Of a DNA stretch of 64,000 bases, positions 1 through 64,000 are shown piece after piece. Both the position numbers and the translations under genes were made by a program. Position 1 is the stretch's first letter, and every line of letters starts with the position of its first letter. The notes under the pieces were generated by a model. The model made no database searches, was not told the origin of the DNA, and saw only the letters and a program-made list of their open reading frames with translations. This stretch comes from Escherichia phage UPWr_E2. The stretch lies in sequence record PP418986.1; one strand, 5' to 3'.

Positions 1-140
1 TTGTAATGGACTTTGCTGTTCTTGATCAAGAAAGAAAAGCTGAGTTAGCTCCTCATGTAGAAAAATGTATTACAATGCAACTGCAAGATGCATTCAATAA
101 AAGGTCAAAGAAAAAGTTTAAATTCTTTTAAGGAGTAAGT

Positions 141-1568
141 GTGGTAGAAATTATTCTTTCTCATCTCATATTTGATCAAGCTTATTTTTCAAAAGTTTGG
201 CCATATATGGATTCAGAATATTTTGAAAGTGGTCCAGCTAAAAATACATTCAAATTAATTAAATCTCATGTTAATGAGTATCATAGCGTTCCATCTATTA
301 ATGCGTTAAATGTTGCATTAGAAAATAGTTCATTTACTGAAACAGAATATTCTGGTGTAAAAACACTTATTTCAAAACTGGCTGATTCTCCGGAAGACCA
401 CAGTTGGTTAATAAAAGAAACAGAAAAATATGTTCAGCAAAGGGCGATGTTTAATGCTACGTCTAAAATAATCGAAATTCAAACTAATGCTGAGCTTCCT
501 CCGGAAAAACGAAATAAGAAAATGCCAGATGTAGGTGCTATTCCTGACATCATGCGCCAAGCATTATCAATTTCATTTGATAGTTACGTTGGTCATGATT
601 GGATGGATGACTACGAAGCACGTTGGCTATCTTATATGAATAAAGCTCGTAAGGTTCCATTTAGACTCAAAATTCTAAATAAAATTACTAAAGGTGGAGC
701 TGAAACTGGAACACTGAACGTTTTAATGGCTGGTGTTAACGTCGGTAAGTCATTAGGTCTGTGTTCATTGGCAGCAGATTATTTGCAGCTCGGACATAAT
801 GTTCTTTACATTTCCATGGAAATGGCAGAAGAAGTCTGTGCTAAGCGTATTGATGCTAATATGCTTGATGTTTCTCTTGATGACATTGATGACGGGCATA
901 TTTCTTACGCTGAGTATAAAGGAAAAATGGAAAAATGGCGCGAGAAATCTACTCTCGGTCGTTTAATAGTTAAACAGTATCCTACTGGTGGAGCAGATGC
1001 TAATACATTTCGATCGCTTTTAAACGAATTAAAGCTCAAGAAGAATTTTGTTCCAACAATCATTATTGTCGACTATCTGGGTATTTGTAAATCTTGCCGC
1101 ATTAGAGTTTACTCAGAAAATAGTTACACAACTGTTAAAGCCATTGCAGAGGAATTACGTGCTCTTGCTGTTGAAACCGAAACTGTTCTTTGGACTGCAG
1201 CACAGGTTGGTAAACAAGCTTGGGATTCTTCTGATGTTAACATGAGCGATATTGCAGAATCTGCCGGTCTTCCAGCAACAGCTGATTTTATGCTTGCGGT
1301 CATTGAAACCGAGGAGCTAGCAGCTGCTGAACAACAACTCATTAAGCAAATCAAATCACGATACGGTGATAAGAATAAATGGAATAAGTTTTTGATGGGT
1401 GTTCAAAAAGGAAATCAGAAATGGGTAGAAATTGAACAAGATTCTACTCCAACTGAAGTGAACGAAGTAGCAGGTTCACAGCAAATTCAGGCTGAACAGA
1501 ATCGCTATCAAAGAAACGAATCCGCTCGAGCTCAGTTAGATGCTTTGGCAAATGAATTAAAATTTTAG
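141..1568 (+). CDS. 41: replicative DNA helicase gp41 (DnaB-like)
   Basis: 475-aa ORF with Walker A (GVNVGKS); size and position match T4 gp41. Confidence 0.95.
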   Translation: MVEIILSHLIFDQAYFSKVWPYMDSEYFESGPAKNTFKLIKSHVNEYHSVPSINALNVALENSSFTETEYSGVKTLISKLADSPEDHSWLIKETEKYVQQRAMFNATSKIIEIQTNAELPPEKRNKKMPDVGAIPDIMRQALSISFDSYVGHDWMDDYEARWLSYMNKARKVPFRLKILNKITKGGAETGTLNVLMAGVNVGKSLGLCSLAADYLQLGHNVLYISMEMAEEVCAKRIDANMLDVSLDDIDDGHISYAEYKGKMEKWREKSTLGRLIVKQYPTGGADANTFRSLLNELKLKKNFVPTIIIVDYLGICKSCRIRVYSENSYTTVKAIAEELRALAVETETVLWTAAQVGKQAWDSSDVNMSDIAESAGLPATADFMLAVIETEELAAAEQQLIKQIKSRYGDKNKWNKFLMGVQKGNQKWVEIEQDSTPTEVNEVAGSQQIQAEQNRYQRNESARAQLDALANELKF

Positions 1569-1597
1569 TTTACAAGCTGACAAGACTATGGTATAGT
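1568..1597 (+). promoter_or_regulatory. T4-type early promoter
   Basis: GTTTAC -35 at 1568 and TATAGT -10 at 1592. Confidence 0.6.
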
Positions 1598-1626
1598 AGT
1601 CTTGTTGGTTAAATGAGGAGATTGTT

Positions 1627-1809
1627 ATGGAATTGGTAAAGGTAGTTTTTATGGGGTGGTTTAAGAACGAAAGCATGTTTACTAAAGAGATCACAATGAT
1701 GAAAGATGACGTTCAATGGGCTACTACTCAATATGCTGAAGTTAATAAAGCACTAGTTAAAGCTTTCATTGATGACAAGAAGGTATGTGAAGTGGATTGC
1801 CGAGGATAA
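1627..1809 (+). CDS. dmd: Dmd-like antitoxin (60 aa)
   Basis: 60-aa ORF beginning MELVKVVF, GAGGAG SD; position between 41 and 61 as T4 dmd. Confidence 0.7.
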   Translation: MELVKVVFMGWFKNESMFTKEITMMKDDVQWATTQYAEVNKALVKAFIDDKKVCEVDCRG

Positions 1810-1810
1810 T

Positions 1811-2068
1811 ATGCATATCGTTTTATTTAAACCTACTCCGTATAATGTCAGGAAAAATACTCAATTCAAAGCACTTATTGCAGATACGTGGGAATTAGTA
1901 TTAGATATTCCGGCAGAAGAAAGCCCTCCATTTGGTCGAGTGGAATTTATTAAGTTTGCTGTGCGCCCTACAAAGCGACAGATTCGTCAATGCAAAAGAT
2001 ACTTTCGTAAAATCGCCAAGTTAGAGAAACAGTTTGTAACATGTGATTATGCAGAAGTTTTAAAATAA
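1811..2068 (+). CDS. hypothetical protein (61.4-like position)
   Basis: 85-aa ORF from ATG 1811 preceded by GAGGA. Confidence 0.5.
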   Translation: MHIVLFKPTPYNVRKNTQFKALIADTWELVLDIPAEESPPFGRVEFIKFAVRPTKRQIRQCKRYFRKIAKLEKQFVTCDYAEVLK

Positions 2069-2070
2069 CT

Positions 2071-2103
2071 GTTTACTTTTATTGGAAATTGAGATACTAT
2101 ATA
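2071..2103 (+). promoter_or_regulatory. T4-type early promoter
   Basis: GTTTAC at 2071, TACTAT at 2095. Confidence 0.5.
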
Positions 2104-2128
2104 AACATAAACTACTGAGGAGATTATC

Positions 2129-2422
2129 ATGAAAAAATTTATCTTTGCTGCAATTTTTGCTTTATCTTCTTGCGCTGCTCAGCCTGCTATGGCGGGTTAT
2201 GACAAAGATTTGTGCGAATGGTCTATGACTGCAGATCAGACTGAAGTTGAAATTCAAATTGAAGCGGATATTATGAATATCGTTGAACGTGATCGTCCTG
2301 AAATGAAAGCTGAAGTGCAAAAACAACTTAAATCTGGTGGTGTAATGCAGTATAATTATGTTCTGTATTGCGATAAAAACTTTAATAATAAAAATATCAT
2401 CGCTGAAGTGGTAGGTGAGTAA
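2129..2422 (+). CDS. sp: secreted/lipoprotein-like protein, probable Spackle (Sp)
   Basis: 97-aa ORF with N-terminal signal sequence (MKKFIFAAIFALSSCAAQPAMA); size and position as T4 sp. Confidence 0.55.
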   Translation: MKKFIFAAIFALSSCAAQPAMAGYDKDLCEWSMTADQTEVEIQIEADIMNIVERDRPEMKAEVQKQLKSGGVMQYNYVLYCDKNFNNKNIIAEVVGE

Positions 2423-2434
2423 TTAGAGGTTAGT

Positions 2435-2791
2435 ATGTATAGTTCTGAATTTTCATATTTAAAAATGGAAAAAATTTCATACGATTTTATAGATGAAAAG
2501 GTTTATTACAGTTTCCATGAACCACGTTTTAATAGTGAGGTTGGGTTTATTGTAGTAAAAGACAATTTTATTTTAAAAATATATTCAGCATTAAAGGATT
2601 TTCATTACGAAAATATTAACCTAAAATTTAATAAAGAAAACGTTCGTAATTGTGCAGTAACAATTACAGGAAATAAAGGCACATGTGTTATGCTATCTGA
2701 TGAAATTAATGATTTGCTAAATGATGCCGAAAAGGTTGCTATTCCATCTATTGATGACCAAATTTTTAATGCTTTTATGAATAGAGGTTAA
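2435..2791 (+). CDS. hypothetical protein (61.2 position)
   Basis: 118-aa ORF in the 41-61 intergenic cluster. Confidence 0.45.
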   Translation: MYSSEFSYLKMEKISYDFIDEKVYYSFHEPRFNSEVGFIVVKDNFILKIYSALKDFHYENINLKFNKENVRNCAVTITGNKGTCVMLSDEINDLLNDAEKVAIPSIDDQIFNAFMNRG

Positions 2792-2792
2792 T

Positions 2793-2957
2793 ATGAAAAC
2801 ATATAAAGAATTTATTAAAGAAGATATGGTTGCTGGAGATTCAGGTGGTAATCCTGAAAATATCTCTACTGGAACAACATCAGGTGCTGTAGTAAATAAA
2901 GGTCCTGAACAGATTCCTAAAAAGAAAAAAGAGGAATCTAAAGAAAAAGAAGAGTAA
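2793..2957 (+). CDS. small acidic/lysine-rich protein (54 aa)
   Basis: ORF below 60 aa, not in the supplied track; ATG 2793, stop TAA 2955-2957; immediately upstream of gene 61. Confidence 0.4.
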   Translation: MKTYKEFIKEDMVAGDSGGNPENISTGTTSGAVVNKGPEQIPKKKKEESKEKEE

Positions 2958-2960
2958 AGA

Positions 2961-3989
2961 ATGTCATCAATAGCTTGGATTGATAATGAGTTTGCATATC
3001 GTGCATTAGCTCATTTACCTAAATTCACACAAGTAAATAATAGTTCAACTTTTAAATTACGGTTTAGATGCCCAGTTTGTGGAGATTCAAAAACCGACCA
3101 AAATAAAGCGCGTGGATGGTATTATGGTGATAATAATGAAGGAAATATTCATTGTTATAACTGTAACTATCATGCGCCAATCGGAATATATTTAAAGGAG
3201 TTTGAACCTGATTTATATCGTGAGTATATCTTTGAAATAAGAAAAGAAAAAGGTAAAAGTCGTCCAGTAGAAAAACCTAAAGAACTTCCTAAACATCCTG
3301 AGAAGAAAATAATTAAATCTCTTCCGTCATGTGTTAGATTAGATAAACTGGCGGAAGACCATCCAATTATAAAATATGTAAAAGCTCGTTGTATTCCAAA
3401 GGATAAATGGAAATATCTTTGGTTTACAACCGAATGGCCTAAATTAGTTAATAGCATAGCACCGGGAACATACAAAAAGGAAATTTCTGAGCCTCGTCTT
3501 GTTATTCCAATTTATAATGCTAATGGAAAAGCTGAGTCTTTTCAAGGACGTGCATTAAAGAAAGATGCTCCTCAAAAATATATCACCATCAAAGCTTATC
3601 CTGAGGCAACAAAAATATATGGAGTCGAACGAGTTAAAGATGGTGATGTATATGTTCTAGAAGGACCTATAGATTCACTTTTTATTGAAAATGGTATAGC
3701 TATTACGGGTGGTCAATTAGACCTAGAAGTTGTTCCATTTAAAGATAGACGAGTGTGGGTTTTAGATAATGAGCCTCGTCACCCTGACACTATCAAGCGA
3801 ATGACTAAATTAGTTGATGCAGGAGAAAGGGTTATGTTTTGGGATAAATCTCCCTGGAAATCAAAAGATGTTAATGATATGATTAGAAAGGAAGGTGCAA
3901 CCCCTGAACAAATTATGGAATATATGAAAAATAATATTGCCCAGGGGTTAATGGCTAAAATGCGGTTATCTAAATATGCCAAGATTTAA
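2961..3989 (+). CDS. 61: DNA primase gp61
   Basis: 342 aa; Cys-rich zinc-ribbon region (CPVCGDS...CYNCNYH); matches T4 gp61. Confidence 0.95.
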   Translation: MSSIAWIDNEFAYRALAHLPKFTQVNNSSTFKLRFRCPVCGDSKTDQNKARGWYYGDNNEGNIHCYNCNYHAPIGIYLKEFEPDLYREYIFEIRKEKGKSRPVEKPKELPKHPEKKIIKSLPSCVRLDKLAEDHPIIKYVKARCIPKDKWKYLWFTTEWPKLVNSIAPGTYKKEISEPRLVIPIYNANGKAESFQGRALKKDAPQKYITIKAYPEATKIYGVERVKDGDVYVLEGPIDSLFIENGIAITGGQLDLEVVPFKDRRVWVLDNEPRHPDTIKRMTKLVDAGERVMFWDKSPWKSKDVNDMIRKEGATPEQIMEYMKNNIAQGLMAKMRLSKYAKI

Positions 3990-4186
3990 ATTAACCCAAC
4001 TAAAGCAAATGCTAAATCTACGAATGTATCAAGAGTAACTACTGGAATATTAATACCATGTGCAATTGCAATGGGTGATAAAATAAAGTTCCAGAGTAAA
4101 ATTCCTACCATAGCAGAAATAGTAAAAGCTATACGTTTTTTATTACCTTTTATGGCATCAACAAGTGCCATTAATTTTTGTGCCAT
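3986..4186 (-). CDS. small hydrophobic membrane protein (66 aa)
   Basis: Minus-strand ORF with AAGGAGG SD 5 nt upstream of ATG; hydrophobic sequence. Confidence 0.4.
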   Translation of the reverse strand: MAQKLMALVDAIKGNKKRIAFTISAMVGILLWNFILSPIAIAHGINIPVVTLDTFVDLAFALVGLI

Positions 4187-4230
4187 GTGTCCTCCTTTAA
4201 ATTAATATTTATCACAAATTTCATAAATTT

Positions 4231-4263
4231 GTTTACTTTCTCAGCTTGTTATGGTATTATAAA
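4231..4263 (+). promoter_or_regulatory. T4-type early promoter
   Basis: GTTTAC at 4231, TGGTATTATAAA -10 region. Confidence 0.6.
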
Positions 4264-4285
4264 ATAAATTGCTGAGGATGATATA

Positions 4286-5625
<1,340 letters not shown>

Positions 5626-5685
5626 TTGCTTACATACTCAAATGATATAATTATTTAACTTATTGATGAATTGAAAGGAAAAATA

Positions 5686-6204
5686 ATGGCTTACTTTAAC
5701 GAATGTAGTCAACTGATCGAAGGCGCTGATAAAGCTCAAAATGAATATTGGGATATTCTCGGTGATGAAAAAGACCCGCTGCAGGTAATGCTTGACATGC
5801 AGAAATCTCTGCAGATTCGTTTAGCTAAAGATAAACCTGAATATAACCGTCATCCTGATGATTTGGCTACTGCAGGTGAAGTTGTTGATTGGCTGCGTAA
5901 TCAGAAAGATTATATTGATGATGAATTCCGCGAACTTCTGACTTCTCTTGGTGGTATGAGCAATGGTGAAAAAGATGCATCTGCTGTATGGAAGCCTTGG
6001 AAAGCTCAACATGGTGAACGACGTGAAACTCTGATTACTGATTTGTCTCCACAAGACCAGTTGGAAATTAAATTCGAAATGATTGATATTCTTCATTTCG
6101 TTCTGAACATGTTCCAAGGCCTCGGTCTTACGGCTGAAGAAATCTTTAAACTTTATTATCTGAAAAATGCTGAAAATTTCGCTCGTCAAGACCGAGGTTA
6201 TTAA
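5686..6204 (+). CDS. 56: dCTP pyrophosphatase gp56
   Basis: ORF starting MAYFNECSQLIEG; size and position match T4 gp56. Confidence 0.9.
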   Translation: MAYFNECSQLIEGADKAQNEYWDILGDEKDPLQVMLDMQKSLQIRLAKDKPEYNRHPDDLATAGEVVDWLRNQKDYIDDEFRELLTSLGGMSNGEKDASAVWKPWKAQHGERRETLITDLSPQDQLEIKFEMIDILHFVLNMFQGLGLTAEEIFKLYYLKNAENFARQDRGY

Positions 6205-6234
6205 CAGCTCGTCTTAAAAGCCGCGAGAATTTAT

Positions 6235-6242
6235 TATAAATA
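6235..6242 (+). promoter_or_regulatory. late promoter TATAAATA (soc)
   Basis: Exact TATAAATA about 30 nt upstream of soc start. Confidence 0.65.
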
Positions 6243-6272
6243 ATCATGTAATTTAAATAAAAGGAGAATTAC

Positions 6273-6518
6273 ATGGCTAGTACTCGCGGTTATGTTAATA
6301 TCAAAACATTTGAGCAGAAATTAGATGGAAATAAGAAAATTGAAGGAAAGGAAATTTCAGTAGCTTTCCCTCTTTATTCTGACGTTCACAAAATTTCTGG
6401 TGCTCATTACCAGATATTCCCTTCAGAAAAAGCAGCATATTCTACAGTATATGAAGAAAATCAACGTGCTGCATGGATTGCTGCAAATGAAGATTTGTGG
6501 AAAGTAACTGGTGAATAA
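6273..6518 (+). CDS. soc: small outer capsid protein Soc
   Basis: 80 aa beginning MASTRGYVNIKTFEQKLDG; matches T4 Soc. Confidence 0.9.
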   Translation: MASTRGYVNIKTFEQKLDGNKKIEGKEISVAFPLYSDVHKISGAHYQIFPSEKAAYSTVYEENQRAAWIAANEDLWKVTGE

Positions 6519-6523
6519 ATTTA

Positions 6524-6548
6524 AGGACTCCTTCGGGAGTCCTTTTTT
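6524..6548 (+). terminator. rho-independent terminator
   Basis: AGGACTCC TTCG GGAGTCCT hairpin followed by T-run. Confidence 0.8.
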
Positions 6549-6558
6549 CATTTAAACG

Positions 6559-6588
6559 GTTTACTTTCCAAAATGAGTATGGTATAAT
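6559..6588 (+). promoter_or_regulatory. T4-type early promoter
   Basis: GTTTAC at 6559, TGGTATAAT at 6580-6588. Confidence 0.7.
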
Positions 6589-6614
6589 AAAAATATCTTA
6601 TAGAGGAGAACACC

Positions 6615-6827
6615 ATGTTAAATCGTTGGATTAAACCAAATGAAGACCTCCAGAAGGTTCTTGATAAAGCTATCTCTGATAAATGGGGTATGAAAAGCTG
6701 GGATTGTGATATCGTCACGCATTCATTCATGATGCATGCAGATGGTTCAGTCGAGTTCAATGCTGAAATGCGATACACTGACTGGGGTGGATTTCAAAGA
6801 GTCGAATTTCAAAGAGGCTTTTTGTAA
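6615..6827 (+). CDS. hypothetical protein
   Basis: 70-aa ORF downstream of early promoter. Confidence 0.4.
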   Translation: MLNRWIKPNEDLQKVLDKAISDKWGMKSWDCDIVTHSFMMHADGSVEFNAEMRYTDWGGFQRVEFQRGFL

Positions 6828-7168
6828 TGTTTATCTTTAATTGGTTTAAAAATTTCTTTACAGATTTTTTCTCTACGACTCCTGGAGAAGGTGTAGTTCC
6901 TATTTCAAATGACTACCTTCCTTTAACTGTAGTTGAGTATGTTTATATGGGAGATGGAACAGTAGAAGCAGTTACTATGACTTATGAAGAAGCCCAAGAA
7001 TATTATAAAAATCCTTGGCGCTGGTCAACACCTACTACATCATCTAATGCACAGAAAACACAGTCTAGTTCTGATTCATATGATACAAATGTTCCTGTTC
7101 ATGTATGGACGGGCGATTCATGTGGAAGTTCTTGTGATTCTAGTTGTTCATCTACATCTTGTGATTGA
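6827..7168 (+). CDS. hypothetical protein with Cys/Ser-rich C-terminal tail
   Basis: 113-aa ORF ending [18 protein letters not shown]. Confidence 0.4.
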
Positions 7169-7662
7169 GGAAAATTATGGAAGCAATTTTGTTTGAAATG
7201 TCTATCAATAGTATTAGTATGGCGTTTGTCAAGGATGTTCCAATTACCGTAGCAGTAATGATTGATAAAAGATATGACAATAACATGTATCTAGTAGAAG
7301 ATTTTATTTCAATGCAAATTCCAGAAGATGTTGAAATAAAACTTAAAAAGATCGGAATTATTGAAACTGTACAAAATTCTCCATTTATGGCAATTCAAGC
7401 ATTTACTAAATCTAACTATATTGATGTTAGTGAAGCATATTATAATAATAAACCGTTATCCTTCTATTCATATGATTCAATATATGATTGGAAAATAGAT
7501 AAAGGAAATAAATTTATAATTACGGACGAAAGTGCGCTATCATATTTTATTACCTCTTTATGGAATAAGTTAAATCCAAATTTACTAAAAATTCATAAAT
7601 TTGACGATGCTCCTACTATTGTTTTAGGTAAAATAAATGAAAGCTCTCAAGAAGATTCTTGA
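7165..7662 (+). CDS. hypothetical protein
   Basis: 165-aa ORF, start overlaps upstream stop. Confidence 0.4.
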
Positions 7663-7840
7663 ATGGTTCAATAGACCAAACTCGATGTATATTGACGATG
7701 GTTGGGTTGAACAAGCAAATAAAGAAATGCAGAACGAATCGGAAGAATGGATGAAATCAATGATTAGTGCTGAGAAAGAAAAGAAATTAGAACGCTCAGC
7801 GCTTAAATTGATGAGAGACATCTATGGTGATAAATCATGA
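7637..7840 (+). CDS. hypothetical protein
   Basis: 67-aa ORF. Confidence 0.3.
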
Positions 7841-7993
7841 ACAAAGATATGACATTGGAAGAAGCTAAAGCAAAAGCAAATGAAGCACTGGATTTGCTTC
7901 TTAAAATTGGCAGTAAAATGATGGAAGAAAATGAGAAATATATCCAGGAAAACAAAATTCCCGATGGTCCATTAGTAGGCAAAAGGAAATCAC

Positions 7994-8476
7994 ATGATTG
8001 AAGTAGCAAAACATTATTCAATAGAATTTATGTCTAAAGAAGGTAAATCAGTAAATACACTTGATAAAAAATGCTCATTAATTATTCCTTTAGCAGAAAA
8101 TCCGGATTTTTTAATTAAAGATATAAAAGAAAGAAAATATCCAGAAAATATTATTCTAATTATAAAGCATACTGAAGATATTTTGCAGAATACTGATTCA
8201 CCGTTTTCTTCTTCTGAAGCTTTAACTATTAAAGGCTATAAAAGAGCTCATGAATATGGTCTTTTTAACCTGTTTGAAGATGATAAAGTTAAATTAGCAC
8301 TTAATTTAGCAGGTCAACCTTCTAAAAGTAAAACATTCATCATTGAAGATATTAAAGACATAAATGCATTTGTTAAGATGGTCTGGGCCCATTTTGATGT
8401 TGGACTACGCTGGAGAATGTCCGAAGAAGAAAGAAAGATTATTGAAGCTAATCGTCAATTTGGTTTTTATCGCTAG
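7994..8476 (+). CDS. hypothetical protein (mrh-like position and size)
   Basis: 160-aa ORF upstream of modB. Confidence 0.4.
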
Positions 8477-8484
8477 GAATTAAT

Positions 8485-8667
8485 ATGGATTTATTTGAGA
8501 TGTTAGAAGATAATCATTCTACGAATAACCAGAATGATTCTAGTGATTATAAGAAAGAGTACCGTATAGTATTACAGAATTATGGAATTGAAGCCCCAGA
8601 TGCTCTTCTAGAAGAACTAGCTTCATACCATCTTGACCCTCCGCCTTGGGCTCCCTGGGCAAAATAA
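8485..8667 (+). CDS. hypothetical protein
   Basis: 60-aa ORF. Confidence 0.3.
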   Translation: MDLFEMLEDNHSTNNQNDSSDYKKEYRIVLQNYGIEAPDALLEELASYHLDPPPWAPWAK

Positions 8668-8678
8668 TTCAAAAAGTT

Positions 8679-8708
8679 GTTTACTTTCCTTTCTAACGAT
8701 GATATGAT
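8679..8708 (+). promoter_or_regulatory. T4-type early promoter
   Basis: GTTTAC at 8679, TATGAT at 8703. Confidence 0.55.
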
Positions 8709-8734
8709 AGTTTCTGAAGTATACGGAGGCTATC

Positions 8735-9358
8735 ATGATTATTAATCTTGCAGATGTTGAACAGTTATCTATAAAAGCTGAAAGCGTTGATTTTCAATAT
8801 GATATGTATAAAAAAGTCTGTGAAAAATTTACTGACTTTGAGCAGTCAATTCTTTGGCAATGTATGGAAGCTAAAAAGAATGAAGCTCTTCATCGGCAGT
8901 TGAATAAAATCGTTAAAAAGCATTTAACTAAATCACCTTATCAGTTATATCGTGGTATATCAAAATCGACAAAAGAACTCATTAAAGATTTACAAGTTGG
9001 AGAAGTGTTTTCAACGAATAGGGTAGATTCATTTACTACTAGTTTGCACACAGCATGTGGTTTTTCTTATGTTGAGTATTTCACTGAAATAATATTTCGC
9101 TTAAAAACTGATAAAGCTTTTAATTATTCTGACCATATCAGCGATATTATACTTTCTTCTCCTAATACTGAGTTTAAGTACACGTATGAAGATACTGATG
9201 GGCTAGATTCAGAGCGTACTGATAACTTAATGATGATTGTGCGTGAACAAGAATGGATGATTCCAATTGGAAAGTATAGAATAACTTCTATTTCAAAAGA
9301 AAAATTACACGATTCATTTGGAACATTTAAAGTTTATGATATTGAGGTAGTTGAATGA
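8735..9358 (+). CDS. modB: ADP-ribosyltransferase ModB-like
   Basis: 207 aa; first of two paralogous ORFs upstream of srd and dda, as in T4. Confidence 0.6.
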   Translation: MIINLADVEQLSIKAESVDFQYDMYKKVCEKFTDFEQSILWQCMEAKKNEALHRQLNKIVKKHLTKSPYQLYRGISKSTKELIKDLQVGEVFSTNRVDSFTTSLHTACGFSYVEYFTEIIFRLKTDKAFNYSDHISDIILSSPNTEFKYTYEDTDGLDSERTDNLMMIVREQEWMIPIGKYRITSISKEKLHDSFGTFKVYDIEVVE

Positions 9359-9957
9359 AATACTCAGTAATGCAACTAAAAGATTTTAAAATAAAATCAA
9401 TGGATGCATCTGTGCGTGCTTCTATTCGTGAAGAATTACTTTCTGAAGGATTTAATTTATCTGAAATTGAACTTTTAATTCATTGTATTACTAATAAACC
9501 AGATGACCATACTTGGTTAAATGAAATAATCAAATCTCGTTTGGAACCAAACGATAAACCTCTTTGGAGAGGTGTTCCAGCTGAGACTAAGCAGGTGTTA
9601 AATCAAGGAATTGATATTATTACATTTGATAAAGTCGTATCAGCTTCATATGATAAAAATATAGCTCTACATTTTGCTTCCGGTTTAGAGTATAACACAC
9701 AAGTTATTTTTGAATTCAAAGCTCCTATGGTATTCAATTTCCAGGAGTATGCTATAAAAGCTCTACGCTGTAAAGAATACAATCCAAACTTTAAGTTTCC
9801 GGATAGTCATCGTTATCGTAATATGGAATTAGTTTCAGATGAACAAGAAGTAATGATACCAGCTGGAAGTGTATTTAGAATTGCAGATAGATATGAGTAT
9901 AAAAAGTGTTCAACATACACTATCTATACTCTTGATTTTGAAGGATTTAATCTATAA
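9355..9957 (+). CDS. modA: ADP-ribosyltransferase ModA-like
   Basis: 200 aa; paralog of upstream ORF; T4 modA position. Confidence 0.6.
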   Translation: MKYSVMQLKDFKIKSMDASVRASIREELLSEGFNLSEIELLIHCITNKPDDHTWLNEIIKSRLEPNDKPLWRGVPAETKQVLNQGIDIITFDKVVSASYDKNIALHFASGLEYNTQVIFEFKAPMVFNFQEYAIKALRCKEYNPNFKFPDSHRYRNMELVSDEQEVMIPAGSVFRIADRYEYKKCSTYTIYTLDFEGFNL

Positions 9958-10014
9958 TGGAAGGACTTAGATTCATTATACCATGAAAGTTTTAAAGCAT
10001 TTTTACATAAAGTT

Positions 10015-10049
10015 GTTTACAAGTTAAGGTAAAAATGTTATAGTATAAG
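10015..10049 (+). promoter_or_regulatory. T4-type early promoter
   Basis: GTTTAC at 10015, TATAGTATAAG -10 region. Confidence 0.6.
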
Positions 10050-10080
10050 TAGTTAACCGTCCGTAAGATGTGAGAAAAAT

Positions 10081-10827
10081 ATGAAGCTGTCTAATAACCA
10101 AATTCGTAAAATTAAACGTCGTCTAGAGCATACTCAGGCATCTGCAAAAAGACGTTCTAAAGATTTTAACTTAGACTTCAATTACATTAAGAACATTTTA
10201 GATCAAAAAGTTTGTGCTTACTCGGGAGAACCTTTTGATAATCGTATTGAAGGAGAGAAATTATCATTAGAACGTTTTGATAATAACGTTGGATACATTA
10301 AAGGGAATGTTATTGCAGTAAAGAAAAAGTACAATACATTTCGTTCTGATTATACTTTAGAAGAGTTGATTGAAAAGCGTGATTTATTTGCTTTGCGAAT
10401 TGGTCGTTCATCTGCGAAAAAAGTTCATAAACTAAATTTAGATGAAAAGAAATGGGCTAAAATCAAAAAGACTTATAATCAAATTAAAGCTATACAGAAA
10501 AAACGTGAAAACCGAATTGAACACATTTCTCAGCTTTCTAAATCAAAACAGACCTCTGACATTAAGCTAAGGATTATAGCACTTAAAGCTCGTATTGATG
10601 GTTCTCGCATAGCAGAAGGCGCTGAAGTTGTTAAATTGAACGTTCTTCTTAAAGGCTCGGATTGGAAAATTGTGAAAAAGTTGTCAGAAGCAGAAATGCA
10701 ATATGATATGTGTGATAAAATTATTCAAGGTGTAGAGCGGTATCAAAACTTGTCTTTTATTGATAAACTTAAACTGAAAAGAGGATATCCGCTAAATTGT
10801 TCAATTTTTAAACTTATCCGAGGATAA
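10081..10827 (+). CDS. srd: Srd-like protein
   Basis: 248-aa basic ORF between modA and dda.1. Confidence 0.5.
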   Translation: MKLSNNQIRKIKRRLEHTQASAKRRSKDFNLDFNYIKNILDQKVCAYSGEPFDNRIEGEKLSLERFDNNVGYIKGNVIAVKKKYNTFRSDYTLEELIEKRDLFALRIGRSSAKKVHKLNLDEKKWAKIKKTYNQIKAIQKKRENRIEHISQLSKSKQTSDIKLRIIALKARIDGSRIAEGAEVVKLNVLLKGSDWKIVKKLSEAEMQYDMCDKIIQGVERYQNLSFIDKLKLKRGYPLNCSIFKLIRG

Positions 10828-10828
10828 T

Positions 10829-11140
10829 ATGGTTTATGTATATGCGATAGTTTACCGAGACAAAGACGGATTTACGGCGCCAGTTCCGCTTGATGAACAT
10901 CGTCCTGCTGTATTTTTTGAATGGAATATTGCTGATAAAGTATTTACTACTCTTAAAGAGCAGTATCGATTAGCTTTAGGTAAGGGAATTCCAAGATTAG
11001 TTGAGACTCCACGTAAATTTTGGTTTAATAAAATAGAAGTTAAACATGTTAAGCCTGACGTAGACACGCAAAGATTATATCAGCGAATTTTAGATACTGG
11101 GCGTATTGTTAGTATACCAATTGCAGGGAATTTACGATGA
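10829..11140 (+). CDS. hypothetical protein (dda.1 position)
   Basis: 103-aa ORF overlapping dda start. Confidence 0.45.
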   Translation: MVYVYAIVYRDKDGFTAPVPLDEHRPAVFFEWNIADKVFTTLKEQYRLALGKGIPRLVETPRKFWFNKIEVKHVKPDVDTQRLYQRILDTGRIVSIPIAGNLR

Positions 11141-12456
11141 CATTTGATGATTTGACCGAAGGCCAGAAAAATGCCTTTAACATCGTTATGAGGGCTATTA
11201 AAGAAAAGAAACATCATGTAACTATTAATGGACCTGCTGGTACTGGTAAGACTACTCTTACTAAGTTCATCATTGAAGCTTTAATATCTACGGGTGAAAC
11301 TGGTATTATTTTAGCAGCTCCTACTCATGCGGCTAAAAAGATTCTTTCAAAACTATCAGGGAAAGAAGCAAGTACTATTCATAGCATTCTTAAAATTAAC
11401 CCAGTAACATATGAAGAAAACGTTCTTTTTGAACAAAAAGAAGTACCGGATTTAGCTAAATGCAGAGTATTAATCTGCGACGAAGTGTCAATGTATGATA
11501 GAAAGCTATTTAAAATTCTGCTTTCAACTATCCCGCCGTGGTGTACTATAATTGGAATAGGTGATAATAAGCAGATTAGACCTGTTGACCCAGGAGAAAA
11601 CACTGCTTATATCAGTCCATTCTTTACACACAAAGATTTTTATCAGTGTGAACTCACTGAAGTTAAACGCAGTAATGCTCCTATTATTGATGTAGCTACT
11701 GACGTTCGCAACGGTAAGTGGATTTATGATAAAGTTGTTGACGGTCATGGAGTACGTGGATTTACTGGTGATACCGCTTTACGCGATTTTATGGTAAATT
11801 ATTTTTCAATCGTCAAATCACTAGATGATTTGTTTGAAAATCGCGTAATGGCATTTACGAATAAATCTGTTGACAAGTTAAATAGCATTATTCGTAAAAA
11901 GATTTTTGAAACTGATAAAGATTTTATTGTCGGTGAAATTATTGTAATGCAGGAACCATTAATTAAAACATATAAAATTGATGGAAAGCCTGTGTCAGAA
12001 ATTATTTTTAATAACGGACAATTAGTTCGTATTATAGAAGCAGAGTATACATCGACGTTTGTTAAAGCTCGTGGTGTTCCTGGAGAATATCTAATTCGTC
12101 ATTGGGATTTAACAGTAGAAACTTATGGCGATGATGAATATTATCGTGAAAAGATTAAAATAATTTCATCTGATGAAGAACTGTATAAGTTTAACCTATT
12201 TTTAGGTAAAACGGCAGAAACTTATAAAAATTGGAACAAAGGCGGAAAAGCTCCATGGAGTGATTTTTGGGATGCTAAATCACAGTTTAGTAAAGTGAAA
12301 GCACTTCCTGCATCAACATTCCATAAAGCTCAGGGTATGTCTGTAGACCGTGCTTTCATTTATACGCCTTGTATTCATTATGCAGATGCTGAACTAGCTC
12401 AGCAGCTTCTTTATGTTGGTGTAACACGTGGTCGTTATGATGTGTTTTATGTGTGA
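11137..12456 (+). CDS. dda: DNA helicase Dda (SF1)
   Basis: 439 aa; Walker A GPAGTGKTT; matches T4 Dda. Confidence 0.9.
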   Translation: MTFDDLTEGQKNAFNIVMRAIKEKKHHVTINGPAGTGKTTLTKFIIEALISTGETGIILAAPTHAAKKILSKLSGKEASTIHSILKINPVTYEENVLFEQKEVPDLAKCRVLICDEVSMYDRKLFKILLSTIPPWCTIIGIGDNKQIRPVDPGENTAYISPFFTHKDFYQCELTEVKRSNAPIIDVATDVRNGKWIYDKVVDGHGVRGFTGDTALRDFMVNYFSIVKSLDDLFENRVMAFTNKSVDKLNSIIRKKIFETDKDFIVGEIIVMQEPLIKTYKIDGKPVSEIIFNNGQLVRIIEAEYTSTFVKARGVPGEYLIRHWDLTVETYGDDEYYREKIKIISSDEELYKFNLFLGKTAETYKNWNKGGKAPWSDFWDAKSQFSKVKALPASTFHKAQGMSVDRAFIYTPCIHYADAELAQQLLYVGVTRGRYDVFYV

Positions 12457-12462
12457 GGCTAT

Positions 12463-12723
12463 ATGATTAACATCAATTCAAAATATTTAAATCGTCTAAT
12501 AGATGGTATAAGGAAGCATACTAATAAGCAAGATAATCTCGATGTTATGGTAACAGGAGCTGAGCTCCTTCATAAGCTTTATCTTATAAGTGATACTATA
12601 TTAGCAATTAAACGAATTGAAAAACAATCATATCACAGTAATACGGATACGGTAATTACATTAGATGAAAGTGTTTGTAAATTACTGATTAAATTTGAGG
12701 AAGCTATTCGTGGAAATAACTAA
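12463..12723 (+). CDS. hypothetical protein
   Basis: 86-aa ORF. Confidence 0.4.
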   Translation: MININSKYLNRLIDGIRKHTNKQDNLDVMVTGAELLHKLYLISDTILAIKRIEKQSYHSNTDTVITLDESVCKLLIKFEEAIRGNN

Positions 12724-12955
12724 AGATCAGTTTTATCTTCTTCAAGATAAAGTAAGCGAAATTTATGAAATTGCTTATAGCAAAAATCGTGAAACTGTAA
12801 AAATAGAATCTAGTAAGTTGAGGCTTCAATTAGAAGAAATTGAACGAGATTTAATTGCGTTAGAATTCTTTTGTGGTGAAGTGAAAACTGTTACAATCAA
12901 TGATTATATTTTAGGCGAAATTAGCTATCTTTATAAGGCGATTATTAATGATTGA
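12710..12955 (+). CDS. hypothetical protein
   Basis: ORF with probable GTG start 9 nt after GAGG; start uncertain. Confidence 0.35.
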   Translation: MEITKDQFYLLQDKVSEIYEIAYSKNRETVKIESSKLRLQLEEIERDLIALEFFCGEVKTVTINDYILGEISYLYKAIIND

Positions 12956-13190
12956 ATTGAGTTGGTACCAGTTTAAATCTCTTATGACAAATGTTAAAGC
13001 TGTCATTGAAGAAAATCAGGGTCCTGAAAATATTACTATTCGCGAAAAAGCTTTAAAGATAGTATACAGTCTTGAAGAAATACAAAAAGATATTGAATCT
13101 ATGGCAAAATTTATTGATGAACCTATTAATAAAGTTTATATTCAAGATTATACTGTAGGTCAAATTCGCGATTTAGCAAGGAAAATTTAA
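12948..13190 (+). CDS. hypothetical protein
   Basis: 80-aa ORF. Confidence 0.4.
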   Translation: MIELSWYQFKSLMTNVKAVIEENQGPENITIREKALKIVYSLEEIQKDIESMAKFIDEPINKVYIQDYTVGQIRDLARKI

Positions 13191-13873
13191 TGTTTGATTT
13201 TATTATAGATTTTGAAACAATGGGAAGCGGCGAAAAGGCAGCTGTTATTGATTTAGCTGTAATTGCTTTTGACCCTAATCCAGAAGTCGTTGAAACATTC
13301 GATGAATTAGTTTCACGTGGCATTAAAATCAAATTTGATTTAAAAAGCCAAAAAGGACATCGTCTTTTTACTAAAAGCACTATTGAATGGTGGAAGAACC
13401 AATCTCCTGAAGCTCGAAAAAATATTGCACCATCAGATGAAGATGTAAGCACTATCGATGGTATTGCAAAATTTAATGATTACATCAATGCGCATAACAT
13501 TGATCCTTGGAAATCTCAGGGCTGGTGCCGTGGAATGTCGTTTGATTTTCCAATTTTAGTCGATCTCATTCGTGATATTCAACGTCTTAATGGTGTTTCT
13601 GAGAATGAGCTTGACACATTTAAGTTAGAACCATGTAAATTCTGGAATCAGCGTGATATTCGTACCAGAATTGAAGCACTTCTGCTTGTTCGTGATATGA
13701 CCACGTGTCCTCTTCCAAAAGGAACTTTAGATGGATTCGTTGCGCATGATTCTATTCATGACTGTGCGAAAGATATTCTGATGATGAAGTATGCTTTGCG
13801 ATATGCTATGGGTCTTGAAGATGCTCCGTCAGAGGAAGATTGCGATCCTCTATCTCTTCCAACAAAACGATAA
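13190..13873 (+). CDS. dexA: exonuclease A (DexA)
   Basis: 227 aa beginning MFDFIIDFETMGSG (DEDD-type exonuclease motif); matches T4 DexA. Confidence 0.85.
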   Translation: MFDFIIDFETMGSGEKAAVIDLAVIAFDPNPEVVETFDELVSRGIKIKFDLKSQKGHRLFTKSTIEWWKNQSPEARKNIAPSDEDVSTIDGIAKFNDYINAHNIDPWKSQGWCRGMSFDFPILVDLIRDIQRLNGVSENELDTFKLEPCKFWNQRDIRTRIEALLLVRDMTTCPLPKGTLDGFVAHDSIHDCAKDILMMKYALRYAMGLEDAPSEEDCDPLSLPTKR

Positions 13874-13879
13874 AAAGTT

Positions 13880-13912
13880 GTTTACTTCCTCGGTTAGTTG
13901 TGGTATTATAAC
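13880..13912 (+). promoter_or_regulatory. T4-type early promoter
   Basis: GTTTAC at 13880, TGGTATTATAA -10 region. Confidence 0.6.
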
Positions 13913-13936
13913 ACCATAGCTACTGAGGATAATAAA

Positions 13937-14437
13937 ATGAAAATTTATCGTGTTGAATCATCGTTTAGTATTCTTGATTATGAAGATGCTATAACAATAC
14001 GTCGAAATCTTTGTGTTCAAATAACGCCGTACAGGAGTATAATAGATTCATGTAGCGAAGAGTGGCTATTACACGTAGGTTATGACAGACCTAATTTTAT
14101 GCATCATAGCGATAATAATAAAAGAATTCCTTTACCACACGAAGATAAACTATTAGTTAAAAACGCTAATATAGTAATTAATACTAAGTTCAAGAAAGAT
14201 TATGTTGGAGTAGAATATCATATTCCAGGATGGTTTATAGGTCTTTATCATTTTGCTTTCGCTAGTGAATATGATATGATGAGATGGTTCACACGAGAAG
14301 AGCGGGAAGAATTATCTTCTAAAGGATTTTATCTCGCTGTATACGAAGTTCCTGAAGATGAAGTTATCATTGGTGGGCACCAAGTAATGTTCCGCAAATC
14401 GCATGCTGAACTCGTAGATTTTATTGAAATGAGATAA
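13937..14437 (+). CDS. hypothetical protein
   Basis: ATG 13937 preceded by GAGGA. Confidence 0.45.
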   Translation: MKIYRVESSFSILDYEDAITIRRNLCVQITPYRSIIDSCSEEWLLHVGYDRPNFMHHSDNNKRIPLPHEDKLLVKNANIVINTKFKKDYVGVEYHIPGWFIGLYHFAFASEYDMMRWFTREEREELSSKGFYLAVYEVPEDEVIIGGHQVMFRKSHAELVDFIEMR

Positions 14438-14439
14438 TT

Positions 14440-14988
14440 ATGAAATTTAATTATAATCCTGAATACATACCAAATCCGGTAGCTAAACTGATTGATTTTG
14501 ATGTTGTAAGCACTTATGTATGCCCTGTTAAACCACTGGAAATTAAGGAACCTACTATGACTACCGCTATTGAAATCGGCAAAACCTACAAACTGGTTGA
14601 ACCTAAAATTAAAACTAATGCCTTGATTTCTGGTCATAAAACTCTGACTGATGTTTTTGGCGAAGGCGAATTTATTGTTGAAGAATTTGCCAAAAGTGAG
14701 TGGTTTGACAAATCTTACGTCATCCACGGTCGCCGGTTAGATAATAACAAAATAAAGAAAAACCTGGTTTATGAAGATGAGTTCATCCTGTTCCAAGAAG
14801 TTGAAGAACAAGACCCTACAGACCTGTTGTGTGCTGCTGTGTCTATCCGTCGTCCTTTTGATAATCCTATCTGTGGTTGGGTAACAGACCAGTGGATTGA
14901 AGATGGCGTTGAACTTCTGAACGTAGTTCATGCTGGAGAATACTCTGTAGTTCCTCGTAGCGCAGTGATTAATGTTCGTGTAAGCTAG
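14440..14988 (+). CDS. hypothetical protein, paralog of 15062-15553
   Basis: 182 aa; C-terminal WVTDQWIEDGVELLNVVHAGEYSVVPRS shared with next ORF. Confidence 0.5.
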   Translation: MKFNYNPEYIPNPVAKLIDFDVVSTYVCPVKPLEIKEPTMTTAIEIGKTYKLVEPKIKTNALISGHKTLTDVFGEGEFIVEEFAKSEWFDKSYVIHGRRLDNNKIKKNLVYEDEFILFQEVEEQDPTDLLCAAVSIRRPFDNPICGWVTDQWIEDGVELLNVVHAGEYSVVPRSAVINVRVS

Positions 14989-15017
14989 TTTACAAACTCT
15001 TGGGACCAGAGTATAAT
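14988..15017 (+). promoter_or_regulatory. T4-type early promoter
   Basis: GTTTAC at 14988, TATAAT at 15012. Confidence 0.65.
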
Positions 15018-15061
15018 GGTCCTGTGGAGTATAAAATCTTTTTAACAAGTGAGAGATAATT

Positions 15062-15553
15062 ATGAATATTAATATCGGTGAAATTGCTCGTGTATCTGAT
15101 AAATCCCGTTCTAAAGCAGCAGGAAAATTGGTCGAAGTTGTAAGCATTCAGCTTAAACACGGTGTTAAAGATGAAGATTCTGAAGTAAAAGTACGTATCA
15201 TTGCTAAAGATGGAATGTCTAAGCCCCAGTTTGGTTATGTTCGATGGAAATTTCTTGAGCCTGCGTTTTTGAAAGCTGTTCCTGCTAAAGGAATTGAAAC
15301 GATTGATACTTCGCATGTAGGTGTAGACTTTAAGTGGAAACTTGGTCAAGCTATCAAGTTCATTGCTCCTTATGAGTTTGAATTTACCGAAGGTGGACAA
15401 CCACTTCCTCAGCGTACTCGCGCTATGTGTGCATACATTACTGATCAATGGGTAGAAGATGGCGTTAAGTTATACAACGCGGTATTTTTAGGAACATACA
15501 AAGTCATTCCTGAAAGTTGGATTAAACACTACAGCAAAGCTCGCTATGCATAA
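15062..15553 (+). CDS. hypothetical protein (MotB-like size and position), paralog of 14440-14988
   Basis: 163 aa; C-terminal YITDQWVEDGVKLYNAVFLGTYKVIPES. Confidence 0.45.
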   Translation: MNINIGEIARVSDKSRSKAAGKLVEVVSIQLKHGVKDEDSEVKVRIIAKDGMSKPQFGYVRWKFLEPAFLKAVPAKGIETIDTSHVGVDFKWKLGQAIKFIAPYEFEFTEGGQPLPQRTRAMCAYITDQWVEDGVKLYNAVFLGTYKVIPESWIKHYSKARYA

Positions 15554-15724
15554 AGTTTAAAATTTTTTCATAAAACTATATACATCAGTAGTTGATTATG
15601 GTACTATATCAATATCAACTACTGATACAGAAAACAACTTGAAGAATAAAATGGATAATTCGTTAAAGGTGCGCTGATACTCTTCTGAAACGCATCGCTC
15701 CAATGTTCAATTAATGAGGAAATT

Positions 15725-15943
15725 ATGATGAAACGTAAAATTGTTCAGAATTGCACTAATGATGAATTTGAAGATGTATTATTCGATCCAGATTTGGTAG
15801 TAGTTCAAAAGGAACACACTATCAAGTTTACTCACTTGACTTCGGTTTATGTATATGAGAAAGTCGGTGATAAACAACCAATTTATGGTGTATTTCGTGA
15901 AATTACTGAAGATGGCACAACTTACTGGAAGGAAATTTATTAA
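15725..15943 (+). CDS. hypothetical protein
   Basis: 72-aa ORF with GAGGAAA SD. Confidence 0.4.
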
Positions 15944-16362
15944 TGGCTATTAAATTCGAAGTTAATAAATGGTATCAATTTAAAAATAAACAAGCTCAAG
16001 AAAATTTTATTAAAGACCATAATGATAACGGAATCTATGCGCGGCGTTTAGGTATGGAACCTTTTAAAGTTATAGATATTGACCATCTTGGTCGTCCTAC
16101 TAAAATTGTGACATCTACTGGAAGATTGGCGTTATCCTCCGGTAAAGATATTTTGGATGAAGATTTTATTTGGCTTTCATCGAATGAAGCTGAATTCTTT
16201 AATGAAGTTGAAAATCCATACCAGGCATCTGAAGAACAAGAGCAGGAAGAGCAAGAACAAATAGAAGATTTCACAGAATTCCCGATCATGAAAGTTACTA
16301 TTGAAAATAATGAACAAGCATGGTCCTTGTATCAGATGTTGAAAGCACACTTTAAGGAATAA
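15943..16362 (+). CDS. hypothetical acidic protein
   Basis: 139 aa with [10 protein letters not shown] acidic tract. Confidence 0.4.
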
Positions 16363-16364
16363 TT

Positions 16365-16541
16365 ATGCCAATGTATGATTATAAATGCCAATCCGAAGAT
16401 TGCGGGCATGAATATGAAAAAATCAAGAAAATTTCTGAAAGGGATACTGATGTATGTCCTGATTGTCATCGGATTGCTATTCGGTTAGTTTCCGCTCCTA
16501 AGCATGTGAATGGCGGATTTTACGACTTGCTTAAAGGGTAA
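16365..16541 (+). CDS. small zinc-ribbon protein (CxxC...CxxC)
   Basis: 58-aa ORF, not in track; MPMYDYKCQSEDCGHEY...CPDCH. Confidence 0.45.
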   Translation: MPMYDYKCQSEDCGHEYEKIKKISERDTDVCPDCHRIAIRLVSAPKHVNGGFYDLLKG

Positions 16542-16543
16542 TT

Positions 16544-16804
16544 ATGAAATATATTAATCGTTCTATTGCAGCATTAGTATTAGTAGTGTCTTTAGTAGGA
16601 TGTACTGATGCTGATAATGCAACCAAAGTTTTGTCTTCAAGCGGTTTTACTAATATTGAAATCACTGGATATAACTGGTTCGGTTGCTCTGAAAATGATT
16701 TCCAACATACTGGATTTCGTGCTATTGGACCTACTGGGCAGAAAGTAGAAGGAACAGTATGTTCTGGACTGTTCTTTAAGGATTCAACTATTCGTTTTAA
16801 ATAA
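16544..16804 (+). CDS. putative lipoprotein
   Basis: 86 aa; signal peptide with lipobox-like LVGC. Confidence 0.45.
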   Translation: MKYINRSIAALVLVVSLVGCTDADNATKVLSSSGFTNIEITGYNWFGCSENDFQHTGFRAIGPTGQKVEGTVCSGLFFKDSTIRFK

Positions 16805-16825
16805 AAGGCCTTCGGGCCTTTAGCT
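16803..16825 (+). terminator. rho-independent terminator
   Basis: AAGGCC TTCG GGCCTT hairpin followed by T-rich run. Confidence 0.65.
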
Positions 16826-16873
16826 TTATGATTACCGGAGTATAATATTCCCGAAACCAAACGAGGATAAGTG

Positions 16874-18691
16874 ATGATTAAGAATGAAATTAAAATTCTG
16901 AGCGATATTGAACATATCAAAAAGCGTAGCGGCATGTATATTGGCTCTTCTGCTAATGAAATGCATGAGCGCTTTCTGTTTGGTAAATGGGAAAGTGTTC
17001 AGTATGTACCTGGTCTTGTTAAGCTTATTGATGAAATTATCGATAACTCAGTAGATGAAGGTATTCGTACTAAGTTTAAATTCGCAAATAAAATTAATGT
17101 TACTATTAAAAACAATCAAGTAACAGTTGAAGATAACGGTCGTGGTATTCCGCAGGCGATGGTTAAAACACCTACCGGTGAAGAAATTCCTGGTCCTGTT
17201 GCTGCATGGACTATTCCAAAAGCAGGTGGTAACTTCGGTGATGATAAAGAACGCGTCACTGGTGGTATGAATGGTGTTGGTTCTAGTTTGACAAACATTT
17301 TTTCTGTGATGTTTGTCGGTGAAACTGGTGATGGTCAAAATAATATTGTAGTTCGTTGTTCAAATGGCATGGAAAATAAATCGTGGGAAACTATTCCTGG
17401 AAAATGGAAAGGAACTCGTGTTACTTTCATTCCTGATTTTATGTCATTTGAAACTAATGAGCTGTCCCAAGTTTATCTTGACATTACACTAGATCGTCTC
17501 CAGACACTTGCAGTAGTTTATCCTGATATTCAATTTACCTTTAATGGTAAAAAGGTTCAGGGCAATTTTAAGAAATATGCACGCCAATATGATGAGCATG
17601 CTATTGTTCAAGAACAAGAAAATTGTTCTATTGCGGTTGGTCGTTCACCGGATGGTTTTCGTCAATTAACATACGTCAATAACATTCACACTAAGAATGG
17701 TGGCCATCACATTGACTGTGTTATGGATGATATTTGTGAAGACCTTATTCCACAAATCAAACGTAAGTTCAAAATTGATGTAACTAAAGCGCGTGTTAAA
17801 GAATGTTTGACTATCGTTATGTTTGTTCGTGATATGAAAAACATGCGATTTGATTCTCAAACTAAAGAGCGTTTGACTTCTCCATTTGGCGAAATTCGTA
17901 GTCATATTCAACTTGATGCTAAAAAGATTTCACGCGCTATTCTAAATAATGAAGCAATTCTAATGCCGATTATTGAAGCTGCTTTGGCTCGTAAATTGGC
18001 GGCAGAAAAAGCAGCAGAAACTAAAGCAGCTAAAAAGGCTTCTAAAGCTAAGGTTCATAAACATATCAAAGCGAATCTTTGTGGTAAAGATGCTGACACT
18101 ACTCTTTTCTTGACTGAGGGTGATTCGGCTATCGGATATCTTATTGATGTTCGTGATAAAGAACTTCACGGTGGTTATCCATTGCGCGGTAAAGTTCTCA
18201 ACAGTTGGGGTATGTCTTATGCAGATATGCTTAAAAACAAAGAACTATTTGATATTTGCGCAATCACTGGATTAGTTCTCGGTGAAAAAGCTGAAAACTT
18301 GAATTATCATAATATTGCTATTATGACTGATGCTGACCATGATGGTCTAGGAAGCATTTATCCTTCTCTGCTCGGGTTTTTTAGTAATTGGCCAGAACTG
18401 TTTGAGCAAGGAAGAATTCGTTTTGTCAAAACTCCTGTAATCATCGCTCAGGTCGGTAAAAAACAAGAATGGTTTTATACAGTCGCTGAATATGAGAGTG
18501 CTAAAGATGCTCTACCTAAACATAGCATCCGTTATATTAAAGGACTTGGCTCTTTGGAAAAATCTGAATATCGTGAGATGATTCAAAATCCAGTATATGA
18601 TGTTGTTAAACTTCCTGAGAACTGGAAAGAGCTTTTTGAAATGCTCATGGGAGATAATGCTGACCTTCGTAAAGAATGGATGAGCCAGTAG
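16874..18691 (+). CDS. 39: DNA topoisomerase II large (ATPase) subunit gp39, uninterrupted
   Basis: 605 aa from ATG 16874 (GAGGA SD); GHKL ATPase motifs; no gene-60 split. Confidence 0.9.
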   Translation: MIKNEIKILSDIEHIKKRSGMYIGSSANEMHERFLFGKWESVQYVPGLVKLIDEIIDNSVDEGIRTKFKFANKINVTIKNNQVTVEDNGRGIPQAMVKTPTGEEIPGPVAAWTIPKAGGNFGDDKERVTGGMNGVGSSLTNIFSVMFVGETGDGQNNIVVRCSNGMENKSWETIPGKWKGTRVTFIPDFMSFETNELSQVYLDITLDRLQTLAVVYPDIQFTFNGKKVQGNFKKYARQYDEHAIVQEQENCSIAVGRSPDGFRQLTYVNNIHTKNGGHHIDCVMDDICEDLIPQIKRKFKIDVTKARVKECLTIVMFVRDMKNMRFDSQTKERLTSPFGEIRSHIQLDAKKISRAILNNEAILMPIIEAALARKLAAEKAAETKAAKKASKAKVHKHIKANLCGKDADTTLFLTEGDSAIGYLIDVRDKELHGGYPLRGKVLNSWGMSYADMLKNKELFDICAITGLVLGEKAENLNYHNIAIMTDADHDGLGSIYPSLLGFFSNWPELFEQGRIRFVKTPVIIAQVGKKQEWFYTVAEYESAKDALPKHSIRYIKGLGSLEKSEYREMIQNPVYDVVKLPENWKELFEMLMGDNADLRKEWMSQ

Positions 18692-18720
18692 TTTACTTTA
18701 CCACAAGGATGTGGTATAAT
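18691..18720 (+). promoter_or_regulatory. T4-type early promoter
   Basis: GTTTAC at 18691, GTGGTATAAT at 18711-18720. Confidence 0.7.
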
Positions 18721-18745
18721 TAATTGGGCAAATGAGGATATTGAA

Positions 18746-18949
18746 ATGAAATCATATAAAGTAAATTTAGAACTTTTTGATAAAGCAGTTCATCGAGAAT
18801 ATAGAATCATTCAACGCTTTTTCGATATGGGAGAAGCCGAAGAATTTAAAAACCGCTTTAAAGATATTAGAGATAAAATTCAATCCGACACCGCAACTAA
18901 AGATGAACTACTAGAAGTTGCCGAAGTTATTAAACGTAATATGAATTAA
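18746..18949 (+). CDS. hypothetical protein
   Basis: 67-aa ORF with GAGGA SD. Confidence 0.4.
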
Positions 18950-18959
18950 TGAGGAAATT

Positions 18960-21137
18960 ATGATTATCACCACTGAAAAAGAAACAATTCTTGGCAATGG
19001 TTCTAAATCAAAAGCATTTAGCATCGCAGCAAATCCTAAAGTATTTAAAATTCTATCATCTGATTTGTATACAAACAAGATTCGCGCAGTGGTCCGTGAA
19101 TTAATTACTAACATGATTGATGCCCATGCTCTCAATGGAAATCCTGAAAAATTTATCATTCAAGTTCCAGGACGATTAGACCCGCGATTTGTTTGTCGAG
19201 ATTTTGGTCCGGGTATGAGTGATTTTGATATTCAGGGTGATGATAATTCTCCTGGGTTGTATAATTCATACTTCAGTTCATCTAAAGCTGAATCTAATGA
19301 CTTTATTGGCGGATTTGGTTTAGGTTCTAAATCTCCGTTTAGTTATACTGATACGTTTAGTATTACTTCGTATCATAAAGGTGAAATTCGTGGTTATGTA
19401 GCTTACATGGATGGTGATGGCCCACAGATTAAACCTACATTCGTAAAAGAAATGGGTCCAGATGATAAAACTGGTATTGAAATCGTAGTTCCAGTTGAAG
19501 AAAAAGACTTTAGAAACTTTGCTTATGAAGTTTCTTATATCATGCGACCGTTCAAAGATTTGGCTATCATTAATGGTCTTGACCGCGAAATTGATTATTT
19601 TCCGGATTTTGATGATTATTATGGCGTAAATCCAGAAAGATACTGGCCAGATCGTGGTGGATTATATGCTATCTATGGCGGTATTGTTTATCCTATCGAT
19701 GGTGTTATTAGAGACCGTAACTGGCTAAGCATTCGCAATGAAGTGAATTACATTAAGTTTCCAATGGGTTCACTTGATATTGCTCCATCTCGCGAGGCTC
19801 TTTCACTGGATGATCGTACTCGTAAAAATATTATTGAACGAGTTAAAGAACTCAGTGAGAAAGCATTTAATGAAGATGTAAAACGATTTAAAGAATCCAC
19901 ATCTCCCCGTCATACATATCGTGAATTGATGAAGATGGGGTATTCTGCTCGAGATTATATGATTAGTAATTCAGTCAAATTTACGACTAAAAATCTGTCA
20001 TATAAGAAGATGCAAAGCATGTTTGAACCTGATAGTAAGTTATGCAATGCAGGAGTTGTGTATGAAGTAAATCTTGACCCTCGACTGAAACGCATTAAGC
20101 AAAGCCATGAAACTTCAGCCGTTGCATCAAGTTATCGTCTGTTTGGTATTAATACAACAAAAATTAATATCGTTATTGATAATATTAAAAATCGTGTTAA
20201 TATTGTCCGTGGATTAGCACGTGCATTAGATGATAGTGAATTTAATAACACTTTAAATATTCATCACAATGAGCGTCTTCTGTTTATTAATCCGGAAGTA
20301 GAATCACAGATTGATTTACTCCCTGATATTATGGCAATGTTTGAAAATGATGAAGTTAACATTCATTATTTGTCAGAAATCGAAGCTTTAGTTAAAAGCT
20401 ATATTCCAAAGGTAGTTAAAAGTAAAGCTCCTCGTCCTAAAGCTGCTACAGCATTTAAGTTTGAAATTAAAGACGGGCGCTGGGAAAAAGAGGAATTATT
20501 TACGCTCACATCAGAAGCAGATGAAATTACTGGTTATGTAGCGTATATGCATCGTTCTGATATTTTCTCTATGGATGGTACTACATCTCTTTGTCATCCA
20601 TCTATGAATATTTTGATTCGTATGGCTAATCTTATTGGCATTAATGAATTTTATGTTATTCGTCCGCTTTTACAGAAAAAGGTAAAAGAACTCGGTCAGT
20701 GCCAATGTATTTTTGAAACTTTGCGTGATTTATATGTAGATGCTTTTGATGATGTAGATTATGATAAGTACGTAGGTTATTCAAGTTCAGCTCAACGATA
20801 TATTGATAAAATTATCAAGTATCCTGAGTTAGATTTTATGATGAAGTACTTCAGTACAGATGAAGTTTCTGAAGAATATACACGACTCGCTAATATAGTT
20901 AGTTCATTGCGCGGTGTATATTTTAATGGTGGAAAAGATACCATTGGTCATGACATCTGGACAGTAACTAATCTTTTTGATGTATTATCAAATAATGCTT
21001 CAAAAAACAGTGATAAAATGGTTGCTGAGTTTACCAAGAAATTCCGAATTGTTTCCGACTTCATCGGATATCGCAACTCTTTAAGTGATGATGAAGTTTC
21101 TCAAATCGCTAAAACTATGAAGGCCCTTGCGGCCTAA
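18960..21137 (+). CDS. rIIA: rIIA protein
   Basis: 725 aa; matches T4 rIIA in size and position. Confidence 0.95.
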
Positions 21138-21148
21138 TAAGGAAAATT

Positions 21149-22087
21149 ATGTACAATATTAAATGCCTGACCAAAAACGAACAAGCTGAAATTGTTAAAC
21201 TATATTCAAGTGGTAATTACACCCAACAGGAATTGGCTGATTGGCAAGGTGTATCGGTTGACACAATCCGTCGTGTTTTGAAAAATGCTGAAGAAGCTAA
21301 ACGCTCTAAAGTTACTATTAGCGGTGATATTACAGTTAAAGTTAATAGCGATGCAGTTATTGCTCCAGTTGCTAAATCTGACATTATTTGGAATGCATCT
21401 AAAAAATTCATTTCAATTACTGTTGACGGTGTAACTTATAACGCAACTCCTAATACTCATTCAAACTTCCAGGAAATTCTTAATCTGCTTGTAGCGGATA
21501 AGTTGGAAGAAGCGGCACAAAAAATTAATGTTCGTCGCGCTGTTGAAAAATATATTTCCGGCGATGTTCGAATTGAAGGTGGAAGCTTGTTCTATCAAAA
21601 TATTGAATTGCGGTCTGGTTTGGTTGATCGTATTCTTGATTCGATGGAAAAAGGCGAAAACTTTGAATTTTATTTTCCGTTCTTGGAAAATCTGCTGGAA
21701 AACCCAAGCCAAAAAGCGGTATCTCGACTCTTTGATTTCTTGGTAGCAAACGATATTGAAATTACAGAAGATGGTTACTTCTATGCTTGGAAAGTAGTTC
21801 GTAGCAATTACTTTGACTGTCACTCAAATACCTTTGATAACAGTCCTGGTAAAGTAGTTAAAATGCCACGTACTCGTGTGAATGACGATGATACACAAAC
21901 TTGTTCTCGCGGTCTGCATGTGTGTTCTAAATCTTATATTCGTCACTTTGGCAGTTCAACTAGCCGAGTTGTAAAAGTTAAAGTACATCCGCGTGATGTA
22001 GTATCAATTCCGATTGATTACAACGATGCTAAAATGCGTACCTGCCAATACGAAGTAGTTGAAGACGTTACTGAACAATTTAAATAA
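21149..22087 (+). CDS. rIIB: rIIB protein
   Basis: 312 aa; immediately downstream of rIIA. Confidence 0.95.
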   Translation: MYNIKCLTKNEQAEIVKLYSSGNYTQQELADWQGVSVDTIRRVLKNAEEAKRSKVTISGDITVKVNSDAVIAPVAKSDIIWNASKKFISITVDGVTYNATPNTHSNFQEILNLLVADKLEEAAQKINVRRAVEKYISGDVRIEGGSLFYQNIELRSGLVDRILDSMEKGENFEFYFPFLENLLENPSQKAVSRLFDFLVANDIEITEDGYFYAWKVVRSNYFDCHSNTFDNSPGKVVKMPRTRVNDDDTQTCSRGLHVCSKSYIRHFGSSTSRVVKVKVHPRDVVSIPIDYNDAKMRTCQYEVVEDVTEQFK

Positions 22088-22115
22088 GGGCTTCGGTCCT
22101 TAACTGAGGAAAATT

Positions 22116-22310
22116 ATGTTAGGTTATCAAGCACGAGTAAAAGAAGAATACGATCAATTAATGCTCAAAATTAATGCACTGAGCAAATTTTTAGAAAGCG
22201 CAAAGTTTCTAACAGTTAGTGCAGTTGAGCAAGAACTGTTACTTTCGCAGTTTATCTCAATGAAATCTTATGCTGACTGTTTAGAGAAAAGAATTGAACA
22301 ATTCAAATAA
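22116..22310 (+). CDS. hypothetical protein
   Basis: 64-aa ORF with GAGGAAAAT SD. Confidence 0.4.
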   Translation: MLGYQARVKEEYDQLMLKINALSKFLESAKFLTVSAVEQELLLSQFISMKSYADCLEKRIEQFK

Positions 22311-22313
22311 AAT

Positions 22314-22336
22314 AAGGGCTTCGGCCCTTTTGTTTT
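22314..22336 (+). terminator. rho-independent terminator
   Basis: AGGGC TTCG GCCCT hairpin followed by TTTGTTTT. Confidence 0.75.
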
Positions 22337-22346
22337 AAGGTAAATT

Positions 22347-22676
22347 ATGATTTATTGTATGAATATCGGTGACACCGACATAAAAGAAATTTCTCTACAT
22401 GGTAATCATTACGCTAATATTGTGTACTGCAATAAATTCGAGTTTGGGCATGAAAAACTTGGAGTTCTTTACTGCAATGATGTTATAGTCATGGACAAAA
22501 AGAATCTCGATGAACTTGATCGTAATTCTTTAGATGAAAATGATCGAATTTACTATGGTACTCTTAAAGTGTATAACGCTTATCTTAGTAGTAAAAAGGA
22601 AAGTTTAAATGCAGAAAACGAATCCGGGGTTACAGAGACTATTTCAGATTCCGACATTTACCCTATCGAACAGTGA
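22347..22676 (+). CDS. hypothetical protein
   Basis: 109-aa ORF. Confidence 0.35.
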   Translation: MIYCMNIGDTDIKEISLHGNHYANIVYCNKFEFGHEKLGVLYCNDVIVMDKKNLDELDRNSLDENDRIYYGTLKVYNAYLSSKKESLNAENESGVTETISDSDIYPIEQ

Positions 22677-23166
22677 CTTGACTAGTGAAATGAAGGTCAA
22701 AATTGCTGATACAGCAAGATACTCTTTAAAACAAAATCCGAATCAGGATAAGGCAGAAGTTATCGAAAGATGCCGTATCGCTGTGTACGCAGAATTTTTT
22801 GTAGCAGATTGGCTAAGCGGGTATGTTAACAAAGGCCAAGAGGATGTTAATGACCCATATACATATGCATGGGATGTATTGGCGCATCCAAAATACTGTG
22901 GGCTTCGTGTAGAAGTCAAAACACATCAAACTGACTCACGATGGATTTCGGTAACAACCGGATGCAGCGGAGAGTATCCATACGGTTCTGGAATAAATCT
23001 AGGGCCCATTCTGAATCATCAAGTCGCTGACTGTATAATTATATTCAACACTAAAGAAATTCATCCAGGTGTCATCCAGTACACTCCGAAGTTCATTGGT
23101 GATAGAGAAGACCTTCGTAAGGTTGTAAGAAAAAGCAACTACAACGGATGGTATCTTTCCATTTAA
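22609..23166 (+). CDS. denB: hypothetical protein, possibly endonuclease IV (DenB)
   Basis: 185-aa ORF with AAGGA SD; size and position as T4 denB; no motif verified. Confidence 0.4.
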   Translation: MQKTNPGLQRLFQIPTFTLSNSDLTSEMKVKIADTARYSLKQNPNQDKAEVIERCRIAVYAEFFVADWLSGYVNKGQEDVNDPYTYAWDVLAHPKYCGLRVEVKTHQTDSRWISVTTGCSGEYPYGSGINLGPILNHQVADCIIIFNTKEIHPGVIQYTPKFIGDREDLRKVVRKSNYNGWYLSI

Positions 23167-23188
23167 AAAAAAATTTTTTCACAAAACG

Positions 23189-23220
23189 GTTTACATACCA
23201 CAAGGACCGTGGTACTATAC
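23189..23220 (+). promoter_or_regulatory. T4-type early promoter
   Basis: GTTTAC at 23189, GTGGTACTATAC -10 region. Confidence 0.65.
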
Positions 23221-23245
23221 AACTATCAACTACGGAGGAACAAAA

Positions 23246-23509
23246 ATGAAATTTAAATTCTTTTATGTTAAACATAAAATCACAGGTGAATTTGTTCATG
23301 TACAATATTCTGAAATTGACGATGCAACATCATTTATTTCATTGGGATTGTCTAAATATGAATCAGATCAACCATATCTTACCGATAAATTGCAGCAAGA
23401 GCGTTTGTTGAATGGTGATTTAAACAATTCTTGGGAAGTTCTTATTTACGATGATTTAAAGAAAGCTATTAAAGAAAATAATCTTGAAATCATTGAGATT
23501 GAGCTATGA
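23246..23509 (+). CDS. hypothetical protein
   Basis: 87-aa ORF with GGAGGAAC SD. Confidence 0.45.
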   Translation: MKFKFFYVKHKITGEFVHVQYSEIDDATSFISLGLSKYESDQPYLTDKLQQERLLNGDLNNSWEVLIYDDLKKAIKENNLEIIEIEL

Positions 23510-23693
23510 GTTCACTATGGTGGTGTTTTGTTTGGTTAATTAGTATTCCAGTAATTTGTTTAACATTTACTTTTGTGATGAGGTTATTATGAAAATTTTG
23601 AATTCTGTACTTATTGCTTGTGCGTGGTGGGTTGCGCAGGTTTCAGCGGTAGTAGTTGGTATTCACATTTATTACGAATATTTTTAAAAAGTT

Positions 23694-23725
23694 GTTTACA
23701 AGACTGTTCTTCCGTGGTACTATTA
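23694..23725 (+). promoter_or_regulatory. T4-type early promoter
   Basis: GTTTAC at 23694, GTGGTACTAT at 23714-23723. Confidence 0.65.
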
Positions 23726-23751
23726 CCCTATCAACTACGGAGGAACAGAAA

Positions 23752-23865
23752 ATGAAAAAGATTATTAAAGCTATATGGAATGTAGTTATAATACTAATAG
23801 TTTTGAGTATATTCCCAATCGTTTTAATGATTGATGTATTAAACGTTTACTTTGGATTTATGTGA
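23752..23865 (+). CDS. small hydrophobic membrane peptide (37 aa)
   Basis: ATG 23752 after GGAGGAAC SD; hydrophobic. Confidence 0.4.
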   Translation: MKKIIKAIWNVVIILIVLSIFPIVLMIDVLNVYFGFM

Positions 23866-23872
23866 GGAAAAT

Positions 23873-24070
23873 ATGAAGCGTAAACGCAGTGCTTTTACAT
23901 TTATTGAATGGTTTTTCGATAATATTTTTCCGGCTTTATTCATTTTCATGCTGATTTTTGCCTTAGGTTCAGTTGTAGTTGGAATCTATTTGATGACAGT
24001 AGTCGGAATTGATATTCATCAAAATGGTTTAAAATCCGTGGTTGAAACAATTTGGAATGGTGTAAAATGA
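23873..24070 (+). CDS. small membrane protein (65 aa)
   Basis: ATG 23873 after GAGGAAAAT SD; hydrophobic. Confidence 0.4.
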   Translation: MKRKRSAFTFIEWFFDNIFPALFIFMLIFALGSVVVGIYLMTVVGIDIHQNGLKSVVETIWNGVK

Positions 24071-24185
24071 TGAATTTGCTGAGCGGTTGGTTTTATATTC
24101 TTATGTTTTACATTGGTGCAAATTTTCCATATTGGATGGGATGGTCAACAACTGCGTTTGGATTTTATACTCCTTGAGGTGAATT

Positions 24186-24401
24186 ATGAAAAGTTTTAAA
24201 GATGTAAAAGTTGGTGAAATTTTTTGTTTAGATAACGGTGATCAGTTAATTCGTATTTCACCTCTTAAGAGCACTAGCGAAAAAATGACAGTTAATGCTA
24301 CTTTAGCAAATAACAGTAATGAACGTTTCTGTATTGAAAATGATACTGAAACTTATACCGTAGAAGAGTTTTGGGAATTGAGCGTCGACTGCGACGATTA
24401 A
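24186..24401 (+). CDS. hypothetical protein
   Basis: 71-aa ORF. Confidence 0.4.
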   Translation: MKSFKDVKVGEIFCLDNGDQLIRISPLKSTSEKMTVNATLANNSNERFCIENDTETYTVEEFWELSVDCDD

Positions 24402-24461
24402 TTTAATGGCCGCGTGTATTCATGCGGCCTTGGAGTAGAAAATAATTTAGAGGAAATTAAT

Positions 24462-24920
24462 ATGAAATACATGACTGTTACTGATCTGAATAATGCAGGC
24501 GCTACTGTTATTGGTACAATCAAGGGTGGTGAGTGGTTTTTGGGAACTCCGCATAAAGATATTTTATCTAAACCTGGATTTTATTTTTTAGTAAGTAAAT
24601 TAGATGGTCGTCCATTTAGTAATCCATGTGTGTCTGCACGATTTTATGTAGGTAATCAGCGTTCTAAGCAAGGATTCAGTGCAGTTCTAAGTCATATTCG
24701 TCAACGTCGGTCTCAGCTTGCACGTACTATTGCAAATAACAATATGGTATACACAGTATTTTATCTGCCTGCTTCTAAGATGAAACCTCTGACGACGGGA
24801 TTTGGAAAAGGACAGTTAGCTTTAGCGTTTACTCGTAATCATCATTCTGAGTATCAAACACTTGAAGAAATGAACCGTATGTTGGCTGATAATTTTAAAT
24901 TCGTTTTGCAGGCATATTAA
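24462..24920 (+). CDS. ndd: hypothetical protein, possibly Ndd (nucleoid disruption)
   Basis: 152 aa from MKYMTVTD; immediately upstream of stp and ac as in T4. Confidence 0.45.
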
Positions 24921-25000
24921 TGAGTAATTTCCACAACGAACACGTGATGCAGTTCTATCGTAATAATCTTAAAACTAAAGGCGTCTTCGGACGCCAGTGA
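24920..25000 (+). CDS. stp: Stp peptide (26 aa)
   Basis: Translation [26 protein letters not shown] matches recalled T4 Stp. Confidence 0.8.
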
Positions 25001-25007
25001 GGAAAAT

Positions 25008-25166
25008 ATGAATATCGCAAAATTATTAGGAGTTATTTCATTTATTTGTTGGATAGTAGCATGTGTTTTAACTATCTGTATTGATGCCAGCAGTGTGTTT
25101 TCGCAAGCTTTAGCTCAGGGTATGTGTGCATATTTAACATTTGTGTTGTTATCTACTAATGATTAA
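25008..25166 (+). CDS. ac: small membrane protein Ac-like (52 aa)
   Basis: Hydrophobic 52-aa ORF downstream of stp with GAGGAAAAT SD. Confidence 0.55.
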   Translation: MNIAKLLGVISFICWIVACVLTICIDASSVFSQALAQGMCAYLTFVLLSTND

Positions 25167-25299
25167 GAAAATCTTGGGCTATTCATTAGCCCTTGCTATT
25201 TTATTGATAGCATTATATTACGGAATAATGTTCGGATTAATTCAAGTCGTGCTTTTCATTTCTGATGTTATTATGGCACTACATTCACTAGTATGGTAA
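25159..25299 (+). CDS. small membrane peptide (46 aa)
   Basis: Hydrophobic ORF between ac and 52. Confidence 0.35.
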   Translation: MIKKILGYSLALAILLIALYYGIMFGLIQVVLFISDVIMALHSLVW

Positions 25300-25303
25300 A
25301 TTT

Positions 25304-26632
25304 ATGCAACTGAATAATCGTGATTTAAAAAGTATCATTGATAATGAAGCATTGGCTTATGCTATGTACACGGTTGAAAATCGTGCCATTCCAAATATGA
25401 TTGACGGATTTAAGCCAGTTCAACGATTTGTTATTGCTCGAGCTCTTGATTTGGCACGAGGAAATAAAGATAAGTTTCACAAACTCGCTTCTATCGCAGG
25501 CGGTGTAGCGGACCTTGGATATCATCATGGTGAAAACTCTGCGCAAGACGCAGGTGCTTTGATGGCTAACACTTGGAATAATAACTTTCCTCTGTTAGAC
25601 GGTCAAGGAAACTTTGGTTCTCGTACTGTCCAAAAGGCAGCAGCAAGTCGTTATATTTTTGCTCGTGTAAGTAAAAATTTCTATAACGTATATAAAGATA
25701 CTGAATATGCTCCAGTACATCAAGATAAAGAACACATTCCGCCTGCTTTCTATTTGCCTATTATTCCTACTGTTCTTCTTAATGGCGTTTCCGGTATTGC
25801 AACTGGTTATGCAACTTACATTCTTCCTCATAGTGTTTCTTCTGTCAAGAAAGCTGTACTACAAGCTCTTCAAGGAAAGAAAGTAACTAAACCGAAGGTA
25901 GAATTCCCAGAATTTCGTGGTGAAGTCGTTGAAATTGACGGTCAATATGAAATTCGTGGAACGTACAAGTTTACTTCACGAACTCAAATGAATATCACTG
26001 AGATTCCGTATAAGTATGATCGTGAAACTTACGTGAGTAAAATCTTAGACCCGCTTGAAGATAAAGGCTTCATTACATGGGATGATGCTTGTGGTGAGCA
26101 TGGTTTTGGCTTTAAAATTAAATTCCGCAAAGAATACTCTTTGAGCGATAACGAAGAAGAACGCCATGCAAAAATCATGAAAGACTTTGGATTGATTGAG
26201 CGTCGTTCTCAGAATATTACCGTTATTAATGAGAAAGGAAAGCTGCAAGTTTACGATAACGTAGTTGATTTAATCAAAGACTTCGTTGAAGTTCGTAAAA
26301 CTTATGTCCAAAAACGAATTGATAATAAAATCAAAGAAACTGAATCAGCATTTCGTTTAGCCTTTGCCAAGGCACATTTCATTAAGAAAGTAATTTCAGG
26401 TGAAATTGTTGTACAAGGTAAAACTCGCAAAGAACTGACCGAAGAACTTTCTAAAATTGATATGTATTCTTCTTATGTTGATAAACTAGTTGGAATGAAC
26501 ATTTTTCATATGACTTCCGACGAAGCAAAGAAACTTGCTGAAGAAGCTAAAGCCAAAAAAGAAGAAAACGAATATTGGAAAACTACTGATGTAGTTACAG
26601 AATACACCAAAGATTTAGAGGAAATCAAATGA
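25304..26632 (+). CDS. 52: DNA topoisomerase II medium subunit gp52
   Basis: 442 aa; GyrA-like N-terminus; matches T4 gp52. Confidence 0.95.
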   Translation: MQLNNRDLKSIIDNEALAYAMYTVENRAIPNMIDGFKPVQRFVIARALDLARGNKDKFHKLASIAGGVADLGYHHGENSAQDAGALMANTWNNNFPLLDGQGNFGSRTVQKAAASRYIFARVSKNFYNVYKDTEYAPVHQDKEHIPPAFYLPIIPTVLLNGVSGIATGYATYILPHSVSSVKKAVLQALQGKKVTKPKVEFPEFRGEVVEIDGQYEIRGTYKFTSRTQMNITEIPYKYDRETYVSKILDPLEDKGFITWDDACGEHGFGFKIKFRKEYSLSDNEEERHAKIMKDFGLIERRSQNITVINEKGKLQVYDNVVDLIKDFVEVRKTYVQKRIDNKIKETESAFRLAFAKAHFIKKVISGEIVVQGKTRKELTEELSKIDMYSSYVDKLVGMNIFHMTSDEAKKLAEEAKAKKEENEYWKTTDVVTEYTKDLEEIK

Positions 26633-26778
26633 GTCCATTCATTGGTATCACAAGCGCTGCATTAGTATCTGGTGGCATTTTACTGGCGGGTTTAGGTGTT
26701 GTTCCTGCCGTAGCAGGAGGTCTTCTTGCGTTCGGAATTCAACGTGTTATCATGACAGTTATCACAGTCATGCAGTAA
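26629..26778 (+). CDS. small membrane peptide (49 aa)
   Basis: Gly/Ala-rich hydrophobic ORF overlapping gene 52 stop. Confidence 0.35.
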   Translation: MSPFIGITSAALVSGGILLAGLGVVPAVAGGLLAFGIQRVIMTVITVMQ

Positions 26779-26783
26779 TTTTA

Positions 26784-26810
26784 GGGAGAGCCGAGGCTCT
26801 CCCTTTTTTA
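26784..26810 (+). terminator. rho-independent terminator
   Basis: GGGAGAGCC GA GGCTCTCCC hairpin followed by T-run. Confidence 0.8.
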
Positions 26811-26834
26811 TTTCAAAAATTTTTTCACAAAACG

Positions 26835-26866
26835 GTTTACAACCAAAGCATACTGTGGTACTATAC
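26835..26866 (+). promoter_or_regulatory. T4-type early promoter
   Basis: GTTTAC at 26835, GTGGTACTATAC -10 region. Confidence 0.65.
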
Positions 26867-26913
26867 AACTATCAAATAAATGAACTGAAACAAACAACCC
26901 GGAGATACAAAAA

Positions 26914-27141
26914 ATGAAATTTAAAATCGAAAACGAAATCGTTAAAGCTAAAAATGCTCTGACTGCTAACAAACTGGTTGTAGATGGTATTGAATATGAT
27001 ATCTGTGGAGTTCGTGAAGAAAAACCTGGTGTTCTGACTTTCTTCACAATGATTTTTAAATTTAAAGGTGACACAGAATTCAAACAGTTTGATTTTGCCC
27101 ATGAAGACGAAATCGAAGTTCGTAATCTGAACATTAAGTAA
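26914..27141 (+). CDS. hypothetical protein
   Basis: 75-aa ORF with GGAG SD. Confidence 0.45.
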   Translation: MKFKIENEIVKAKNALTANKLVVDGIEYDICGVREEKPGVLTFFTMIFKFKGDTEFKQFDFAHEDEIEVRNLNIK

Positions 27142-27180
27142 GTACTTTATTAGAGCTCTTGAAAAAGAGTGCAAAAAAGT

Positions 27181-27211
27181 GTTTACTTCTGCTTTAAACA
27201 TGATACTATAG
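27181..27211 (+). promoter_or_regulatory. T4-type early promoter
   Basis: GTTTAC at 27181, TACTAT at 27204. Confidence 0.6.
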
Positions 27212-27246
27212 ACCTATCAAATAAATGAACTGAAACGGAGATTAAA

Positions 27247-27882
27247 ATGTCTAAAGTAACTTACATCATCAAAGCTTCTAACGATGTTCTGAATGAAAAA
27301 ACTGCTGCGATTTTAATTACCATTGCTAAGAAAGATTTCATTACAGCTGCAGAAGTTCGTGAGGTGCATCCAGATTTAGGTAACGCAGTAGTTAATAGTA
27401 ATATTGGGGTATTGATTAAAAAAGGCCTGGTGGAGAAATCTGGTGATGGATTAATCATTACAGGTGAAGCTCAAGATATTATTTCAAACGCAGCAACTTT
27501 ATACGCGCAGGAAAATGCTCCGGAACTACTGAAAAAACGAGCAACTCGTAAAGCTCGTGAGATTACTTCTGATATGGAAGAAGATAAAGACCTCATGTTA
27601 AAACTTTTAGATGAAAATGGATTTGTTCTTAAAAAGGTTGAAACTTATCGTAGTAATTATCTTGCCATTTTAGAAAAACGCACTCACGGAATTCGTAATT
27701 TTGAAATTAACAATAATGGAAATATGCGAATTTTTGGATACAAAATGATGGAACATCATATTCAGAAATTTACTGATATCGGAATGTCATGTAAAATCGC
27801 TAAAAACGGTAATGTGTATCTTGACATTAAACGCTCGGCAGAAAACATTGAAGCTGTAATCACTGTAGCATCTGAACTGTGA
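27247..27882 (+). CDS. motA: middle transcription activator MotA
   Basis: 211 aa beginning MSKVTYIIKASNDVLNEKTAAILITIAKKDFITAAEVREVHPDL; matches T4 MotA. Confidence 0.9.
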   Translation: MSKVTYIIKASNDVLNEKTAAILITIAKKDFITAAEVREVHPDLGNAVVNSNIGVLIKKGLVEKSGDGLIITGEAQDIISNAATLYAQENAPELLKKRATRKAREITSDMEEDKDLMLKLLDENGFVLKKVETYRSNYLAILEKRTHGIRNFEINNNGNMRIFGYKMMEHHIQKFTDIGMSCKIAKNGNVYLDIKRSAENIEAVITVASEL

Positions 27883-27892
27883 GGAATAAATA

Positions 27893-28222
27893 ATGAACAA
27901 GTTAGAAATTGTCAATGAACTTCGTCGTTGTGTAGAACCTACTCAAGAGGGTTGGGACATCTGGTACCATGGAGCTTATCTTGGAACTATCGTAAAGATT
28001 AAGACTGGTAAATACATGATTATTCGTGAAAGTAAAGATGCTCCAGTAGGTATTCGCAATAATTTTATGGCAGCGATAAGTTCATTTACGGATGCAGCTT
28101 ACGAAATTTACCTTGCTGATTATAAAGAATTTCAGGAATCTCAACCAGTTATTCGTTCAATTGGTGTTAACAAAGCTCAACAGAAAACTTTATGGCAACG
28201 TATTAAAGGATGGTTTAAATGA
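27893..28222 (+). CDS. hypothetical protein
   Basis: 109-aa ORF with GAGGAA SD. Confidence 0.45.
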
Positions 28223-28680
28223 ACCCATTTATTAATCGTTTAAAAATGCTGAATGTTCCTTTATGTCGTGAAACTCCAGAAAGTCTTGTTGAAAAATTTA
28301 AAGCGCATGGTTATAAATGCACAGAAGAAGATATTCTAAAAGAAGTTCCTGAAATCTGTTGGCAGACCGCATACTGGGATGAAAACCAAAAGTATCAACG
28401 ACGAATTGTTTGTGCCGCCAACCGTTTTAAATTAAAAGATGGACGAACTCTTGTTATTCCAGGTGCTCGTCATTATTCTAAAGATATGGCAGAAGTTTTA
28501 GATGTAGTTAAACCCCAATTAGTTACTCAGCAAGTTTGTGATGATGACCAAGGGTTTATTGATCAGTATAGCAATTACTGGACACGTGAAGAAGCAATGA
28601 TTATTGCAACTTACGCTGGACAAGTACGTATTGAACGTGGTGGTAGTGAAAAAGAACTTTACTCTGAGGACCTTTACTAA
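28219..28680 (+). CDS. hypothetical protein
   Basis: 153-aa ORF, translationally coupled. Confidence 0.45.
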
Positions 28681-28976
28681 TGAATATTAAAAAGTTTCAA
28701 ATTGATGGAATTATGAATCAAATCCAGGCGCTGGAATATGCCAATAAAATGATGTCAACTAATTGGGGAATTTATACCAATGAACCGGGATTTAAATTCT
28801 GTGATATGGAATTAACTAAAAAGCTCGTAGGAAAAGATTATGTATGTCCATTTAGTTCTCCAGTAAATGGAATGTTAAAACCTGCTTTACGCGATCTTTA
28901 TATTGCGATGAACGAAGAAATGATAAAAGAATTAAAACGTCAACTGAAGGTGATTCAATTTGGCCAGGGAAATTAA
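28680..28976 (+). CDS. hypothetical protein
   Basis: 98-aa ORF. Confidence 0.4.
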   Translation: MNIKKFQIDGIMNQIQALEYANKMMSTNWGIYTNEPGFKFCDMELTKKLVGKDYVCPFSSPVNGMLKPALRDLYIAMNEEMIKELKRQLKVIQFGQGN

Positions 28977-29178
28977 TTCAAAATCTGACTATTTTAATTC
29001 TCTCAATGATAAAGATAAAAATCTAATACGGCATTTTATTGTTGAGATGGGATATATTGATACACGTGATTTAAGAGAACATATATTTGAATGTGGTGTA
29101 GCTAAAAAGTTTTCATTCACATGCAAATGTTTGAGAGAGGTAATTCAGCACTATGAACAATTTAGTCGCAAAACATAA
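28960..29178 (+). CDS. hypothetical protein
   Basis: 72-aa ORF with non-ATG start in track; start uncertain. Confidence 0.3.
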   Translation: MAREINSKSDYFNSLNDKDKNLIRHFIVEMGYIDTRDLREHIFECGVAKKFSFTCKCLREVIQHYEQFSRKT

Positions 29179-29261
29179 TTTTAATAAAGCTTCTGTTCAT
29201 AAGGATAAGAAGAAAGCGTTTAAAGAATCTAATCGCAAACAGAAACATAAGGGGAAGGTCT

Positions 29262-29540
29262 ATGATTATTGATTCTCAATCTGTGGTTCAATACACAATC
29301 AAAATTGATATTCTAGAAAAGCTATATAAGTTTCTACCAAATTTATACCACTCAATTGTTAATGAATTAATTGAAGAACTACATCTTGAGAATAATGATT
29401 TCTTGATTGGAACTTATAAAGACCTCTCAAAAGCAGGATATTTTTACGTAATTCCAGCTCCAGGAAAAAGTATTGATGATGTATTAGAAACTATAATGAT
29501 TTATGTCCATGATTACGAAATTGAAGATTATTTCGAATGA
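29262..29540 (+). CDS. arn: anti-restriction nuclease Arn
   Basis: 92 aa beginning MIIDSQSVVQYT; size and position as T4 arn. Confidence 0.75.
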   Translation: MIIDSQSVVQYTIKIDILEKLYKFLPNLYHSIVNELIEELHLENNDFLIGTYKDLSKAGYFYVIPAPGKSIDDVLETIMIYVHDYEIEDYFE

Positions 29541-29701
29541 GTCATAATCTTGAAATGGTAATCGAGCATAATGTAGCTCAGGAACGCGAGTCGTTCAAGG
29601 AATTCGTAGAAAAAATTTTTGAAGAAAATAACACAGACCAGTTTACAAATCAAGCGTCTGATGATATTATAATAAAGTCAACTAATTGAGTGGTATAGTT
29701 A

Positions 29702-29974
29702 ATGAATAAAAACATTGATACAGTTCGTGAAATTATTACTGTTGCATCTATTTTGATTAAATTTTCCAGAGAAGATATTGTTGAGAATCGTGCTAATTTT
29801 ATTGCATTTCTTAATGAGATTGGAGTAACGCATGAAGGTAGAAAGTTAAATCAGAATTCATTTCGTAAAATTGTTTCTGAATTAACTCAAGAAGATAAGA
29901 AAACCCTCATCGACGAATTCAACGAGGGTTTTGAGGGTGTATATCGATATCTAGAAATGTATACGAACAAATAA
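29702..29974 (+). CDS. asiA: anti-sigma70 factor AsiA
   Basis: 90 aa beginning MNKNIDTVREIITVASILIKFSREDIVENRANFIAFLNEIGVTHEGRKL; matches T4 AsiA. Confidence 0.9.
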   Translation: MNKNIDTVREIITVASILIKFSREDIVENRANFIAFLNEIGVTHEGRKLNQNSFRKIVSELTQEDKKTLIDEFNEGFEGVYRYLEMYTNK

Positions 29975-30631
29975 TTATTTAGCCCTTCCTAATATTCTGG
30001 CCGCCTGAGCACATATTGATTCAAGGCGGTCATTACTTATATGATCATTTCTATACCAGTACATGGTTATCGTTCCAGCATAGATATTATCCAAATTAAA
30101 ATATGGACAACTGTACATGTAGTTTATTTCGGGAGTAGGCTTTTTAGTTGGTAAAAAAGCAAATTTTGAGTCGGAATAATAATGACGTCCATTTAAATGA
30201 ACTGTATATTCATCCATAGTTTTATCAACAGGATATCCTCCAAGTGATTTTTCACTTATTGTTGAAGGTAATTTTCCTTCATATGCTATAATATCAACAA
30301 AATAGTTTAAGTTTTTAGGGCGGAAAGAATACACCGCACTAAAGTCTGCCTCAGATGATATATGAACTATCTGGAGTTGTTCCAGGGCGACAGATTCAAA
30401 GCGTGCATTTCTTTCCTTTTCAATAATTTCACTGTATGTTTCATACTTTGATTGCTTATAGTACTCAAAGAAACTATCTCCCCTATACCAAACAATCGCC
30501 ATCATAAATAAAAGAATTACGACAGCTACCCGGGAAGCAAGAACTTTCCCGGTAGCGTTATCTTTGAACAAGCGATCTAGAACACCAAATAGAATATCAG
30601 AGGGCGAAAATGATATTCTAGGTGCTGCCAT
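29975..30631 (-). CDS. t: holin T
   Basis: 218 aa with single TM segment after a short N-terminus; matches T4 holin in size and position. Confidence 0.9.
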   Translation of the reverse strand: MAAPRISFSPSDILFGVLDRLFKDNATGKVLASRVAVVILLFMMAIVWYRGDSFFEYYKQSKYETYSEIIEKERNARFESVALEQLQIVHISSEADFSAVYSFRPKNLNYFVDIIAYEGKLPSTISEKSLGGYPVDKTMDEYTVHLNGRHYYSDSKFAFLPTKKPTPEINYMYSCPYFNLDNIYAGTITMYWYRNDHISNDRLESICAQAARILGRAK

Positions 30632-30649
30632 AGACCCTCCTTTTAGGGG

Positions 30650-30657
30650 TATTTATT
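30650..30657 (-). promoter_or_regulatory. possible late promoter (AATAAATA variant) for t
   Basis: Minus-strand AATAAATA about 20 nt upstream of t start, AAGGAGGG SD. Confidence 0.3.
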
Positions 30658-30662
30658 CAAAA

Positions 30663-31460
30663 TTATACTCTTGGACCATATATTACTCCAACATTTTGCC
30701 AAGTTGGAGCAGATCCTATGACAGCATAACCTGCTGCTCCTCCTGCACCAACCTTTAGAACTTTACCACCATCAGACCAGGCATTTTGTCCATTTCCTCC
30801 GGCATCGCCGCCCTGGCCAGAGTGAGCATTTCCGTATTGGTAACCACCTCCTGGGGCGACGTATGAAGCTGCGCCACCTGAGTAACCACCGCCACCACCT
30901 GGGCCAAATGGTCTTCCGCCGCCACCACCAATATCTTGCCAGTCTGCCCCTGAGTGAACACGGTAAGCAATGCCGCCACCACCGCCTCCGCCACCACAGA
31001 TTACTCCACCATTGTTAATTCTTAATCGTCCACCAATGTCGTTTTGAATACAATGCCCGCCTTGTTGTCCATTACCATCTCCACCGGAATGAGTCCATCC
31101 ACCTTGTCCACCTCTACCCCACATATGAGCGCCAATAATATTTAACTGAACATATTCATTTGGTGTATCTCCGTACATGAAGAATAAAGGAACATCTTTA
31201 GAATATGATACTAAATCACCTGTAATATTAAACACTATAGGTGCATTACCTGCCTCAAAACATCTATCTCGGAACCATTGACCATTGAAGTTATGGTCTG
31301 CTCCAAGCGTGTGAATAATTTCTCGTGAGCGACCTGCAAATTGACTCATCCAGCAAGGAACACCCAATCTTAATTGACCAGCCGCTTGACTCATCCAGCG
31401 CTGTCCTGTTTCATTTGCGGCTGAACTTCCAATCCAACCAGGAACACCAACTACTGCCAT
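30663..31460 (-). CDS. 38: tail-fibre adhesin gp38 (T2-type, glycine-rich motifs)
   Basis: 265 aa with repeated poly-Gly islands (GGGGGGGG, GGGGG) separating variable segments; immediately downstream of gene 37. Confidence 0.85.
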
Positions 31461-31472
31461 AATTTATACTCC

Positions 31473-31492
31473 AAAGGGGGCATTTCCCCCTT
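31473..31492 (-). promoter_or_regulatory. intercistronic stem-loop between 37 and 38
   Basis: GGGGGAAATGCCCCC hairpin between gene 37 stop and gene 38 SD. Confidence 0.4.
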
Positions 31493-31496
31493 GTTG

Positions 31497-32741
31497 TTAG
31501 AATTTAAAATATTTACTAATTTTGCGAGCAATTTTAGTAAAGAAAGGAGTTTTCAATTCTTTAATTTCTTCACTCATTTCCTGAATAGCCTTAATTAAAA
31601 GAGCATTCACAGCAGAGTTAGAAATTGTCAGAACATCAGATCCATCAACTTCAACTTTAGATACAGCTTCCGGTAATTCCTTTTCAAGGTCCTGAGCAAT
31701 AATACCAACTTCACGTTTAATAACACTACGGTCTTTAATAGACTTAACTTTATCGTAAATATAAACTTTCAGTCGACATACTTTTTCAAGTGCTCCGTTT
31801 TCTAGCTCTTTTTTATTAATCTTAAGACGACCATCGGAACGAATATACACATCGTTAAAGTTACCATTACCAGGAGAATAGAAAGTACCGTCGTAATGAA
31901 ATTCAAATACCGCGTTAGGGTGTCCAGCCGCTGGCGATGCCTCCGCAGATCCAACACGAATAGTTGCTTGCCCCCAATTGTTAGGGACACGACGAATACC
32001 AAGATCGACGGCAGTTACAAACCCTTGATTGGTGATTACACTTCTTCCTTTGAGAATCGGATAATAACAATCCTGTGAAACATAACCATGATCGACGAAT
32101 ATTGGTGCTTCTACTCGCCATTGGTTGCCCCAATCACCCGGTTGTCTAGCAATCCATCCAGAACCGTTAATGTGTACACGATCGCGGTTAACGTTAACCA
32201 TTGCGATATTTTGTGGATTTAGCGAAATCTCACCATTGTTTGTGATATGTACTGCCGCCTGAGTAGCATAGCTATAAAATGCTAGCGAATTATCAGCACC
32301 ACCCTTACCAATATACCAGTTACCACTCCCGTCTACGTCACCACGAATATGCAAAGCATTACCAGCAGTTGTTGATAATACAATAGAATCACCCGGACGT
32401 TTAATAATCAATCTACCTTCGGATTCAATTTCACCAAAAAATTTAGTCTTAATTGCACCAGTCGCTAAAGTACGTTCAGTGGAAAAATGAACGCCTTTGC
32501 TGTCTTCTAACTGAATAATGTTATCGCGCGCATTATTACTATCACCCCAATGATTAAACCGGAAATAATCACGTGATTGCTTACCACCCGCTTCAAACGT
32601 CAGCGTACCTTTACTTAAATTAACATCACCGCTAAAGGTAGCAGCAAGAGAATCACGTTCTAATTTTAAAACGTTAGCACCACTAGTACCACCTAAAGTA
32701 ACATCACCAGTTCTCAATTCATAACGGAAAGGTCTAATCAC
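31497..32741 (-). CDS. 37: long tail fibre distal subunit gp37, C-terminal reading frame (disrupted gene)
   Basis: 414-codon frame; first ~116 residues re-encode the duplicated segment [12 protein letters not shown]...IIKRPGD. Confidence 0.6.
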
Positions 32742-33084
32742 CCGGACGTTTAATAATCAATCTACCTTCGGATTCAATTTCACCAAAAAATTTAGTCTTA
32801 ATTGCACCAGTCGCTAAAGTACGTTCAGTGGAAAAATGAACGCCTTTGCTGTCTTCTAACTGAATAATGTTATCGCGCGCATTATTACTATCACCCCAAT
32901 GATTAAACCGGAAATAATCACGTGATTGCTTACCACCCGCTTCAAACGTCAGCGTACCTTTACTTAAATTAACATCACCGCTAAAGGTAGCAGCAAGAGA
33001 ATCACGTTCTAATTTTAAAACGTTAGCACCACTAGTACCACCTAAAGTAACATCACCAGTTCTCAATTCATAACGGAAAGGTCT
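32387..33084. repeat. perfect 349-bp direct tandem duplication (2 copies) inside gene 37
   Basis: Copies 32387-32735 and 32736-33084 identical at every position on manual comparison. Confidence 0.9.
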
Positions 33085-34833
33085 ATTTGTATTATAGTTT
33101 CCATTTTGATCATCTTCGTTGGTGGAAAGAATATAAAGATTCTCTCCATAAGTACGGAAAATTGTACCAAAATTTCCGGCATACATACGGAATGCATTAG
33201 ATGAGCGAAATTTAACTTCTGTTTTAAAAGTGGTAGTGTTATTAAGGTTAACAGTAGAGTTAAAATTGGTAGGAGCACCGAAGTTAACAGCACCATTAAA
33301 ATCTTGTTGAGCTGTCCATGTGTGGCAACCATCTTCAAGAACAACACGGCGGACTGTGCAAGTTCTATTTCCAGAATTACCGAACACACTAACGACAAAA
33401 TAACGGTAGTTTGTCTGGGATACAGTACCACGCCAAACCTGAACAGTACGTCCTGTGCTAGTGTGCTCGCTAGGACCAACAGAAAACATAATTAAGTTTC
33501 CGTCAATCGTACCCCAATCCATATTAGCTGGCATGTTCTTTATTTTGTTCAAAGGAACGCTAAACATACTACCAGGAACAAAATCAAATGTTTGCCAGTC
33601 TAACTCTGCTAAGTTAGATTTAATACCACCCATACCCAAAGTAATTGGAAGAGAGTAAGATGTATATACTTCGTTCCATGTACCCCAAACACCGCCGGTA
33701 TATGCACGCTCAAAAATACGATCGCGGGTAGTTGCACCTGTTCCGGCAGTAGTAAATTTTTGGAAAATAGCACCACCAGAAGCACGCTGTTTAACTTCCA
33801 GCAAACCAACAATAACGGTTGGTAAACCTTCACCTGTAGGACAGTTAATAACGGCATCAGTGCCTAAAATGTTATATAACCCAGGAGCTTTAAAATCATT
33901 CAGGTCTCCGTCATAGAAAGTCGCCGGTGTGACATTACCGACTTGTTGCCACGGTCCCCATTTAGGCGCAGATGCATCCCATGCAGCAGCAAGACAGCGA
34001 GTATAAACAACACCAAATCTGGTCGTATATCTCTGTGTGCGAGAATAGTTTCCACCTTCATATACTTCTAAAAGTCCTTGAGCTGACAATCCTTCTTCTG
34101 GGAAATTTCTGTCAAAGGTAGCAATGGAATTTGAACCATTTCGCCACAAACCAAGGTGTTCAGCGCCTCCTAGATCATTAAGATCAATCGTTGTTGACAG
34201 TGGACGAGTACCAGATTGAATATTTCGCCACGCACTCCACGGACCGTTTACTCCGTTCCATGTAGCAGTCAAGGAACGAATATAAACATTTCCGTATCTA
34301 GTTGTATATCTCTGAGTACCAGCAAATTGACCGGCCACAAATACTTCTAGAACACCTACAGCATTTTCTTCTGGAAATTTATTTGCTGGTTGAGCGTTGG
34401 TTGAAGTTGTTTTCGACCAAACTCCAAGATATTCTTCAACAGGCCCATACTCATCTAAATTAGCATCAACAGGTAATTCGCCGTTATTTTTTATAAACGT
34501 TGTGCTATTGACATTTATGTCAGATGGAGTTAGCGTGATATCTTTTGACCCATCAAAGGATATACCATTAATTTTTCGTGCTGTTTTTAATTTCGTTGCA
34601 GTTGCAGCGTTACCTGTTAAATTTCCAATTATGTTTCCATTAACAGTTAAAGAACCATCAATTGTTCCTCCATATTTTAAACCTAATTCTATAACACTAC
34701 CTGAGTCATCTTTTGTGAAAATTGTTTTATCTTTTAAGTTTATAGCCAATTCACCTTCGGCTAATACTGAAGCAGCAGGACGTTGACCTGCAGTTTTGCT
34801 TCTTTTAAATTGTATTTGTTTTAAAGTAGCCAT
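32734..34833 (-). CDS. 37: long tail fibre distal subunit gp37, N-terminal reading frame (terminated by frameshifting duplication)
   Basis: 699-codon ORF starting next to gene 36 stop; ends ...IIKRPGD* at the duplication junction. Confidence 0.65.
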
Positions 34834-34841
34834 AAGTCCTC

Positions 34842-35492
34842 TTAATAATAGCCGAAATCTTGAACAGAATCCTTAATTACGATTTGGTCAAATCGTGGAA
34901 CGTGTGAAGGTTGAGATGCAGGATTCTGTGAAAAAAGGTTTGGCGCAGTTAAATTTCCTGTCATAGTGTCTCCAGAGCGTAATACCCTAGAGTTTGCATT
35001 TGCTGTAACAGTATTTATTGCTCCATCAACATAATCTTTACGAGTAACATCAGATGCTGCGGAAGGAGTAGATGTAACAGTTACAGATGGAGCCGTTACA
35101 GCTTTGGTAAATGTTGTCAAACCTTCTGGCGTAATCGTAATTTGTCCAGTAGTGATTTCACTACCTGCTGGTCTAAAACTAATACCGCCAGAAGAGCCAC
35201 CAACTACAAGAGTATTACCAGTGCCGCCACCAGAACGAATTCGGATGGGGGTTTCATTATTACTTAATTGAAGATAACTATTTACCCCGTAATTAATAGT
35301 AATTGGACCGGTGTAAGTACCACCATTAGCTTTAGAAACGAAATCGTTATCAGCTGCCTGCGGTTTATTATATTCTGAATATATTTTAAATGATTTGTAG
35401 AGTACATCGTCACCGGCTGAATTCAATGGAAAATTTCCTTGATGCCAAATGACAGATCCACCCACAGTTGAACCTACTTTTAAATCAGCCAT
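34842..35492 (-). CDS. 36: long tail fibre subunit gp36
   Basis: 216 aa beginning [23 protein letters not shown]; T4 gp36-like. Confidence 0.9.
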
Positions 35493-35515
35493 TATATGCC
35501 CCTTTATTTTAATAT

Positions 35516-35523
35516 TATTTATA
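35516..35523 (-). promoter_or_regulatory. late promoter TATAAATA (gene 36)
   Basis: Minus-strand TATAAATA about 25 nt upstream of gene 36 start. Confidence 0.6.
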
Positions 35524-35549
35524 AAGAAAAAGGGAACCCGAAGGCTCCC
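35524..35549 (-). terminator. probable terminator after gene 35
   Basis: Minus-strand GGGAGCC TTCG GGTTCCC hairpin followed by TTTTTCTTT. Confidence 0.55.
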
Positions 35550-35554
35550 TCAGT

Positions 35555-36670
35555 TTAAACTTCTCTAAATTCCTGTCCAAACACTTTGCCAGTTTTAGAA
35601 GAGGCTTGTGTAGGAAGTACCATTATATCTGGAGGTGAAGCCGATTCACAGACATAATTAACGCGAATACCGTTGACGCCAAATTCGGCAGGTTTTGAAA
35701 TGCCGCCATTTCTTGATACTTCAGAAAAACTTAAATTTCTCATGCCGCCTTGACCTGCTTGAGCAGTTCTTTGTGCATATATCGTAAATCCTACTGCATT
35801 TTCAGGAACAACTACATAATCTTCTTTTAATTCCCAAGACCCAGCTTGCCCAGTAAACTCAGCTTGGGTCGAGGAAATATATCCATTTGATGCATCATAA
35901 AAACGAATAGATATATTTGTAGTTCCAAGATCAAGTAAATCAGCATCAGCATATAGTTGTGCTTTAAGATAAAGAACATCACCAGGAATTAAATTGTAGT
36001 CAGAAAGTTTACTTATAGCAGCTGAAGTTGGCAATCGCGCAATTTCATTATTAGTTCCTCCAACCGCAGACATAAATTGCTCAACGCTTTCGTATGTTCT
36101 TTTAGGAAATCCTGTAGCTCCGACGTCTTCTAAACTATCAAATACAACATCTAAAATAGTTTGATAATCATCTGTGCTTTTTCTATTACTTAGTTTAACA
36201 TGCTCTAATGCAATAACTCTTTTAGAAGAAGTATAAAAAGCAGCATATGACACGTCAAATCTTGACAATACTGAATCTGATGGAAAAACTGAAGTTCCTG
36301 CTCCCCTTAACCAAGATACCACTTCAGGAGGAAAATTAACCTTTCCGCTAGTTAATATAGCAACAAGTCTATTGTTTGACAAAGAATTCATGAAACTGAC
36401 AAAAGCGGCAGATGTTGTATCGTTTGAAGCAGAAAAAGCATATGACTTGCTATCAACTAATGCTCCCGTAGAAGGGTCAAAAACTCTTAAATGAAGACCT
36501 GCACTAAATGTTTGATTTCCAACGGGATTATCCTGAAATTTAACATATGGCCCCGCAGTAGAAAGCGGGCAAGAACCCGCTATGCTTATTTTATATCTTA
36601 CTGAATTGCTTTCCGATAAAAATGGCGTTTGGACATATCCTTGTCCAAACTCTGCCATAAATTTTTCCAT
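35555..36670 (-). CDS. 35: long tail fibre hinge protein gp35
   Basis: 371 aa; between 34 and 36. Confidence 0.9.
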   Translation of the reverse strand: MEKFMAEFGQGYVQTPFLSESNSVRYKISIAGSCPLSTAGPYVKFQDNPVGNQTFSAGLHLRVFDPSTGALVDSKSYAFSASNDTTSAAFVSFMNSLSNNRLVAILTSGKVNFPPEVVSWLRGAGTSVFPSDSVLSRFDVSYAAFYTSSKRVIALEHVKLSNRKSTDDYQTILDVVFDSLEDVGATGFPKRTYESVEQFMSAVGGTNNEIARLPTSAAISKLSDYNLIPGDVLYLKAQLYADADLLDLGTTNISIRFYDASNGYISSTQAEFTGQAGSWELKEDYVVVPENAVGFTIYAQRTAQAGQGGMRNLSFSEVSRNGGISKPAEFGVNGIRVNYVCESASPPDIMVLPTQASSKTGKVFGQEFREV

Positions 36671-36678
36671 AATACCTC

Positions 36679-39600
36679 TTATTCAATCCACTCAAATTTA
36701 ACAGTTTTATTCACTGGGTCAGGAATAATGCGAACATTACCAATTCGCAAGAAATCGCGAATAGTAAGATTACCTATTATTCCATTATCAGATGGGATCG
36801 CTCCTATATCTGAAGGTTGAGGAGGGTTACCTCCGTCAAATACCTGAACAAAACTTGACCAAGAGTTTTTGGTTTTCTGCCATGTACGTGTCCAGCGAGT
36901 GGTACGTGCTTCTGGGGTCGTTGGATAAGTAATCCAATCTTGGTAAAGTGAATCAAGTGTGTTACCAAACTGAGTCAATGTACCAGGAGATTTAACTTCT
37001 TCACCACGTTCTAAGTATGGAAGTCCAGTCACTTCATTAGTTTTTTCAACCATTTTAAAATAACCCGGGAACTGGTTATAAGTGGCTGAATCATTAATAT
37101 CGATTGACCAGAATCCTACTGTATCAGATGTTGGCGCACGGGTATATAAATCAGAGGTTTTAGTACCCTGAGAACGAATTCTCGAGTTAACAGTCAAACC
37201 ACCCGAACTTATAGTAGCACCTTTTGCAATGATTAAGCTTTCACCAATCGTTACTTGGCCAGATGCATTATTAATAGCTAAAGGACGCAATCCATTAAAT
37301 CCGCCAGTTTGATCACCCGATGCAGTAAGCATAAAATTCGTTACTGACCCGTCATTGCGAACAATGAAACCATAATTTCCGCTAATAGCACGGAAAGCAT
37401 TTGCGCTTCGAGAAATAATTTCACCAGTTGCAGTGACTGAATTACCAAATGTTGCTACACCATTTGCATTCAATGTTCCTGAAGCATTAACATTTATCGG
37501 TGTTACTGTACCGTTGATATTAAATGTTATATTTCCAGCTTTATTACGCTGAGAATAAAAATGACTAGACGTTTCATCACTAACTTCAAATACGGTAGAA
37601 CGTGTTGTGTCTGATTCCCCACTAAACTGATTTCCCCACACTCTGACTGTCATCGTTTGAGCTGGGTTTGTTCCAGTTTGAGGTCCTTTCTCAAAAATCA
37701 GACGAGTTGCCGTTCCAGTATTAGAAATAGTTAATGTACTATTTGCTGAAACTGATCCACCGAATGTAGCAGTACTAGATGATACAAGAGGGGCACTCAG
37801 ATTCGTTTGTTGGGTTAAGGTTAGTGAACCATTAACTGTTTGTGCAATGTCCCTACGAATGAACTGGAGCGAATCTAGACCATCTAATAAATTACTATCT
37901 ACAGCTTTTGCTTTTAATGGCAAATAATTTGCTAATACGCGATTTAATTCATATGGTGATACTGCATAACCATTTTTCTCATATGATTCTAATGGCTGTG
38001 TTGAACCTACCGTATCATTACCAACAAACGTTAATGAACCAGAAGAAGTTTTAACAAACCCTCTTATCAGAGTAGTTGCTGCCCAAGTTGGTTCACTCTG
38101 CACAATCCATTTTAAATTTTTTGGAGATACAGCAGTATTTGCTGACGTTCCAGTCACAGTTTCAGACTGAGTTGCAACTTTAATAACACCTTCTTGCGAT
38201 TCGGTAGATTTAGTACCTAAAAGCTTTTTAGGAGTTATTAAAACATTATCTAATGTTCCTGCAGCAGCTTCAACTTGTGTAGCTACACGAAGTGTACCAC
38301 GCTGTGTCTCATTTGCTTCAAGAATATTAAGGGTATAATGGTCCCAGAGAGTTCCTGATTCAACTAATCCAGATAGAGCAACAACAGAAGTACGATCAGT
38401 ACTATTAAATCTGGTTTTAATTTTTAATGGTGTAGAGATACGAGTATCGTCGACGCCTGCGTCGAATTCAACCTGTGTAGCAATTTCAGCTATACCACTT
38501 AAACTTTCAGTTGCTCTACGGTCATTTAAAGTTTTAGGAGTGACTGCACGAGTATAGTCAGTTCCTGTATTAACTTCACTTTGCGTAGCAATTTCAATTA
38601 AACCAATTCTTCCATCAGTTGATGTCTTTTTATGTAACGTTTCTGGCGTTACAACCGCATTTGCCCATCCTTCTTGGCTTTGTCCAGCAATTACTTCACT
38701 TTCAACTGCTAAAATTACTGCGCCTTGTTGCGTTGGAGTAGCTTTATACTGATCCAAAGCTTTAGGTGAAACAACTAAATTATTAGTGTTTTTATTATAA
38801 ACATTCGTACCATTTAATTCACGACTAGAAGCTGGAGTAGCTCCTGCGGTAGATACAAAAGTTACAATACCCGATAATGTTTCAGAACCTTGACGAGCTT
38901 GAAGCTTTTTAGGAGTGATGATTGTAGTATCATCAGTACCTGTATTAGTTTCCTGCTGCGTAGCAATTTCAGCGACACCTCTGCGAGTTTCTGTAGCAGT
39001 TCTTTCATTCAGCTTTTTAGGAGTGATGATAAGGTCATCTGCAAAAGAGAATGTGGTGTTCTGATTCACTTGAGCAGTAGTTGCTATTCTTGCAATACCT
39101 CTGCGAGTTTCTGTAGCAGTACGATTAGCTAACGTTTCTGGAGTAATTGCCAATTCTTTTTGCGGAGAATTTTCTAAATCAGCATTTGCTTGAGCTTGTG
39201 TAGCTAAAGCAATTACGCCTAATCTTGCTCTAGTAGAATTATTTAAAGAATCGACTCTTTCAACTGTTGGAACGTTTTGCTGTACAACCCAGTATTTTCC
39301 ATCAGAATCTTCTATATAAGCAAGTTGCAAAACTGGTACATAATTAGTTTCACCATTAAAAACTAATTCTTGAACTGTTACCCATTCAGCTTCAGGCGGA
39401 TATTCTGAACGTTTTGGGAATTGCAGCAATTGAACTGAAGAAGCAATTTTATCTTCACCGGCAGCTTTGATTTTAACTGTTTGTCCTTTTCTCATGTAAT
39501 TCATGGAAATTTTAACAGTATCACCAACAGAAATATCAGTCGGAAGCTGAAGTTCAATTGTTTGGGTTGTTCCATTATTCGCGCCAAATACCATGACTTC

Positions 39601-40548
39601 TTCATTTGGACGAATATTTGAATTAGTTGTTATAATGCGTAAACGTGCTTTACTATCCCCGTCAAACAATCTCCACAATTTCTCATTATCGTCAAACATC
39701 AAGAAACCGTCAATCGATGTACGGCCTTCAATGGAATGAGTTCCAACTTCTTGTACTGAAGTCGTTTCATCGTATGTAGTAACAATTGTATGATAAAGTG
39801 GATTCAGTTTATCTAAATCAACGAAATTAATAATATCGCCATGATTAGCAAATCTCGGAAGTTTAACATTAATTGGTGCAGCAGAAGTAAATCTACGTAC
39901 GATAAAATCATTAGATTGTGCTTGATATGCAGTCGATGGAGTAACAATCGCAGCTTCTCTGCTATAATCAGCAATATACATTTGCCACAAACGATTATTA
40001 AAAATGAATACCATCTGTGACTTTGGATGAGTCATTAAAACTGAACGTACCTGTTCACCTCTAAAATTGACAATACTCTGATTTGAAGAATTTATTTTAA
40101 CCTGATTTATGCCAGGTTTTCCACCGATATCTTGAATTATTACGGTTTCTCCATCAAGCGGAGAAGGTGGTAAAGTAAACTCAATGTCATTGCCAACTGA
40201 TGTATCTACTGAAATTGCTTCTCCGGATTTTAATTGATATGGTCCAGATGATACGGTTGTATATACGGCATCAGTACGTAATGCTTTCCAACGAATTCTA
40301 TTAAAATTTCCAGCAGGTTTTGGAATATTATCCGTTGCTGCCCAAAAACGATTATTATAAATGATTACAAAATCTTTTAAATATCCACGAGTTGGGTCAT
40401 ATTGCTGAACTGTGTTTTCTTGAATTAAGTAATCAACGTTAACACCGTCAGTTCCTACGGTACGATCAGCTAAAGCTACGTTGATTATTTTATCGCCACC
40501 TGCGTCCAGACCATCTTCTGCTCTGAACTTTCTTTTAATCTCGGCCAT
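36679..40548 (-). CDS. 34: long tail fibre proximal subunit gp34
   Basis: 1289 aa beginning MAEIKRKFRAEDGLDAGGDKIINVALADRT; same length as T4 gp34. Confidence 0.95.
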   Translation of the reverse strand: MAEIKRKFRAEDGLDAGGDKIINVALADRTVGTDGVNVDYLIQENTVQQYDPTRGYLKDFVIIYNNRFWAATDNIPKPAGNFNRIRWKALRTDAVYTTVSSGPYQLKSGEAISVDTSVGNDIEFTLPPSPLDGETVIIQDIGGKPGINQVKINSSNQSIVNFRGEQVRSVLMTHPKSQMVFIFNNRLWQMYIADYSREAAIVTPSTAYQAQSNDFIVRRFTSAAPINVKLPRFANHGDIINFVDLDKLNPLYHTIVTTYDETTSVQEVGTHSIEGRTSIDGFLMFDDNEKLWRLFDGDSKARLRIITTNSNIRPNEEVMVFGANNGTTQTIELQLPTDISVGDTVKISMNYMRKGQTVKIKAAGEDKIASSVQLLQFPKRSEYPPEAEWVTVQELVFNGETNYVPVLQLAYIEDSDGKYWVVQQNVPTVERVDSLNNSTRARLGVIALATQAQANADLENSPQKELAITPETLANRTATETRRGIARIATTAQVNQNTTFSFADDLIITPKKLNERTATETRRGVAEIATQQETNTGTDDTTIITPKKLQARQGSETLSGIVTFVSTAGATPASSRELNGTNVYNKNTNNLVVSPKALDQYKATPTQQGAVILAVESEVIAGQSQEGWANAVVTPETLHKKTSTDGRIGLIEIATQSEVNTGTDYTRAVTPKTLNDRRATESLSGIAEIATQVEFDAGVDDTRISTPLKIKTRFNSTDRTSVVALSGLVESGTLWDHYTLNILEANETQRGTLRVATQVEAAAGTLDNVLITPKKLLGTKSTESQEGVIKVATQSETVTGTSANTAVSPKNLKWIVQSEPTWAATTLIRGFVKTSSGSLTFVGNDTVGSTQPLESYEKNGYAVSPYELNRVLANYLPLKAKAVDSNLLDGLDSLQFIRRDIAQTVNGSLTLTQQTNLSAPLVSSSTATFGGSVSANSTLTISNTGTATRLIFEKGPQTGTNPAQTMTVRVWGNQFSGESDTTRSTVFEVSDETSSHFYSQRNKAGNITFNINGTVTPINVNASGTLNANGVATFGNSVTATGEIISRSANAFRAISGNYGFIVRNDGSVTNFMLTASGDQTGGFNGLRPLAINNASGQVTIGESLIIAKGATISSGGLTVNSRIRSQGTKTSDLYTRAPTSDTVGFWSIDINDSATYNQFPGYFKMVEKTNEVTGLPYLERGEEVKSPGTLTQFGNTLDSLYQDWITYPTTPEARTTRWTRTWQKTKNSWSSFVQVFDGGNPPQPSDIGAIPSDNGIIGNLTIRDFLRIGNVRIIPDPVNKTVKFEWIE

Positions 40549-40582
40549 TCTCCCGGGCTCCTATTGTGTTTTCAATAATAAG

Positions 40583-40590
40583 TATTTATA
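40583..40590 (-). promoter_or_regulatory. late promoter TATAAATA (gene 34)
   Basis: Minus-strand TATAAATA about 35 nt upstream of gene 34 start. Confidence 0.65.
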
Positions 40591-40593
40591 CCT

Positions 40594-40623
40594 GTTTACT
40601 TTAAGATTTAGATAGTATATAAT
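40594..40623 (+). promoter_or_regulatory. T4-type early promoter (rnh)
   Basis: GTTTAC at 40594, TATAAT at 40618. Confidence 0.6.
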
Positions 40624-40652
40624 AGAAATCTCACTAATTGAACGAGGTTCAT

Positions 40653-41570
40653 ATGGATTTAGAAATGATGCTGGATGAAGATTACAAAGAAGGAATTTGC
40701 TTTATTGACTTTAGTCAAATTGCTCTTTCAACTGCTCTGGTAAACTTCCCAGATAAAGAAAAAATTAATTTATCAATGGTTCGTCATTTGATATTGAACT
40801 CAATTAAGTTTAATGTCAAAAAAGCAAAAACGCTTGGATACACTAAAATTGTGCTGTGTATTGATAACGCGAAATCTGGATACTGGCGTCGTGATTTTGC
40901 TTATTATTATAAGAAAAACCGTGGAAAAGCACGAGAAGAATCTACTTGGGACTGGGAAGGTTATTTTGAATCCAGCCATAAAGTTATAGATGAATTGAAA
41001 GCTTATATGCCATACATTGTTATGGATATTGATAAGTATGAAGCAGATGACCATATTGCTGTTCTTGTTAAAAAGTTCTCTTTAGAAGGACACAAGATTT
41101 TAATCATTTCGTCGGATGGTGACTTTACACAGCTTCACAAATATCCAAATGTTAAGCAATGGTCACCGATGCATAAGAAATGGGTTAAAATTAAAAGCGG
41201 TTCTGCTGAAATTGACTGTATGACTAAAATCCTTAAAGGCGACAAAAAGGATAACGTTGCTTCAGTTAAAGTACGATCTGACTTTTGGTTTACCAGAGTT
41301 GAAGGTGAACGAACTCCTTCAATGAAAACTTCAATCGTTGAAGCTATTGCTAATGACCGTGAGCAAGCTAAGGTGCTTCTCTCAGAATCTGAGTATAATC
41401 GTTATAAAGAAAATTTAGTTCTAATTGATTTTGATTATATTCCTGATAATATTGCTTCAAACATTGTGAATTACTATAATTCATATAAATTACCACCGCG
41501 TGGCAAAATTTATTCATATTTTGTAAAAGCGGGTCTTTCTAAATTAACTAATAGCATTAATGAATTTTGA
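40653..41570 (+). CDS. rnh: RNase H (5'-3' flap exonuclease)
   Basis: 305 aa from MDLEMMLDEDYKEGICFIDFSQ; matches T4 RNase H. Confidence 0.9.
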   Translation: MDLEMMLDEDYKEGICFIDFSQIALSTALVNFPDKEKINLSMVRHLILNSIKFNVKKAKTLGYTKIVLCIDNAKSGYWRRDFAYYYKKNRGKAREESTWDWEGYFESSHKVIDELKAYMPYIVMDIDKYEADDHIAVLVKKFSLEGHKILIISSDGDFTQLHKYPNVKQWSPMHKKWVKIKSGSAEIDCMTKILKGDKKDNVASVKVRSDFWFTRVEGERTPSMKTSIVEAIANDREQAKVLLSESEYNRYKENLVLIDFDYIPDNIASNIVNYYNSYKLPPRGKIYSYFVKAGLSKLTNSINEF

Positions 41571-41578
41571 GGTGAATA

Positions 41579-41848
41579 ATGGCTAAAAAAGAAATGGTTG
41601 AATTTGATGAAGCTATCCATGGCGAAGACTTGGCTAAATTTATTAAAGAAGCATCTGATCATAAACTGAAAATTTCCGGTTATAATGAATTGATTAAAGA
41701 TATTCGAATTCGTGCCAAAGATGAACTTGGCGTTGATGGTAAGATGTTTAATCGTCTATTAGCTTTGTATCATAAAGATAACCGTGATGTGTTTGAAGCT
41801 GAAACTGAAGAGGTAGTTGAACTTTATGACACAGTTTTCTCTAAATGA
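41579..41848 (+). CDS. dsbA: dsDNA-binding protein DsbA
   Basis: 89 aa; position between rnh and 33. Confidence 0.8.
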   Translation: MAKKEMVEFDEAIHGEDLAKFIKEASDHKLKISGYNELIKDIRIRAKDELGVDGKMFNRLLALYHKDNRDVFEAETEEVVELYDTVFSK

Positions 41849-42164
41849 CATTCGTCCGGTCGATGAGACCGGTCTTTCAGAAAAAGAACTTTCAATCAAG
41901 AAAGAAAAGGATGAAATAGCAAAGCTTCTTGATCGTCAAGAAAATGGATTTATTATTGAAAAAATGGTAGAAGAGTTTGGAATGAGTTATCTTGAAGCTA
42001 CAACAGCATTCTTAGAAGAAAACTCTATTCCTGAAACTCAATTTGCTAAATTTATTCCTTCGGGTATAATTGAAAAAATTCAGTCAGAAGCCATTGACGA
42101 AAATCTTTTACGTCCTTCTGTTGTTCGTTGTGAAAAAACTAATACATTAGATTTTCTGCTATGA
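41826..42164 (+). CDS. 33: late transcription co-activator gp33
   Basis: 112 aa from MTQFSLNDIRPVDETG. Confidence 0.8.
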   Translation: MTQFSLNDIRPVDETGLSEKELSIKKEKDEIAKLLDRQENGFIIEKMVEEFGMSYLEATTAFLEENSIPETQFAKFIPSGIIEKIQSEAIDENLLRPSVVRCEKTNTLDFLL

Positions 42165-42814
42165 TTAAACTCCGCATGCCTGCTGGTGGTGAAAGATACA
42201 TTGATGGTAAATCAGTTTATAAATTATACTTAATGATAAAACAACATATGAATGGAAAGTATGATGTTATTAAGTATAATTGGTGCATGCGGGTGTCTGA
42301 TGCCGCTTATCAAAAGCGAAGGGATAAGTATTTTTTCCAGAAGTTATCAGAAAAATATAAATTAAAGGAACTTGCTTTAATCTTTATAAGCAATCTTGTT
42401 GCTAACCAGGATGCTTGGATTGGCGACATCTCTGACGCTGATGCACTTGTGTTTTATCGTGAATATATCGGACGCTTAAAGCAAATTAAATTTAAGTTTG
42501 AAGAAGATATTCGCAACATTTATTATTTTAGTAAGAAAGTTGAAGTTTCTGCTTTTAAAGAAATCTTTGAGTATAATCCAAAAGTTCAATCAAGTTATAT
42601 TTTTAAACTACTTCAATCGAATATAATTTCGTTTGAAACGTTTATCTTGCTTGATTCGTTTTTAAATATAATTGATAAACACGATGAACAGACTGATAAT
42701 TTAGTCTGGAATAATTATTCTATAAAGTTAAAGGCTTATAGAAAAATTTTAAATATTGATTCACAGAAAGCTAAAAATGTTTTCATTGAAACTGTGAAAT
42801 CTTGCAAGTATTGA
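42161..42814 (+). CDS. 59: helicase loader gp59
   Basis: 217 aa; matches T4 gp59 in size and position. Confidence 0.9.
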   Translation: MIKLRMPAGGERYIDGKSVYKLYLMIKQHMNGKYDVIKYNWCMRVSDAAYQKRRDKYFFQKLSEKYKLKELALIFISNLVANQDAWIGDISDADALVFYREYIGRLKQIKFKFEEDIRNIYYFSKKVEVSAFKEIFEYNPKVQSSYIFKLLQSNIISFETFILLDSFLNIIDKHDEQTDNLVWNNYSIKLKAYRKILNIDSQKAKNVFIETVKSCKY

Positions 42815-42815
42815 T

Positions 42816-43448
42816 ATGAATATAGTATATTGGTTTACATTTGAAGACCGTGTCAAAAATAAGACTCCGCCATACTATTATATCGGTAGTAAATTAAATT
42901 GCTCATTTGAGAACGGAATAATATATGACTCTTCCGGAAAGGAATACTGGAGCTCATGTAAACAAAAAAGATTTTTGAATGCGCTAATGCTTCAAAAACC
43001 GAGCGTTAAAATAATTCAAATTGATGATGACTTGGATGTTATTGAAGCAGAACGAAAATACCAACTTGAAGTAAATGCCAGAGATAATCCAGACTATTTT
43101 AATCTGGTATATGCTGGTGGTGGATTTGGTGTGAGTGGTGAAACTCATCCAGCCAAAGACCCGGAAGTTAGAGAGCATATGAGATTGGCTAATTATATGA
43201 ACCGTGACGATTTTAGACCTTGGAAAACATCACGAGCTAATATAGAGTCTTGGAAATTATCTCATATTGCTTACGAGAATTATGTGTTATTATTATCCTC
43301 TAATCTGTACGGTAAAACTCCTGGATGGCGAAGAGTTAAAGGTAATATAAATATAACTGATACAACTGCTAAATCGATGGTAAAGTATTTCAACTCAGGT
43401 TGGATACCTCTCGAAGACCCAGAGTATTGCGAATTATGCCAGCTATGA
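42816..43448 (+). CDS. segG: GIY-YIG homing endonuclease (SegG-like)
   Basis: 210 aa; N-terminal GIY-YIG-like motif (IVYWFTF...YYYIGSK); between 59 and 32 as T4 segG. Confidence 0.6.
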   Translation: MNIVYWFTFEDRVKNKTPPYYYIGSKLNCSFENGIIYDSSGKEYWSSCKQKRFLNALMLQKPSVKIIQIDDDLDVIEAERKYQLEVNARDNPDYFNLVYAGGGFGVSGETHPAKDPEVREHMRLANYMNRDDFRPWKTSRANIESWKLSHIAYENYVLLLSSNLYGKTPGWRRVKGNINITDTTAKSMVKYFNSGWIPLEDPEYCELCQL

Positions 43449-43507
43449 GGTAAAGTGTCATAGCACCAACTGTTAATTAAATTAAATTAAATTAAAAAGG
43501 AAATAAA

Positions 43508-44413
43508 ATGTTTAAACGTAAATCTACTGCTGAACTTGCTGCACAAATGGCTAAACTGAATGGCAATAAAGGTTTTTCTTCTGAAGATAAAGGCGAGTGG
43601 AAACTGAAACTCGATAATGCGGGTAACGGTCAAGCAGTAATTCGTTTTCTTCCGTCTAAAAATGATGAACAAGCACCATTCGCAATTCTTGTAAATCACG
43701 GTTTCAAGAAAAATGGTAAATGGTATATTGAAACATGTTCATCTACCCATGGTGATTACGATTCTTGCCCAGTATGTCAGTACATCAGTAAAAATGATCT
43801 GTACAACACTGGCAATAAAGAGTACAGTCTTGTTAAACGTAAAACTTCTTACTGGGCTAATATTCTTGTTGTAAAAGACCCAGCTGCTCCAGAAAATGAA
43901 GGTAAAGTATTTAAATATCGTTTCGGTAAGAAAATCTGGGATAAAATCAACGCGATGATTGCGGTTGATGTTGAAATGGGTGAAACTCCGGTTGATGTAA
44001 CTTGTCCGTGGGAAGGTGCTAACTTTGTACTGAAAGTTAAACAAGTTTCCGGATTTAGTAACTACGACGAATCTAAATTCCTGAATCAATCTGCGATTCC
44101 AAACATTGATGATGAATCTTTCCAGAAAGAACTGTTCGAACAAATGGTTGACCTTTCTGAAATGACTTCTAAAGATAAATTCAAATCATTTGAAGAACTG
44201 AATACTAAATTCGGTCAAGTTATGGGAACTGCTGTGATGGGCGGTGCCGCTGCAACTGCTGCTAAGAAAGCTGATAAAGTTGCTGATGATTTGGATGCAT
44301 TCAATGTTGATGACTTCAATACAAAAACTGAAGATGATTTTATGAGCTCAAGCTCTGGCAGTTCATCTAGTGCTGATGACACGGACCTGGATGACCTTTT
44401 GAATGACCTTTAA
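43508..44413 (+). CDS. 32: ssDNA-binding protein gp32
   Basis: 301 aa; acidic Ser/Asp-rich C-terminal tail; matches T4 gp32. Confidence 0.95.
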
Positions 44414-44436
44414 TAGATTATATTACTAATTAATTG

Positions 44437-44461
44437 GGGACCTCTAGGGTCCCCTTTTTTA
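44437..44461 (+). terminator. rho-independent terminator
   Basis: GGGGACC TCTA GGGTCCCC hairpin followed by T-run. Confidence 0.8.
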
Positions 44462-44484
44462 TTTCAAAATTTTTTCACAAAACT

Positions 44485-44516
44485 GTTTACATCCTTGTCC
44501 TTCTATGGTACTATAC
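44485..44516 (+). promoter_or_regulatory. T4-type early promoter
   Basis: GTTTAC at 44485, ATGGTACTATAC -10 region. Confidence 0.65.
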
Positions 44517-44557
44517 AACTATTGGCAATACTGCTGATGATTAAAGAGGAAAATAAT

Positions 44558-44785
44558 ATGGCTAAAGTTGATATTGACATCGTTGATTTTGAATATATTG
44601 AAGAGATTATTCGTAATCGTTATCCTGAACTTAGTATCACAAGCGTGCAAGATTCTAAGTTTTGGAGTATTCAAATCGTTATTGAAGGTCCTCTTGAAGA
44701 CCTCACCCGCTTTATGGCTAATGAATATTGTGATGGTATGGATGCTGAAGACACAGAATTTTACATGGGAATGATTGAACAATAA
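44558..44785 (+). CDS. hypothetical protein
   Basis: 75 aa from ATG 44558 after AGAGGAAA SD. Confidence 0.45.
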
Positions 44786-44830
44786 TTATCAAGGGGCTAT
44801 TAAGCCCCTATTAAAATGAGGAAAATCAAA

Positions 44831-45217
44831 ATGGAAATCGGCAAAAAATACGAGTTAAATCCACACCGTATTAAATCTTTCATTGATATTAGTTCATCAA
44901 ATGCTAATATGGTCGGCATCATTCAAGAAAATGGTGGTTGGTTTGAAGTTAAATCAATATCAAGTTTAGATGGCTTTGATTATGTAACCGAAATCATTTG
45001 TGCTAATGGTGAAATCTATAATGATGATGGTATGGGTGATGATTATTTTGAACTTAGTGAAGAAGAGTTTTATTGTTTCCGCGAATATAAAGAACCGACT
45101 TCTGAAGAAGATGAAGTCAAAGACAAGGTTTCTGGCGTAACAAAAATTCACTGCATTGTTGACGAAAACAATGTAGATGAAATCATTGAACTTTTGCGAA
45201 AAACTTTCAAAAAGTAG
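44831..45217 (+). CDS. hypothetical protein
   Basis: 128 aa from ATG 44831 after GAGGAAAAT SD. Confidence 0.45.
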   Translation: MEIGKKYELNPHRIKSFIDISSSNANMVGIIQENGGWFEVKSISSLDGFDYVTEIICANGEIYNDDGMGDDYFELSEEEFYCFREYKEPTSEEDEVKDKVSGVTKIHCIVDENNVDEIIELLRKTFKK

Positions 45218-45248
45218 TTTACAGAAGGGTAGTAGTGTGATACTATTA
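45217..45248 (+). promoter_or_regulatory. T4-type early promoter
   Basis: GTTTAC at 45217, TACTAT at 45241. Confidence 0.6.
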
Positions 45249-45355
45249 CCCTATCAAAATTAATGGAGAAAAGAAAATGTTCGCACCTTATATTATGGCA
45301 GCAGTTATGTTGGTCTGTTTATATCTTTTGATTAAAGCTTGCTAAGGAGAATAAA

Positions 45356-45598
45356 ATGAGATTACAACGCCAGAGCATCAAAGATTCAGAAGTTAGAGGT
45401 AAATGGTATTTTAATATCATCGGTAAAGATTCTGAACTTGTTGAAAAAGCTGAACATCTTTTACGTGGCATGGGATGGGAAGATGAATGTGATGGATGCC
45501 CTCTTTATGAGGATGGAGAAAGCGCAGGATTTTGGATTTACCATTCTGACGTCGAGCAGTTTAAAGCTGATTGGAAAATTGTGAAAAAGTCTGTTTAA
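45356..45598 (+). CDS. hypothetical protein
   Basis: 80-aa ORF with AAGGAG SD. Confidence 0.45.
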   Translation: MRLQRQSIKDSEVRGKWYFNIIGKDSELVEKAEHLLRGMGWEDECDGCPLYEDGESAGFWIYHSDVEQFKADWKIVKKSV

Positions 45599-45608
45599 GG
45601 AAAATAAT

Positions 45609-46637
<1,029 letters not shown>

Positions 46638-46638
<1 letters not shown>

Positions 46639-47186
46639 TGAAACAATACCAATTTTTAATTAAAGATATCCTGGAAAATGGCTACGAAACCGATGACCGA
46701 ACAGGCACAGGAACAATTGCTTTGTTCGGTACTAAATTACGCTGGGATTTAACTAAAGGTTTTCCTGCAGTAACAACTAAGAAGCTCGCCTGGAAAGCTT
46801 GCATTGCTGAGCTGCTTTGGTTTTTATCGGGAAGCACAAATGTCAATGATTTGCGATTAATTCAACATGATTCGTTAATCCAAGGCAAAACAGTTTGGGA
46901 TGAAAATTACGAAAATCAAGCAAAAGATTTAGGATACCATAGCGGTGAACTTGGTCCAATTTATGGAAAACAGTGGCGTGATTTTGGTGGCGTAGACCAA
47001 ATTATAGAAGTTATTGATCGTATTAAAAAATTGCCAAATGATAGGCGTCAAATTGTTTCAGCATGGAATCCAGCTGAACTCAAGCAGATGGCATTACCGC
47101 CTTGTCATATGTTCTATCAGTTTAATGTGCGTAATGGCTATTTGGATTTGCAGTGGTATCAACGATCAGTAGATGTTTTCTTGGGT
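46638..47186 (+). CDS. td: thymidylate synthase, exon 1
   Basis: Starts MKQYQFLIKDILENGYETDDRTGTGT; ends ...VFLG at the conserved CTTGGGT 5' splice site. Confidence 0.9.
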
Positions 47187-47506
47187 TAATTGAGGCCTGA
47201 GTATAAGGTGACTTATACTTGTAATCTATCTAAACGGGGAACCTCTCTAGTAGACAATCCCGTGCTAAATTGTAGGACTACCCTTTAATAATTTCATCAG
47301 GATTAGTTACTTATCGTGTAAAATCTGATAAATGGAATTGGTTCTACATAAATGCCTAACGACTATCCCTTTGGGGAGTAGGGTCAAGTGACTCGAAACG
47401 ATAGACAACTTGCTTTAACAAGTTGGAGATATAGTCTGATCTGCATGGTGACATGCAGCTGGATATAATTCCGGGGTAAGATTAACGACCTTATCTGAAC
47501 ATAATG
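47187..47506 (+). other. group I self-splicing intron in td, without homing-endonuclease ORF
   Basis: Starts TAATTGAGGCCTGAG, ends ...ACATAATG; joining exons restores a 286-aa TS frame; holds only the last ~19 codons of an I-TevI-like ORF. Confidence 0.85.
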
Positions 47507-47818
47507 CTTCCATTTAATATTGCATCATATGCTACGTTAGTTCATATTGTAGCTAAGATGTGTAATCTTATTCCGGGAGATTTGATATTTTCCGGTGGTA
47601 ATACTCATATCTATATGAATCACGTAGAACAATGTAAAGAAATTTTGCGTCGTGAACCTAAAGAGCTTTGTGAACTGGTAATAGGCGGATTGCCTTATAA
47701 ATTCCGCTATCTTTCTACTAAAGAACAATTGGAATACATTCTTAAACTCAGGCCTAAAGATTTCGTTCTCAAAGATTATCAGTCCCACGGCGTCTTGAAA
47801 GGAAAAATGGCGGTGTAA
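47507..47818 (+). CDS. td: thymidylate synthase, exon 2
   Basis: Continues LPFNIASYATLVHIVA... in frame with exon 1. Confidence 0.9.
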   Translation, partial: LPFNIASYATLVHIVAKMCNLIPGDLIFSGGNTHIYMNHVEQCKEILRREPKELCELVIGGLPYKFRYLSTKEQLEYILKLRPKDFVLKDYQSHGVLKGKMAV

Positions 47819-47841
47819 TTTTAATTTAATTGTGAGGATTT

Positions 47842-48105
47842 ATGATTTTACGATTTAAAGATACTTCTGGTGTAGTTCTTTTTACACTTCCTAACCCAAG
47901 TGAGTTAGAAGTTCCAGGACCAAATCAGCCTATTATCATTTATGGCAAAAAATATTATACTCATAAAATGACTCGTGAGTATTTTGATAATAAAATTTCC
48001 ACAGTTAAAACTTCTTCTGACTGTTACTACGATATTACTGTTTTAACGGAAAAACAATATGCCGAATTATCACCGCGCGGGCCGTCTATGTCGGGTAGTG
48101 AATAA
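47842..48105 (+). CDS. hypothetical protein
   Basis: 87-aa ORF with GAGGA SD. Confidence 0.45.
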
Positions 48106-48385
48106 ATACAAATCCGACTTTGATGTTAATATTCACCGTGGTACATTTTGGGGAAATTACGTCGGTAAAGATGCTGGCAGCCGGGAGGCTGCCATTGAAT
48201 TATTCAAAAAAGATTTTATACGTCGAATTAAATCCGGAGAAATAACTAAAGCACATTTAGAGCCTTTACGTGGAATGAGGCTAGGATGCACATGTAAACC
48301 AAAGCCGTGTCATGGTGATATAATAGCTCATATAGTTAACCGACTGTTTAAAGACGATTTTCAAGTTGAGGACTTATGCAATTAA
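48059..48385 (+). CDS. hypothetical protein
   Basis: 108-aa ORF overlapping upstream ORF; start uncertain. Confidence 0.35.
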
Positions 48386-50640
48386 TTAATGTTATCAAAA
48401 GTAGTGGTGTTTCTCAGAGCTTTGACCCGCAAAAAATTATTAAAGTTTTATCTTGGGCATCTGAGGGAACATCAGTAGATCCTTATGAATTATATGAAAA
48501 TATTAAATCATATCTCCGTGATGGAATGACAACTGATGACATTCAGACTATTGTCATTAAGGCTGCTGCGAATTCTATTTCGGTTGAAGAGCCTGATTAT
48601 CAATATGTAGCTGCACGCTGTTTAATGTTCGCTCTTCGTAAGCATGTTTATGGGCAGTATGAACCACGTTCATTTATTGACCATATTTCTTACTGTGTAA
48701 ATGAAGGTAAATATGACCCTGAATTATTGTCAAAATATTCAGCAGAAGAAATTACATTTTTAGAATCAAAAATTAAGCACGAGCGGGATATGGAATTTAC
48801 TTATTCCGGGGCGATGCAATTAAAAGAAAAATATCTAGTTAAAGATAAAACCACTGGTCAAATTTATGAAACTCCGCAGTTTGCATTTATGACTATTGGA
48901 ATGGCATTGCATCAAGATGAACCTGTTGATAGATTAAAACATGTTATTCGTTTTTATGAAGCAGTATCTACTCGACAGATTTCATTACCAACTCCTATTA
49001 TGGCTGGTTGCCGTACTCCAACTCGGCAGTTTAGTTCATGCGTTGTTATTGAGGCAGGCGATTCACTGAAGTCTATCAATAAGGCTTCTGCTTCAATTGT
49101 TGAATATATCTCTAAACGCGCTGGAATTGGTATTAACGTTGGTATGATTCGTGCTGAAGGTTCTAAGATTGGCATGGGTGAAGTGCGTCATACTGGTGTT
49201 ATTCCTTTTTGGAAACATTTTCAGACTGCTGTTAAATCATGCTCACAGGGTGGAATTCGTGGCGGCGCTGCTACTGCTTATTATCCTATTTGGCATTTGG
49301 AAGTTGAAAATCTTCTCGTTTTGAAAAATAACAAAGGCGTAGAAGAAAACCGCATTCGTCATATGGATTATGGTGTTCAGCTGAATGATTTGATGATGGA
49401 ACGATTCGGAAAGAACGATTACATTACTTTGTTCAGTCCGCATGAAATGGGTGGCGAGCTTTATTATTCTTATTTTAAAGACCAAAACCGTTTCCGTGAA
49501 TTATACGAAGCAGCAGAAAAAGACCCTAATATTCGTAAAAAGCGTATTAAAGCCCGTGAACTATTTGAATTGCTCATGACTGAACGTTCAGGAACCGCAA
49601 GGATTTATGTGCAGTTCATTGATAATACGAATAACTATACTCCGTTTATTCGTGAAAAGGCGCCTATTCGTCAGAGTAACTTGTGTTGTGAAATTGCTAT
49701 TCCAACAAATGATGTGAATAGTCCTGATGCTGAAATTGGATTGTGTACTCTCTCTGCATTCGTACTAGATAATTTTGACTGGCAAGACCAAGATAAAATT
49801 AATGAATTGGCAGAAGTTCAAGTTCGTGCTCTTGATAATCTGTTGGATTACCAAGGATATCCAGTTCCTGAAGCAGAAAAAGCTAAAAAGCGTCGTAACC
49901 TCGGTGTAGGTGTTACCAACTATGCAGCTTGGCTGGCAAGTAACTTTGCTTCTTATGAAGATGCTAATGATTTAACACATGAACTATTTGAGAGATTACA
50001 GTATGGACTCATTAAAGCATCCATTAAGCTCGCCAAAGAAAAAGGACCTTGCGAATATTATTCAGACACTCGTTGGTCTCGAGGCGAATTACCTATCGAC
50101 TGGTACAATAAAAAGATTGACCAAATCGCAGCTCCAAAATACGTTTGTGACTGGTCGGCGCTGCGGGAAGACCTTAAGCTCTTTGGCATCCGTAATAGCA
50201 CATTATCAGCACTTATGCCATGTGAGTCATCTTCCCAAGTTTCTAACAGTACAAACGGTATCGAGCCTCCACGTGGACCAGTCTCTGTTAAAGAATCAAA
50301 AGAGGGTTCCTTTAATCAAGTCGTGCCCAATATTGAACATAACATAGACCTATATGATTATACATGGAAATTAGCTAAGAAAGGTAATAAACCTTATCTT
50401 ACGCAGGTAGCTATTATGCTGAAATGGGTATGTCAATCAGCTTCAGCGAATACATATTATGACCCGCAGATTTTTCCAAAAGGAAAGGTTCCAATGTCAA
50501 TAATGATTGATGACATGCTATACGGATGGTATTATGGCATTAAAAACTTCTATTATCATAATACTCGTGATGGTTCCGGTACTGATGATTATGAAATAGA
50601 AACTCCAAAAGCCGATGATTGCGCAGCGTGTAAATTGTAA
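48376..50640 (+). CDS. nrdA: ribonucleotide reductase large subunit NrdA
   Basis: 754 aa; class Ia RNR alpha features; matches T4 NrdA. Confidence 0.95.
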   Translation: MQLINVIKSSGVSQSFDPQKIIKVLSWASEGTSVDPYELYENIKSYLRDGMTTDDIQTIVIKAAANSISVEEPDYQYVAARCLMFALRKHVYGQYEPRSFIDHISYCVNEGKYDPELLSKYSAEEITFLESKIKHERDMEFTYSGAMQLKEKYLVKDKTTGQIYETPQFAFMTIGMALHQDEPVDRLKHVIRFYEAVSTRQISLPTPIMAGCRTPTRQFSSCVVIEAGDSLKSINKASASIVEYISKRAGIGINVGMIRAEGSKIGMGEVRHTGVIPFWKHFQTAVKSCSQGGIRGGAATAYYPIWHLEVENLLVLKNNKGVEENRIRHMDYGVQLNDLMMERFGKNDYITLFSPHEMGGELYYSYFKDQNRFRELYEAAEKDPNIRKKRIKARELFELLMTERSGTARIYVQFIDNTNNYTPFIREKAPIRQSNLCCEIAIPTNDVNSPDAEIGLCTLSAFVLDNFDWQDQDKINELAEVQVRALDNLLDYQGYPVPEAEKAKKRRNLGVGVTNYAAWLASNFASYEDANDLTHELFERLQYGLIKASIKLAKEKGPCEYYSDTRWSRGELPIDWYNKKIDQIAAPKYVCDWSALREDLKLFGIRNSTLSALMPCESSSQVSNSTNGIEPPRGPVSVKESKEGSFNQVVPNIEHNIDLYDYTWKLAKKGNKPYLTQVAIMLKWVCQSASANTYYDPQIFPKGKVPMSIMIDDMLYGWYYGIKNFYYHNTRDGSGTDDYEIETPKADDCAACKL

Positions 50641-51371
50641 TGAATTATCAAAAAATCTATAACGACCTAATTTCCCGAGCTCAGGCTCGGGAATCTTTAC
50701 TAGAATATAAAGAGACACATCATATAATCCCTAAATGTATGGGAGGTTCTGATGATAAGGAAAATTTAGTTGAATTAACAGCCAGAGAACATTTTATAGC
50801 TCATCTATTACTATGTAAGATAAATGAAGGCCATTTTGGTCTTGCCTCTGCGTTAACGTTGATGGCAACAGATAAAGCTGGCAATAGAATTAATAACAGA
50901 TTGTACAGCTTACACAGAAAATTATTTGCTAAAGCTAATTCTGAGTTCTTTAAGAAATATTGGAAAAATAATCCTCATCCTAAAGGGATGCTAGGCAAGC
51001 ATCATAAAAACGAAACTAAACAGCATGTATCTAACGTGAATAGATATGCGTGCCCATCTGTAGAAATACATAAATTCTCATTAGATGGGGATTTCATAGA
51101 AACCTTTCACTCTATTGCGGCAGCGTCCCGGTCAGTTAATGGAAACGGGTCAAATATCAAATATTGTGCCGAGGGTAAATTTCAATATGCTTATGGATTT
51201 AGATGGTCATATCAACTTGATGCAAAGTTTGACAAAATAAAACCAAGAGATTATAAAGGAATCCGCGGTAAGAAATGGATTAATAATGGAAGTGAATGCA
51301 CGCTTATAGGTAAAGATGATATTATACCGCCAGGTTGGAAACGCGGCAGAATTTTAAAGAGGAAAAATTAA
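50640..51371 (+). CDS. mobE: HNH homing endonuclease (MobE-like)
   Basis: 243 aa; HNH motif HHIIPKCMGGSDDKENLVELTAREHFIAH; between nrdA and nrdB. Confidence 0.7.
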   Translation: MNYQKIYNDLISRAQARESLLEYKETHHIIPKCMGGSDDKENLVELTAREHFIAHLLLCKINEGHFGLASALTLMATDKAGNRINNRLYSLHRKLFAKANSEFFKKYWKNNPHPKGMLGKHHKNETKQHVSNVNRYACPSVEIHKFSLDGDFIETFHSIAAASRSVNGNGSNIKYCAEGKFQYAYGFRWSYQLDAKFDKIKPRDYKGIRGKKWINNGSECTLIGKDDIIPPGWKRGRILKRKN

Positions 51372-52549
51372 TGTCTACAGTTTTTAATACAAATCCAGTT
51401 GATGTTTTAAAAGAACCTATGTTTTTTGGTTCAGGTCTTGGTATTGCGCGTTATGATATTCAACGTCATAAAGTTTTTGAAGATTTAACCGAAAAGCAGT
51501 TGTCATTTTTCTGGCGTCCTGAAGAAGTAAACTTAATGATGGATGCTGCACAGTTTAATAAGCTTCCTCAGTACCAGCAAAATATTTTTACTAACAACCT
51601 GAAGTATCAATCACTTTTAGATAGCATTCAGGGTCGTGCGCCGTCTGCTGTACTTATGTCATTAATTTCAGACCCAAGTCTTGATACATGGGTTGCTACA
51701 TGGACTTTTAGTGAAACTATTCACAGTCGTTCATATACTCATATCATGCGAAATCTTTATACTGATCCATCGAAGGTATTTGATGAGATTGTATTAGATG
51801 AAGCTATTATGAAACGTGCTGAATCCATTGGACGTTATTATGATGATGTTCTGATTAAAACTCGTTATTGGGAAAACGCTAAAGCTGATATCGAATACCA
51901 AAAAGAAATTAATGCAGACGAAGACGTTATTGAAGATGCTATTGAGCATGAGACATATTGGAAGCGTGAGCTAATGAAATCTCTTTACCTCTGTTTGCAT
52001 GTAATCAACGCATTGGAAGCTATTCGTTTTTATGTATCTTTTGCATGTACCTTTAACTTCCATAAGAACATGGAAATCATGGAAGGTAATGCCAAGATTA
52101 TGAAGTTCATTGCACGCGATGAACAGCTTCACCTTAAAGGCACCCAATATATTATTCGTCAACTTCAACTTGGCACTGACGGCGATGAATGGGTTAAAAT
52201 TGCTCAAGAGTGCGAGCAAGAAGCAGTTGATATTTTCATGGAAGTTAACCGCCAAGAAAAAGATTGGGCAGTTCATTTATTTAAAGATGGCGATGTTCCT
52301 GGATTAAATACAAATAGCATGTGGAGCTTTATTGATTACTTAACTGTATCTCGTATGAAACAGTGTGGTCTTCCATGCCCGATTACCGATGCTCCGGTTA
52401 AACATCCATATCCTTGGATTCGTGAATACCTTAATTCTGATAATGTTCAATCCGCGCCGCAAGAAGTAGAACTGTCATCTTATCTTGTTGCACAGATTGA
52501 TAATGATGTTGATGATAAAGTTATGATGAGTTTTAAAAAATACTTTTAA
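51371..52549 (+). CDS. nrdB: ribonucleotide reductase small subunit NrdB (intronless)
   Basis: 392 aa from MSTVFNTNPVDVLKEPMFF; single continuous ORF. Confidence 0.95.
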   Translation: MSTVFNTNPVDVLKEPMFFGSGLGIARYDIQRHKVFEDLTEKQLSFFWRPEEVNLMMDAAQFNKLPQYQQNIFTNNLKYQSLLDSIQGRAPSAVLMSLISDPSLDTWVATWTFSETIHSRSYTHIMRNLYTDPSKVFDEIVLDEAIMKRAESIGRYYDDVLIKTRYWENAKADIEYQKEINADEDVIEDAIEHETYWKRELMKSLYLCLHVINALEAIRFYVSFACTFNFHKNMEIMEGNAKIMKFIARDEQLHLKGTQYIIRQLQLGTDGDEWVKIAQECEQEAVDIFMEVNRQEKDWAVHLFKDGDVPGLNTNSMWSFIDYLTVSRMKQCGLPCPITDAPVKHPYPWIREYLNSDNVQSAPQEVELSSYLVAQIDNDVDDKVMMSFKKYF

Positions 52550-52554
52550 GGAGT

Positions 52555-52576
52555 GGGCCGCAAGGCCCATTTTATT
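52555..52576 (+). terminator. rho-independent terminator
   Basis: GGGCC GCAA GGCCC hairpin followed by ATTTTATT. Confidence 0.65.
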
Positions 52577-54164
<1,588 letters not shown>

Positions 54165-54167
54165 GCT

Positions 54168-54198
54168 GTTTACAAGTCCCTCGTGTTGTGTTATAGTA
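54168..54198 (+). promoter_or_regulatory. T4-type early promoter
   Basis: GTTTAC at 54168, TATAGT at 54193. Confidence 0.6.
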
Positions 54199-54225
54199 GT
54201 CTTACTGACATAACATGAGGACTTT

Positions 54226-54732
54226 ATGATGGATTTGCAGCTTATTACTACTGAAATGGTCGTTGAAGCATACGGTGATACTACAGATGGGATTTCTGTA
54301 TTTAAAGGAAATCGTCGAGTTGGATATATCACCGATCTTAAGAAAGATTTAGCTAAGCAAGTCAAGCGGAAAACGACCATTAAAGAATATCGAAATCGTC
54401 GTCTTGAGCAAGCCCGTGATATGCTTCCTGATGCGGTTGAGGAGATGAAAGTCTTTTTAGAAAATCAGCTTGCGAAATATGATTGCGATGTGTTCATTAA
54501 TCAGACTCAACCTAATGTTCATATTAACAACTGTAAATGCTATATCATCGTTAATCCTTTAACGGGAAAACATCGTCTTGGAATTAGTAATCCAAATCGT
54601 AGCGCATCGGATATGGCAGAAGATGTTGAGGCATGCTTTAAAATTTCTAAATCTCCGGCTGAACATCATATTTTAATTAACGGTCTTTCTCAAGACGATA
54701 TTATAGAGGTTATTAAAACTTTATGCAATTAA
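54226..54732 (+). CDS. alc: Alc (host transcription termination on C-containing DNA)
   Basis: 168 aa beginning MMDLQLITTEMVVEAYGDTTDG; between rnlA and pseT. Confidence 0.8.
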   Translation: MMDLQLITTEMVVEAYGDTTDGISVFKGNRRVGYITDLKKDLAKQVKRKTTIKEYRNRRLEQARDMLPDAVEEMKVFLENQLAKYDCDVFINQTQPNVHINNCKCYIIVNPLTGKHRLGISNPNRSASDMAEDVEACFKISKSPAEHHILINGLSQDDIIEVIKTLCN

Positions 54733-55076
54733 GTAATACGACAGCAGGTTTGCTATTAATTGTAATTGCATTAGGCGGAACTTCTTTAATTTTAAAAAAT
54801 AAAATTGAAAGATTAGAAACGTCTGTTGTAGAAATTACAAAAACGGCCAATGAAAACGCCTTAGCATTAAATAATTTGCGAATTCAGTATAATTATATTG
54901 ATGCGATGAATAATAAAAATCGTGAGGCGATTGCTGCTATTGAGCGTGAAAATGAAAAACTGCGCAAAGATGCAAAGAAGGCGGATGTGGTGGCTCGTAA
55001 GCCAGGATTGGTTGAAAAACAAATCAACAACTCCTTCAACAAGTTCGCAGAAGACATCCAGGACCTTTCTAAATGA
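54723..55076 (+). CDS. hypothetical protein
   Basis: 117-aa ORF with N-terminal hydrophobic segment. Confidence 0.45.
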   Translation: MQLSNTTAGLLLIVIALGGTSLILKNKIERLETSVVEITKTANENALALNNLRIQYNYIDAMNNKNREAIAAIERENEKLRKDAKKADVVARKPGLVEKQINNSFNKFAEDIQDLSK

Positions 55077-55372
55077 TTAGACTATCAGCAGTAATATTAT
55101 CTATCGGTCTTCTAGCTGGTTGTTCGACAAAGCCTCTAGAAGTAAAGAAAGAAACAGTTCATCCTAATTGGCCTGTACAGATAAAGTCATATGATGAAGC
55201 TAAACTATCTTGGCAAGTTAAAGTTATTGATGGTAAAGCTTGGGTCGGTATGCCATTTGAAGATTCCCAGGAATTTCGTATTTGGCTTAATGATGTAAAA
55301 CGATATGTACATGACCAAAAAACTATGATATGTTATTATCGTCAAGAGTTAAAAGAGGATAAATGTAAATGA
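55073..55372 (+). CDS. hypothetical lipoprotein-like protein
   Basis: 99 aa; signal sequence with LAGC lipobox. Confidence 0.45.
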   Translation: MIRLSAVILSIGLLAGCSTKPLEVKKETVHPNWPVQIKSYDEAKLSWQVKVIDGKAWVGMPFEDSQEFRIWLNDVKRYVHDQKTMICYYRQELKEDKCK

Positions 55373-55595
55373 TTTCATGGCATCAATTTGAACATCTCAA
55401 AGGATTGATTTATGAATCCGAGATGGCTGCAATGATTTATGGACGCCAGATTCAGCGGTTAGAATCTTTACCTCCAACTAATGATGTTTTATTAGCTCAA
55501 TCCCGTGCTAATCTCAAAAATGAATATCAAAATAAGTGGGGTAAAGCATCTAAAGACCTGCATGATTATATTCAATCATTAGTTGAGAAAAATAA

Positions 55596-55599
<4 letters not shown>
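55369..55599 (+). CDS. hypothetical protein
   Basis: 76-aa ORF. Confidence 0.4.
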
Positions 55600-56817
<1,218 letters not shown>

Positions 56818-56818
<1 letters not shown>

Positions 56819-57015
56819 TGGCTTGGCACCATGAAACTTGGGCTATTGTTATTGTAAATAGCGGTTTAGTTGGTACTAGTAATGGGCAATTTTGTGTATT
56901 TACTAGTGAAAATAGAGCATGGGAGGAATGCCTTAAATTAAGAGAAAAGAATCCTGATGTTGAACTAGTAGTAAAGAAAACTAAACTGCCTTTACCATGG
57001 AAAACGTATGAATAA
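56818..57015 (+). CDS. hypothetical protein
   Basis: 65 aa from ATG overlapping pseT stop (TAATG). Confidence 0.4.
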
Positions 57016-57208
57016 CCTAGAAAAGATTTATCGTCTTTGTGATAAAATTGAAAAAGAAAAGAAATATCTATTTTGTCTATGGCCTATTGTTGACGGAAGA
57101 GTAGGCCTAGATGTTCTTGATTATGAAACAGAAGACAAAGTAGATGGCGCAACTTTTGATAACGCTTTGGATGTTATTGATTGGCTTGAAGAAAATTATG
57201 TGAGGTAA
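57008..57208 (+). CDS. hypothetical protein
   Basis: 66-aa ORF. Confidence 0.4.
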   Translation: MNNLEKIYRLCDKIEKEKKYLFCLWPIVDGRVGLDVLDYETEDKVDGATFDNALDVIDWLEENYVR

Positions 57209-57210
57209 AT

Positions 57211-57486
57211 ATGTTTCCGACTTACTCTAAAATCGTAGAAGTAGTGTTTAGCCAAATTATCGCTAATAATATGTTTGAAAAACTTGATAACGCAGCTGAG
57301 CTTCGAATCCATGCTCAAGTGACTCATGTATTGAACACTTTGCTTCCAGACCAGGTGGATTCTGTTGCCATCACGTTGTATCCAGGTTCCGCGCATATCA
57401 TTGTCGTATTCGGTCTTGATGCTGAGCTAGTCATCAAAGGCGATATTCGCTTTGAATCACAGACATCAGAATTCAAAGCAATTTAA
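57211..57486 (+). CDS. hypothetical protein
   Basis: 91-aa ORF. Confidence 0.4.
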   Translation: MFPTYSKIVEVVFSQIIANNMFEKLDNAAELRIHAQVTHVLNTLLPDQVDSVAITLYPGSAHIIVVFGLDAELVIKGDIRFESQTSEFKAI

Positions 57487-57487
57487 A

Positions 57488-57520
57488 GTTTACTTTACGG
57501 TAGAGTTGTGATATTATAGC
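57488..57520 (+). promoter_or_regulatory. T4-type early promoter
   Basis: GTTTAC at 57488, TATTAT at 57513. Confidence 0.55.
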
Positions 57521-57547
57521 TCTACCAAAACAAACGAGGAAATTGAA

Positions 57548-58075
57548 ATGAGCGAATGGTTTGAAGAAGATAAGGTTTATCGCTTTAAAACTGGGTATAA
57601 AGATATTTTTAATGAAACTTGCGGGGCTAATAAACGAATTGCCCAGTTTATTGGGGAAAATTCATTTAAAGTAAAAATAGATCCTGCGAAAAATGTTATT
57701 AGCATTAAACGCGAAATTGATGACTGCTGGTATAAAGCTGTTGATGTAATGGGCGAATCCTATAAAGTTAGCCCGTTATTTTCAATTGCTTATATGTTAG
57801 AATATTCTTTTTTCGAAGAAGTTCAAAAAGATGATTCTGCCAGTAAATTTGAAATTAAAACTGATAAAGAAATTAAGTGGAAAGTAGTAGGTATTACTGG
57901 TTGTATGTTTTATATCTATGCTCAAACTGATACGAAGGAAGAAGCTAAAAATAAAGCTCTAGAATATCTTGAAGAGTATGAAGAAGGTCCGGTAATGATT
58001 ACTCAAGATGCTGAATTAGTTTCTGTCAAATTAGTTAAAAACGTTGAAAGTAAGGAGCTGGGATCAACATGCTAA
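57548..58075 (+). CDS. hypothetical protein
   Basis: 175-aa ORF with GAGGAAA SD. Confidence 0.45.
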   Translation: MSEWFEEDKVYRFKTGYKDIFNETCGANKRIAQFIGENSFKVKIDPAKNVISIKREIDDCWYKAVDVMGESYKVSPLFSIAYMLEYSFFEEVQKDDSASKFEIKTDKEIKWKVVGITGCMFYIYAQTDTKEEAKNKALEYLEEYEEGPVMITQDAELVSVKLVKNVESKELGSTC

Positions 58076-58305
58076 GTGAAAAACCAATTACTGTTAAAGA
58101 ATTCCAAGAAAAAGTTAAACTATTTGCACAGGAATTAGTAAATAAGGTTTCTGAACGATTTCCTGAAACGTCGGTTCGTGTTATTACCGAAACTCCTCGT
58201 TCAGTATTAGTAATTGTGAATCCAGGTGATGGCGATCAAATATCGCATCTTAAACTGGATTTTGATGGATTAGTTGAAGCACAAAGGGTGTATGGCGTAC
58301 TATGA
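58069..58305 (+). CDS. hypothetical protein
   Basis: 78-aa ORF. Confidence 0.4.
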   Translation: MLSEKPITVKEFQEKVKLFAQELVNKVSERFPETSVRVITETPRSVLVIVNPGDGDQISHLKLDFDGLVEAQRVYGVL

Positions 58306-58640
58306 TGAATTTAACTGATATAATTGATAATTGTCTTGAAAATGATACTGGCGATCATAGAGCGCTTGACTCTGAAACAGCACAGTTCATTAGAATAACT
58401 TTAATGAATGACACTCTAGTGAATAGTATTCATCCTTCTGTGTATGATGCTATTATTGTGACGAAGTATCCAGTTGAGCTTCACAAAAAGATGGTTGGCG
58501 CAATTTTTATTGATAAGAAAAACCGCTTTAAAGATGGGCAGAATATAATTAGTTCTGTTATTAAAAGTATAACTAAACTTCGTCACGAAATTTATCGTGT
58601 TGAAACTGCTAAATCTGCTTATCTGGTGATTATGAAATGA
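58302..58640 (+). CDS. hypothetical protein
   Basis: 112-aa ORF. Confidence 0.4.
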   Translation: MMNLTDIIDNCLENDTGDHRALDSETAQFIRITLMNDTLVNSIHPSVYDAIIVTKYPVELHKKMVGAIFIDKKNRFKDGQNIISSVIKSITKLRHEIYRVETAKSAYLVIMK

Positions 58641-59218
58641 AAGCGAGTACAGTACTTCAAATTGCATATTTAGTATCACAAGAATCAAAATGTTGCTCCT
58701 GGAAGGTAGGAGCAGTAATTGAAAAGAATGGACGTATTATTTCTACTGGGTATAATGGTTCACCCGCAGGGGGTGTGAACTGTTGTGATTATGCTGCTGA
58801 GCAAGGTTGGTTATTGAATAAGCCTAAACATACTATCATTCAAGGTCATAAGCCTGAATGCGTATCATTTGGTTCAACTGATCGTTTTGTCTTGGCGAAA
58901 GAACATCGTAGTGCTCACTCGGAATGGTCATCTAAAAATGAAATTCATGCTGAACTAAATGCGATTTTGTTTGCTGCACGAAATGGCTCTTCTATTGAAG
59001 GTGCTACTATGTATGTAACACTTTCTCCTTGTCCAGATTGTGCAAAAGCGATAGCTCAATCTGGTATTAAAAAGCTGGTTTATTGCGAAACATATGATAA
59101 AAATAAACCTGGCTGGGATGATATTCTGCGAAATGCAGGTATTGAAGTGTTTAATGTTCCTAAGAAAAACTTGAATAAGTTAAACTGGGAAAATATCAAC
59201 GAATTCTGTGGTGAATAA
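58637..59218 (+). CDS. cd: dCMP deaminase
   Basis: 193 aa; zinc-binding HAE...PCPDC deaminase motifs. Confidence 0.9.
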   Translation: MKASTVLQIAYLVSQESKCCSWKVGAVIEKNGRIISTGYNGSPAGGVNCCDYAAEQGWLLNKPKHTIIQGHKPECVSFGSTDRFVLAKEHRSAHSEWSSKNEIHAELNAILFAARNGSSIEGATMYVTLSPCPDCAKAIAQSGIKKLVYCETYDKNKPGWDDILRNAGIEVFNVPKKNLNKLNWENINEFCGE

Positions 59219-59454
59219 TGAAATTTCGTTTGGTACAACTCACAGCAATTAGTTCTTATTCCAACGAGAACATTTCATTTGCTGTAGAGTATAAGAAATA
59301 TTTTTTCTCTAAATGGAAGCAGTATTATAAGTCAGAATGGGTTTGTATTGATAGACCATATAGTTGGAAATCTGATTTAGAAAAATGCCAAAAATTACTT
59401 TCCACCCTTAAAGAACGTGGAACAACTCATATTAAAACTGTAATAGGTAAATAA
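59218..59454 (+). CDS. hypothetical protein
   Basis: 78-aa ORF. Confidence 0.4.
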   Translation: MKFRLVQLTAISSYSNENISFAVEYKKYFFSKWKQYYKSEWVCIDRPYSWKSDLEKCQKLLSTLKERGTTHIKTVIGK

Positions 59455-59763
59455 ATGAAACTGACAACTGAGCAGAAAGTAGCAATTCGTGAAATTTTGA
59501 AAACTAAATTGTCCATGGGTGTTTCAAACGTAGTTTTTGAAAAGTCTGACGGTACTATTCGTGTTATGAAAGGTACTCGCGATGCTGACTTTATGCCAAC
59601 CATGCAAACTGGTAAATTGACTGAATCTACTCGGAAAGAATCTACTGATATGATTCCAGTATTTGATGTTGAACTTGGTGCATGGCGAGGTTTTTCTATT
59701 GACAAATTGATTTCCGTTAATGGTATGAAAGTTGAGCATTTGCTCCAATTTATTGGTAAATAA
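59455..59763 (+). CDS. hypothetical protein
   Basis: 102-aa ORF. Confidence 0.4.
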   Translation: MKLTTEQKVAIREILKTKLSMGVSNVVFEKSDGTIRVMKGTRDADFMPTMQTGKLTESTRKESTDMIPVFDVELGAWRGFSIDKLISVNGMKVEHLLQFIGK

Positions 59764-59819
59764 ATGCTTTAAGAATTATTTGTTATTATTAATTCATCTG
59801 TTAACAAAAAGGAAAAACG

Positions 59820-60155
59820 ATGTCTGAAGTACAACAGCTACCAATTCGTGCTGTCGGTGAATATGTTATTTTAGTTTCTGAACCTGCACAAGCCGGTGAT
59901 GAAGAAGTTACAGAATCAGGACTTATTATCGGTAAACGTGTTCAAGGTGAAGTTCCTGAACTGTGTGTAGTTCACTCTGTCGGTCCTGATGTTCCTGAAG
60001 GTTTCTGTGAAGTTGGTGATTTGACTTCTCTTCCAGTTGGTCAAATTCGAAATGTTCCGCATCCTTTTGTAGCTCTGGGTCTTAAGCAGCCAAAAGAAAT
60101 TAAACAAAAATTCGTTACTTGTCACTATAAAGCTATTCCGTGTCTTTATAAGTGA
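59820..60155 (+). CDS. 31: co-chaperonin gp31 (GroES analogue)
   Basis: 111 aa beginning [35 protein letters not shown]. Confidence 0.9.
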
Positions 60156-60302
60156 TATAAATAATAATATGAATTGGGTGTCGGAATAATAAGTTAACCG
60201 AACAATTCTATGTGGTAGTCTACAACTGAGAGATCTGTCGAAAGAAGATGAAATTCAGAAGAACGTGACTACCGAGTTTTAATCTCTAACGAGAATTTTT
60301 AA

Positions 60303-60551
60303 ATGATTAAACAATTACAACACGCTCTTGAACTGCAACGAAACGCATGGAATAATGGTCACGAAAACTATGGCGCATCTATTGATGTTGAAGCCGAAGC
60401 TCTTGAAATCCTGCGTTATTTCAAACATCTGAATCCTGCTCAAACTGCATTAGCTGCTGAGCTTCAGGAAAAAGATGAACTTAAATATGCTAAGCCTCTG
60501 GCTTCTGCTGCACGAAAAGCAGTTCGTCACTTTGTGGTAACACTGAAGTAA
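60303..60551 (+). CDS. rIII: rIII lysis-inhibition accessory protein
   Basis: 82 aa beginning MIKQLQHALELQRNAWNNGHENYG; downstream of gene 31. Confidence 0.85.
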   Translation: MIKQLQHALELQRNAWNNGHENYGASIDVEAEALEILRYFKHLNPAQTALAAELQEKDELKYAKPLASAARKAVRHFVVTLK

Positions 60552-60949
60552 TTTATTGGAGAGTCACTGCCTTAGTGTGAAGTTAAAACGAGGAGCCGTC
60601 GAACTGTCTGATTAATGATTTGCGAATCATTATAGTTTTAAGACCCCGGCAGTTTTACGGTGTACCTCTTGAATGTTATTCTTATAGCGGCAAGTGCATG
60701 CTACCCCGAGGTGATGGCCAATCGGGAGTACGCCTCAAGGCCTATATATCCATCAGTATATATCTTATCCTCGAGAAATCGAACCCGGAACCTTTAAGCT
60801 AACGGTGTGCAACAGATAAGAGCTATAAGGTATGATGACGGGTTTATAGTTATCCTGGTCGTTAAATATCCAAAAACTTATGTTCCCCTTGAGGGCTTGC
60901 GCAGGCAATGCCAATAAGTCCTGCATTTTCATTTAAAAGAGAATTTATA

Positions 60950-61126
60950 ATGGCAAAACAAGCTAAAGCAAAGAAAGCAGTTGAAAAGAAAGTTGGTGAT
61001 TCTAAACGCGCTGGCTACAAGCGTGGGTCGAACTCTCGTATCAATCAAACTGTTGAGAAGATCATGCGCCGAGCACGTGCGGTTCTTCGAGATGATGCTT
61101 CTCGTTTTGGTAAGCAGAAAGCATAA
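60950..61126 (+). CDS. small lysine-rich basic protein
   Basis: ORF MAKQAKAKKAVEKK...; start uncertain (track begins 60908); followed by strong terminator. Confidence 0.4.
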   Translation: MAKQAKAKKAVEKKVGDSKRAGYKRGSNSRINQTVEKIMRRARAVLRDDASRFGKQKA

Positions 61127-61130
61127 GTTG

Positions 61131-61160
61131 AGGACTCCTTCGGGAGTCCTTTTTTATTTT
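61131..61160 (+). terminator. rho-independent terminator
   Basis: AGGACTCC TTCG GGAGTCCT hairpin and T-run; same hairpin as after soc. Confidence 0.8.
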
Positions 61161-61179
61161 CCAAAGATTGCATAAAGTT

Positions 61180-61212
61180 GTTTACAGTATGGTTCCTTTG
61201 TGATAGTATTAT
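61180..61212 (+). promoter_or_regulatory. T4-type early promoter
   Basis: GTTTAC at 61180, TGATAGTATTAT -10 region. Confidence 0.6.
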
Positions 61213-61236
61213 CTTACACAAACAAAGGAGAATAAA

Positions 61237-61560
61237 ATGAAAACGATTAATCTGAACGCTGCAGTTAAAACTAAATGCTTCAATGGTAAATATGATGAAA
61301 CTATGTGGTTCTTAATGGCAGTTGAAGGTGATATTATTGAAGTAGAAACAACAGAAGGTATGGGAACAGATTTCACCTTTACAATTCAAGTTCATAATTT
61401 CTTTACTGGTTGGATTTATGAATTGAATACAGTAATCGTTGGAAAAATTGAACAAAATGAATTAGGTGAATGGTATTATGTTACAGCTCGCCAACGTGCC
61501 GAACGCTTAATTGAGAAGATGAAAAAGTTGGTAAACTTGACATGCAGCATTGGAAAGTAG
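61237..61560 (+). CDS. hypothetical protein
   Basis: 107-aa ORF with AAGGAG SD. Confidence 0.45.
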   Translation: MKTINLNAAVKTKCFNGKYDETMWFLMAVEGDIIEVETTEGMGTDFTFTIQVHNFFTGWIYELNTVIVGKIEQNELGEWYYVTARQRAERLIEKMKKLVNLTCSIGK

Positions 61561-61570
61561 TAAAATAATT

Positions 61571-61602
61571 GTTTACTTTGGTACAGGATATGATATTATA
61601 TA
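61571..61602 (+). promoter_or_regulatory. T4-type early promoter
   Basis: GTTTAC at 61571, TATTAT at 61595. Confidence 0.6.
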
Positions 61603-61635
61603 CCTGTACCGCAATTAAACATCTTGGAGAATAAA

Positions 61636-62001
61636 ATGAACTACATCAACTTTGAACGTAAATATGTTTCTAATGGTATTGCAGGTTCTATTGATACTAT
61701 TTGCCTTTGGAAACATCAAAATGGATCAGTATGCGAAATTGAGCAGTATATGACTCCTAATTACGTTTATATGCGATTTGAAAACGGTATCACGGTTTCA
61801 ATCACGATGGAAGGTTCCAACTTTAAAATCGCTCTGGATGATGATTTCCGTGAACGCGATTTAGGGACTCATCCTTGCTGGAATGGCGTTAATCGCAAGC
61901 TTTTGGTTAAAACTTGGATTCGTCATATTCTGAGTAACAGAGCTAAACCTGAGCATCTTGAAGCAATCTTTGATGTAGTTCTTAACGAATTTGATATTTA
62001 A
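61636..62001 (+). CDS. hypothetical protein
   Basis: 121 aa from ATG 61636 after GGAGAA SD. Confidence 0.45.
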   Translation: MNYINFERKYVSNGIAGSIDTICLWKHQNGSVCEIEQYMTPNYVYMRFENGITVSITMEGSNFKIALDDDFRERDLGTHPCWNGVNRKLLVKTWIRHILSNRAKPEHLEAIFDVVLNEFDI

Positions 62002-62041
62002 AATAAATGAGGGGCTTTGGCCCCTTACTGAGGAAAATGTT

Positions 62042-62329
62042 ATGTTTATGACTACTTATTTTGATACCCGTAAAAACTTCTGCGAAGTAGTTTTCTCAAA
62101 GGCGCCTAAAGACCTTCCTGCACATTTGCAACCTACCAGTGAATCGATTAAAAACTACGTTAATGTAGTCTGCCCTTTAGAGTTCCGTACTGTAAATGGG
62201 CGCGATACTTTAGCTATCACTAAACTCAATCGTGAAATTGACATTGACCCTTCAATTGCGCGCGAAATTAATATTTCTGATATTGGTGGAGGTAATGTTA
62301 AATCGCATGGTTTTCAGATGAGGTTCTAA
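62042..62329 (+). CDS. hypothetical protein
   Basis: 95 aa from ATG 62042 after GAGGAAAAT SD. Confidence 0.4.
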   Translation: MFMTTYFDTRKNFCEVVFSKAPKDLPAHLQPTSESIKNYVNVVCPLEFRTVNGRDTLAITKLNREIDIDPSIAREINISDIGGGNVKSHGFQMRF

Positions 62330-62526
62330 TGAAATTCTTTTTAGATCAAACCGTTGAATTAAAGGGAGTTGGTATACCTGGATTAATTTCTAAGGTTTTA
62401 CCTGCATTTAAATTGGGAGATGTTCAAGTAAAAGAGGCTTATATTGTTTCTTGGGTAGATGGAAATGAAGACCTTCGTATGGGTGATGAATTATCTCCTA
62501 TCTACGGATTAAAGGAATTAGTATGA
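62329..62526 (+). CDS. hypothetical protein
   Basis: 65-aa ORF. Confidence 0.4.
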   Translation: MKFFLDQTVELKGVGIPGLISKVLPAFKLGDVQVKEAYIVSWVDGNEDLRMGDELSPIYGLKELV

Positions 62527-62729
62527 ATATAATTAATAAGATTTTTGGAATTCAGTACATTAAGGTCACATATAAAGTAACAGATAAAAATCCATATACC
62601 GATGAACATGAAGAACCACAAATTGAGTCTATTATATTAGAAAAAGGCAGTGACTGGCCAGTTGAATTTCGTCTACCAAACTATGGTCATTGGGCTGATG
62701 TTGAAATTATAAGCATTGAAAATGTCTGA
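62523..62729 (+). CDS. hypothetical protein
   Basis: 68-aa ORF. Confidence 0.4.
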   Translation: MNIINKIFGIQYIKVTYKVTDKNPYTDEHEEPQIESIILEKGSDWPVEFRLPNYGHWADVEIISIENV

Positions 62730-63180
62730 GTTAGAGATTAGAAGTAATTTTAGGTGGCCATCATGTGCATTAAGTAATTTCGCCCATTGGCCTTTCGTTA
62801 TGGATGGTATTCAATTTGGAGGTCTTGAAGGATTCCTCCAAGGATGCAAGGTGAAAAACGTTGAACAACAACGTCGTATATTTGGGTTATCCGGGCTTGC
62901 CGCTCAACAAGCTGGAAGGTCTTATGCTAGAGCTCAGGACCGTGGGACCCTCTTCTGGCTTGGAGTTCCATTTTCAAGATACTCCCCGGCGTGGAAAGAA
63001 TTATGCACAAATGCATATTTTGAAGCAGCGATTCAAAACAAGGGCTTTCGTGATGCATTACAAGCCTCGAAAGGAAAAGTTTTGAAGCACAGCATGGCTA
63101 GTGGTCTAACAAAAGATGATACAATACTAACCGAAGCTGAATTTATTGATGTGTTAAACCTATTAAGAGACTCTCTATGA
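62716..63180 (+). CDS. NADAR-like (YbiA/DUF1768-like) domain protein
   Basis: 154 aa; LSNFAHWPF..DGIQF..LEGFLQGCK resembles the NADAR core FSNFAAWP..DG..EHYFQAQK. Confidence 0.5.
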   Translation: MKMSELEIRSNFRWPSCALSNFAHWPFVMDGIQFGGLEGFLQGCKVKNVEQQRRIFGLSGLAAQQAGRSYARAQDRGTLFWLGVPFSRYSPAWKELCTNAYFEAAIQNKGFRDALQASKGKVLKHSMASGLTKDDTILTEAEFIDVLNLLRDSL

Positions 63181-64000
63181 AGCCTACTATTTTAACTGAT
63201 ATTGATGGAGTATGTTTAAGCTGGCAATCAGGTCTTCCTTATTTTGCTCAGAAATATAATCTTCCGTTAGAACATATTTTAAAAATGATCCAGGATGAGA
63301 AATTTATTTCTCCAGGTAAACTCTTTAATTGTGACGAAGAACTTGGCGTCAAGCTAATTGAAAAATACAATCGTTCAGATTTTATTCGTTACTTGTCTCC
63401 ATATAAAGATGCTCTGTGTGTAATTAACAAATTAAAAGAAGATTATAATTTTGTAGCTGTTACAGCATTGGGTGATTCTATTGACGCTCTGCTGAATCGT
63501 CAATTTAATTTGAACGCTCTTTTTCCTGGTGCCTTCTCAGAAGTACTGATGTGTGGTCATGATTCTTCAAAAGAAGAGTTGTTTAAAAAGGCAAAAGAGA
63601 AATATAACGTGATTTGTTATATTGACGATCTCGCTCACCATTGCGATCATGCGAGTGAAATATTAAATGTTCCTGTTTATTGGATGGCTCGAGGAGAGCG
63701 TGACAATATTCCAAAAACTGCTCAGCGAGTTTATACATGGAATGATGTAGAAAATAAGCTTTTTCCATCGAAGGAAAATAAAGAAAGTTTTGATAGTGAA
63801 AAATCTATAAAAGATGTAATTGAAAAGATGATTAAAAACGATTCTTTTCCTTGGAACACTACCTGGAGAACTCCTGGATTTAATCCTTATAATCATCTAT
63901 ATCATCCATATCAGACGCATCCGTTTCAGACATGGAACTATATTAAACCCGGTGGCATAGAGTATTTGTATAATAGACCTACTGGTGCTAATAATATTTT
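63177..64000 (+). CDS. HAD-superfamily hydrolase-like protein (3' end beyond window)
   Basis: Open frame from ATG 63177 to window end with no stop; N-terminal ILTDIDGV HAD motif I. Confidence 0.5.
   Translation, partial: MKPTILTDIDGVCLSWQSGLPYFAQKYNLPLEHILKMIQDEKFISPGKLFNCDEELGVKLIEKYNRSDFIRYLSPYKDALCVINKLKEDYNFVAVTALGDSIDALLNRQFNLNALFPGAFSEVLMCGHDSSKEELFKKAKEKYNVICYIDDLAHHCDHASEILNVPVYWMARGERDNIPKTAQRVYTWNDVENKLFPSKENKESFDSEKSIKDVIEKMIKNDSFPWNTTWRTPGFNPYNHLYHPYQTHPFQTWNYIKPGGIEYLYNRPTGANNI

What the first reader, a model, noticed from the sequence alone, without database searches (positions are those of the whole stretch)
62716..63180. NADAR-like domain protein, candidate reverser of DNA ADP-ribosylation
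The N-terminal region LSNFAHWPFVMDGIQFGGLEGFLQGCK parallels the NADAR (YbiA/DUF1768) core FSNFAAWP...DG...EHYFQAQK. NADAR enzymes have been reported to remove ADP-ribose from guanine bases modified by DarT-type toxins, so a phage copy could be a counter-defence against DarTG-like systems. The window also encodes ModA/ModB-like ADP-ribosyltransferases, so this phage may both write and erase ADP-ribosylation.
Basis: partly seen in the sequence, partly recalled or inferred. Interest (0 to 1): 0.45.

Follow-up and report, generated by a model that had tools for sequence, protein, structure and literature searches.

The report
Known phage anti-DarT enzyme AdfN (gp30.3)

Summary
The ORF is real. Its likely start is the ATG at 62722 (152 aa), not the TTG at 62716. 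The window is a Tequatrovirus, 100% identical over the 2 kb tested to Yersinia phage PYps55T. The protein is 149/152 identical to T4 gp30.3.

T4 gp30.3 was renamed AdfN (anti-DarT factor NADAR) by Johannesman et al. 2025. Deleting it makes T4 and T2 sensitive to DarTG1. The purified protein removes ADP-ribose from DarT1-modified DNA. E36 and K43 are needed for full rescue, and the RB69 allele, which lacks the last helix, is inactive.

The window allele keeps E36, K43 and the phage-clade His123, and has the full C-terminal helix. Its three substitutions lie in variable columns.

My own tests place it in the NADAR superfamily:
- Pfam files it as PF08010, with no direct NADAR hit.
- 25 of 63 relatives do hit Pfam NADAR.
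- hhalign against YbiA gives 94% probability (E 1.4e-7).

ModA and ModB are in the window. They modify host proteins, so "write and erase" holds only loosely.

Verdict: interpretation supported, already known, low interest.

The parts
62722..63180 (+). adfN (T4 gene 30.3 ortholog) CDS, 152 aa plus stop. The ORF opens at the TTG at 62716, but ATG 62722 is the start annotated in T4 and PYps55T.
   Evidence: (149/152 identical to T4 NP_049816). Pfam PF08010 E=5e-69.
62827..62829 (+). GAA codon for Glu36, the conserved NADAR glutamate. E36A in T4 AdfN abolishes in vitro activity and weakens rescue.
   Evidence: Sequence read directly. Invariant in 63/63 family members. Aligns with the Glu of YbiA's 'SEHYFQAQK'. 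Mutant data in PMC11825919.
62848..62850 (+). AAG codon for Lys43, the conserved phosphate-coordinating lysine. K43A in T4 AdfN gives only partial rescue.
   Evidence: Conserved in 62/63 members. Aligns with the YbiA Lys. Equivalent to K50 of PnNADAR and K95 of E. coli C7 NADAR according to PMC11543638.
63088..63090 (+). CAC codon for His123 in the last beta-strand. This is the residue that distinguishes the phage gp30.3 clade: the position is Glu in the YbiA family and Asp in DarG1/BC4488.
   Evidence: Invariant in 63/63. Lies on strand 120-123 of the model. Clade rule from PMC11125620 and PMC11543638.
63133..63174 (+). C-terminal alpha-helix (residues 138-151), which is required for full activity. 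It is intact here and lost by frameshift in RB69.
   Evidence: Model helix H138-151. RB69 frameshift re-derived. Truncation phenotype in PMC11825919.
62523..62729 (+). Gene 30.4 homolog (68 aa, unknown function, PHROG 2042). Its stop overlaps the adfN ATG by 8 nt, which suggests translational coupling (inferred).
63177..64000 (+). Gene 30.2 homolog, cut by the window end. Its ATG overlaps the adfN stop (ATGA). Function unknown.
   Evidence: PHROG 420. No Pfam or NCBIfam hit.
61537..61566 (+). Best sigma-70-like promoter match upstream of the 30.7-30.3 gene string (TTGACA-18-TAAAAT, 11/12). A possible early promoter for the operon, but only a consensus match.
   Evidence: The number of such sites in the region is not above the shuffled expectation.

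Best explanation
Window 62722..63180 encodes AdfN, the T4 gene 30.3 product. It is a minimal, stand-alone NADAR-fold ADP-ribosylglycohydrolase.

Proposed mechanism:
1. On infection of a host carrying the DarTG1 toxin-antitoxin defence, the DarT1 toxin ADP-ribosylates the N2 of guanines in phage DNA and blocks replication.
2. AdfN is expressed with the early genes upstream of DNA ligase. It hydrolyses the ribose-guanine N-glycosidic bond, releasing ADP-ribose and restoring the base, so replication proceeds.
3. It works catalytically on the mark, not by binding the toxin.
4. It uses Glu36 and Lys43 plus the clade-specific His123, and needs its C-terminal helix.

What is shown here: orthology, intact length, conserved catalytic residues, NADAR fold.
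What is shown in the literature for the 98%-identical T4 protein: enzymatic activity, necessity and sufficiency against DarTG1, and guanine specificity.
What is inferred: that this allele behaves the same, and its early expression and translational coupling.
For: - 149/152 identity to T4 gp30.3, with the same synteny 30.4-30.3-30.2-30.1-ligase.
- PF08010 hit at E=5e-69.
- E36, K43 and H123 are invariant or near-invariant in 63 homologs. The three substitutions (Q22H, Y95C, I125M) fall in variable columns, and Met125 is the family majority.
- The allele is full length, unlike the frameshifted RB69 allele.
- NADAR homology: 25/63 relatives hit Pfam NADAR, best 1.5e-7. Profile vs YbiA gives E=0.0038. 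hhalign gives Prob 94%, E=1.4e-7.
- Literature on T4 AdfN: deletion in T4 and T2 abolishes plaquing on DarTG1 hosts, and ectopic expression rescues RB69. Purified protein removes ADP-ribose from DarT1-modified DNA while E36A does not, and there is no two-hybrid interaction with DarT1.
- G-ADPr is hydrolysed in vitro but T-ADPr is not, and C-ADPr is not.
Against: - No experiment exists on this exact allele.
- Direct hmmscan against Pfam NADAR gives no hit for this sequence.
- T4 AdfN does not neutralise DarT1 in uninfected E. coli and only weakly rescues T5 or Bas25. Its in vivo action therefore depends on something else in a T-even infection that is still unidentified.
- An earlier comparative study argued that phage NADARs mainly target soluble ADP-ribose derivatives.
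Confidence: 0.93

Rival explanations
1. The protein's main physiological substrate is not DNA but soluble ADP-ribose derivatives (signalling or toxic nucleotides made by host NAD-based immunity) or ADP-ribosylated RNA. On this view DNA de-ADP-ribosylation is one activity among several.
For: Iyer et al. 2022 proposed that phage NADARs prefer low-molecular-weight ADPr derivatives. NADARs of all four families, including the T4 one, are reported to remove guanosine-ADPr from RNA as well as DNA. AdfN fails to act as an antitoxin in uninfected cells.
Against: The deletion phenotype in T4 and T2 is specific: loss of resistance to DarTG1, a DNA-modifying system. The purified protein cleans DarT1-modified DNA. 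No soluble substrate has been shown for this clade.
Confidence: 0.1
2. It reverses the phage's own ADP-ribosylation by Alt, ModA or ModB. In that case the phage writes and erases the same marks.
For: ModA and ModB are in the same window and Alt lies just beyond gene 30 in relatives. Phage NADARs are said to be early genes co-expressed with the ARTs.
Against: According to the T4 record, ModA and ModB modify host proteins. NADARs characterised so far cleave base-ribose N-glycosidic bonds, on guanine or cytosine. modA and modB lie about 53 kb from adfN in the window. No data show protein de-ADP-ribosylation by any NADAR.
Confidence: 0.02
3. It is a YbiA-type housekeeping N-glycosidase acting on riboflavin-pathway intermediates.
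For: YbiA is the best sequence-level match among solved structures and is annotated 'N-glycosidase YbiA'.
Against: The defining YbiA-family glutamate in the last strand is replaced by His123 in all 63 family members. The gene sits in a phage early region. The literature places the clade nearest to the DarG1 NADARs.
Confidence: 0.02

Closest known systems
T4 AdfN (gp30.3, NP_049816), anti-DarT factor NADAR (Johannesman et al. 2025, PMC11825919)
   Same: 98% identical (149/152), same length, same catalytic residues, same position between 30.4 and 30.2 upstream of DNA ligase.
   Different: Three substitutions, Q22H, Y95C and I125M, all in variable columns of the family. This exact allele is untested.
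RB69 gp30.3 (naturally inactive AdfN allele)
   Same: Same gene and synteny.
   Different: RB69 carries a frameshift that removes the last helix. The window allele is intact.
DarG1, the NADAR antitoxin of DarTG1 (E. coli C7; Geobacter lovleyi, PDB 8BAT)
   Different: AdfN is an orphan with no adjacent DarT. It lacks the N-terminal extension. It has His rather than Asp at the last-strand catalytic position. It does not rescue DarT1 toxicity in uninfected cells.
E. coli YbiA (PDB 2B3W) and Phytophthora NADAR (PDB 8BAU)
   Different: Only 17-21% identity. Those proteins have Glu in the last strand. YbiA has a housekeeping role in riboflavin metabolism.
AdfN-Bas32 and AdfN-Bas60 (NADARs of T5-like and Vequintavirinae phages)
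   Same: Phage NADARs that counter DarTG1 and are specific for guanine-ADPr.
   Different: They belong to other NADAR clades, were acquired independently, and work without any T-even factor.
AdfA (T4 gp61.2) and AdfB (ICP1)
   Same: Also anti-DarT factors. AdfA is encoded in the same phage group.
   Different: They are non-enzymatic and act by binding the toxin. They are unrelated in sequence to AdfN.

Membership tests
NADAR superfamily (Pfam PF08719 / YbiA-like fold) | Significant direct match of this sequence to the Pfam NADAR HMM | tested here: not met
   hmmscan at E<=10 returns only PF08010 and a chance DUF724 hit. Pfam keeps gp30.3 proteins in a separate family.
NADAR superfamily (Pfam PF08719 / YbiA-like fold) | Sequence homology to bona fide NADARs, detectable through relatives or profiles | tested here: met
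   25 of 63 gp30.3-family members hit PF08719, best E=1.5e-7. Family profile vs PDB finds YbiA at E=0.0038. hhalign profile vs YbiA gives Prob 94%, E=1.4e-7.
NADAR superfamily (Pfam PF08719 / YbiA-like fold) | NADAR fold: alpha-helical core flanked by small beta-hairpins | tested here: met
NADAR superfamily (Pfam PF08719 / YbiA-like fold) | Conserved Glu and Lys of the E-x-x-F-Q-x-x-K motif that contact ADP-ribose | tested here: met
   E36 is invariant and K43 is conserved in 62/63. Both align to the YbiA motif. Their roles come from PMC11543638 and PMC11825919.
NADAR superfamily (Pfam PF08719 / YbiA-like fold) | Hydrolysis of guanine-linked ADP-ribose | not testable with these tools
   Shown for the 98%-identical T4 protein in vitro.
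Phage gp30.3 / AdfN-T4 clade (Pfam PF08010) | PF08010 match above the gathering score | tested here: met
   230.9 bits against a cut-off of 36, covering the full profile 1-138.
Phage gp30.3 / AdfN-T4 clade (Pfam PF08010) | Histidine at the last-strand catalytic position | tested here: met
   H123 is invariant in 63/63 and lies on strand 120-123. Its equivalence to E125 of PnNADAR is taken from the literature, not from my own superposition.
Phage gp30.3 / AdfN-T4 clade (Pfam PF08010) | Intact C-terminal helix, which is needed for full activity | tested here: met
   152 aa with helix 138-151 present. Compare the RB69 frameshift.
Phage gp30.3 / AdfN-T4 clade (Pfam PF08010) | Confers resistance to DarTG1 during infection | not testable with these tools
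   Shown for the T4 and T2 alleles.
DarG1 (DarT1-associated NADAR antitoxins, BC4488 family) | Encoded next to a DarT1 toxin gene | tested here: not met
   The neighbours are the 30.4 and 30.2 homologs. Scans of the flanking proteins find no ART or DarT domain.
DarG1 (DarT1-associated NADAR antitoxins, BC4488 family) | Aspartate at the last-strand position, and an N-terminal extension | tested here: not met
YbiA family (housekeeping N-glycosidases) | Glutamate at the last-strand position | tested here: not met
   His123 is invariant. Rule taken.

The most novel reading that the evidence does not exclude
T4-type AdfN is reported to need an unidentified T-even factor for full activity in vivo. 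The evidence here does not exclude that this factor is one of the genes translationally coupled to adfN. The candidates are the 30.2 homolog downstream (ATGA overlap; it has DxDG and DD motifs reminiscent of HAD phosphatases) and the small 30.4 upstream.

In favour: 30.2 accompanies 30.3 in all four Straboviridae genera I checked, including RB69 (where ectopic T4 AdfN works), and I have no indication that it occurs outside such phages. It was not searched for in T5, Bas25 or E. coli, where AdfN works poorly.

Against: gp30.3-type NADARs in three non-Straboviridae phages have no 30.2 within 3 kb.
Probability: 0.07. Interest if true: 0.45.

Novelty: already known. Interest (0 to 1): 0.1.

Why it matters
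The gene is a working example of a lytic phage carrying an orphan, antitoxin-like enzyme that repairs its own DNA after attack by a toxin-antitoxin defence. This was published for T4 in 2024-2025, so the window adds only another intact allele.

The practical consequences are small:
- Most of the roughly 1,500 phage records holding this gene that I saw listed still label it 'hypothetical protein' and could be re-annotated as AdfN/NADAR.
- The phage is predicted to be resistant to DarTG1.
- The case shows that a plain Pfam NADAR scan would wrongly have refuted a correct hypothesis.

Tried and rejected
- Direct Pfam scan for NADAR: no hit. This is a consequence of Pfam's family split, not evidence against homology.
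- phmmer of the single protein against PDB sequences: only chance hits at E about 0.4.
- NCBIfam: nothing for gp30.3 or gp30.2.
- gp30.2 as a HAD phosphatase. There is no Pfam hit. A single-sequence AF2 model was unusable (pLDDT 37.5), so I ran no fold search on it. A five-sequence profile against the PDB finds mouse 5'(3')-deoxyribonucleotidase only at E=1.3. The result is inconclusive.
- 30.2 as an obligate partner of 30.3. The two are linked in RB69, Klebsiella phage Matisse and Acinetobacter phage Kimel. 30.2 is absent within 3 kb in Sinorhizobium phiN3, Ralstonia RSP15 and Agrobacterium Atu_ph04. Linkage may simply reflect shared descent.
- Promoter and terminator scan: site counts do not exceed shuffled expectation, so I make no firm transcription claim.
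- 'Erases the phage's own ModA/ModB marks': rejected as unsupported (see the rival explanations).
- I could not retrieve LeRoux et al. 2022. The identity AdfA = gene 61.2 is taken from PMC9391042.

Full report
**The observation**

The ORF listing gives a 154-aa ORF at 62716..63180 (+) starting at a TTG. Two codons downstream is an ATG at 62722. That ATG is the start annotated in T4 (gene 30.3, 152 aa) and in Yersinia phage PYps55T, whose sequence is 100% identical to window 62000-64000. The window is therefore a Tequatrovirus (T4-like) genome segment.

The gene overlaps the stop of the upstream 30.4 homolog by 8 nt. Its own stop overlaps the ATG of the downstream 30.2 homolog (ATGA).

**Identity**

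The protein is 149/152 identical to T4 gp30.3, with no gaps. The DNA is 98% identical across the gene and its flanks. Pfam places it in PF08010 Phage_30_3 (E=5e-69, full-length match) and PHROGs in family 652.

tblastn finds the gene in 1,510 phage records. Most are Straboviridae of Escherichia, Klebsiella, Shigella, Aeromonas, Acinetobacter and Vibrio. It also occurs in Sinorhizobium, Agrobacterium and Ralstonia myoviruses outside that family. Nearly all the records listed call it 'hypothetical protein'. One record (phage Shinka) already labels it 'NADAR domain containing protein'.

**Is it a NADAR? My own tests**

A direct hmmscan of this sequence against Pfam NADAR (PF08719) finds nothing even at E<=10. 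Single-sequence phmmer against PDB sequences finds only noise. Every more sensitive test supports membership:

- Among 63 full-length homologs collected from metagenomes, 25 hit PF08719 on their own, the best at E=1.5e-7. JGI names several of them YbiA/DUF1768.
- A profile of the 63 finds E. coli YbiA (2B3W) at E=0.0038 as the only credible PDB match.
- hhalign of that profile against YbiA gives 94% probability and E=1.4e-7 over 91 columns. It aligns SNFA-WP, DG and the E..FQ..K motif.
- An AlphaFold2 model built on the alignment is confident (pLDDT 93.7, pTM 0.89).
- Foldseek's three best PDB hits are exactly the three solved NADARs: 2B3W, 8BAU and 8BAT.

This reproduces the structural result reported for T4 AdfN.

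**Functional residues**

E36 and H123 are invariant and K43 is present in 62 of 63 homologs. The codons are GAA 62827-62829, AAG 62848-62850 and CAC 63088-63090.

The literature identifies the Glu and Lys as contacts to the distal ribose and phosphates of ADP-ribose. The last-strand position is the family discriminator: Glu in YbiA-type, Asp in DarG1-type, His in phage gp30.3-type.

The three differences from T4 are Q22H, Y95C and I125M. All lie in variable columns, and Met125 is in fact the family majority. The C-terminal helix (residues 138-151) is intact. I re-derived the RB69 frameshift that removes it, which matches the published description of the inactive RB69 allele.

**What it does: published evidence for the T4 ortholog**

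Johannesman et al. (Nat Commun 2025, PMC11825919) mapped DarTG1 resistance of T-even phages to gene 30.3 and renamed it adfN. Their findings:

- Deleting it from T4 or T2 abolishes plaquing on DarTG1 hosts.
- Expressing it rescues RB69.
- E36A, K43A and the RB69-like truncation weaken rescue.
- Purified AdfN removes ADP-ribose from DarT1-modified DNA, whereas E36A does not.
- AdfN does not bind DarT1 in a two-hybrid assay.
- It does not counter DarTG2.

An independent study showed that T4 gp30.3 hydrolyses guanosine-ADPr but not thymidine-ADPr in vitro, yet cannot rescue DarT1 toxicity in uninfected cells. A 2026 study adds that it does not remove cytidine-ADPr. DarT1 attaches ADP-ribose to guanine N2.

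An unresolved point is that T4-type AdfN works fully only during a T-even infection. This suggests an unknown phage co-factor. DNA hydroxymethylation and glucosylation have been excluded as the reason.

**Mechanism proposed for this locus**

AdfN is an early-expressed, stand-alone NADAR glycohydrolase that catalytically removes host-written guanine ADP-ribose from phage DNA and so neutralises DarTG1.

- Shown here: orthology, fold, residue conservation.
- Transferred from experiments on a 98%-identical protein: enzymology and phenotype.
- Inferred: expression timing and translational coupling. The one strong sigma-70-like site upstream (61537..61566) is only a consensus match, and site counts are not above chance.

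**The 'writes and erases' idea**

ModB (8735..9358) and ModA (9355..9957) are present, at 95% and 99% identity to T4. Alt lies just beyond gene 30 in relatives, outside the window. According to the T4 record these enzymes modify host proteins. AdfN removes a host-made DNA mark. The phage does carry both a writer and an eraser of ADP-ribosylation, but on different substrates and for different purposes. Nothing suggests that AdfN reverses the Mod or Alt marks.

**Rivals**

- A role on soluble ADP-ribose derivatives or RNA-G-ADPr may exist in addition. It does not displace the demonstrated DarTG1 phenotype.
- A YbiA-like housekeeping role is contradicted by the His123 signature and the phage context.
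- DarG1 membership fails on three defining features: there is no adjacent DarT, no N-terminal extension, and His rather than Asp at the last-strand position. The chemistry is nevertheless the same.

**Surroundings and side observations**

- The downstream 30.2 homolog has no family assignment. Its DIDGV and IDD motifs resemble HAD phosphatases, but the profile test is not significant (E=1.3) and the single-sequence model is unusable.
- 30.2 travels with 30.3 in Straboviridae but not in three non-Straboviridae phages.
- The T4-annotated internal out-of-frame gene 30.3' has lost its ATG here (ACG) and is interrupted in RB69.
- The slot of the other anti-DarT gene, adfA (61.2), holds a 118-aa protein only 34% identical to the C-terminal half of T4 AdfA.

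**Verdict**

However, this is the already characterised AdfN. Novelty is 'already known' and interest is low.

Noticed in passing
window 2435..2791 (+): The slot of T4 gene 61.2 (adfA, the other anti-DarT factor), between sp and 61.1, holds a 118-aa protein instead of 208 aa. It is only 34% identical to the C-terminal half of T4 AdfA and belongs to a different PHROG (4122; weak hit to 3781). By my count on the BLASTP alignment, the position aligned to the critical His of T4 AdfA is Cys. This phage may lack a functional canonical AdfA and rely on AdfN.
   Followed up: partly
window 62858..63085 (+), inside adfN, frame +2: T4 annotates an internal out-of-frame gene 30.3' here. In the window its ATG is ACG (a synonymous change in the adfN frame), leaving only a TTG at 62861. 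In RB69 the frame is broken by a stop after about 35 codons. It stays open in two Dhakavirus genomes. The ORF is therefore not consistently conserved, which casts doubt on 30.3' as a real gene.
   Followed up: partly
window 63177..64000 (+), cut by the window end: The gene 30.2 homolog is translationally coupled to adfN (ATGA overlap). It has no Pfam or NCBIfam hit. Invariant DxDG (DIDGV) and DD motifs hint at a HAD-type phosphatase or nucleotidase, but the best PDB profile match, 5'(3')-deoxyribonucleotidase, has only E=1.3. It is linked to 30.3 in Straboviridae only.
   Followed up: partly
window 8735..9957 (+): ModB (207 aa, 95% identical to T4) and ModA (200 aa, 99% identical to T4) ADP-ribosyltransferase genes, followed by srd and dda homologs. 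This is ordinary T4 synteny.
   Followed up: yes
L014 (Agrobacterium phage Atu_ph04) 3004..5613; also L011 and L012: gp30.3-type NADARs occur outside Straboviridae. In Atu_ph04 the gene sits next to a putative helicase and an endonuclease V-type UV-repair glycosylase, which is a DNA-repair-like neighbourhood. In Ralstonia RSP15 it lies within a tRNA gene cluster.
   Followed up: no
window 61130..61151 (+) and 61537..61566 (+): A strong terminator-like hairpin (9-bp stem plus T-run) follows the 30.9 homolog. A near-consensus sigma-70 promoter (11/12) lies just upstream of the 30.7 homolog (its -10 hexamer overlaps the last bases of the 30.8 ORF). Together they may delimit the transcription unit that contains adfN.
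   Followed up: no
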